29,420 nucleotides of DNA from positions 1-29,420 of the forward strand of contig CAZVZC010000026.1 of NCBI GenBank assembly GCA_964631415.1, written 5' to 3'. The notes below the pieces were generated by a model that was not told the origin of the DNA, did not search any database, and saw only the letters and a list, made by a program, of their open reading frames with translations. The position numbers and the translations under genes are program-made. How positions within the stretch are numbered: position 1 is the stretch's first letter; each line of letters begins with the position of its first letter. This stretch comes from an uncultured archaeon (GTDB lineage: Archaea > Asgardarchaeota > Thorarchaeia > Thorarchaeales > Thorarchaeaceae). Shown one piece after another: positions 1 to 29,420 of the stretch.

Positions 1-128
1 AGGCACCATACGCAGCGAACCTCAAGTATGAGGTCGATTCGTGTGTTGAATGCTTTAAGACCAAGGACCTTGGTGAGGGAATCGCCGCTCTCTTCGAGAA
101 GCGTCGTGGCAAGTTCACAGGTGCCTAG
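1..128 (+). CDS. 3' end of an enoyl-CoA hydratase/crotonase-family protein (partial; could be a 3-hydroxyacyl-CoA dehydrogenase fusion)
   Basis: Not in the ORF track. The frame from base 3 reads APYAANLKYEVDSCVECFKTKDLGEGIAALFEKRRGKFTGA* (TAG 126-128), matching the crotonase C-terminal pattern T.D..EG..AF.EKR...F.G and resembling the end of the crotonase at 5405-6190. Confidence 0.85.
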   Translation, partial: APYAANLKYEVDSCVECFKTKDLGEGIAALFEKRRGKFTGA

Positions 129-142
129 ACTCAACATGATTA

Positions 143-184
143 CGACCCCGGCAAATTGAACGGGGTCGCACTTTCTTTTTTTTT
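143..184 (+). terminator. Hairpin plus T-tract terminator
   Basis: Perfect 8-bp stem CGACCCCG (143-150)/CGGGGTCG (161-168), 10-nt loop, then TTTCTTTTTTTTT (172-184), just after the stop at 128. Confidence 0.75.
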
Positions 185-319
185 GAGTCCTCACTGTTGA
201 GAAAGAAACAGAGTAAGTCCTTGCTTCTCTGTCCACCAATGCAGCGCACTGCTCTCGACTCCCGGTTATGATCATCCCCCGCGCATTGGCTGGTTGAAGT
301 TGTGCCGCCGATGCTCACA

Positions 320-353
320 GATTCGTCATAAACGACGAATCGTCAACCTTAAG
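320..353 (+). promoter_or_regulatory. Palindromic operator-like site and TATA-like box upstream of the thiolase operon
   Basis: GATTCGTC-N6-GACGAATC (320-341) followed by CTTAAG (348-353); GGAGG RBS at 431-435. Confidence 0.45.
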
Positions 354-442
354 ATTAGGTGCAAAGTCTTCCCAGACTCAGGCTGAGCGTCTCAGATTAC
401 ACGCACTGTTACTATGTAGGTTGTTCCTACGGAGGACAAGAA

Positions 443-1609
443 ATGACTAGAAGAGTTGCAGTAGTGGCCGGTGGCCACAGCAAGTTCGGAAAGCGCTACG
501 ATGCAACAATGAGAGAGCTTTGCGCGGAGGCGTACAAGCCTGTCTATGATGCGGGTATCACTCAGGATCGCATCGACGCGACAGTTCTCTCCTACGCTGC
601 ATCGCAGTTCACAGGTCAGGGTGCTGGCTCTGCTCTTATGGCAGATTCCATAGGCCTTCAGGAGAAGCCGCACTTGAGAGTAGAGTCCGCATGTGCCACA
701 GGCACAGCTTCCATCAGAGCCGCCTATGGGATGGTGGCATCAGGGCTCTATGACGTGATGCTTGTGCTTGGTGTCGAGCAGATGAACAGGGTGTCTTCTG
801 CAACAGCAACTGAGTACATGTCACGCGCAGGCGACATGCGTTGGGAGTATCCATATGGGATATCCTTCCCTGCATTCTACGCCTTGATGGCTTCACGCTA
901 TATGGCTGAATACAATATGCCGCACGACGTGCTTTCGATGATCTCCGTGAAGTCGCATCACTATGGTGCACAGAACCCAAAGGCGCATCTGCCGAAGGAG
1001 GTGTCTTTTGAGGAGGCCAACAACGCAGTCCCGATCTGCAGGCCTTTGAACCTGTACGATTGCAGTCTCATCACCGATGGGGCGGCGGCTGTAGTGCTTG
1101 TCGCCGAGCCTCGCGTCAAAGAGTTCACTGACCAGCCGATGTGGATCAAGGGCATGGGAGCAGGAGCCTCGGAGATGATGATTCAGGACCGTCCGTCGCT
1201 GACGTCCATACCCGGTGCCAAGCGGGCTGCAAAGGCTGCCTTCAAGATGGCTGGCCTTCAACCCAAGGACATAAACATGGCCGAGGTGCACGATTGTTTC
1301 TCGATTGCTGAACTCATTGCTTACGAAGATATCGGTTTTGCAGAGCCGGGCAAGGGCAGACAGCTAATTGAGAACAAAGAGGTATATCACACAGGAAGGA
1401 TACCCATCAACTGTGACGGTGGTCTCAAGAGCAAGGGCCATCCACTGGGTGCCACTGGTGTTTCGATGACCTACGAAGTTCTCAGCCAGATGAGAAAGAA
1501 GGCTGAGAAGCCCACACGACAGATCAAGGACGTCAAGTATGGCCTCGTTCACAACGTGGGGCAGAGTGGGCAGTTCGTCAATGTCATCATCTACGAGAGG
1601 GGTTGGTAA
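443..1609 (+). CDS. Thiolase (acetyl-CoA C-acyltransferase), archaeal/SCP2-type
   Basis: ESACATG (catalytic Cys), CSLITDGAAA, AEVHDCF, GHPLGATG, HNVG. Start moved to ATG 443, which follows GGAGG. Confidence 0.95.
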   Translation: MTRRVAVVAGGHSKFGKRYDATMRELCAEAYKPVYDAGITQDRIDATVLSYAASQFTGQGAGSALMADSIGLQEKPHLRVESACATGTASIRAAYGMVASGLYDVMLVLGVEQMNRVSSATATEYMSRAGDMRWEYPYGISFPAFYALMASRYMAEYNMPHDVLSMISVKSHHYGAQNPKAHLPKEVSFEEANNAVPICRPLNLYDCSLITDGAAAVVLVAEPRVKEFTDQPMWIKGMGAGASEMMIQDRPSLTSIPGAKRAAKAAFKMAGLQPKDINMAEVHDCFSIAELIAYEDIGFAEPGKGRQLIENKEVYHTGRIPINCDGGLKSKGHPLGATGVSMTYEVLSQMRKKAEKPTRQIKDVKYGLVHNVGQSGQFVNVIIYERGW

Positions 1610-1611
1610 TC

Positions 1612-2028
1612 ATGTCAGGCGAGAAAGAAATCTACCTAGGTTACACAACAGACAAGGCCGTCACTCCGTTCTTCAAGCAGTTCCTAGAAGCCCTTGAGAA
1701 AGAGCACATCATGAAGAGCGTCTGCCCCAAGTGCAAGAAGGAGTTTCTTCCCCCGAGGCAGTATTGCCAGAAGGATATGACCGAATGTCAACTGGCTGAA
1801 TTCACTGAGCGCGAGGCAAAGCTCGTTTCATACACCGTAGTCGAGTTTGCTCCGGAAAGCATGAGTGCTCGTGCGCCCTACGTCGTTGCGATTGGAGAGT
1901 TTCCGTCCGGTCGGAGGCTCACAGCGCACATCACCAATCTGATGGACATGCCCCAAGTTGGCATGAAGCTCAAGCTTAGCTTCGAGCGTGTGTCGGACAA
2001 ACAAGTCACGTACAAGTGGCAAGTCTAG
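1612..2028 (+). CDS. DUF35-family Zn-ribbon/OB-fold protein (thiolase partner)
   Basis: CPKC...PPRQYCQKD, SYTVV...APYVVAI, GMKLK; begins 2 nt after the thiolase stop, the usual archaeal thiolase-DUF35 pair. Confidence 0.92.
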   Translation: MSGEKEIYLGYTTDKAVTPFFKQFLEALEKEHIMKSVCPKCKKEFLPPRQYCQKDMTECQLAEFTEREAKLVSYTVVEFAPESMSARAPYVVAIGEFPSGRRLTAHITNLMDMPQVGMKLKLSFERVSDKQVTYKWQV

Positions 2029-2048
2029 ACACAGAGTTCGGTTCAAGT

Positions 2049-2088
2049 CAGGGTCGCCCGTTGGTGGTGACCCTGTCATCTACTTTTT
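2049..2088 (+). terminator. Hairpin plus short T-tract after the thiolase-DUF35 operon
   Basis: CAGGGTCGCC (2049-2058)/GGTGACCCTG (2066-2075), 10-bp stem with one G-U pair, then TTTTT at 2084-2088. Confidence 0.6.
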
Positions 2089-2323
2089 CAAACCTATGCA
2101 GTGCACTGCCAGTTGAACAGAGCTGGAAACAGGGGTCCTCACCCTTCGATAACAGCACCTGAGTTATAATCCCTGAGATCAGACTCTATCGAGTAGGTTT
2201 CAAACATCGATTCGGTGATGAGGAATCAGCATTCATGCTTGACCATGACCAAGGCTTTCTACCATAGGAATGGCTGCAACAGCCCTCATGCTCCCACCAG
2301 AACTTCAACTCGAGAACTAACTG

Positions 2324-2644
2324 CTAGATAACCTTGACACGCTTTGATAGGAGCGCAATAGCTTCGAGGGTTCGGAGGTAGATGTTGGACGCCCCGGCCG
2401 AGTCGCAACGGTCTATCTGTATCACGGCATTGTCAATGATGTCACTGATCTGCTTAATGCGCTTGAGTCCTTCGTTGTGCCGACAGCCAAAGGAGAGGAC
2501 CTGTTCGGCATCGGGGAGGTGGTTTGGTTTGGAACACTCTTCCCGCTCCAGAACCGATTTCTCGATTTCATAGCTGCTCTGCAGTGAGTTCCTCATAGCA
2601 AGTAGCGAGTCCTTCCAGATCTGGACAGTCTGCGATGCCTCCAA
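2324..2644 (-). CDS. Hypothetical helical protein, 106 aa
   Basis: TTG start preceded by GGTGAGAGGA (RBS-like); protein-like composition; no recognised motif. Confidence 0.65.
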   Translation of the reverse strand: MEASQTVQIWKDSLLAMRNSLQSSYEIEKSVLEREECSKPNHLPDAEQVLSFGCRHNEGLKRIKQISDIIDNAVIQIDRCDSAGASNIYLRTLEAIALLSKRVKVI

Positions 2645-2941
2645 ATCCTCTCACCAAATACTTGCCCGGACGCACGACGCAAGACAAGACAGGCAGATAA
2701 ACATAGAGCTGGGCAGTTTACATTCTACTACCTGGGCGGCCTGCTCGAAAAAGGATGGTCGCTCCTTGTCACACTTCTATGGACCGCTCTAGCTGAGATA
2801 CATGCCACGAGAAGGGCCCTGTGTAATAAGTCACCCAATGGCTGGGGGAACAGATCTATCCAATGCAGGTCCTGCCACAGTATGGACATGCGACGACTCG
2901 TTGAATATCGATTCAAGTCACTCCGCCCGTTGTGGAACCCA

Positions 2942-2957
2942 CTTTTTACACAGAGCC
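2942..2957 (+). repeat. IS-type terminal repeat copy (CTTTTTACACAGAGCC)
   Basis: 14/16 identical to CTTTTCACAAAGAGCC at 5325-5340, which directly follows the transposase-remnant stop; same orientation. Confidence 0.55.
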
Positions 2958-3084
2958 ACTTAATGCAAAGTGCTTATCAGCCAATCTTCTTTAGCAATGT
3001 GAAGATAACACAAGAAACACCTGTGCTCTCATTTTGCAGACTGTCTCTCTCGACCAGATTGTTACGCTATGGGGGTTATCAAGC

Positions 3085-3672
3085 ATGTTTGCCCAAGGAC
3101 AATTGATTGGAATTGGTTATGGTAGTGTAATCATTCTTGTTGTCATTGTCATATTGATAGCTTATTTGAGGCGACCTGAATCATCTGCTGTTCGAAATAC
3201 GGAAATCAATGACCGGCTCGATGGAGGTTTGCCAGTCATGTCGCCTCTCAAGACCGTGTTGACAGAGGGATTCCACGCAGTCTTGATGTTCCTATTCACT
3301 ATACCATTCTATCTATACGGGGGCAATGTTCTCTACGGCCACTTGCTCTTAACAAGACCCAATGAAACCATGGCTTTTGTCATCAGAGCAGCAATCACGG
3401 TTCTGATTGCTGAGCTCTTCTTCAATTGGATTCCCCATCTGGGCTTTCATTTGATCTGGTGGAGAAAGCGATGGCTACATGTGGTTCTATCTGGACTAGT
3501 CTTTTCGCTTCTTACTTACTTTGTCATACCATCTCCGTACCATGAGGGAGAGGCAACTATCGGGATGGGATTTGTTTGGGTATTGAGCGGAGTGGTTGTG
3601 CACCAGCTATTCAGAACACTTGGATGGTACAGAAGGGCGTATAATGAAAGAGTGAAACCCAAAGACCCCTGA
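3085..3672 (+). CDS. Hypothetical multi-pass membrane protein (about 5 TM helices)
   Basis: Hydrophobic stretches such as IGIGYGSVIILVVIVILIAYL, AVLMFLFTIPFYLY, FVIRAAITVLIAELFF, VVLSGLVFSLLTYFVI, IGMGFVWVLSGVVV. ATG 3085 preferred over TTG 3034. Confidence 0.75.
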   Translation: MFAQGQLIGIGYGSVIILVVIVILIAYLRRPESSAVRNTEINDRLDGGLPVMSPLKTVLTEGFHAVLMFLFTIPFYLYGGNVLYGHLLLTRPNETMAFVIRAAITVLIAELFFNWIPHLGFHLIWWRKRWLHVVLSGLVFSLLTYFVIPSPYHEGEATIGMGFVWVLSGVVVHQLFRTLGWYRRAYNERVKPKDP

Positions 3673-3773
3673 TTACCGCGGAATGGATTAGACCTCGTTG
3701 AGATGCTCCAAGTAAGGTCGAAAAGTATCATCGTTTTGGTGGGTGCTTAAACTGTAAAATCGTTGACTCACTA

Positions 3774-4328
3774 ATGGATACCGCTGAATACTGCGAATCG
3801 GAAGTAACAAGAGTGACAGAATGTAATGAATGGGTACCCACTGCAACACTGGTGTCTAGAAACGTTGTCAGTGACACCGTGCTCAACACTCACCAGGCTT
3901 TGTACTGGAATACAACGAAGATGGAAAAACTCCAGGAAATGGGTGGGTTTTACCTGTACGAAATACGTCGAAGCCAAAACTATTGGAATTTCCTTCAGCC
4001 GGGATTCCTCTGTCTGTACTGTTTTGTTGAATGCTCAACGGGCTTTCCAAATCCAGATCCAATCACTTTCACTGAGGAAAATGATGCTGCTCTTTCAATC
4101 TGCTGTCTCAGACTCCCAGAGAACGAAGAAGCACAAATGAACGTGGCCATTAACCAAATGGAAGCAGGGTTCTACTACGTTAACCTGAAGATGATTCGCC
4201 TTCAAAAAGACAAGCAATTCACTTTATGGAGTGAGTCCGAGTGGTGTTGCTCCTGGGATTGGTGTCACTTCGGGGCTGAAGACTGTTTCCAGTCCTGTAC
4301 AATGACAACACAATCGTTCACATCATAG
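3774..4328 (+). CDS. Hypothetical Cys/Trp-rich protein, 184 aa
   Basis: ATG about 22 nt after a CTTAAA TATA-like box; 12 Cys and 7 Trp counted; no signal peptide seen. Confidence 0.7.
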   Translation: MDTAEYCESEVTRVTECNEWVPTATLVSRNVVSDTVLNTHQALYWNTTKMEKLQEMGGFYLYEIRRSQNYWNFLQPGFLCLYCFVECSTGFPNPDPITFTEENDAALSICCLRLPENEEAQMNVAINQMEAGFYYVNLKMIRLQKDKQFTLWSESEWCCSWDWCHFGAEDCFQSCTMTTQSFTS

Positions 4329-4341
4329 GAGCTGCTACAAG

Positions 4342-4956
4342 ATGACTAAGAAAGTAGATTTCATTGAGGAAGTTTCTGAACACCTACGAAGAGAAGGGCG
4401 AGCAGCCATAGAAGTCGACAAGGAAATAGTGAGGTTTAAACGAGTGCATGACCATTATGTCATGGTCTTTTCACGGATATATCCAGAGAGTGCTTCGGAA
4501 CTAGATCGCTATCGAGAAACATCTCGGAAACGTCTTTCACTCTTGCCCGGGGGACATCGAAGACACTTAGCCGCCATTACTCTGAAAAGAATGATGCCGA
4601 TGAGTCGTGTCGAAGAGTTAGATGCAAAGGCTGGTCTGGATGTGACTGGTCTCAAGATTCAAGGAACTCATGGTTTTGTCACAATGTCCAAGTACCCTAT
4701 TGACAGCGCTTGGATTTCTACAGCTGAAGCAAGGACGAAAGAATCGAAGATTGAAACTAAGACATTAGAACAAGACGAACGATTCTCACTGGTTGAGGGA
4801 GTTGCAGCCGTGTATGTCGAGGCAACTCGTGATGCCTTAGAAGCCGTTTCGGAAGAGGGCGATATCTATATTGTAGATGCTGGCCCTCAAGAACATATAT
4901 GGACAACCTGGCCGCTTCATCGATGGGCACCGAACTTGAGTGGAAGCCAGTGTTAG
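4342..4956 (+). CDS. Hypothetical protein, 204 aa
   Basis: AGGAG RBS overlaps the upstream TAG; long clean ORF; probably co-transcribed with 3774-4328. Confidence 0.75.
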   Translation: MTKKVDFIEEVSEHLRREGRAAIEVDKEIVRFKRVHDHYVMVFSRIYPESASELDRYRETSRKRLSLLPGGHRRHLAAITLKRMMPMSRVEELDAKAGLDVTGLKIQGTHGFVTMSKYPIDSAWISTAEARTKESKIETKTLEQDERFSLVEGVAAVYVEATRDALEAVSEEGDIYIVDAGPQEHIWTTWPLHRWAPNLSGSQC

Positions 4957-5069
4957 GACCATTACTGGACGTAGCACACTTTGCCAGTAAGTTCTCTGTT
5001 GATGGATAAATGATGAAAGTCCGCGTAGATGTCGTTTCCCAACGTCATCCCGGTCCTATCCCGAATGAT

Positions 5070-5324
5070 TTGCAAGCACGATGGCAGGGATTTCGAGGAT
5101 ATAAGGAATTGATTGGAGCGCATCGAAGAGGGCCTGAGGATTGAAAGAGGAAACACGACTATGGAAGGAAACGCCTTGTTGAAACAGTGTTCAGAATGCT
5201 GAAGGTGAGACTCACTAGGAGTCTGAGTTCAAAGAGATTCAAGGAGCAACGGCGAGAGTTGGTGATCAAGATGCTACTTCACAACTTGGGACGTCTGAAC
5301 TTCTTGGAGTGCGACAGGAGATGA
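5070..5324 (+). pseudogene. IS5-family (DDE) transposase C-terminal remnant
   Basis: Frame reads LQARWQGFRGYKELIGAHRRGPED*KRKHDYGRKRLVETVFRMLKVRLTRSLSSKRFKEQRRELVIKMLLHNLGRLNFLECDRR*. It contains a Y-x2-K-x3-E-x6-K variant of the YREK motif and a TGA at 5142-5144 where Trp is usual; the 5' part is missing. Confidence 0.8.
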
Positions 5325-5340
5325 CTTTTCACAAAGAGCC
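5070..5340 (+). mobile_element. Truncated IS5-family element (3' end with right terminal repeat at 5325-5340)
   Basis: Transposase fragment followed at once by CTTTTCACAAAGAGCC (reverse complement GGCTCTTTGTGAAAAG, a GGC-starting end typical of IS5-family elements). Confidence 0.7.
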
Positions 5341-5404
5341 CACGAGGAGCAAATGCTTATTATTCACCGGCACAGGACTGCTCATCCTAGCGAGGCGAGT
5401 AGAA

Positions 5405-6190
5405 ATGTCAGAACAAGATGTGCTCTATCAAGCTGCTGAAGGGGTTGCGACAATAACGATCAACCGCCCCAAGAAATACAATGCTCTGAACTCCGCTGTT
5501 GTGAAGACGCTGAGGGAGCTATTCAGACGGGCTGAAGAGGACCGTTCTGTCAGAGTCGTCGTCCTGACTGGTGCCGAGGAAAAGGCATTCGCCGCCGGGG
5601 CCGACATAAGTGAGTTCAAAGACAAGAACTCCTCCACGGTGAGAGCGCTTTCAGAGAACGGTCAAGAACTATGTAAGTACATAGAGTCGATGAGCAAGCC
5701 TGTCATCGCTGCCATCAATGGGTTTGCCCTAGGGGGCGGCTGCGAAGTCGCCATGGCTTGCGACATCCGGTATGCCTCGACCAACGCAAGGTTCGGTCAG
5801 CCGGAGATCAACCTGGGAATCATCCCCGGCTTTGGTGGGACTGTGCGCCTTCCGCGGCTCGTAGGCCTTGGGATTGCCAAGGAGCTTGTGTACAGTGGAG
5901 AACAGATCACGGCAGACGAAGCATTCAGGATTGGCCTTGTCAATAAGGTGTTTGAGAGCGTCTTGGCTCTCCGCGAGGGAACGATGAAGCTGGCAAAGAC
6001 ACTAGTAACTAAACCAGGCGTTGCGGTAAAGCTGGCTAAGCAGTCACTGAACAGATCTTGGGAGCTAGCGTTGGAAAAGAACCTCAAGTTCGAAGTTGAT
6101 ATGTTCTGCCAGACTTTCGACACGAGAGACAAGGAAGAGGGTGTTGATGCCTTTCTCTCCAAGAGAACGCCGAGCTTTTCTCACAAATAG
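5405..6190 (+). CDS. crt: Enoyl-CoA hydratase (crotonase)
   Basis: ITINRP..NAL, AFAAGADI, KPVIAAINGFALGGGCE, FGQPEINLGIIPGFGGT; both catalytic Glu present. Start ATG 5405; TTATTA TATA-like box at 5357-5362. Confidence 0.95.
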   Translation: MSEQDVLYQAAEGVATITINRPKKYNALNSAVVKTLRELFRRAEEDRSVRVVVLTGAEEKAFAAGADISEFKDKNSSTVRALSENGQELCKYIESMSKPVIAAINGFALGGGCEVAMACDIRYASTNARFGQPEINLGIIPGFGGTVRLPRLVGLGIAKELVYSGEQITADEAFRIGLVNKVFESVLALREGTMKLAKTLVTKPGVAVKLAKQSLNRSWELALEKNLKFEVDMFCQTFDTRDKEEGVDAFLSKRTPSFSHK

Positions 6191-6200
6191 AATAATGGCC

Positions 6201-6219
6201 GGCGAGGTCATACCTCGCC
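6201..6219. terminator. Hairpin between convergent genes
   Basis: GGCGAGGT-CAT-ACCTCGCC, a perfect 8-bp inverted repeat in the 30-nt gap between the stops at 6190 and 6221. Confidence 0.55.
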
Positions 6220-6220
6220 C

Positions 6221-7171
6221 CTATCTCTTCACCTTCAAGTAGCCGTTTCTCTCAGTGAGCAGTCCGCGTTCCGCAAGTCTGTCGATATGCTTCCTCAGCA
6301 TGAATTCCTCAAAGATGTAGAAGAGATCATTCGGTATGCGAGGGTAAATCGTTGGCAGGCTCGAGAGCTTATCAAGCGTATTGTGGCCCTGGGCGACCAG
6401 TTCGAGTATGCGTTTGTCACGCTTGTCAAAGACACCTAGGAACTCCGCAAGCCGTCCACGTAGGTCTTCTGTGACTGGGTCCAGCAAGTGGCCGCTTATG
6501 CCCATCTTTGGTGATAGGTTCATGATGTTCTTGATAGATGATTCGAACTGGTCCAGATCGCTGACCACGTTTCCATACCATGGTCCAAACGATGTGAGAT
6601 CAATGTCAACCAGTAGTATGGTGTTGTAGTCATTTATGCCGAAGCATGTATGATCATATGTATGTCCCGGGGTATGAAGAGGAAGGAGCCGCGTTTCTCC
6701 GCATTCTATCGGCTTGCCATTAGTGAAGTGGCCAGAAACCGCATAGTCTGAGGTAATGTGGGGAAGCCAAGTGGTGATGGTGGACATCCAGCCTGAGAAG
6801 CGTCGGTTGCTCTCGATGCCATAACACTCGACCATCCCTTGGAATGTGCTGACGCCTTTCTCTGCAAGGGGATGACATATTATCTCACATCCTGAGGCCT
6901 TTTGGAGCTCAGCAGCATACCCCTTGTGATCTATGTGAAAGTGTGTGAGTACTATTCGGTCAAGGTCTTTTATGGAATGTCCGAGGTCGGAGAGAGTCTT
7001 CAGGATGTGGTTCATGTTGGGTCCGGCGTCGACGAGAGTTATCACTTCGTCGTCAATCAGAAGTGCGTTCGCCTCGGGGAACCTTGACTTGTTTGCCCCA
7101 CGTATCAAGTGAACGTGAGGCACTATTTCAGTGTGGATCGGGTATTCTGACATTGGGCTAGTCCCGAGCAT
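6221..7171 (-). CDS. Metallo-beta-lactamase-fold hydrolase with a probable C-terminal winged helix
   Basis: LVDAG, THFHIDH (HxHxDH), HTPGHT, SGH. Alternative start ATG 7153. Confidence 0.9.
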   Translation of the reverse strand: MLGTSPMSEYPIHTEIVPHVHLIRGANKSRFPEANALLIDDEVITLVDAGPNMNHILKTLSDLGHSIKDLDRIVLTHFHIDHKGYAAELQKASGCEIICHPLAEKGVSTFQGMVECYGIESNRRFSGWMSTITTWLPHITSDYAVSGHFTNGKPIECGETRLLPLHTPGHTYDHTCFGINDYNTILLVDIDLTSFGPWYGNVVSDLDQFESSIKNIMNLSPKMGISGHLLDPVTEDLRGRLAEFLGVFDKRDKRILELVAQGHNTLDKLSSLPTIYPRIPNDLFYIFEEFMLRKHIDRLAERGLLTERNGYLKVKR

Positions 7172-7259
7172 GTTCAGTCCTTCTCATAACTCTCTCCGTC
7201 GGATGATTCATATTCCGGCGTGCTGCCAGAAAGCACAATCTGTTCGATTGGTGAGCATC

Positions 7260-8717
7260 ATGAGCCAACGCATTTTTGCAGTCTTCGATGTTGGGACAAC
7301 CGGAGCACGCTCTTGTCTTATCGACGAGGAAGGTCGCGAGGTGAGTAAGGCATACGAAGAGTATCCTCCGGTACCGCGTGAGCTAAAGACACACGAGCAA
7401 TTGGCAGAAACATTCTGGAGGACGGCCGTGAACACTATGCAGAGGGCTCTGTCCAGCTACCCTAGGGGTGCGAACTCAGTTGTCGCCTGTGTTCTGGCAA
7501 CCACGCGGGATTGCATCACACCTGTCGACAGGAAGGGACTTCCGCTCGCTCCGACAGTGACGTGGGTTGACAACCGATCCGGGACTAAGAGCAAGGAGAT
7601 GGCAGCCCAGATTGGGCCCCGCAAATCAGTCAATAAACTGATGTGGTTTCTTGAGAACAAGCCGGATCTGTTCAAGAAGGCCTACAAGTTCATCACGCTG
7701 GATGCTCTGATTAACAATCGGCTCTGCGGCAAGATGGTCACAGAGCCCGCGAATGCTAGGTATGGGCCCATCGACCATGCAACTCTGAAGTGGTCTGATG
7801 AGATGTGTCAGGCCACGGGAATCCCTGTCGACAAGCTGGCGGACATAGTGGACCCGGGGACTGTGATTGGCGAAGTCTCGCCCGAGGCCGCAAAGGCGAC
7901 AGGGCTCAGAAAGGGTACGATTGTGATCATGGGAAGTGGCGACCAGCAGTGTTCGGCACTTGGTACGGGCACTATTCAGACTGGTATAGTGAAGGCCACA
8001 ACGGGCACGGGCACATTCGTCATCACACACACTGAGGAACACATTGATGACCCGTACGTTATGTTCAGCAATCCGTCCGCTATCCCTGGCAAATGGATTC
8101 TAGAGGGCGTCATACCTGGAACAGGTCTGGCCTACAAGTGGTATCGAGACCAGTACTGTGAGCGCGAAGCCGCCATCGCTGCTGAAACAAACAGGAATGC
8201 CTACGAGGTAATTGAGGCATCCGCGAGCTCTGTCCCTGCCGGGAGCGATGGACTGGTCATCTTTCCTTTCATGGCTTACGGGAAGGGCATATTCTATGAT
8301 TTGAGCTTCAGTCATACGAAGGCCCATGTGGCTAGGGCGATAATGGAGGCCAATGGATATGGCATCAAGCTGTATGTAGACATGATGGAAAGCATGCTTG
8401 ATCTCAAGTTTAGTGAACTTCGCATAGACGGAGGTGGTGCGAACTCACCATTATGGAGGCAGATTCAAGCAGACTGCGCCAACAAGACAGTTGCACTGCC
8501 TAGGTCTCGCGATTCGACAGCGATAGGGGCCGCCATACTCGCAGCCGTTGGCACAGGCGTGTACAGCACATACACTGAAGCCGTGGACAACATGTTTCAG
8601 GTTGAAGAGCGCAGACAACCGATACCTGAGAATGTAGCGATCTATGAGAAGCAATTCGCGACATTCAACAAGCTGCTGATGGCAGAGATGCCGACACTGA
8701 TTGAACTCACGAGCTAG
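7260..8717 (+). CDS. FGGY-family carbohydrate/polyol kinase (not canonical GlpK)
   Basis: FDVGTTGAR, W.D.RS, GDQQCSALG, TTGTGTF, DGGGANS..W.QI.AD, TAIGAAILA. ATG 7260 follows GGTGA. Confidence 0.92.
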   Translation: MSQRIFAVFDVGTTGARSCLIDEEGREVSKAYEEYPPVPRELKTHEQLAETFWRTAVNTMQRALSSYPRGANSVVACVLATTRDCITPVDRKGLPLAPTVTWVDNRSGTKSKEMAAQIGPRKSVNKLMWFLENKPDLFKKAYKFITLDALINNRLCGKMVTEPANARYGPIDHATLKWSDEMCQATGIPVDKLADIVDPGTVIGEVSPEAAKATGLRKGTIVIMGSGDQQCSALGTGTIQTGIVKATTGTGTFVITHTEEHIDDPYVMFSNPSAIPGKWILEGVIPGTGLAYKWYRDQYCEREAAIAAETNRNAYEVIEASASSVPAGSDGLVIFPFMAYGKGIFYDLSFSHTKAHVARAIMEANGYGIKLYVDMMESMLDLKFSELRIDGGGANSPLWRQIQADCANKTVALPRSRDSTAIGAAILAAVGTGVYSTYTEAVDNMFQVEERRQPIPENVAIYEKQFATFNKLLMAEMPTLIELTS

Positions 8718-8842
8718 CATAGGCGGTATTCAGCGCTCCAGTGGGTGTGACCTCTCCAACAAGTGGAGGCCAGACCCCCCTTGCTCACGTTTCAACGAGT
8801 GACCAGACCCAATCAGGTTCTGGTCCAAGGCCAAATCCCTGG

Positions 8843-9109
8843 CTACTTGGTCGTCTTCTTCTCTTCTTCCTGTTTCTTTCTCTCTTCCCACAGGCGACCG
8901 AAGAACACAAGCGTGAGGACTAGTTCCGAACCTGTGACTCGCTGAGCCACGTACTCTATTGACTGGCTAATCGTGTCGCCGAACTCATACGCCTTGCGTG
9001 AGAGGTCGATCAGGTCCTCAAACCGATGTTCGGGGATTCCGAGAGCGTCGGTCAGCTTCTGGACATCGTGCTTTCCGATCACCAGAGTACCAAGATTGTA
9101 TGTCGGCAT
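8843..9109 (-). CDS. Small hypothetical protein, 88 aa
   Basis: ATG 9109 preceded by GGGGTGA RBS and a TTAAAA box near 9173-9178; globular helical composition with a charged tail; divergent from glpA. Confidence 0.8.
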   Translation of the reverse strand: MPTYNLGTLVIGKHDVQKLTDALGIPEHRFEDLIDLSRKAYEFGDTISQSIEYVAQRVTGSELVLTLVFFGRLWEERKKQEEEKKTTK

Positions 9110-9372
9110 CACAATCACCCCGGCGGCGCCGCCGTCATTCGCGCTTGGTAATTCATCTCATGGTTTCAGACCTTTTAACCTATCTAGCGCATGCGTCCCA
9201 TTTCGTTCTTGTTAGCGCTCCAGATGCTGGGCTCTCATGTCCCTTCCAGCGATAGCGAGATGCTTTCCGAAACCCTTGTATTGACGACTTGACACCCAAG
9301 ACACACGCCGCACTGCGAGAGGAGCGCCCGCGGACTTCCAAAGTTCCATCGCAGCGGCAGGCTGGACATTCG

Positions 9373-11031
9373 ATGACCGACTATGATGTGGTAGTAATTG
9401 GCGGCGGCAGTACCGGTACTGCCGTGGCTCGCGACTGTGCCCTACGTGGGCTGAAGACGCTCCTTTTGGAGAGAGATGACATTGCGTCAGCCACGGTCGG
9501 CACTTGCGCAGGGATGATCTCTTCGGGCTTCAAGTACTACGATGAGCCCGACATAATGGACATGTGTTCACAGGAGGTCGTCTATTTCCGTAGGATTGCC
9601 CGCCACATAATCATGAAGAATCCGATTCTGATGCCGTTCTCTGAGCTAGGGGAGTTGACTCGTGGGGGAGAGGCCAGCAGTTTCACAGATGAATACGCGA
9701 AGCGTGCGCAAGAGCGAGGTGTTCCTCCGGTCATGTTTCTCTCTCCGGAGGAGTCACTCAGTATCGAACCATCACTGAATCCTGACATGGCTGCCAGCTT
9801 GTACTACGAGGAGTTCTTCATCGACCCCTTCCGTCTCTGCTTGCTTCAGGCCATTGACGCCAAGCAACATGGCGCCACAATCAAGACCTACTGCGAAGTA
9901 ACAGGCATAGAAGCTACGAATCCTGTCAGGAGTGTCACTTTCTACAACAGAGCGACCAGACAGGTTGAGTGCGCCGGCGCGAAACTAATCGTGAATGCTG
10001 GCGGTCCGTGGGCCGGAAAAATTGCTGCAATGGCTGGCGCTCCACTGGAGCTCCGCTTGAACAAGGGCGCGCATGTCATTATGGACAGAAGAATCGTGAA
10101 CGTTGGGATTTCATCAAGAGCAGCTGATGGTCGTTGGATTTACCTCTATCCACATGAGAACACGACGCTCTTGGGTACAACCGCTCTCGACACATGGGAA
10201 GACCCAGATGTGATTGTCGCCAGTCATGACGAAATTGAGTATCTACTGAAAAGCATTGAATGGGTCGTGCCTTCTATTCGGCAGGCGAGGATAATTCGAA
10301 CAATGGAAGGTGTAAGACCTCTCGTTCCGGAATGGAAAAGATCTGAAGACAAGGTGACTAGGGGATACAGAATCATAGACCATGAGAAGGACGGTGTAGA
10401 TGGTCTGGTCAGCTTCACGGGAGGGAAGCTCGTGATGTGTAGGCATATGGCAGAGGCAGTAACCAATCTTGTGTCGAAGAAGCTTGGGAGGGAAGCCGTA
10501 TGCAGGACGCATCTTGATCCATTGCCCGGAAATGAGGCTGATGTCGATGTACTGGCACTTGCAGCTGAATACGGGTTGTCGCAGCACGCGGTCGAGAGGC
10601 TCAGAGCTAGGCGAGGTACTGAAACTTCTGCGGTCTTGGCTCTCACGAAGGAACATCCCGAATGGAAGTCTACCATCTGCACTTGTGAGCCGGTCATTGA
10701 AGCCGAATTGAGATACGCTATCCGGAATGAGTTCCCGCAGACGATTAACGATCTTAGACGCAGGCTCAGGCTTGGCACAGGTCCGTGCCAAGGAACATTC
10801 TGTACCTTCAAGGCTGCTGCCGTGTTGGCTGAGGAACTCGACTTCAGCGGTGAGCAGTATCAGCTTGAGATAATTGACTTCTTAGCAGAGCGCTGGAAGG
10901 GTAAGCGTCCACCCTTGAGAGGCGGACAGCTCGGACAGGAGGAATTGACACACGGCCTCTATGCATGCGTCGCCAACCTAGACCATTGTGACTTCGCTTA
11001 TGAACCGAAACCGTGGGAGGAGGCATCATAG
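9373..11031 (+). CDS. glpA: Anaerobic glycerol-3-phosphate dehydrogenase subunit A-like flavoprotein with C-terminal BFD-like [2Fe-2S] domain
   Basis: DVVVIGGGSTG, IDPFRL, VNAGGPWA, KGAH, LLGTT, GVRPL, GGKL...R.MAE, ICTCEPV...DLRRRLRLGTGPCQGTFC, ERWKG. Start ATG 9373. Confidence 0.9.
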   Translation: MTDYDVVVIGGGSTGTAVARDCALRGLKTLLLERDDIASATVGTCAGMISSGFKYYDEPDIMDMCSQEVVYFRRIARHIIMKNPILMPFSELGELTRGGEASSFTDEYAKRAQERGVPPVMFLSPEESLSIEPSLNPDMAASLYYEEFFIDPFRLCLLQAIDAKQHGATIKTYCEVTGIEATNPVRSVTFYNRATRQVECAGAKLIVNAGGPWAGKIAAMAGAPLELRLNKGAHVIMDRRIVNVGISSRAADGRWIYLYPHENTTLLGTTALDTWEDPDVIVASHDEIEYLLKSIEWVVPSIRQARIIRTMEGVRPLVPEWKRSEDKVTRGYRIIDHEKDGVDGLVSFTGGKLVMCRHMAEAVTNLVSKKLGREAVCRTHLDPLPGNEADVDVLALAAEYGLSQHAVERLRARRGTETSAVLALTKEHPEWKSTICTCEPVIEAELRYAIRNEFPQTINDLRRRLRLGTGPCQGTFCTFKAAAVLAEELDFSGEQYQLEIIDFLAERWKGKRPPLRGGQLGQEELTHGLYACVANLDHCDFAYEPKPWEEAS

Positions 11032-12399
11032 ATGGACATCGAAACTGACTTGGTTGTCATTGGAGGTGGCATGGCAGGTCTGGTTGCCGGTTCGGTCGCT
11101 GCCGAGGCTGGTCTCGATGTCGTCTTGCTGAGAAAGGGTCACGGAGCTACTGCGCAATCATCAGGTGCGATTGACATCATCGGGTATGCGCCCGGGGCTG
11201 CCACATATTTCATGAACCCTGTCGAGGGTCTACATGCTCTCAGTGCAATGTGTCCATTCCATCCGTATTCTGCGCTTGGTCGCTCGGAGGAAGGTCTTCC
11301 CACCGACCCCGACCAAGTTGTATCCCGTGTGCGCGACTCTGTGCGATGGCTCAAGGACAAGTTGAGTGGCTCGAGTGGTGCTCTGAAAGGTGATCTTGAG
11401 GAGAACATTCAGGCCATCAGCCTCCTTGGGACGTCCAAGCCCACATGTCTCGTCCAGGAAACCATGTGGAATGACATCCCGCCGACTCATGACAGTGTCA
11501 TCCTCTTTGCAGGTCTTCGGGGCCTGCCAGACTTCAATCCATCGTCGGCAGTCAAAGCCTTCATGGCCAACAGACTCTACGGCGAGGAAGGACCAAGGAA
11601 GGCAGTCAGCTGTCTTCTCGATGTTGCCCCATCTGGCAGACCATTCAACCTGTCCCAGATTGAGATAGCAAGGTATGTTGACCACGATGCTGGCTTGGCG
11701 GCCCTAGCGAATTCCCTTGAGGATCAAGTTCTCAAGACAGGGGCGGACTACGTCGCCGTACCACCTGTATTGGGGGTGGAGCGTGCGAGAGAGAATCGCA
11801 GAAAGCTTGAGGAGAAGACTGGCGCCGCTGTCTTTGAGCTGACGGCGTTTCCGCCATCCATACCAGGCTTGAGGCTGCAGGCTGGCCTTGAAACCGTTTT
11901 CAAGAAAACTGATGGTAGATTGCTGGCGGGTCATGAAGCCACGGGAGTTCACAAGGACGGCAACTTGATTCAGGCCATCACCGCAAGAGCGCCTCGACGA
12001 ACGATAGAGATAAGGTCGACTGCAGTGGTCCTTGCATCTGGGAAGTTTCTTGGAGGAGGGCTGGTTGGTGATGAAAGAGGTGTTCGCGAGTCGCTCATGG
12101 GACTACCTGTCGTAGATGGTAATCTGGTTCCGACTGGTGATTCTAGGCCACAGCGACTTACGAATGTGATACCGCTGACTCCAGAAGGTCATCCACTCTT
12201 TGGGGTTGGCCTTGCATTTGATACGAGTTTTCGTCCTGTGGATGCTGACGGCAGCCCGGCCGCTCAGAATCTGTTTGCTGCCGGTTCCGTTCTAGCAGGT
12301 TACAACTACGCAGTCGAGAAGAGTGGACTGGGCGTGGCACTTGCGACAGGTTTCGCGGCTGGAGCGAACGCCGCAGCCTACGTAAAGGGGGTGCAGTGA
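11032..12399 (+). CDS. glpB: Anaerobic glycerol-3-phosphate dehydrogenase subunit B-like flavoprotein
   Basis: DLVVIGGGMAGL, SSGAID, PPSIPGLRL, VLASGKFLGGGL, NLFAAGSVLAG, SGLGVALATG; GGAGGAGG RBS. Confidence 0.92.
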   Translation: MDIETDLVVIGGGMAGLVAGSVAAEAGLDVVLLRKGHGATAQSSGAIDIIGYAPGAATYFMNPVEGLHALSAMCPFHPYSALGRSEEGLPTDPDQVVSRVRDSVRWLKDKLSGSSGALKGDLEENIQAISLLGTSKPTCLVQETMWNDIPPTHDSVILFAGLRGLPDFNPSSAVKAFMANRLYGEEGPRKAVSCLLDVAPSGRPFNLSQIEIARYVDHDAGLAALANSLEDQVLKTGADYVAVPPVLGVERARENRRKLEEKTGAAVFELTAFPPSIPGLRLQAGLETVFKKTDGRLLAGHEATGVHKDGNLIQAITARAPRRTIEIRSTAVVLASGKFLGGGLVGDERGVRESLMGLPVVDGNLVPTGDSRPQRLTNVIPLTPEGHPLFGVGLAFDTSFRPVDADGSPAAQNLFAAGSVLAGYNYAVEKSGLGVALATGFAAGANAAAYVKGVQ

Positions 12400-13637
12400 T
12401 GAGCGACGAAGAAGCATACAAAGTCGTGAGTGCGACCCTCGAGAAAGAGCGGATTGTCCCCTTCAAGACCTATGAGCTTGAAGTTGTCCGCTCAGCAGAG
12501 AAGTGTGTGAACTGTGGACTCTGCCTCAATCACTGCCCTGTGGTCAGGGCCGTGGGTGTTGACAGGTTCAGCGGTCCACGCAGCATTGCAGTCGAGCTGA
12601 GCCGTTCTCCACCTGATTTCTGGTCAACGGCCGATAAGGTCTATCTCTGTACGAGCTGCGGCACTTGCCGTGAGGTATGTCCCTACAATGTCAATGTGCC
12701 TGACATTGTCAGTATGGTCCGCGCAAGGATCTTCAAGCAGAGACCAGACCTTGTGCCAAGAGCTCTCCGGGCTGTTCATGAAACCCTTGCCAGACACTCA
12801 CTTGCATTCGAACCTTGGGACGATCCCAATGAGAAGATTGAGAGCCGCAATGCAAGGCTCCAAGCTGTGGGCTTGCCCTTCACCCAAGATCGCGTTGTCA
12901 GAGGTGCTGAGGTTCTGTTCTACCCCGGCTGCCAAGCGGAAGAGCGCGCACAAGAAGTCAAGGAGGCTGCCAAGTTCATTCTGAACTACTTTGGAGTTGA
13001 CTTCACTCTGCTGGAAGAAATGAGCTGTTGCGGCCTTCCTTCAAGGTTGATAGGTGATGACGAAACGTCAAGGTCGCTTGCCGCTCGCCTGAAAGAGAAG
13101 GTGAGTTCGCTCGGTGTGAAGAAGATTGTCACGACCTGTGCTGGATGCACCTCGAACCTGTCTGAGATGAGTGTCCGTGACAATTGGGGAGTGCCAGTGT
13201 ATCATCTGATTGAGTTCTTGGCTGAGGCGATTGGGCTTGAACGGCTCTCCGAGGCGTTCGCTGAGGGCAGCCGGGCTGGTGAAGTCTTGACAACGATCCA
13301 CGATCCATGTCATTTGATTCGCCATACTTCGCGTCAGATTGCGGACCATGTCATCGCCGTCCTGAACCTGATTCCTAACGTAACCATAGTCGCCTCTGGA
13401 GTGGCAGACTCGTGTTGTGGGGGTGGAGGAATGGTCGGATACCACTCAAGAGACGTGGCAGATGCAGTTGTCGCACACAATATTGAGGCGATATCAGCAA
13501 CCAAGGCGAAGCAGCTTGTGGCCCCTTGTCCTCTCTGTACAGCACAAATCGAGCGCAATCTGTTCAACGCCGGCAGTGCCATCCAGGTGGATGACCTAGC
13601 CGTGTTCATTGCTCAAAGGCTTCCACAACAGAGGTGA
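12399..13637 (+). CDS. glpC: GlpC/HdrD-like Fe-S oxidoreductase (two [4Fe-4S] motifs plus two CCG domains)
   Basis: CVNCGLCLNHCP, CTSCGTCREVCP, YPGC, SCCG, TCAGC, HDPCHL, CCGGGG, PCPLC; start overlaps the glpB stop. Confidence 0.85.
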   Translation: MSDEEAYKVVSATLEKERIVPFKTYELEVVRSAEKCVNCGLCLNHCPVVRAVGVDRFSGPRSIAVELSRSPPDFWSTADKVYLCTSCGTCREVCPYNVNVPDIVSMVRARIFKQRPDLVPRALRAVHETLARHSLAFEPWDDPNEKIESRNARLQAVGLPFTQDRVVRGAEVLFYPGCQAEERAQEVKEAAKFILNYFGVDFTLLEEMSCCGLPSRLIGDDETSRSLAARLKEKVSSLGVKKIVTTCAGCTSNLSEMSVRDNWGVPVYHLIEFLAEAIGLERLSEAFAEGSRAGEVLTTIHDPCHLIRHTSRQIADHVIAVLNLIPNVTIVASGVADSCCGGGGMVGYHSRDVADAVVAHNIEAISATKAKQLVAPCPLCTAQIERNLFNAGSAIQVDDLAVFIAQRLPQQR

Positions 13638-15073
13638 GCCCAGACTTGCTAGACTCAAAGACTAAGAGTGCTCTCCTAGAGCGCATCAGAGCTGTCGTTG
13701 GTAATGACCATGTGACCGCGAATGAAACAGATGCCATCCTCAACGCCCACGATGCGAACCCACTGAGCGAAGCGAAGATCAGGGCCGGGGAGTCTCTGCC
13801 ATTGGCTGACCTCATCGTCTTCCCTGCGTCCACGGAGGAGGTTTCTAGAGTCCTGAAGGTGGCCAACGAGCTCAGGGTGCCTGTTGTCCCAGTCGGAGGA
13901 GGTGCGGGGACCTGCGGGGGTACTCTTCCCGTCTATGGTGGTATCCAGCTCGACCTCAAACGGATGGACAAGGTCATCCGGATCGACAATCAGTCCATGC
14001 TCGTACAAGCGCAGGCGGGAGTTGTGGGAATCGATCTTGAGGAGGAAGTGAACAGGCAGGGCTACACGACTGGCCATACACCGACTTCATTGAGAGCGTC
14101 CAATGTGGGTGGCTTCATCGCAACACGATCTGGGGGCTCGATGTCGTCTCTCTATGGCAAGATAGAAGACCTCACCTTGGGGCTCGAGGTTGTCCTGGCA
14201 GACGGATCTGTCATACGGTGTAAAGCTGTCCCTCGACACTCCGTCGGGCCAGACTTGAAGCAGCTGTTCATTGGTTCTGAAGGAACGCTCTGCGTGATCA
14301 CAGAGGCCACTCTACGCCTCTTTCCGTTGCCAAAGGAGAGACGCTTCAGGAGCATGTGCTTTCCTGATGTCCACAGTGGTCTTGAGGCCATCAGACTCAT
14401 CTTTCGTGAAGGCGTGCTCCCGTCAGTTGTGCGGTTGTATGATCCAGAAGACACCGCCTTGCACGTTAGTTCGCACTTCGATGTGGAGGAGGGAAGCTGC
14501 ATGCTCATGCTTGCGTTCGACGGTCGAACTGAGAAAGTTGCGATTGAGGAGAGTATTGCAGCCGAAATCTGCCTGAAGAATGGGGCTAAAGACTATGCTG
14601 AAGGTCCATCAAGATACTGGTGGGAACACAGGTACGACATGTACTATCCGACGAAGTTCGCTACTTCGGGGTACTCTGTCGGTGACACCATCGACATCGG
14701 TGCGACCTACGACAAGCTTGAGAATGTCTACCATGAGATGAAGAAAGCCATGGAGGCGCATGACGCCGTCGTCATGTCACACTTCTCTCACATGTATCCA
14801 AATGGAGGGAGCATCTACATGATTTTCTTCGTTTCGAAGGAAGATGCGAGTAGTGCATGGTCGGCCTACAAGAGGATCTGGGATGATGGTGTGGCAGCCT
14901 GCCTCAGAATGGGCGGCACAATGAGTCACCAGCATGGTGTTGGAACTACAAGGAGCACGTACACAGAAGCGGAATGGGAATCGGGCTTTCAGGTTCTCAG
15001 GCGAATCAAGGAGGTGCTCGATCCGAATGGCATAATGAACCCGGGCAAGCTTGGGATGGGAGGACGAAGCTGA
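13634..15073 (+). CDS. FAD-linked oxidoreductase of the VAO/PCMH family, alkyl-dihydroxyacetone-phosphate-synthase (AGPS)-like
   Basis: P.GGG....GG, GHTPTS..SNVGGFIATRSGG..S..YGKIEDL, GPDLKQLFIGSEGTL, VVRLYD, SHFSHMY.NG.SIY, SHQHGVG, DPNGIMNPGKL; GTG start overlaps the upstream stop. Confidence 0.88.
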   Translation: MSPDLLDSKTKSALLERIRAVVGNDHVTANETDAILNAHDANPLSEAKIRAGESLPLADLIVFPASTEEVSRVLKVANELRVPVVPVGGGAGTCGGTLPVYGGIQLDLKRMDKVIRIDNQSMLVQAQAGVVGIDLEEEVNRQGYTTGHTPTSLRASNVGGFIATRSGGSMSSLYGKIEDLTLGLEVVLADGSVIRCKAVPRHSVGPDLKQLFIGSEGTLCVITEATLRLFPLPKERRFRSMCFPDVHSGLEAIRLIFREGVLPSVVRLYDPEDTALHVSSHFDVEEGSCMLMLAFDGRTEKVAIEESIAAEICLKNGAKDYAEGPSRYWWEHRYDMYYPTKFATSGYSVGDTIDIGATYDKLENVYHEMKKAMEAHDAVVMSHFSHMYPNGGSIYMIFFVSKEDASSAWSAYKRIWDDGVAACLRMGGTMSHQHGVGTTRSTYTEAEWESGFQVLRRIKEVLDPNGIMNPGKLGMGGRS

Positions 15074-16194
15074 TGGATCAGGCAAAGACTGCTGAGCAGC
15101 TCCGCCTGTGCGCTGCCTGCCCCAAGATGTGTCGTCACATGTGCCCTACCTTTCTGGCTTGGAGGTCTGACTCTCCTACTCCTCATGGCCGTGCACTCCT
15201 TGTCTACCAAGAAATGAATGGTACTCGCAATCTGGATGAGAGAGCTATTGAGGTACTGTACCAGTGTCTGGAGTGTTCACAGTGCCTCGTGTGGTGTCTT
15301 CCTCAGGTAGATGTTGCGGCAATAGTAGAGGACACGAGAACGAGGCTAGTGGAGCAACACCGTTATCCTCAAGGTCTGGACAAGATCTCCTCCGCGATAG
15401 CAACCGATCATAATCCCTTTGGAGAATTGCACAGCAAGAGAAACAAGTGGTTCGCTCCAGTCAAGAATGTCGGCAAGAGAATAGTATACTTCAGCGGCTG
15501 CACCGCCGCCTATCGAGAGAACGGCATAGCTCAGAGCACCGTTTCTCTACTGACCAAGCTCGGCTACAGAGTGAGCGTCATGAACGATGAATGGTGTTGC
15601 GGTTCGCCCCTTTTCAGGACGGGCTTCAGGAATCAGGGGCTCGAACAGGCCCGCCATAATGCTGGTGCGCTCAACAAACAGGACGCACAAGAGATAGTAG
15701 TCACTTGTCCGGGTTGTTACAGAACACTCTCACGTGACTATCCAGAGAATGGTATTCAGCTCGCAAAGCCCGTCATCCACATCAGCCAGCTTCTGGAGCG
15801 ACATCTGGACAATCTCAACACCGCTGACTTTGGCGGTTTCATCACGTTTCATGATCCCTGCCACCTGGGCAGGCACTGTGGTATTTACGATCCTCCAAGA
15901 AGAGTTCTCAGCAAGATATCAGGCGGCAAGTTAGTTGAGATGCAGCGTAACAGGGAGAACGCGATGTGCTGTGGCAATGGTGCTGGCATGAGAATGCTCT
16001 TCGAAGAGCAGGCGAGGGTGATAGGGAAAGCCCGTGTACAACAAGCCCGAGATGTCGGTGCAGGGTTCTTGGTCACCTCGTGTCCTTTCTGCAAGAACAT
16101 GCTTGCCTCTCAAGCTGGGGAAGGATTGACGGTCCTCGACCTTCCCGAAATCGTCATGGCATCATATAGTTCGCACCCAAAGGTCAAGATGTGA
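15073..16194 (+). CDS. Second Fe-S/CCG-domain oxidoreductase (HdrD/GlcF-like)
   Basis: CAACPKMCRHMCP, CLECSQCLVWC, FSGC, WCCGSP, TCPGC, FHDPCHLGR, MCCGNG, SCPFC; ATG 15073 overlaps the upstream TGA (TGATG). Confidence 0.9.
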   Translation: MDQAKTAEQLRLCAACPKMCRHMCPTFLAWRSDSPTPHGRALLVYQEMNGTRNLDERAIEVLYQCLECSQCLVWCLPQVDVAAIVEDTRTRLVEQHRYPQGLDKISSAIATDHNPFGELHSKRNKWFAPVKNVGKRIVYFSGCTAAYRENGIAQSTVSLLTKLGYRVSVMNDEWCCGSPLFRTGFRNQGLEQARHNAGALNKQDAQEIVVTCPGCYRTLSRDYPENGIQLAKPVIHISQLLERHLDNLNTADFGGFITFHDPCHLGRHCGIYDPPRRVLSKISGGKLVEMQRNRENAMCCGNGAGMRMLFEEQARVIGKARVQQARDVGAGFLVTSCPFCKNMLASQAGEGLTVLDLPEIVMASYSSHPKVKM

Positions 16195-16234
16195 AAACAG
16201 ATTAAGCTTCAACCAGAACCTGCTCGTGATTCCT

Positions 16235-17350
16235 ATGGATGCGGAAGACCTACTCAGGCTGAAAGTTCGCCTCCTAACTGAAGGTGTTACCCTCCCTGAG
16301 GGTCAGTCAACCGGCAGAAGAGGCGGCGCTGGGCCGGTTGGTAGTAGGTATTTCGTGCTGCCAAATGGTCGTCCGTGTGGGATTCCCGTGCGTCAGGGTC
16401 GTTTGGCAGAGAGGTTCGGGTCGAAGCCCCTCGTCCCAACTAGAAACCCCTCGATCTGGTTTCATGATGGAACGACTCGTCTGAAAGCAGTACCGCGACC
16501 CAAGTTCTACGACCTGTCTACAACCGATGGCATCTCATATCAGAAGCTGGCTCTGCTTCATGGGAAGGACACTCTGGCAACGACAGTCTATCAGTCTTGC
16601 AGATATTGGAACAAGGGTGAACAGTGCAAGTTCTGCACGATACCGCTCTCTCACTCTGCTGGTGACACAGTGCTTGAAAAGACGCCCGATCAGATTGCCG
16701 AGGTAGTTGATGCAGCAGAGAGAGAAGGTGTGATCACAAGTGTGCTACTCACAACCGGGACTCCTTCAGGACCTGACATGGGTTGTGAGCGCCTCATTGG
16801 AATCGTGAAACGCATACGCGAGTTGAGCACGATTCCTGTCGGCGTGCAGTTCGAGCCCTCTGTCGATGAAACCTTGATTCTGAAACTTGCCGATGCTGGA
16901 GCCAACGCAGTGGGCATCCACATAGAATCCGCCGATGAGTCGATTAGGGAAAAGATGTGCCCTGGGAAGTTCAAGCAAGGGTCTCTTGAGCTGTATCGTA
17001 AGAGCTGGGAGTGTGCACTCAGTCACTTCGCGAGGGGCAATGTGAGCACTTTCATACTGCATGGACTGGGTGAAGATATCGAAACAACACTCAGACTGAT
17101 CCGGGAAACCTCAGAGATGGGTATCATGCCGGTAGTGACTCCCGTGCGGCCTGCGCCGGGGAGTCAGCTCGTAGACTTCACTCCTCATTACGTCGGGAAT
17201 CTTGAGGAAACGATGGAGTTCTACATGAGAGTGGGTGAGATTCTACACAGCTACCACCTCAACCCCAAGAAGACTGCGGCTGGTTGCCACAGATGTGGTG
17301 GCTGCACGCCTATTCAGGAAGCATTCGACTGGGCCCGGATGAAACACTAG
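16235..17350 (+). CDS. Radical SAM protein, MSMEG_0568/LipS1-like (biotin-synthase-related) group
   Basis: GRRGGAGP, ALLHG.D.LATTV.Q.C, CRYWNKGEQCKFC (Cx8Cx2C), LLTTGT, GIHIES, C-terminal AGCHRCGGC. Confidence 0.85.
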   Translation: MDAEDLLRLKVRLLTEGVTLPEGQSTGRRGGAGPVGSRYFVLPNGRPCGIPVRQGRLAERFGSKPLVPTRNPSIWFHDGTTRLKAVPRPKFYDLSTTDGISYQKLALLHGKDTLATTVYQSCRYWNKGEQCKFCTIPLSHSAGDTVLEKTPDQIAEVVDAAEREGVITSVLLTTGTPSGPDMGCERLIGIVKRIRELSTIPVGVQFEPSVDETLILKLADAGANAVGIHIESADESIREKMCPGKFKQGSLELYRKSWECALSHFARGNVSTFILHGLGEDIETTLRLIRETSEMGIMPVVTPVRPAPGSQLVDFTPHYVGNLEETMEFYMRVGEILHSYHLNPKKTAAGCHRCGGCTPIQEAFDWARMKH

Positions 17351-17465
17351 TATTCCTCTGGATGCCAGTCGGTGTTCCTATTACAGGATTCCGCCGTGTT
17401 CCGGAATCGGAATCACGCAGGCAGAGATTTATGAACGTTCCTTCACCTGCTATAGGAGAGTCCTT

Positions 17466-17984
17466 ATGGCGTACATACCGGCGGAGCAGATCCGGATAGT
17501 AGAGTTCGGAGAGGATGACGCAAGAGAGATCTCCAGACTCTTCAAGAAGGTGTGGCCGCTTGCTACAGAGTACCCGGAGTCATGGAGGAAAAAGAGGTCA
17601 TACTCCGCAAAGCAGATAGTTGAAGAGATGCGGGCCGGCTACCATTACTTCGGGAGTAGACTCGGGGGCAGAATCGTAGGGGTCTACAAGGCCAAGACCT
17701 CGGAGAAGGGCTTCTTCGGAGAACACCAGACAGTGAGTCCTTCGTGCAGGGCGAGTGGGCTCGCTTCAGCCATGTACATCCACTTCATTGAGTATGCACG
17801 TAGTCATGGTTGCTCCAGAAACTACTGCAACATTCTTGTGGGTCAAGACGTGGGCAAGCGTCTCATGGACAAATTCGGATTTCGCCCTTGGGGTGATCCA
17901 TACGAGCAAGAGCCCGGGATGTTCGTTCAGATGTATGAACGTCCTGTGACGCAAGAACCTGAAGAGAATCCAAGGCGTTCGTAA
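17466..17984 (+). CDS. GNAT-family N-acetyltransferase
   Basis: VSPSCRASGLAS (V.P..R..G.A acetyl-CoA motif), KFGF; AGGAG RBS and TTTATG box at 17428-17433. Confidence 0.85.
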   Translation: MAYIPAEQIRIVEFGEDDAREISRLFKKVWPLATEYPESWRKKRSYSAKQIVEEMRAGYHYFGSRLGGRIVGVYKAKTSEKGFFGEHQTVSPSCRASGLASAMYIHFIEYARSHGCSRNYCNILVGQDVGKRLMDKFGFRPWGDPYEQEPGMFVQMYERPVTQEPEENPRRS

Positions 17985-18060
17985 GCAGGTTGTGTCTTCA
18001 GAAAGACTATAATACAGTCCAACTCGCCACAATGCCCAGAACCCTGACGAAGGCCGGCCA

Positions 18061-19728
18061 ATGCAGATCTATCCGATAATCGTTGATGGCAAGGAAGTGG
18101 ACACTGGGAAACACACGACGTTTCCCGACATGGACAAGGTCGTCGTCGATCCGGGCATCGCAATAGCTCTCCAGATGAGAGAGGCATCATCGATGCAGCG
18201 ATTGGTCTTCTCCAGACTGCCGATCCTTATACCGCACAGTACTCCGGAGATGAAATACCTGAGAGACTACCGGAGGGCTCACGGCGTTCCTGCGTATTCG
18301 AAAGATGAGCTTGATGATGCCACTTATGCAAAGGTCGCCCTCTCTCGTGAGTCAGACATCGAGAGGGCAATTGCAGCCGGAGTGCGAGACAAGACAAGTC
18401 TCTACAATCCCTTCAAGCTGTTGGGCACCGGTGTCACGTTGGATGAACGCGTGGAGGCACTCTATCAGGCAGGCCTCGCCGTAAAGAAGCGGTTCCAAGA
18501 AGTGCGCGACGTTTCGGTCAAAGAGGGAGTTCCCATAAAGACCTTCGAATGGACTTGGACGATGTTCACAGAGTACCTCGAACGAGAAACCTTCGAGCTC
18601 TGGGGCCGGGACTTGGACTTGAAGGAAGCCCCTGGCAAAGATGGAGGAAAGAACTTTCAGTTTCGCGAACCCTACGGTGTCACATGTCTGTTCACTCCCT
18701 ACAACTCCCCACTTGCTTTGGGGATTCTCAGCATAACCTCATCGATACTTGCTGGAAACGCGACGATACTGAAACCACCAAGCAAGGTCCCTTTGAGCAC
18801 GATCCTCTTGGGCCAAGCATTCTTGCAGACTTTCCAAGAGATGGGGCTACCTTCTGCCATGATTCAGGTTCTCACGGGCGGAGGAAAGAGTCTCATGGAT
18901 AGACTCACTTCTGACCGTAGGGTCGGTGCCATCGTTTGGTACGGTGATAGTGACACGGGTTTGGAGCTATGGTCTCAGGCCATAAAAAGAAGAATCCAAA
19001 TGGCACCAGAGTTGGCTGGAAGCGATGCCTGTCTCGTCTGGGGTCGCGATGTCGATCTTGAGTTCGCTGCCAAGATGATTGTGAAGGGTAGATTCCTCGG
19101 AAGCGGCCAAGCCTGCATGGCTGTCAAACGCCTGCTTGTGCAAGACACTCTGCACGATGATTTAGTTCGCCTTGTCGTCGAAGAGGCTGAGAAGCTGCAC
19201 CTTGGCCGCCCTTCGGATCCCAATGTCAGTCTTCCACCACTGGGACTCACAGCCATGTACCTGTTACTGGATCAGATTGAAGATGCTAAGGCAAAGGGTG
19301 CGAAGGTGCTGACTGGCGGATACAGATGCAACTACCTATCGGAAGCGGATCCTGCAGGTCTCTTCTACAAGCCCACGGTATTGACCAACGTGAAGGAGGC
19401 TATGAGAATCATGCAGGAAGAGGTCTTTGCACCTGCTCTGCCGGTGTTGTCAGTCCAAAGCGTTGATGAAGCACTTCGAGTAGCTAATGCCTCACGGTTT
19501 GGACTGCGCTCCTCGGTGTTCGCTGATGATCAGTCGGTGAGCTTGAGATGGGCAAAGGAGATCGAGGCCGCAGGTGTGGCCGTTGGTCAGGATCATCTAT
19601 ACTTCGACCCCCATATGCCCCATCTCGGTGGTTACAAGGACTCAGGAATAATCGGAGCCAAATACTTCCCCGTGATGCTCACGCGCATGAAGTATGTGCA
19701 TACAGGACCGACCGCCGAGTTCTTGTGA
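18061..19728 (+). CDS. Aldehyde dehydrogenase family protein (divergent, with N-terminal insertion)
   Basis: REPYGV, PYNSP, AGNATILKP, ELAG, GQAC (catalytic Cys), EEVFAP, GGYKDSG. Confidence 0.93.
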   Translation: MQIYPIIVDGKEVDTGKHTTFPDMDKVVVDPGIAIALQMREASSMQRLVFSRLPILIPHSTPEMKYLRDYRRAHGVPAYSKDELDDATYAKVALSRESDIERAIAAGVRDKTSLYNPFKLLGTGVTLDERVEALYQAGLAVKKRFQEVRDVSVKEGVPIKTFEWTWTMFTEYLERETFELWGRDLDLKEAPGKDGGKNFQFREPYGVTCLFTPYNSPLALGILSITSSILAGNATILKPPSKVPLSTILLGQAFLQTFQEMGLPSAMIQVLTGGGKSLMDRLTSDRRVGAIVWYGDSDTGLELWSQAIKRRIQMAPELAGSDACLVWGRDVDLEFAAKMIVKGRFLGSGQACMAVKRLLVQDTLHDDLVRLVVEEAEKLHLGRPSDPNVSLPPLGLTAMYLLLDQIEDAKAKGAKVLTGGYRCNYLSEADPAGLFYKPTVLTNVKEAMRIMQEEVFAPALPVLSVQSVDEALRVANASRFGLRSSVFADDQSVSLRWAKEIEAAGVAVGQDHLYFDPHMPHLGGYKDSGIIGAKYFPVMLTRMKYVHTGPTAEFL

Positions 19729-19766
19729 AAGTGAGTATGTACTGAACGATAGGACTGGGAAAGACT

Positions 19767-21083
19767 GTGCCTGAGCATAAGGCCCGACTTGAGGCTTTGA
19801 GAGTGCTGGAGCTGTACGATCAGAGTCCATATTCTGTGAGGGCCATCCTACGCGAAGCCGACACCCAGTCGTGGATGCCGTCTGATGTCAAGCCCATGGT
19901 GCATTCACTGACGCTGGGAGTGATTAGGTTCCTGAACACGATAGATTTCTTGCTTGTGAAGGCCTTGGGACACAGGAAGTTGTCGGCACTGAGTCCTCGC
20001 GAGCGAACGCTGCTTCGGCTGGCCCTATACGAGAGTCGCTGGGTGAAGACCCCGCTCGAACTCGTCAAGGAGATCTATCTTGTGCCGGTGCCACAGCTAA
20101 TCTCAGTCTTTGAATCCGCACTGTCTCTGGACCTTCAGAGGTCGATCCGGAACTTGACGGCCGTCGAGCGGTATAGCATAAGACTCTCTCATCCCTCGTT
20201 CTTGGTTCGAACACTTCTTGACAACCTTCCGTCCGATGAGGCTATCTCGCTGATGGAGAAGAACAACACATCGCGCGACTACTTCATCCGAGTCAACAGA
20301 CTCAGGGCAGAAGACGAGGATGCCGTCATTCCACGTGCTGTGACTGGAGTCGACTTGGAACCCGATCATGACTTACCGGGACTCTTTCTTGTAAGGCAGG
20401 GGATTGACGCCGTCGTTCGCTCTGACCGGTTCAAGCGAGGTGAAATACTGATTCAGGACAAGGCGAGTGTGATGACGGTTGTTACTTTGGATCCTCGCCC
20501 CGGTGACACCGTGTGGGACGCCTGTGCCTCTCCCGGTATGAAGACCCAACTCATCTGGGAGATGATGAATCGCACAGGTAGGGTGGTGGCGACAGATGTC
20601 TACACCAGACGTGCTAGAATCGGTCGTCAGAGATCCGAACTGCTAGGCTGCAGCGAGGTGGAGTGGCTACAGGCTGACGCTTCTCGGTCTCCGGTATTGA
20701 ATGCGAACAAGATACTCATCGACGCGCCATGTACCTCCACTGGAGTCCTCCGCAGCCACCCGTCGTTCAAGTGGCGGCTCAACAAGAGCACATTGCTTGA
20801 CATAATGTCTATACAGAACAAGATCCTTGATGGGGTACTAACGGCCTATTCCGAAAAGCCCGGCACAGAGGTAGTGTATGCCACGTGTTCCTTACTCCCA
20901 CATGAAGGGGAGTCGCAAATCGATTCTGCTATGACTAGGCATAGATTTGAGCTTGTGCGACCGCCTATCCCGAATTCCCCTGGATATCCCAACTTCAGGT
21001 GTTCACAGAGAGTGTGTAGACTATTTCCTCACCGGCATTCGACGAACGGTTTCTTCATAGCCCACTTGCGAATCACTCGGTGA
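19767..21083 (+). CDS. rsmB: RsmB/NOL1/NOP2-family RNA m5C methyltransferase with NusB-like N-terminus
   Basis: IRVN, IQDKAS, DACASPGMKT, ILIDAPCTSTG, VYATCS, FPH...NGFFIA. Confidence 0.9.
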   Translation: MPEHKARLEALRVLELYDQSPYSVRAILREADTQSWMPSDVKPMVHSLTLGVIRFLNTIDFLLVKALGHRKLSALSPRERTLLRLALYESRWVKTPLELVKEIYLVPVPQLISVFESALSLDLQRSIRNLTAVERYSIRLSHPSFLVRTLLDNLPSDEAISLMEKNNTSRDYFIRVNRLRAEDEDAVIPRAVTGVDLEPDHDLPGLFLVRQGIDAVVRSDRFKRGEILIQDKASVMTVVTLDPRPGDTVWDACASPGMKTQLIWEMMNRTGRVVATDVYTRRARIGRQRSELLGCSEVEWLQADASRSPVLNANKILIDAPCTSTGVLRSHPSFKWRLNKSTLLDIMSIQNKILDGVLTAYSEKPGTEVVYATCSLLPHEGESQIDSAMTRHRFELVRPPIPNSPGYPNFRCSQRVCRLFPHRHSTNGFFIAHLRITR

Positions 21084-22008
21084 TACGACGATAGACAGAG
21101 TCCATGACTCGTCTGGCAAACTCCCTGTCATCCTTGAAGCCCCAAGGTATGCTGAGGAATTTCGTCTTCGCCTCTTCTATGGACGAGATGTTTCTGCTCA
21201 CGTATCCCTTGAACACGAGCTTGGTCCATATGAAACACGGGTTGTCATTGAACTTGTCCCTTTCTCCCGAATCGGCAGCGACCTTAGCCAAGTAGGACAT
21301 GCCCTCCATTGGCTTGCCTAGCATTAGGTCTGCCATGGCCGCCATGCATGCAAAGATCACAGCGTTCTTGAGCATACCAGACTTGAGGTAGGTCTCAGCG
21401 CTGTCTCTGTACTCCTGAGCCTTCTTAGCATATAGCTGTCGCCCGTCAACGACGATGACGTCCTTACTCTCTTCTTTGTCAGCCTTTCTCAGGCTGATTC
21501 CACTTAGAAGGCTGGCCTTCAGTTCGGCCTGCATATCTGTGACCGGAGCGTTTTCGGTCTTCTTTCGGGCAGACTCAATGAGACCTTGCCCGGCTCTCAC
21601 AAGCATCTGTTTTGTCGCAGGATTCCTCAAGGAAGAGTCTGTACGGTTCAATCCCTCTTCGAATACTGACCTTGCATACCGAAAGAACTCATATCCTCTG
21701 TCGGTGAGGCCGAGCCCTGATGCGAAACTGATACCCTTTACGTATGCCATGATTGCATTGTCGAGTTCCTGCAGATTTTCGAACTGGGTCGCAGAGTCTA
21801 TCAGCCAAGGAAAAGCGTCGGTACTGCCCAAGTCGATGGCCTCTTGCCCTTTGGACAGAGACTTGTACGCATCAACGCATATCGGCGCCATGTCCACGAT
21901 GGAACACTTTGTCATGACCTCAGGCTTAGCAAGAATCTGGTTACGAAGTCTGCATGAGTGACCTGATGTCGATGCCTGCAACCAGTCACATTTTCCGCCA
22001 GCGGCCAA
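21073..22008 (-). CDS. Hypothetical alpha-helical (TPR/SNAP-like) protein with Cys-rich N-terminus and an internal WH2-like motif
   Basis: 311-aa ORF, TTG start after AAGGAG; Ala/Tyr-rich helical repeats; QAELKASLLSGISLRKA. Confidence 0.8.
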   Translation of the reverse strand: MAAGGKCDWLQASTSGHSCRLRNQILAKPEVMTKCSIVDMAPICVDAYKSLSKGQEAIDLGSTDAFPWLIDSATQFENLQELDNAIMAYVKGISFASGLGLTDRGYEFFRYARSVFEEGLNRTDSSLRNPATKQMLVRAGQGLIESARKKTENAPVTDMQAELKASLLSGISLRKADKEESKDVIVVDGRQLYAKKAQEYRDSAETYLKSGMLKNAVIFACMAAMADLMLGKPMEGMSYLAKVAADSGERDKFNDNPCFIWTKLVFKGYVSRNISSIEEAKTKFLSIPWGFKDDREFARRVMDSVYRRITE

Positions 22009-22140
22009 CTGCTAGTTCTCCTTTGTCAGGGGTTACGCCCAATCCCCATATCTGTTGTGTTTCGAGTCCTAAAAAGGAAACGCCAGTCGCAGCGACACCC
22101 TTTTGAGTGTTCCCTCGCCGAACCCGACGAGGACTCCACG

Positions 22141-22545
22141 TTGAGCGACGACGATTCCGAGCTCGCAATCATACGCCGAAAGAAGATGGCAGAGCTCGCG
22201 GCACGTGAGAAGAAGATTCAGGCGACCAGAGAACACGACCGGAAAGTGGAGGTCGAGAGAGGTAAGATGCTCAAGAGGGTTCTCGATGCCGATGCAGATG
22301 CCTATCTTCAGGGTCTCAGGAAGAGAGAGCCGGCCGTGGGCGCGAAGGTCGAGGAGATCATACTCTACTTGATAGTCTATCGAGGTCTTCGTGAAACTGT
22401 CACTCAGCTGGACATAGTCTACATTGAGCGTCAGGTGAAGGGCGAGGAACCCAAGATCCGTGTTCAGCGTGACGGCGAAACATCCGATTTCGGCGAATAC
22501 GTGAGAGACGCCATGAAGAAATCAGAACGGAAAGAAGATGGTTAG
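22141..22545 (+). CDS. PDCD5/TFAR19-like double-stranded DNA-binding domain protein (divergent)
   Basis: DSELAIIRRKKMAEL, R..ML..VL...A...L, P.....VE..I..L, KIRVQR; TTG 22141 after GAGGA. Confidence 0.75.
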   Translation: MSDDDSELAIIRRKKMAELAAREKKIQATREHDRKVEVERGKMLKRVLDADADAYLQGLRKREPAVGAKVEEIILYLIVYRGLRETVTQLDIVYIERQVKGEEPKIRVQRDGETSDFGEYVRDAMKKSERKEDG

Positions 22546-22673
22546 CCGAATGAATTCGGTCGCGCTCTCCACTCCTTGATCCTGTATTGCAGTTCCTGTG
22601 TCTTGCCTTCCTGCTTTCTCCAAGTACTGGCAGTCCGCCGCATTTCAAGTACGACTGCTCCACCTCTGGCCAT
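22542..22673 (-). CDS. Possible 43-aa basic small protein
   Basis: MARGGAVVLEMRRTASTWRKQEGKTQELQYRIKEWRARPNSFG; GGAG 6 nt before ATG and a GATATA box about 35 nt upstream; fills an otherwise empty gap. Confidence 0.35.
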   Translation of the reverse strand: MARGGAVVLEMRRTASTWRKQEGKTQELQYRIKEWRARPNSFG

Positions 22674-22766
22674 TCTCTGCTCCAATATCCCAACCGCCGC
22701 GACATGGTATATCTTGAATAGTAAGCAAATCCACTTCACATCGGCATGCTTCATGAGGATGCTGAA

Positions 22767-23519
22767 ATGCAGCTGTTCGATGCCCATACTCACATTGACA
22801 TGCCCCAGTTTGACGCAGACCTTCCCCAGGTCATTGAGCGGGCAAGGGCCAGCGGACTTCTTGGAATGGTGAGCTCATCCACGGGTCCAGACTCGCTGCG
22901 AAAGACCCTACGAATTGCGAAGGACTACAGAGAGTACATCCATCATTCGGCAGGTTGCATGGTCTCGAGGATCACAAGACCGGACGTAGAATCTCTGGTT
23001 GCATTGACCAGCGCTCATAGGAGTGAGGTTGTTGCTGTAGGTGAGGTGGGGCTGGACTACTACTGGGTTCAGTCGCCTCATGAGAGAGAGGAGCAAGCAC
23101 AGCTGTTCAAGGCCTTCATACAGCTGTCCTCAGAGCTCGACTTGCCACTCGTGGTCCACTCACGCAAGGCAGAGGCGGAGGCTGCGGCTATTCTAGAGCA
23201 CGAATGCTCAGTTTCCGTCTTGATGCACTGCTTTGATGGTCCAATTTCCGTGGCCGAGCGAGTCCGGGACAATGGTTGGTCCATATCATTGCCTGTGACT
23301 TTCCGAGCTTATCGCAACCGGGTCAGAGCAGCTCAGACTATGCCCTTGAACCAAATCATGCTGGAGACTGACGCCCCCTTCCTATCCCCAAGCCGCAAGC
23401 GAAATGAGCCGGCCAATCTGGTCTTGGGCTGCAGAGCTTTGGCTGACCTATTGGGGCTGCCGGCCTCGGATGTGGCGGCGGCAACGGTCCGGAACGCGAA
23501 ACAGTTCTATAGAGTCTGA
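22767..23519 (+). CDS. tatD: TatD-family deoxyribonuclease
   Basis: DAHTH, GEVGLDY, VHSR, MHCF, ETDAP, RNEP; ATG 22767 after GAGGA. Confidence 0.93.
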   Translation: MQLFDAHTHIDMPQFDADLPQVIERARASGLLGMVSSSTGPDSLRKTLRIAKDYREYIHHSAGCMVSRITRPDVESLVALTSAHRSEVVAVGEVGLDYYWVQSPHEREEQAQLFKAFIQLSSELDLPLVVHSRKAEAEAAAILEHECSVSVLMHCFDGPISVAERVRDNGWSISLPVTFRAYRNRVRAAQTMPLNQIMLETDAPFLSPSRKRNEPANLVLGCRALADLLGLPASDVAAATVRNAKQFYRV

Positions 23520-23583
23520 GCCGTTCGACCAATAGTGCCAAAAGCGCACTTAGCAGAACCAATGGTGCTAGGATGGTGCTGTC

Positions 23584-24378
23584 ATGTATGTCAGACGCTT
23601 TGTGGACGTCGAACCCAGTTCACTGAGGGCGCCTGTGGCTGTCATAGGGCTGCCCGGAATTGCGAATGTGGGCAGGATAGCAGTTGAAACCCTGACGAGA
23701 GTCCTTGATGCGGAGCACATCATTGACTTCTACAGCAACGACTTTCCACCCCGTGTATTCGTCAAAGATGGACTGACTCAGTTCCCAAAATCATCTATCC
23801 ACCTATACCGAGCCCCCCCTGACGAACCGCATGATATGTTGATCCTGAGTGCAGACTTTCAGCCCTCATCTAGTGCTGGAGTGTTCGAGTATGCAGACTT
23901 CTTCGTTCAAGAGCTTGTAAACATGAACGTGAAGGAGCTCTATGCCTTGGCGGCCTATGAACAGGGTTACGAGGAGTTCTTCAACTCGTACCCGGCCCCA
24001 CCTCGGGCATACATCTCGGCGAGTTCTGAGGAAATGCTCGAACGCATCTCTGCTGTCGAGGGCACAGTCACCACGAGGGAGGGGGTGATCAATGGGGCAA
24101 ACGGGTTCATCCCGGCGTGGGCTGCCACAATGTACGACATGGAGGGGGCATGTCTTCTTGGCGAAACTCTTGGAATAATCAAGCTGGACTATAGGGCTGC
24201 CAAACGTGTACTCGAGATTCTGGCCAGTCTGATAGGTCTGAGTGCAGAGTTCGAGTCAATCAACGACAACGTGTCTCAGGTGGTCCAGTTCATTGAATGG
24301 GCTCGTAATGAAATATCGCAGAAGGGGTCATACTTCGAGGGTAGCCGCGAGAGCCCTCCTGACAGGTACATAGGCTAG
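23584..24378 (+). CDS. PAC2-family proteasome assembly chaperone
   Basis: GLPGIANVGRIA, FPP.V, D.QP, I.G.NG, GACLLGET, D..AAK, C-terminal YIG. Confidence 0.88.
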   Translation: MYVRRFVDVEPSSLRAPVAVIGLPGIANVGRIAVETLTRVLDAEHIIDFYSNDFPPRVFVKDGLTQFPKSSIHLYRAPPDEPHDMLILSADFQPSSSAGVFEYADFFVQELVNMNVKELYALAAYEQGYEEFFNSYPAPPRAYISASSEEMLERISAVEGTVTTREGVINGANGFIPAWAATMYDMEGACLLGETLGIIKLDYRAAKRVLEILASLIGLSAEFESINDNVSQVVQFIEWARNEISQKGSYFEGSRESPPDRYIG

Positions 24379-24380
24379 CT

Positions 24381-24572
24381 CTATTCCACCACGTCTGGCC
24401 TGAGGATGTCGGTTATCAGTCCTTGACTGTCTAGGTTGATGTAGAAGTAGTGACTCTCGTGCCTGACCTTCACTGTGAGGGGAAATCGTTTTGCGCCTTT
24501 CAGGACATCGGGGGGGACTCTCAACACTGTCTTCTTCCTACACACGGGGCACTTGGCATACCTCTCCAGCAT
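24381..24572 (-). CDS. Small putative Zn-binding protein (CPVC...HxxH), 63 aa
   Basis: CPVC and HESH; its stop lies 2 nt from the PAC2 stop. Confidence 0.75.
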   Translation of the reverse strand: MLERYAKCPVCRKKTVLRVPPDVLKGAKRFPLTVKVRHESHYFYINLDSQGLITDILRPDVVE

Positions 24573-24625
24573 CTCACGTGATCACTCCATGCTAAAGGAA
24601 TCACAGACTGTGGAATCTCATTAAC

Positions 24626-25036
24626 CTATTCAGCACGGACTTTCGAATCCATGCTCAGGACTAGAATAGCATCGTGCGCCTCCGGGTCTGACGACGCGTT
24701 CGTGAAAATGTCGATGATTTCAGAGGCCGGTCGAGTGCTCAGGTCTCTCCTATCCGCTCCAACAATTCGCAAGTTCTGATAGACTCCTGCCTCCGCGAGT
24801 AACATAAGCTCTCCCTGACTGTCCCGAGCCTTGAGGACGAGGAAGTATGCAAAGTCCTTGAACTCCCCCTTGAATCCCCTTAGAGAAGCCTTGACCCGCT
24901 GGACTCTTGCCAGTTCGAGCAGTGGCTTCAGGACATAGGCTCTGATGAGCTTATTGCCCACCAATTGCCGAATGTCAATGAATTCCCTCGACGTGCCGTC
25001 AGCGAACTTGAGATTCCAGGTTCCAGAGCTGCTCAT
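24626..25036 (-). CDS. Hypothetical protein, 136 aa
   Basis: ATG start with a TATA-like CTATAT about 30 nt upstream; co-directional with its neighbours. Confidence 0.7.
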   Translation of the reverse strand: MSSSGTWNLKFADGTSREFIDIRQLVGNKLIRAYVLKPLLELARVQRVKASLRGFKGEFKDFAYFLVLKARDSQGELMLLAEAGVYQNLRIVGADRRDLSTRPASEIIDIFTNASSDPEAHDAILVLSMDSKVRAE

Positions 25037-25092
25037 GGAGGTTCCAGAGGTGCATCTCGCCTATCTCATATAGAGGTTTTCCGGCTGTCTGG

Positions 25093-25641
25093 TCAGTCGA
25101 TTGAAGCACCAGTGTCTTCCTTCTTCTTGACGACTCTGCTTTCGGAGGGGCCTTTCAAGGCAAGCCATATCACGAACAAACCCAAAGGGACGCCAACAAT
25201 CCATGGAATGAACAGGATTAAGAATATCCCGACGCACAAGAGCACACCAGAACCAAGGCCGCGTTCTTCCTGACTAACAACACTCTCAACTACGATCTTC
25301 TCGCCAACTCCTGAAAGGGGTGTGGCACAGTTCTGGCATCTGAATTGACCATCGAGGCTCCTTTGAGTGTCGAAGTAGACATAGGTCGCGCCACACTTCG
25401 GGCACTTGATACTCACTCCATCAATGCGCTCGGTAGTCACGACCCTGCCCGGCGAGCCGCCTTGTGATGGCTCTGCCATGATCTGGATTCCGCCAAATCC
25501 AATTCGGCTATTGCAGTTTTGGCATCTGAAATAGCCCTCTGCGTCTGCGTTCTCCTGCATGTAGGAGTACGTAGCACCGCAGTGCAAACAGGTAATACGG
25601 ACAGTCGTCCCTTCATGACTGTGTGACAACCTTCCAGCCAC
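25093..25641 (-). CDS. Tandem zinc-ribbon membrane protein
   Basis: CLHCGATYSY...FRCQNC and CPKCGATYVY...FRCQNC, followed by a hydrophobic hairpin (VLLCVGIFLILFIPWIVGVPLGLFVIWLAL). Confidence 0.8.
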   Translation of the reverse strand: MAGRLSHSHEGTTVRITCLHCGATYSYMQENADAEGYFRCQNCNSRIGFGGIQIMAEPSQGGSPGRVVTTERIDGVSIKCPKCGATYVYFDTQRSLDGQFRCQNCATPLSGVGEKIVVESVVSQEERGLGSGVLLCVGIFLILFIPWIVGVPLGLFVIWLALKGPSESRVVKKKEDTGASID

Positions 25642-25693
25642 TCCGGATACATATCGTGCTTAGCGGCATATATTGTTTGCTCCCCCTACTGGT

Positions 25694-25762
25694 CAGTCTG
25701 GCTTTGTCGTTCGAATCAGGCCGTGTCGGACTCTCGTAGGATTTGTGACAAAGCCAAGACTG
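25694..25762. repeat. Long imperfect inverted repeat in a divergent intergenic region
   Basis: CAGTCTGGCTTTGTCG (25694-25709) pairs with TGACAAAGCCAAGACTG (25746-25762) with one bulge; inner CGAATC/GATTTG extends the stem. Confidence 0.7.
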
Positions 25763-25870
25763 GCATAGGGCCGCTAGAATGAGAGCAAGTGAAGGTCTTG
25801 CGCAGAATACATTTATCTGTCAGCTAGCCCTCCAACCACCGATAAGTGAAGTATCTCGGGGAGCCCCGCA

Positions 25871-26587
25871 ATGCAGACGATAGACATGATTGTTCGAGAA
25901 ACACACGTGGGTCTTTGGTACTTAGTCGTCGGGTACTACTTCTTCCTCTTCATCTTCTTGTTGTTCTTTCGTTGGCGCAAGACCCGGAATCCCTTCCAGC
26001 TCGCTATGGCATTGTTCTTCCTCTTGCTTGCCGTAGGACGAGTGTTTTACTTCGTAGCGGATTTCTATGCCGATGCCACGTCTCTCTATGGTGGACTTCC
26101 TGGCTTGGGAATAGTGCCTTACTTCACCGACGGGACATTGTTCCTCAAGGCAGGTGCGTTCTTTGAGTGGTCCGGATTGGCCCTCTTGTCTGCGACGGCT
26201 GCCTTCATGATATTCGGAAACCGGGTGGCCGAGATCGCATTCGCGATACCAGCACTCGCGATAGCTGTCATCTTGGCGCTGGTACCTCTGGACCCAACGG
26301 TCAGAATTGGTCTCTCGGGAGGGGCGGGAGCGATATACGCTCTTTTCATACCCCTGCTGTTCTGGTATCTGGCATGGCAGTCTGGTGGTCTGCTGCGTAG
26401 ATCGAACTTCTTGCTCGGCCTAGGATTCATGGTGCTGTTTGCAGGCCGAGTCATCTCCGCAGGACGGCACTTTCTCGCGCAGGCTGTGTTTGGTTCCTAC
26501 ACAATACCGGGCATTCTGTCCCCAGGTCTGATAGTGATTGGCCTGATACTGATCGCCGTCGGCAACGAATGGGGCCAATCTCAATAA
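25871..26587 (+). CDS. Seven-transmembrane-helix protein of unknown function
   Basis: Seven hydrophobic segments counted; short loops; no soluble output domain; TTTATC box near 25812. Confidence 0.85.
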   Translation: MQTIDMIVRETHVGLWYLVVGYYFFLFIFLLFFRWRKTRNPFQLAMALFFLLLAVGRVFYFVADFYADATSLYGGLPGLGIVPYFTDGTLFLKAGAFFEWSGLALLSATAAFMIFGNRVAEIAFAIPALAIAVILALVPLDPTVRIGLSGGAGAIYALFIPLLFWYLAWQSGGLLRRSNFLLGLGFMVLFAGRVISAGRHFLAQAVFGSYTIPGILSPGLIVIGLILIAVGNEWGQSQ

Positions 26588-26635
26588 TTGACTGTGACTG
26601 TCAAGGCCCCTATGCGCCAAGAGTCCGAGCGCTGC

Positions 26636-27277
26636 TTAGTGACCTATCTCCTTCCACTCAAGCATCTTCATGTCTTCGAGCGTCTGCATTGCCTTCTGCA
26701 CGTCCTTGATTGGCTTGCCAAGCTGATCGGCAATCGCCTTTGTCGTCAACTTTCCCTTGCACATCTGAGCAACCTCGAAGGCATCTTGGCTGAGCTGCCC
26801 CAGCCTCACGAGGATGGGGGATACCTTTCCTTTCAGTACGGGCACAATGATTCTCTTCTCTGATGCGTGCCCTTCCTTGGTGATTTCGTCCAGCTTCTTG
26901 ACGAACTTCTCAAAAGGTTCAAGGTTGCCGTCCCAGTCCACCAGGACGTCACGATAGGCCGCGACAAACTCATGATTCACGTCAGAAAGGACAGCCATGG
27001 CCGCATTCGTGTCGTCAGTCTTGTCCACCGTGGCTGTGACAATCACATTGTCCTTCAGTGACAGACATATGTCAAACTGTCCGAAATCTATCGTATGAAC
27101 ACGGTTGCCGTCGCTGAGTTCGCGTCCAAACTGAATGAGGGCGCTCAGGAAACCACTGATGAGGTTGGGGTCCATGTCTGCAGTACCGTACTTCCTGTCG
27201 AGGACACAAAGACCGCTGTCAGCAATCAGGATGTAGACCGCTTGAAGCAATGTAGGTCTCTCCGCTTCTAGGCTCAT
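26636..27277 (-). CDS. Longin-like domain plus C-terminal winged-helix protein (NPRL2-like architecture)
   Basis: VYILIADSGLC, DPNLISGFLSAL.QF..E, F...Y...L..WDG....F..F (pattern of Asgard longins); VPVL then CKGKLTTKAIADQLGKPIKDVQKAMQTLEDMKML (wHTH). Confidence 0.8.
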   Translation of the reverse strand: MSLEAERPTLLQAVYILIADSGLCVLDRKYGTADMDPNLISGFLSALIQFGRELSDGNRVHTIDFGQFDICLSLKDNVIVTATVDKTDDTNAAMAVLSDVNHEFVAAYRDVLVDWDGNLEPFEKFVKKLDEITKEGHASEKRIIVPVLKGKVSPILVRLGQLSQDAFEVAQMCKGKLTTKAIADQLGKPIKDVQKAMQTLEDMKMLEWKEIGH

Positions 27278-27297
27278 CAGGGGTGACGGTTTCTTGC

Positions 27298-27406
27298 TTT
27301 ATATGACTTCTCGTGCCAAACCCATCTTCTTTGCAAGTCCTCCCCATTGGGGGTCGCTCGCCACTGCTTCTCATCATCTGTCTCTTTTGAGCGGCGAGGC
27401 TTTAAA
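27298..27406. promoter_or_regulatory. Divergent archaeal TATA boxes
   Basis: TATAAA on the minus strand (27298-27303) about 20 nt before ATG 27277, implying a leaderless transcript; TTTAAA on the plus strand (27401-27406) 35 nt before GTG 27442. Confidence 0.6.
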
Positions 27407-27441
27407 TCGGGCTGAGGCTCTGGTTTCCGCAGTGAGCAACC

Positions 27442-28140
27442 GTGGACACTGCAAAGGACTCTCGAGTGCTTGTTCTTGAGGACGCGCTACGTCGCCTCAA
27501 CGAAATAGTCGACAACAGGAAGATGAGAGTCCATCTTGAGTACACGAGGATGAGTGAGATCCTTAAGGCCGCCGGAACTCTCCTGTATCAAGTGAAGTAC
27601 TCGTACGTGGAACCGAAGGCCCTAACAGAGATGGATGCTACAAAGAGGCTCGTATCTGCCGTTGCTGATGTTGCTAGTATACACGAGGCCGCAGTCAAGG
27701 CCAGCGCATACAGACCCAAGACCACAAAGGAGATCGAAGTGACTGCCGAGTTCAGCTATGCAGTTCGAATCGTGCAAGGTTTTCCCCGGAGAATGCAGGA
27801 GTGCGGCGACGACCCAGCATATGCGGTCGACATCTTGGCGGTTGAAATCACCGAATTGCGCCCTGTGGAAGGGTCCAAGAACCTGACCGAGTGCAGATGT
27901 ACCGATGGGTCCCGTGTCTGGCGTGTCGTGACCAACATCATTGGTCTCAAACAGGGGGTGAAGCTGCCATGTGCAGTCCTCCCTCCAGTCGATATGATGG
28001 GTGTCGTCAGTGAAGCGATGTTCCTTGCAAGTGAGCCCCTTCAAGCGTCGGTTAAGCTGGGTACCATCACTTCACTGTCCACGTCGGCCTTGGATCAAGC
28101 CAGGGCTCATGTGCTCAACATCATAAAGAGGATGGTATAA
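27442..28140 (+). CDS. Archaeal RNA-binding protein with C-terminal tRNA-binding (EMAP/Trbp111-like OB-fold) domain, COG2517-like
   Basis: MDTAKD.R..V.E.A, KYSY.EP, AVDI, VVTN, AVLPP..MMGVVSEAMFL. Confidence 0.85.
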   Translation: MDTAKDSRVLVLEDALRRLNEIVDNRKMRVHLEYTRMSEILKAAGTLLYQVKYSYVEPKALTEMDATKRLVSAVADVASIHEAAVKASAYRPKTTKEIEVTAEFSYAVRIVQGFPRRMQECGDDPAYAVDILAVEITELRPVEGSKNLTECRCTDGSRVWRVVTNIIGLKQGVKLPCAVLPPVDMMGVVSEAMFLASEPLQASVKLGTITSLSTSALDQARAHVLNIIKRMV

Positions 28141-28479
28141 ATGGAACTGTCCGATCTTCAAAACGCCTTCGCCAAGTTCGAGCAGGAACGCGGCTGGGAC
28201 AAGTTTCCAGCCTCACAGGTCTTTGCCCATCTGATCGAGGAGTTGGGCGAGGTTTCCCGCCACATAACAGTTGAAGAGGGCTACAAGGTCGTGGGTCTCG
28301 GCCATGAAGCTCCGAAAAAAGAGGAGTTGGCGCGCGAGTTCGCGCAAGTGACGTCGCTCTTGTTTCAGCTGGCGAACCACTTCAGAATAGACATGGAGAA
28401 GAGTGTTCAGGCTGAGCTCAAAGTGATGAAGGACAGGTTCCCTGCAAAGGAATGGGCGAGCTACATGGCGAAGCGCTAG
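28141..28479 (+). CDS. MazG-like all-alpha NTP pyrophosphohydrolase
   Basis: ERGW, LIEELGEV, ELAREFA, LAN...ID; starts immediately after the upstream TAA. Confidence 0.85.
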   Translation: MELSDLQNAFAKFEQERGWDKFPASQVFAHLIEELGEVSRHITVEEGYKVVGLGHEAPKKEELAREFAQVTSLLFQLANHFRIDMEKSVQAELKVMKDRFPAKEWASYMAKR

Positions 28480-28724
28480 GAAACCCGTCTGATTGACTCC
28501 AATCCGAAGGTCACAACTATGCGGATGACATCCTCCACCTCTCTCAGATTCTTACTGATGTAATCATTGACTTGCTCCGCATCATGTGCCACCAGTATCA
28601 ACAGAACGTCAAACTCCCCAGTCGTTAGCCACGCTTCTGAAACAATCGGGTCGTTGATGACCTTCTTGACGATGTCCTCGTCACTCCCTGGTGCGACCGA
28701 CATACTGACAAAGGCGGTGATCAT
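28476..28724 (-). CDS. Stand-alone Lrp/AsnC ligand-binding (RAM) domain protein
   Basis: AFV....PG, V.EA...TGEFD..L, 82 aa with no HTH. Confidence 0.88.
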   Translation of the reverse strand: MITAFVSMSVAPGSDEDIVKKVINDPIVSEAWLTTGEFDVLLILVAHDAEQVNDYISKNLREVEDVIRIVVTFGLESIRRVS

Positions 28725-28882
28725 TTCGGCGGGGCCTCCTTTGGCTACTTCGCTTTAATTGCAGCCAGACGACTTTTCCTTCTCTAGTTGGGTAACGAAT
28801 CATGTGCAGCGTTTATGGAGTTTTCGAACGTGACGTGAAACTCCACAAGAACAGCCGCGGCTGAGTCTGCGACCGAAGTCGG

Positions 28883-29314
28883 CTACTTCCTCTTCTTCTG
28901 GGCCTCGAGAGCTTTCTTGGCCATGTCCTCGAGATCCTTTGTCGCCGCAAGGAGTCCCAGTGCCTTGTTCTGGACGGCCTTGATGTTCTTCTCCTTTGCC
29001 CACTGTGCAAGTCCTGTGACGAGGGGGCCCAGTGCAGTCTTTGCAGCTTCGACAGTCCCAACAGCCTTGCCGAGAAGCTCAACTCCCTGATCCTTCTTCG
29101 TTCCTGCCTCAGCCACTCTAAGCCACACCAGACCATGAATCATGTAGAGAGCATCAAGCATGAGTGTCGGGGATTTCGGGTTCTCTTGCACCTTCTTGAT
29201 GAGTCTCTCCTGTCGACTCTCGAATACCTCCTTGAAGTACTCGAAGGCCTTCTTGTCATTGCCCTTGTCAAGCTCAATGATGCCTTTCTGTAGCTTCTCA
29301 TCACTCTCGGACAC
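28883..29314 (-). CDS. Hypothetical all-helical protein, 143 aa
   Basis: GTG start after AAGGAG; Lys/Glu/Ala-rich TPR-like helices. Confidence 0.75.
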   Translation of the reverse strand: MSESDEKLQKGIIELDKGNDKKAFEYFKEVFESRQERLIKKVQENPKSPTLMLDALYMIHGLVWLRVAEAGTKKDQGVELLGKAVGTVEAAKTALGPLVTGLAQWAKEKNIKAVQNKALGLLAATKDLEDMAKKALEAQKKRK

Positions 29315-29420
29315 TCTGAAGCACTCCTTGACTGGGTTTGATTACCGCGTGAAGACCTGTTTCTGCTATTATGGGTTTCTACTCTTGATGAATCGAGCCG
29401 TTGTTTCCTCTGTCTAGGGG

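Follow-up and report, generated by a model that had tools for sequence, protein, structure and literature searches.

Organisation of the locus

The window, that is, the whole 29,420-nucleotide stretch of DNA analysed here, carries a forward-strand series of genes for a kinase and for flavin and iron-sulfur proteins. The kinase (7260..8717, + strand) is a 485-residue FGGY-family protein other than GlpK, with Pfam FGGY_N and FGGY_C domains; its ORF opens at 7131, but the alignment with homologues begins at the ATG at 7260. It is followed by a variant GlpA (9373..11031, +; Pfam DAO, DAO_C and a BFD-like [2Fe-2S] domain), whose ORF opens at 9289 and whose ATG lies at 9373, by a GlpB-like FAD subunit (11032..12399, +; TIGR03378, 202 bits, above the cut-off of 174) and by a GlpC-like Fe-S subunit (12396/12399..13637, +) with Pfam Fer4_8, two CCG domains and two [4Fe-4S] motifs. 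Next come an AGPS/YgcU-like FAD-linked flavoprotein of 479 residues (13634..15073, +; PF01565 and PF02913) and its 373-residue CCG Fe-S partner (15073..16194, +), which has two Pfam CCG domains and eight N-terminal cysteines. Further downstream are a radical-SAM protein of the MSMEG_0568 type (16226..17350, +; TIGR04043, 280 bits; cut-off, 304), a GNAT acetyltransferase (17466..17984, +; Pfam) and an aldehyde dehydrogenase (ALDH) of 555 residues (18061..19728, +; Pfam Aldedh).

As read from the sequence, glpA and glpB meet at a TAG directly followed by an ATG (11031/11032), glpB and glpC overlap in GTGATG (12396-12401), glpC and the AGPS-like gene in GTGA (13634-13637), and the AGPS-like and CCG genes in TGATG (15071-15075), with a GGAGG 10 nt upstream. 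The last two genes are translationally coupled. The abutting or overlapping junctions from which a preliminary description had taken these five genes as one unit are thus present as claimed, and the grouping into one unit is supported. The kinase placed upstream by the same description does adjoin the glpA side; however, a small ORF of 91 codons lies between the two on the opposite strand (8843..9118, −). By tblastn this ORF recurs at the same place, with 58-68% identity, in 5 of 6 same-family loci, and it matched no Pfam family. With this ORF in between, the kinase adjoins glpA but is probably not co-transcribed with it. The ALDH does lie downstream, with the radical-SAM and GNAT genes intervening after the Fe-S gene. 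Family scans of the window also found the expected thiolase (359-1609) and DUF35 (1603-2028) genes, and a single crotonase, an enoyl-CoA hydratase (5309-6190), rather than several.

The kinase and GlpA are non-canonical

The best NCBIfam models for the kinase are LsrK (230 bits) and XylB (223 bits), with GlpK at 166 bits, all below their cut-offs, in agreement with its earlier description as non-canonical. No GlpK scored over the cut-off in the window's genome, which is 85% complete. In a FastTree kinase tree, the window kinase falls within an Asgard clade separate from true GlpK. The kinases linked to AGPS-like genes do not form one clade and some fall inside the GlpK clade (FastTree only), so that several substrates may exist across lineages.

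The three Glp subunits share the order of GlpABC from E. coli and Haloferax. Further common points are the BFD [2Fe-2S] domain of GlpA, a GlpB that clears the cut-off of its model, and the two Fer4 plus two CCG domains of GlpC. GlpA is where they differ: it scores 419 bits on TIGR03377, against an equivalog cut-off of 553, and GRxHGLLHSGARY is replaced by GTCAGMISSGFKY. More generally, E. coli and canonical Asgard GlpA carry GRxHGLLHSG[AG]RY at the motif that reads ATVGTCAGMISSGFKY in the window protein. GlpA is therefore truly a variant, as had been proposed. Every AGPS-linked GlpA copy behaves in the same way (416-466 bits, below 553), with the common motif G[TA]C[AG]GMIS[SGA]GxKY. Genomes of two families (f7 and f19) hold second GlpA copies elsewhere, which score 558-633 bits, keep GRxHGLLHSGARY and are located in their own kinase-GlpA-GlpB-CCG operon. 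What is new here is that the linked GlpA is a paralogue with a clade of its own, distinct from canonical Asgard GlpA, and has an altered substrate motif, while some genomes carry a canonical kinase-GlpABC operon elsewhere. The altered motif suggests that the enzyme acts on something other than plain sn-G3P.

The flavoprotein resembles AGPS and YgcU

The flavoprotein had been described as nearer to AGPS (EC 2.5.1.26) than to 2-hydroxyacid dehydrogenases, and our comparisons agree. Its top PDB match by sequence is Dictyostelium AGPS (221 bits), while 2-hydroxyacid dehydrogenases reach 164; the AGPS structures 2uuu and 4bby score 221 and 189 bits. Residues R267, Y395 and H432-Q-H434 align with AGPS R352, Y508 and HHH, the loop reading HQH with the outer histidines kept. 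The predicted fold (pLDDT 82) gave Foldseek TM scores of 0.85 to AGPS and 0.84 to D-LDH (TMt 0.88), and the two are not separable as best fold.

Differences from AGPS are also clear. The alignment begins at residue 181 of the guinea-pig and 127 of the Dictyostelium enzyme, and neither alignment nor fold comparison found a counterpart of the AGPS-only domain with its gate-keeping helix, which controls the C16 channel (PMC3509576). The position of Dictyostelium R447, essential in AGPS (PMC3509576), is a threonine. Furthermore, AGPS catalyses a redox-neutral reaction, for which no electron partner is required (PMC3509576), whereas the window protein has an obligatory Fe-S partner.

GlcDEF and the Fe-S D-lactate dehydrogenases likewise couple a FAD_binding_4/FAD-oxidase_C flavoprotein to a CCG Fe-S subunit, but the active-site motifs of the window protein are of the AGPS and not the GEHG type, and its context is a kinase and G3PDH rather than glycolate or lactate genes. 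A 2-hydroxyacid dehydrogenase identity is unlikely: the protein has SHQHGVG where GlcD has SGEHGIG, and AGPS scores above LctD and D-LDH.

By sequence, the flavoprotein is of the E. coli YgcU type. K-12 YgcU (b4463) is 33% identical over 479 residues, with identical Arg, Tyr and H-x-H positions, although it falls in a different tree clade. An FGGY kinase, YgcE, is encoded nearby and is 27% identical to the window kinase, and the cluster also includes genes for a dedicated electron acceptor of YgcU; the ygcE/ygcU pair named in the preliminary description is thus a true counterpart. The ygc cluster differs in that EtfAB-like YgcQR and YgcNO take the place of the CCG Fe-S subunit. It also encodes an SDR and two MFS carriers, and it lacks GlpABC. 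The literature searched yielded no functional characterisation of YgcU.

The CCG protein is a predicted electron-transfer partner

The AGPS-like gene adjoins a CCG gene in all 20 Asgard loci, spread over more than 10 families, and also in many anaerobic bacteria. A model of the two proteins as a complex scored 0.89 (best control, 0.00), a level attained by 58 of 80 solved complexes and by 2 of 110 mismatched pairs, although such a pass may reflect memory if a similar complex was solved. Across runs at least 91% of contacts were common, with a partner pLDDT of at least 91, and the modelled interface joins the Cys-rich N-terminal domain of the partner (residues 8-77) to the FAD domain. Gene adjacency and the complex model together indicate that the CCG protein is the dedicated Fe-S partner of the flavoprotein. 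The presence of EtfAB-like and ETF-QO-like genes beside YgcU indicates that the family recruits electron acceptors. Since redox-neutral AGPS needs none (PMC3509576), this recruitment counts in favour of a redox enzyme, which the AGPS-like/CCG pair very likely is.

Conservation across Asgard archaea and bacteria

The AGPS-like gene and its CCG partner constitute the invariant core across Asgard archaea (20/20 loci). An FGGY kinase usually adjoins this core, and GlpABC lies within 8 kb of it in five families (f1, f7, f13, f19 and f15), adjacent in four. Our neighbourhood survey thus bears out the linkage of kinase, GlpABC, AGPS-like and CCG genes in relatives. In one family, 16 of 19 genomes have the AGPS-like/CCG pair but none of the 19 has GlpA, which rules out GlpA as a required preceding step. 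Family f12 has the pair with neither kinase nor GlpA nearby, and a fixed three-step route is therefore not universal. An FngA-type gene stands beside the AGPS-like gene in G112. In one Loki locus an alpha/beta hydrolase gene, a lipid-type neighbour, comes after the kinase gene.

ALDH, thiolase, DUF35 and crotonase genes accompany the unit only in the window's own family, where all flanks are syntenic. Between the ALDH/beta-oxidation genes and the operon lie an inserted cassette and an MBL gene on the opposite strand. The best NCBIfam model for the ALDH is lactaldehyde dehydrogenase (237 bits; cut-off, 650). The radical-SAM gene starts 31 nt past the operon and its membership of the unit is uncertain; in every locus of the same family it comes after the CCG gene, as it does in locus L057, but in no other family. 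The GNAT gene beside the operon reflects same-family synteny only. No transporter or regulator that would confirm a soluble nutrient was found in the Asgard operon. No clear transmembrane stretch was found in any subunit, which speaks for a soluble substrate.

In distant clades, AGPS-like genes are repeatedly accompanied by an FGGY kinase and/or a gene of the G3P-dehydrogenase type, which links them to glycerol-type metabolism. Besides GlpABC in the five Asgard families and the FngA-type gene in G112, these include GlpD-like genes in Acidimicrobiia, Actinomycetes, Paraburkholderia and a deltaproteobacterium. Bacterial counterpart loci also encode DeoR regulators, MFS and ABC carriers, an SDR and class II aldolases, which is a soluble-carbohydrate context. 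In three of the bacterial loci (L058, L082 and L103) the CCG gene is preceded by a tandem pair of AGPS-like genes, a layout like that of glcD-glcE-glcF.

A putative redox route and its alternatives

Judged from these sequences, the locus would encode two flavin/iron-sulfur dehydrogenases of the GlpC/HdrD-coupled type beside a sugar-type kinase. On balance, we favour an uncharacterised anaerobic redox route for a small soluble phosphorylated compound that resembles glycerol and has 3 to 5 carbons. We infer all its chemical steps. The FGGY kinase, from its family, would phosphorylate a free polyol or ketose, and the variant GlpABC, by comparison with GlpA acting on G3P, would oxidise a secondary alcohol group in the resulting phosphate ester, giving an alpha-hydroxy-ketone phosphate. 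More speculatively, the Arg/Tyr/His-x-His set, which in AGPS enolises the DHAP head group, might attack a DHAP-like head, with a net two-electron oxidation by the flavoprotein, probably at C1. Electrons would then pass from FAD to the partner's [4Fe-4S] domain and CCG clusters and onwards, with a quinone or a compound of the thiol/disulfide type as the acceptor. The AGPS-like/CCG substrate is probably a small soluble phosphorylated compound; that the variant GlpA produces this compound is less likely than not. Alternatively, the two dehydrogenases may work side by side, each with a related substrate or stereoisomer of its own.

The Brucella erythritol pathway offers a parallel: EryA is an FGGY kinase that phosphorylates the polyol, and EryB is a GlpD-like flavoenzyme of the G3PDH family that oxidises the polyol phosphate. 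It differs in that no AGPS-like enzyme is known there, and none of the isomerases of the erythritol route was seen at the window locus.

The preliminary description had favoured an O2-independent breakdown of ether lipids, in which the kinase would phosphorylate an O-alkyl(isoprenyl)glycerol, GlpABC would yield alkyl-DHAP, the AGPS-like enzyme would remove the ether substituent (by hydrolysis or C1 oxidation) and pass electrons to the CCG subunit, and the ALDH and beta-oxidation genes would consume the chain. A substituted glycerol would suit the non-canonical GlpA and kinase, and AGPS is the nearest solved relative by sequence, with Arg, Tyr and HxH kept; the ALDH, crotonase, thiolase and DUF35 genes near the unit in the window's family and the Loki hydrolase are also consistent with it. 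However, nothing supports a lipid link of the unit: the ALDH/beta-oxidation genes are unlinked outside that family and set apart by the cassette and MBL gene, the gate-helix domain is missing and the essential R447 is replaced by Thr (PMC3509576), E. coli and other bacterial counterparts occur in a sugar-type context, and family f12 has the enzyme without GlpA. We consider this route very unlikely, and catabolism of an unusual polyol, given as an alternative in the same description, is the better fit. It also counts against lipid breakdown that no FGGY kinase is known to act on a lipid. The mammalian alkylglycerol kinase is reported to be ACAD10 rather than a member of the FGGY family (PMC13596139).

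The operon could instead combine two unrelated functions, the kinase and GlpABC taking glycerol via G3P to DHAP and the AGPS-like/CCG pair acting as a GlcD/GlcF-type dehydrogenase of D-lactate, glycolate or another D-2-hydroxyacid. GlcDF and Fe-S D-lactate dehydrogenases are indeed built as a FAD-oxidase plus CCG Fe-S protein, the D-LDH fold match equals that of AGPS, GlpB exceeds its cut-off and the flavoprotein scores 230 bits on the NCBIfam GlcD model. That score is nevertheless far below the cut-off of 568, and the GEHG and GDGN-type motifs are replaced by AGPS-type SHQHGVG and SIY. Linkage to FGGY kinase and G3PDH-type genes in distant lineages is unexpected for a lactate enzyme, and the linked GlpA is a distinct sub-cut-off paralogue with canonical copies elsewhere, all of which makes this combination unlikely. 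Synthesis of ether lipids by a true AGPS making alkyl-DHAP, such as for Asgard ether lipids of a mixed or bacterial type, would agree with the partly kept catalytic residues and with the JGI label of many homologues, alkyldihydroxyacetonephosphate synthase. We regard it as extremely improbable: family scans found no DHAP acyltransferase or fatty-acyl reductase in the locus, the AGPS-specific domain and R447 are missing, AGPS is redox-neutral and partnerless (PMC3509576) whereas the window-type protein always comes with an electron partner, and its association with a kinase and a dehydrogenase follows a catabolic logic.

Organization of the locus

The host is an Asgard archaeon of the Thorarchaeota type, with Thorarchaeota or Promethearchaeota named as the source of the proteins most similar to those of the window, and its genome (2.16 Mb in 81 contigs) is 85% complete. 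Gene calls from the ORF listing and from Pfam/NCBIfam scans placed on the forward strand an FGGY kinase (7260–8717), a GlpA-like flavoprotein with a BFD [2Fe-2S] domain (9373–11031), GlpB (11032–12399), a GlpC-like protein with Fer4 and two CCG domains (12396–13637), an AGPS-like flavoprotein of 479 aa with FAD_binding_4 and FAD-oxidase_C domains (13634–15073) and a second Fe-S protein with two CCG domains (15073–16194). AGPS is the eukaryotic alkyl-DHAP synthase (EC 2.5.1.26). Downstream lie a radical-SAM protein of the MSMEG_0568 type, just below cut-off (16226–17350), a GNAT (17466–17984) and an ALDH (18061–19728), all on the same strand. The junctions listed in the preliminary description are all in the sequence: TAG abutting ATG at 11031/11032, GTGATG at 12396–12401, GTGA at 13634–13637 and TGATG at 15071–15075 after GGAGG.

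The same description correctly had the kinase upstream and the ALDH downstream, and missed a minus-strand ORF before glpA as well as the radical-SAM and GNAT genes before the ALDH. Of the thiolase, DUF35 and crotonases that it placed within 9 kb, thiolase and DUF35 are present upstream, with a single crotonase rather than several. The minus-strand ORF (8843–9118, 91 codons), located between the kinase and glpA, matches no Pfam family and is conserved at 58–68% identity in five of six loci of the same family; it could be a candidate regulator of the divergent genes. A metallo-beta-lactamase-fold gene (6221–7171, minus strand) lies 88 nt from the kinase in divergent orientation and is retained in all same-family loci. 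The radical-SAM and GNAT genes (16226–17984) start 31 nt past the operon and are found in all same-family loci and in locus L057, and in no other Asgard family. An Rfam scan of the whole window returned no family.

Conservation of the gene linkage

Within the window's own family (f1), the whole stretch from crotonase to TatD is syntenic, so that adjacency there says little. Our survey showed that the order kinase-GlpA-GlpB-GlpC-AGPS-like-CCG is kept in three other Asgard families (f7, f13, and f19). In f15, GlpABC lies 3 kb off on the opposite strand, while f2, f8, and f9 have only kinase-AGPS-like-CCG and f12, f24, and f27 only AGPS-like-CCG. Beyond f1, neither ALDH, thiolase, DUF35, crotonase, metallo-beta-lactamase, radical-SAM nor GNAT genes were found beside the module. 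Thus, the proposed linkage of kinase, GlpABC, AGPS-like and CCG genes recurs outside the family, while the ALDH and the beta-oxidation-type genes that had been included with it are restricted to f1. Our results establish a real, conserved orphan redox module of the FAD-oxidase/CCG and GlpABC kinds.

Several loci depart from this arrangement. In genome G112 (f2, same order; L042:4964–8157), the genes directly beside kinase-AGPS-like-CCG are an FngA-type DAO with BFD, a Pyr_redox_2 gene and an ORF of 120 aa, at the place that GlpABC occupies in Thorarchaeota. The FngA-type DAO + BFD protein with Pyr_redox_2 is the other known type of anaerobic G3P oxidoreductase (PMC13689815). In f12 (L050:10892–11641 and L051:8323–9087), a SAM-dependent methyltransferase precedes the AGPS-like/CCG pair, with neither kinase nor GlpA nearby. 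In genome G023 (L048:11394–12356), an ORF with LAGLIDADG and HTH domains splits the operon between the AGPS-like gene and glpC. Three Loki-type loci carry a gene of about 495 aa immediately before the AGPS-like gene on the same strand (L052:7620–9113, L061:6356–7834, and L063:6340–7824); the L052 copy, the one scanned, matches no Pfam family. The L052 locus also has an alpha/beta hydrolase after the kinase (13612–14442).

Among bacteria, the AGPS-like gene has a GlpD-like gene, an FGGY kinase or both at its side in Acidimicrobiia, other Actinomycetota, Paraburkholderia, a deltaproteobacterium and alpha- and betaproteobacteria. Genes around the bacterial loci include those for DeoR regulators, for MFS and ABC carriers and for class II aldolases. 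Among 105 neighbours in anaerobe loci, a Pfam census gave only weak enrichment beyond the core genes. In a quick IQ-TREE analysis of 105 AGPS-like sequences, the window protein falls in a well-supported clade that unites f1, f2, f7, f8, f12, f13, f15, and f19 with anaerobic bacteria and in which nearly all members have the CCG partner beside them. Loki-type sequences, E. coli YgcU and the GlpD-linked bacterial forms belong to other clades. Pairing with a kinase and a G3PDH-type enzyme is therefore a recurrent trait of the AGPS-like family, with partners that are not orthologous.

The AGPS-like flavoprotein

By sequence, the closest solved relatives of the flavoprotein are the AGPS of Dictyostelium (221 bits) and of guinea pig (189 bits), followed by LctD, a putative oxidoreductase and D-lactate dehydrogenases at about 150–164 bits. 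Of the prokaryotic proteins compared, the Asgard AGPS-like ones rank with those most closely related to the eukaryotic ether-lipid enzyme. A recent survey of AGPS origins retained only proteins of 500–700 aa (bioRxiv 10.1101/2025.10.10.681575), a limit that left out the present ones, of about 475 aa.

AGPS catalysis requires R352, Y508, and R447 (Dictyostelium numbering), and the reaction is redox-neutral, on oxidised FAD (PMC3509576). R267 of the window protein aligns with R352 (R419 in guinea pig) and Y395 with the catalytic tyrosine Y508 (Y578 in guinea pig), both being invariant in 11 Asgard homologues. At the HHH loop, the window protein reads H432-Q-H434; HHH occurs in 74 of the 105 related sequences and HQH in 9. 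The arginine and the tyrosine are common to the two enzymes. In contrast, the R447 site is a threonine (in the stretch YYPTKF), at a position that is variable in the Asgard alignment, and the domain exclusive to AGPS, whose gate-keeping helix governs a channel that fits a C16 chain (PMC3509576), finds no equivalent here: the length is 479 aa versus 584–658 in AGPS, and the alignment starts at residue 127 of the Dictyostelium enzyme and residue 181 of the guinea-pig enzyme. Unlike AGPS, which lacks an electron partner, the window protein has a CCG partner gene.

The AlphaFold model (pLDDT 82) gave Foldseek TM scores of 0.85 for AGPS and 0.84 for D-lactate dehydrogenase (0.74 and 0.88, respectively, when normalised to the target). 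Since 0.85 and 0.84 do not separate the two, fold was dropped as a basis for assignment. Its size and modelled shape are those of a simple FAD-linked oxidase of two domains, combined with an active-site set like that of AGPS. Membership among GlcD or the D-2-hydroxyacid dehydrogenases is improbable, as the protein has SHQHGVG where E. coli GlcD has SGEHGIG; it scores 230 bits on the GlcD model TIGR00387, versus a cut-off of 568. The GEHG motif of GlcD-type enzymes, which stands at the position of the AGPS HHH loop, has a role in metal and substrate binding.

The protein fits the type of E. coli YgcU, with about 475 aa, FAD_binding_4 and FAD-oxidase_C domains, AGPS-type Arg/Tyr/HxH residues, an FGGY kinase nearby and a dedicated electron acceptor. 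YgcU itself is homologous over its full length (33% identity) and has the same Arg/Tyr/HxH residues; around its gene are those for the FGGY kinase YgcE, for an SDR, for two MFS carriers and for EtfAB/ETF-QO-like proteins. Our literature search turned up no characterisation of YgcU function, of Rv2251/glpD1 or of ether-lipid degradation by anaerobes. As a true-AGPS anchor for the tree, we considered the long forms of Myxococcota, of about 690 aa. However, a Sorangium protein scores 191 bits against AGPS, below the 221 of the window protein, and carries its additional residues internally or at the C-terminus; it was therefore rejected as an anchor, which leaves eukaryotic AGPS unplaced.

The CCG Fe-S partner

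The CCG gene directly follows the AGPS-like gene in 20 of 20 Asgard loci, from more than 10 families, and the same order is found in Lentisphaerae, Dehalococcoidia, Bacillota, Bathyarchaeota, Thermoplasmatales and others. Complex prediction for the two proteins scored 0.89, versus 0.00 for the best control; 58 of 80 solved complexes attained that mark, compared with 2 of 110 mismatched pairs. The runs had at least 91% of contacts in common, with a partner pLDDT of at least 91, and the predicted interface sets the N-terminal Cys-rich domain of the partner against the FAD domain. This model supports, without proving, that the AGPS-like and CCG proteins bind each other, and its score could mirror likeness to solved complexes. 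On the constant adjacency and the gap between complex and controls, a redox-neutral AGPS without an electron partner is very improbable. Since a CCG protein is recruited in anaerobes and ETF in E. coli, the AGPS-like family is one of putative dehydrogenases rather than redox-neutral transferases. In three bacterial loci (L058, L082, and L103), two tandem AGPS-like genes precede one CCG gene, an order that recalls glcD-glcE-glcF.

The variant GlpABC and the kinase

The window operon has the same architecture as GlpABC, with A (DAO + BFD), B (FAD) and C (Fer4 + CCG), but its GlpA differs in lacking both the equivalog score and the conserved G3P-site motif. In a phylum-wide search with the GlpA model TIGR03377 (cut-off 553), all copies adjoining an AGPS-like gene scored 416–466 bits, the window's copy reaching 419. 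Genomes of f7 and f19 carry a second GlpA at 558–633 bits in its own operon, as seen for G038, G006, and G076, where a canonical FGGY kinase-GlpA-GlpB-CCG operon (L139, L140, and L141) coexists with the variant one. The kinase of this canonical operon is also not GlpK and is 35% identical to the window kinase; in f10 and f16, canonical GlpA lies beside a true GlpK, 59% identical to that of E. coli.

In our alignment, canonical Asgard and E. coli GlpA share the motifs GRxHGLLHSG[AG]RY, PxKG[TS]L and GGKLTTYR. The AGPS-linked copies read G[TA]C[AG]GMIS[SGA]GxKY, LNKG[AS]H and GGKLV[MVIL][CY]R instead. The arginine and histidine of the canonical motif are also conserved in solved GlpD and GlpO, and the G3P site is conserved across bona fide G3PDHs (PMC11962113). 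The scores of the linked copies, their rewritten motifs and the canonical copies elsewhere support the earlier suggestion that the substrate is something other than plain G3P, as judged from sequence. The window's 85%-complete genome contains variant GlpA only and no GlpK above cut-off, which points the same way. The second, rewired GlpABC paralogue in Asgard archaea makes a clear pair for comparative enzymology.

The window kinase fails the equivalog score of the GlpK model TIGR01311 (166 bits versus a cut-off of 590), while the LsrK and XylB models give it higher scores. In a FastTree analysis, to be read with care, it lies outside the GlpK clade, and the AGPS-linked kinases split into four or more FGGY groups, with true GlpK in one of them. 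A single clade of linked kinases, which we had expected, does not appear in this tree, so there is no single co-evolving kinase.

Substrate and electron acceptor

These features fit a route with two dehydrogenases for a glycerol-like compound that is small and probably soluble. The FGGY kinase would phosphorylate this compound, and the AGPS-like enzyme would act on an alpha-hydroxy-ketone phosphate, possibly the product of the variant GlpA. We favour such a substrate because the residues that enolise the DHAP head are kept. The enzyme would perform a net oxidation, with electrons leaving through the CCG subunit.

The preliminary description had instead read the operon as an O2-independent route of ether-lipid breakdown. 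In this model, the target would be the glycerol-ether core of membrane lipids, either isoprenyl ethers of archaea or alkylglycerols of bacteria; the kinase would phosphorylate the ether, GlpABC would yield alkyl-DHAP and the AGPS-like/CCG pair would cleave C1-O oxidatively. An ether substrate would account for the departure of GlpA and the kinase from the glycerol-specific forms, and homology to AGPS is the sole positive support for this model. However, the gate domain of AGPS is missing, the bacterial counterparts lie in a sugar-type context and no lipid genes are conserved. Moreover, f12 genomes carry the AGPS-like/CCG genes in 16 of 19 cases and GlpA in none of the 19. We therefore consider ether cleavage very improbable. 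Thiolase/DUF35 pairs in archaea also serve acetoacetyl-CoA formation in the mevalonate pathway, and the pair found here need not signal beta-oxidation.

The AGPS-like/YgcU branch, present in 88 of 151 sampled Asgard genomes, many bacteria and E. coli, is widespread yet lacks an assigned function. Its repeated wiring to glycerol-type kinases and G3PDH-type enzymes suggests that a glycerol/polyol-phosphate step may remain undescribed, and the tractable E. coli homologue ygcU opens the question to bench work.

Regarding the electron acceptor, for which a quinone is one candidate, the window's genome encodes a MenA-family prenyltransferase; MqnA was not found in this 85%-complete assembly, and no subunit has a clear membrane span. 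At another site of the genome (G000:C20:21497–25275, L002), the MenA-family gene (above cut-off, at 129 bits) is located some 1.6 kb upstream of a FAD-linked oxidase paralogue with a CCG-type gene, and this paralogue may be a quinone-linked dehydrogenase.

Follow-up and report, generated by a model that had tools for sequence, protein, structure and literature searches.

We describe a short conserved motif that resembles the actin-binding WH2 domain, in an unnamed protein of Asgard archaea. The protein is encoded in a stretch of 29,420 nucleotides of a Thorarchaeaceae contig (hereafter, the window). The motif is the best-conserved stretch of this protein, though it lies inside a linker that is modelled with low confidence. 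At the level of sequence profiles its likeness to WH2 is real, and the protein is a credible candidate, on the evidence of its sequence, for a new archaeal actin-binding protein. We put the probability that the motif acts by the WH2 mechanism, i.e. that it really binds actin, at about 40%.

A conserved protein with two helical domains

The gene encoding the motif starts at a TTG codon (table 1). This start is plausible because the homologues mostly align from the first residues, including a nearly invariant Cys7. We retrieved 226 homologues, nearly all of them hypothetical proteins of around 311 aa from Thorarchaeota MAGs, with a query coverage of 94-100%. As a single sequence, the protein of the window had no match in Pfam, NCBIfam or the PDB sequences, and our literature search found nothing on its family. 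It is a member of an unnamed and undescribed Thorarchaeota/Asgard family that has neither a Pfam nor an NCBIfam entry.

Table 1. Features of the motif-containing gene in the window. Residue numbers refer to the encoded protein.
Feature	Positions	Strand	Basis
Whole gene, 311 aa + stop, TTG start	21073..22008	(-)	ORF list and translation
N-terminal module, residues 1-39, Cys7/Cys19/Cys35	21892..22008	(-)	conserved Cys
TPR/SNAP-like helical-hairpin domain, residues 40-151	21556..21891	(-)	pLDDT 71-90
Flexible inter-domain linker, residues 152-188	21445..21555	(-)	pLDDT 31-49 in both models; variable outside the motif
WH2-like motif DMQAELKASLLSGISLRKA, 19 residues, 158-176	21481-21537	(-)	translation
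Conserved helical C-terminal domain, residues 189-311	21076..21444	(-)	pLDDT 89-97 (36-sequence model)

Of the 76 genomes sampled from the window's family (f1), 66 have a full-length copy of the gene, usually with one match per genome, and copies turned up in two neighbouring families too when 301 genomes of the phylum were scanned. The genomic context is also conserved. In all 30 Thorarchaeota loci that we inspected, the gene is flanked by a gene for an RsmB/NOP2-type methyltransferase, to which it is convergent, and by a PDCD5-like dsDNA-binding gene, from which it is divergent in 29 loci (the exception is L060). It is thus transcribed opposite to the flanking genes. The gene that comes next after the PDCD5-like one is often TatD and, in this window, PAC2 follows TatD. 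Given this conserved position and the occurrence in 66 of 76 genomes, the gene behaves as a strongly conserved, single-copy and strand-opposed gene of Thorarchaeota, much like a housekeeping gene. In Hodarchaeales, the neighbours of the relatives encode an amidohydrolase, a DUF123 protein, a deaminase and a carbamoyltransferase. The neighbours in both lineages are housekeeping genes, and neither in the 30 Thorarchaeota loci nor in the Hodarchaeales loci did we find a cytoskeletal gene next to the motif-protein gene, which counts against a role with actin.

We modelled the protein twice with AlphaFold. The AlphaFold2 model of the full-length protein was built on an alignment of 27 sequences and has a mean pLDDT of 74.7. 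The second model covers residues 150-311, was built from 36 sequences of Thorarchaeota, Hodarchaeales and other relatives, and has a pTM of 0.71. The earlier note on this DNA had placed the motif between two helical-repeat blocks, and the full-length model bears this out: it has helices at residues 40-151, a short helix at 159-168, coil up to residue 188 and a second helical domain at 189-310, with the motif in the linker between the two domains. At the N-terminus the model has short beta strands (residues 10-26) of low to moderate pLDDT. Among the 27 homologues, Cys19, Cys35 and Cys44 are invariant and Cys7 is kept in at least 90%. Cys44 is located in the first helix, after the N-terminal module. 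The same pattern of cysteines is found in distant relatives (L065, L071 and L073), and the four-Cys module is probably a metal-binding cap. The protein is the Thorarchaeota form of an Asgard scaffold composed of this four-Cys cap, a TPR/SNAP-like domain, a linker of about 40 residues and a helical C-terminal domain. Its C-terminus reads ..RRITE.

Among known structures, the whole model matches Sec17/alpha-SNAP best (Z 14.1, rmsd 13.6 Å over 194 residues), with gamma-SNAP among the next-ranked ones (Z 12.2), while the C-terminal domain alone retrieves Sec17 first (Z 13.7, rmsd 4.1 Å, 123 residues) and gamma-SNAP second (Z 11.8), and the N-terminal helical domain matches TPR structures such as LGN (Z 13.5, rmsd 4.5 Å, 122 residues); unrelated helical repeats also reach values of Z around 13-14. 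The resemblance to alpha- and gamma-SNAP and to Sec17 (PF14938; 9CRU, 2IFU, 1QQE) extends to the size of the protein (around 290-310 aa), to its all-helical composition and to the succession of N-terminal TPR-like hairpins and a C-terminal helical bundle. Unlike SNAPs, the motif protein has a flexible linker of 40 residues between its halves, a four-Cys cap and no match to them at the sequence level. A language-model neighbour search returned archaeal clusters bearing Pfam SNAP, all with scores below 0.9. Pfam SNAP itself matched 1 of the 27 members, with 12.3 bits for a cut-off of 25, and the full-length family profile found no SNAP among the PDB sequences. Because there is no sequence-level match, and because such values of Z are common for helical repeats, we call the scaffold TPR/SNAP-like without counting it among the SNAPs.

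The other searches returned little. Foldseek found no match at E ≤ 0.001 for either model, and a shape search in the ESM-Atlas retrieved only generic TPR proteins. In Pfam, the TPR/SNAP-like domain has only weak, sub-threshold matches, to Vps35, MIT, TPR and SNAP. Vps35 (PF03635) matched 13 of the 27 members, but over a stretch of just about 70 residues (55-125, aligned to positions 533-604 of the 726 in the profile) and with 10.9-15 bits among the members listed for a cut-off of 35 (best E 3.6e-5). We dismissed the Vps35 and MIT matches as short, sub-threshold matches to helical hairpins.

A WH2-like motif in the inter-domain linker

The motif was proposed in the earlier note without a strand. 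It is indeed encoded there, as DMQAELKASLLSGISLRKA, on the minus strand; the plus-strand reading of the same positions is nonsense with a stop. It consists of a short helix, DMQAELKAxxL, followed by GG[VI]SL[KR]K[AV] (family consensus DMQAELKAxxLGGVSLKKA). Of the outcomes named in the note as speaking against it, we looked for lack of conservation and burial in the fold, and found neither. In 27 homologues, which are 52-92% identical to the query, E162, L163, K164, A165, G170 and L173 are invariant, and L168 and K175 are kept in at least 90%. Residue 174 is K or R and residue 176 is A or V, followed by E/D-K as in LKKVE. Averaged over columns, the entropy is 0.76 bits for the motif, versus 2.11 and 1.59 in the flanking linker and 1.0-1.3 in the folded domains. 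The motif is exposed or flexible in the two models. In the full-length model, pLDDT is 31-49 over residues 151-190 and the motif is docked on neither domain. In the 150-311 model there is a helix at 157-167 and then coil, where the block means are 40-49 (residues 150-189) and residues 166-186 stay below 50. A strongly conserved island within a flexible linker that otherwise varies is what a short linear binding motif usually looks like. Since here it is the most conserved stretch of the protein, it points to a functional motif with a very conserved partner.

As an unbiased test of the WH2 likeness, we searched a profile of the linker (51 residues) against all the 177,635 distinct PDB sequences, with a threshold of E ≤ 10. 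It retrieved just two matches, N-WASP (3m3n_W) and WAVE2 (2a40_C), and both are WH2 constructs crystallised on actin. The E-value of 2e-4 for N-WASP is the sum of three weak repeats of G-x-x-L-K-K-x-E in this tandem-WH2 construct (3M3N). The match to WAVE2 (2A40, E 0.32) covers 27 profile positions, from the helix through the Gly to beyond LRRVE. The core of the motif was aligned to GIQLKKVE and GFQLRRVE of the N-WASP and WAVE2 constructs. When the isolated linkers were compared with Pfam, WH2 (PF02205) was the family matched by most of them, i.e. by 4 of 26, with a best E of 0.017 that is sub-threshold. Among the whole proteins, WH2 matched exactly at the motif, as in the relative P0066 (residues 167-179, E 0.15), whose score, the only one listed, is 12.2 bits for a cut-off of 23.1. 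All WH2 scores are below the Pfam cut-off, and the protein of the window had no Pfam WH2 match, either whole or as an isolated linker.

A WH2 domain has around 17-20 residues, with a short N-terminal helix followed by an extended LKKT/LKKV, is disordered when free, and uses its basic residues to pair with D24/D25 of actin (PMC5792643). The layout of the motif fits this published definition. It has the WH2 core, with an L-K-K-[TV]-type sequence after the helix and a Gly at -3, and the disordered, accessible free state expected of WH2 agrees with both AlphaFold models. Like the WH2 of WAVE2 and N-WASP (PF02205; 2A40, 3M3N), it has a short helix and then G-x-x-L-[KR]-K-[AV]-E. When lined up with WAVE2, it shows the Gly at -3, a hydrophobic residue at -2 and the Leu at 0, and after them basic residues (+1/+2) and one that is small or aliphatic (+3). 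L163 and [VI]167 line up with the first Leu and the Ile of the WAVE2 LLxxI, and an invariant Lys takes the place of the second Leu of the canonical 'LL' pair. The predicted helix (157/159-168) presents an i, i+4, i+8 stripe made of M159, L163 and [VI]167.

There are also differences. The hydrophobic moment of the helix (Eisenberg) is 0.08-0.13, compared with 0.41 in WAVE2 and 0.32 in N-WASP, and the invariant E162, K164 and A165 of the motif are not features of WH2. Furthermore, WH2 domains of the VCA type are found in a long disordered C-terminal region, whereas the motif is in a linker between two folded helical domains. The match to WH2 claimed in the earlier note is therefore upheld in part: the profile search finds WH2 constructs and nothing else, but the scores are sub-threshold, the helix is weakly amphipathic and the LKK is not universal. 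We thus treat the proposed new Asgard actin regulator as a working hypothesis. We also compared the motif by eye with other classes. The spacing does not fit the ESCRT-III MIM1 (LxxRLxxL[KR]), whose helix would be broken by the GG. The Ala/Ser spacing of a UIM is not conserved, and there is no R-P four residues before E-L as in RPEL.

Relatives with a proline-rich region

The Asgard relatives have the C-terminal domain in common as a conserved core, which is found either by itself or joined to other N-terminal parts in four families of the phylum (f15, f16, f18 and f22). In f15 and f18 it makes up the whole of proteins of about 170-200 aa. In f16 it comes with a Cys/TPR part and a long acidic, Thr/Pro-rich linker without the motif. 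Degenerate forms also exist, e.g. EEL..KKGTTVLE in f10.

In 20 of the 21 genomes of the genus g44, which belongs to Hodarchaeales/Heimdallarchaeota by the source names, there is a relative whose N-terminus is of quite another kind. These proteins begin with MPWPF-(K)6-LPxPPS, after which come proline-rich repeats (GPPRQ, PPIHK, LPPPP). The motif comes directly after the repeats, in the form ..[LI]xxEIxxEL[RK]x[RK]xFGSx[ML]-K-K-[AVT]-P.., also written ..DEIHAELRQRDFGS.MKK[AVT]P.., and is followed by the helical domain. The TPR domain is entirely absent from these relatives, and the motif is kept. An hhalign comparison finds the Hodarchaeales motif positionally homologous to that of Thorarchaeota (probability 90%, E 1.6e-6), pairing AELKA..GGxSLKKA of the latter with AELRQ..GSS-MKKV of the former, and a joint alignment agrees. 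The E-L, the G and the hydrophobic position are retained in Hodarchaeales at an overall identity of around 15%. The residues that are best kept across the two groups are the E-L of 'AEL[KR]', not the hallmarks of WH2. The LKK position drifts to LEK, LAK, LVK, LQD or LQH in subgroups of Hodarchaeales, and reads VLE, IIP or ILS in more distant relatives. When searched against the PDB, the profile of the Hodarchaeales motif found no WH2 and only three unrelated matches (E 0.7-0.95); against Pfam it found no WH2 either. Since this profile matched no WH2 in the two databases, an independent replication of the WH2 likeness failed.

In WASP/WAVE, WIP/verprolin and Ena/VASP, the G-actin-binding motif is characteristically preceded, without a gap, by a proline-rich tract. 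The architecture of the Hodarchaeales relatives, with a polybasic stretch, proline-rich repeats, a helix-G-x-[ML]-K-K-x-P motif and a folded helical domain, resembles that of these proteins, a likeness that is suggestive but one of architecture only. The Thorarchaeota protein of the window differs from these relatives in having no proline-rich region. Unlike WASP/WAVE, WIP and Ena/VASP, the Hodarchaeales relatives lack an Arp2/3-binding C/A region, an EVH1 domain and a coiled-coil, and we detected no homology between them.

Actin and other partners of the motif

Eukaryotic nucleation and elongation factors handle monomers with free-standing WH2 domains, often beside polyproline, as their basic module. 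Apart from those of eukaryotes, free-standing WH2 domains are otherwise known only from bacterial effectors that target the actin of the host. The genome of the window encodes one actin (L002:1501-2637), with an E-value of around 1e-160 against eukaryotic actins, and this actin is 92-100% identical across the family f1, in keeping with the very conserved partner that the motif points to. In Thorarchaeota actin, G27-E28 is invariant and D29 nearly so. We take this G-E-D stretch to be at the position of D24-D25 of rabbit actin.

In the literature that we consulted, the actin regulators described in Asgard archaea are profilins and gelsolin/cofilin-type proteins. Profilins of Heimdallarchaeota and Thorarchaeota bind polyproline in vitro (PMC8410842). 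A Thorarchaeota gelsolin places an LRRV 'WH2-like' core on actin (PMC7444086). In the literature that we found on WH2, Asgard and actin together, WH2-like elements are described only as this four-residue core of gelsolins. The motif is like the LRRV, LKHV and LVDV cores of the Thor, Heim and Loki 2DGel proteins (PMC7444086, PMC9433394) in being an archaeal L-basic-basic-V element. Since the gelsolin core sits on subdomain 1 of actin, Asgard proteins already make use of this contact, and the surface of their actin is compatible with it. Gelsolins differ in that the four-residue core comes after a folded gelsolin domain, which itself fills the cleft. In the motif protein, on the contrary, the helix and the LKK would act together as a free-standing WH2. 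The two families are unrelated.

If the motif acts as a WH2, which is the most likely mechanism, the linker would carry a short linear docking motif, D-M-Q-A-E-L-K-A-x-x-L-G-G-[VI]-S-L-[KR]-K-[AV], disordered on its own. On binding, the M159/L163/V167 stripe of the short helix would settle in the hydrophobic barbed-end cleft of the actin monomer. The extended G-x-x-L-K-K-[AV] part would cross subdomain 1, with L173 entering a hydrophobic pocket and the acidic E-D pair kept in Thorarchaeota actin as the counterpart of K174/K175. With its single motif, the protein would not nucleate filaments by itself; it would hold actin monomers, or deliver them to partners of the two helical domains. The analysis shows the motif, its conservation, a flexible and exposed setting, a likeness to WH2 as a profile and a eukaryote-like actin in the genome, while all that concerns binding is inferred. 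Binding to actin would mean that the WH2 module predates eukaryotes and is found in a conserved, single-copy, housekeeping-like gene, and would provide an entry point to how Asgard cells control their pool of actin monomers. A broader proposal is that one Asgard family contains a free-standing WH2-type G-actin motif older than eukaryotes in two forms, one with Cys4-TPR and the other with polybasic and polyproline regions. The latter, in Hodarchaeales, would be an assembly factor that recruits profilin-actin or G-actin, like a primitive WASP/VASP/verprolin module. We regard this proposal, taken as a whole, as unlikely. Hodarchaeales are named among the closest archaeal relatives of eukaryotes.

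Conservation and disorder show only that something binds the motif. It is possible, if somewhat doubtful, that it is a real exposed docking motif for a partner other than actin and that its likeness to WH2 is a convergence on 'helix + G-x-x-L-K-K'. The partner could serve a SNAP/TPR-like adaptor as client or co-factor, e.g. an AAA ATPase, a protein that is SNARE-like or related to ESCRT, or some other conserved housekeeping protein. Several observations fit such a partner. WH2 domains do not conserve the E-L-K-A that is invariant here, several relatives have lost the basic pair and the Hodarchaeales profile finds no WH2. The gene is in synteny with RNA-modification, PDCD5, TatD and PAC2 genes. 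In the fold comparison Sec17/alpha-SNAP and gamma-SNAP match best, and the neighbours by language model are clusters annotated with Pfam SNAP. However, the likeness to SNAP exists at the level of the fold only, with a Z within the range of unrelated helical repeats, which weakens the case for a SNAP-type partner. More generally, no other motif class was recovered, and WH2 is the sole match of the Thorarchaeota profile. Should the motif not bind actin, the family would still be an Asgard scaffold of wide conservation whose linear motif is clearly functional.

The motif might also bind within its own protein, as a capping helix of the TPR-like domain followed by a G-x-x-L-K-K hinge or latch on its own groove. 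Its role would then be intramolecular, e.g. autoinhibition or fixing the angle between the domains, and its conservation would be structural. Several TPR matches of the full-length model extend to residues 170-173 (LGN 42..171, FLU-TPR 42..172), so that the helix 159-168 occupies the place of the following TPR helix or of a capping helix. It is weakly amphipathic and carries alanines on its far side, like helices that are packed, and relatives keep 'helix-G-x-x-hydrophobic-hydrophobic' without the basic pair. Yet, pLDDT is below 50 for the helix and the next 20 residues, with or without the TPR domain, and AlphaFold leaves the motif undocked on a C-terminal domain that it models very confidently. 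Moreover, the Hodarchaeales relatives carry the motif even if they have no TPR domain. We consider an intramolecular role improbable.

Whatever it binds, the motif is not a portable one in this genome, since its HMM, searched against all ORFs, recovered only the motif-protein gene and no further copies, which also counts against the actin reading. The regular expression [LIVM]x3[LIVM]x2Gx2L[KR][KR][AVTI] occurs in 2 ORFs of the 2.16-Mb genome for 1.2 expected from shuffles, and at this chance level a WH2 pattern in a single sequence is worthless by itself. That the likeness to WH2 arose by chance, in a linker without specific function, agrees with this frequency and with the Pfam family scores, all sub-threshold, but is very improbable, because eight positions are near-invariant in homologues down to 52% identity and because neutral linkers do not retain an E-L, a G and a hydrophobic position as far as Hodarchaeales. 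What exceeds chance is the conservation of the motif, not the bare pattern.

Polyproline relatives in Hodarchaeales/Heimdall genomes

The Hodarchaeales/Heimdall relatives of the focal family start with MPWPF-KKKKKK-LPxPPS, followed by proline-rich repeats (GPPRQ, PPIHK and LPPPP) in variable copy number, a conserved DEIxAEL[RK]..FGS.[ML]KKxP motif and the C-terminal helical domain common to the family. By analogy, this layout resembles that of a small actin factor combining polybasic, polyproline and WH2 segments. The same genomes also encode a second, shorter paralogue.

Features discussed in this part (L, fetched loci; P, proteins)
Feature	Location	Strand or contig
Hodarchaeales/Heimdall relative	L070:342-1247	+
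Hodarchaeales/Heimdall relatives	L062:736-1506; L076:414-1358	
Further Hodarchaeales/Heimdall relatives	L063, L064, L069, L075; P0132-P0185	
Four-cysteine N-terminal cap, focal residues 1-44	window 21877-22008	-
Conserved gene-order stretch around focal gene	window 19767-24378	
182-aa zinc-ribbon-like protein	window 25093-25641	-
Longest ORF covering own genome's actin gene	L001:1333-2616	contig C46
Actin-gene region with 30-nt insertion, three Thorarchaeota relatives	L014, L016, L017: each 1531-1620	all -

Cysteines and neighbourhood of the focal gene

Four cysteines are conserved at the N-terminus of the focal protein (C7, C19, C35 and C44, spaced about C-x11-C-x15-C-x8-C), a pattern also found in distant relatives without the WH2-like motif (loci L065, L071 and L073). 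Together, these four are probable ligands of a metal site. Two further cysteines are conserved in the C-terminal domain, C221 being invariant and C258 present in at least 90%.

The order RsmB/NOP2-type methyltransferase (+), focal gene (-) and PDCD5-like dsDNA-binding protein (+) was kept in all 30 Thorarchaeota loci inspected (30/30), and a TatD DNase gene (+) comes next in those long enough to show it. In the window, a PAC2 proteasome-assembly chaperone gene (+) lies downstream of TatD, and the methyltransferase and focal genes overlap by 11 nt at their 3' ends (21073-21083). For the 182-aa protein elsewhere in the window, which looks like a tandem zinc-ribbon protein, several zinc-ribbon models (IS1595-type, TFIIB-type and DUF7836) matched at scores that are borderline or below threshold.

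Start and insertion in actin genes

The longest ORF over our genome's actin gene begins at a TTG, 48 codons upstream of the conserved start. The conserved actin starts at the ATG at L001:1477 (MAEDEF..), a start that all relatives share, so this extension is probably untranslated.

A 30-nt insertion is present at an identical codon, between ..SLKTFQ and MWVSRKEF..., in the actin genes of three Thorarchaeota relatives that belong to different genera; our genome's actin gene lacks it. The insert reads AAAIPVAAW and then a stop codon, downstream of which the actin frame runs on to its normal C-terminus. Within the insert lies a conserved 9-bp hairpin with CCAG/CUGG on either side, and deleting these 30 nt gives Q-K-M-W again. 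The insertion may be a mini-intron; alternatively, the actin may be truncated or split.
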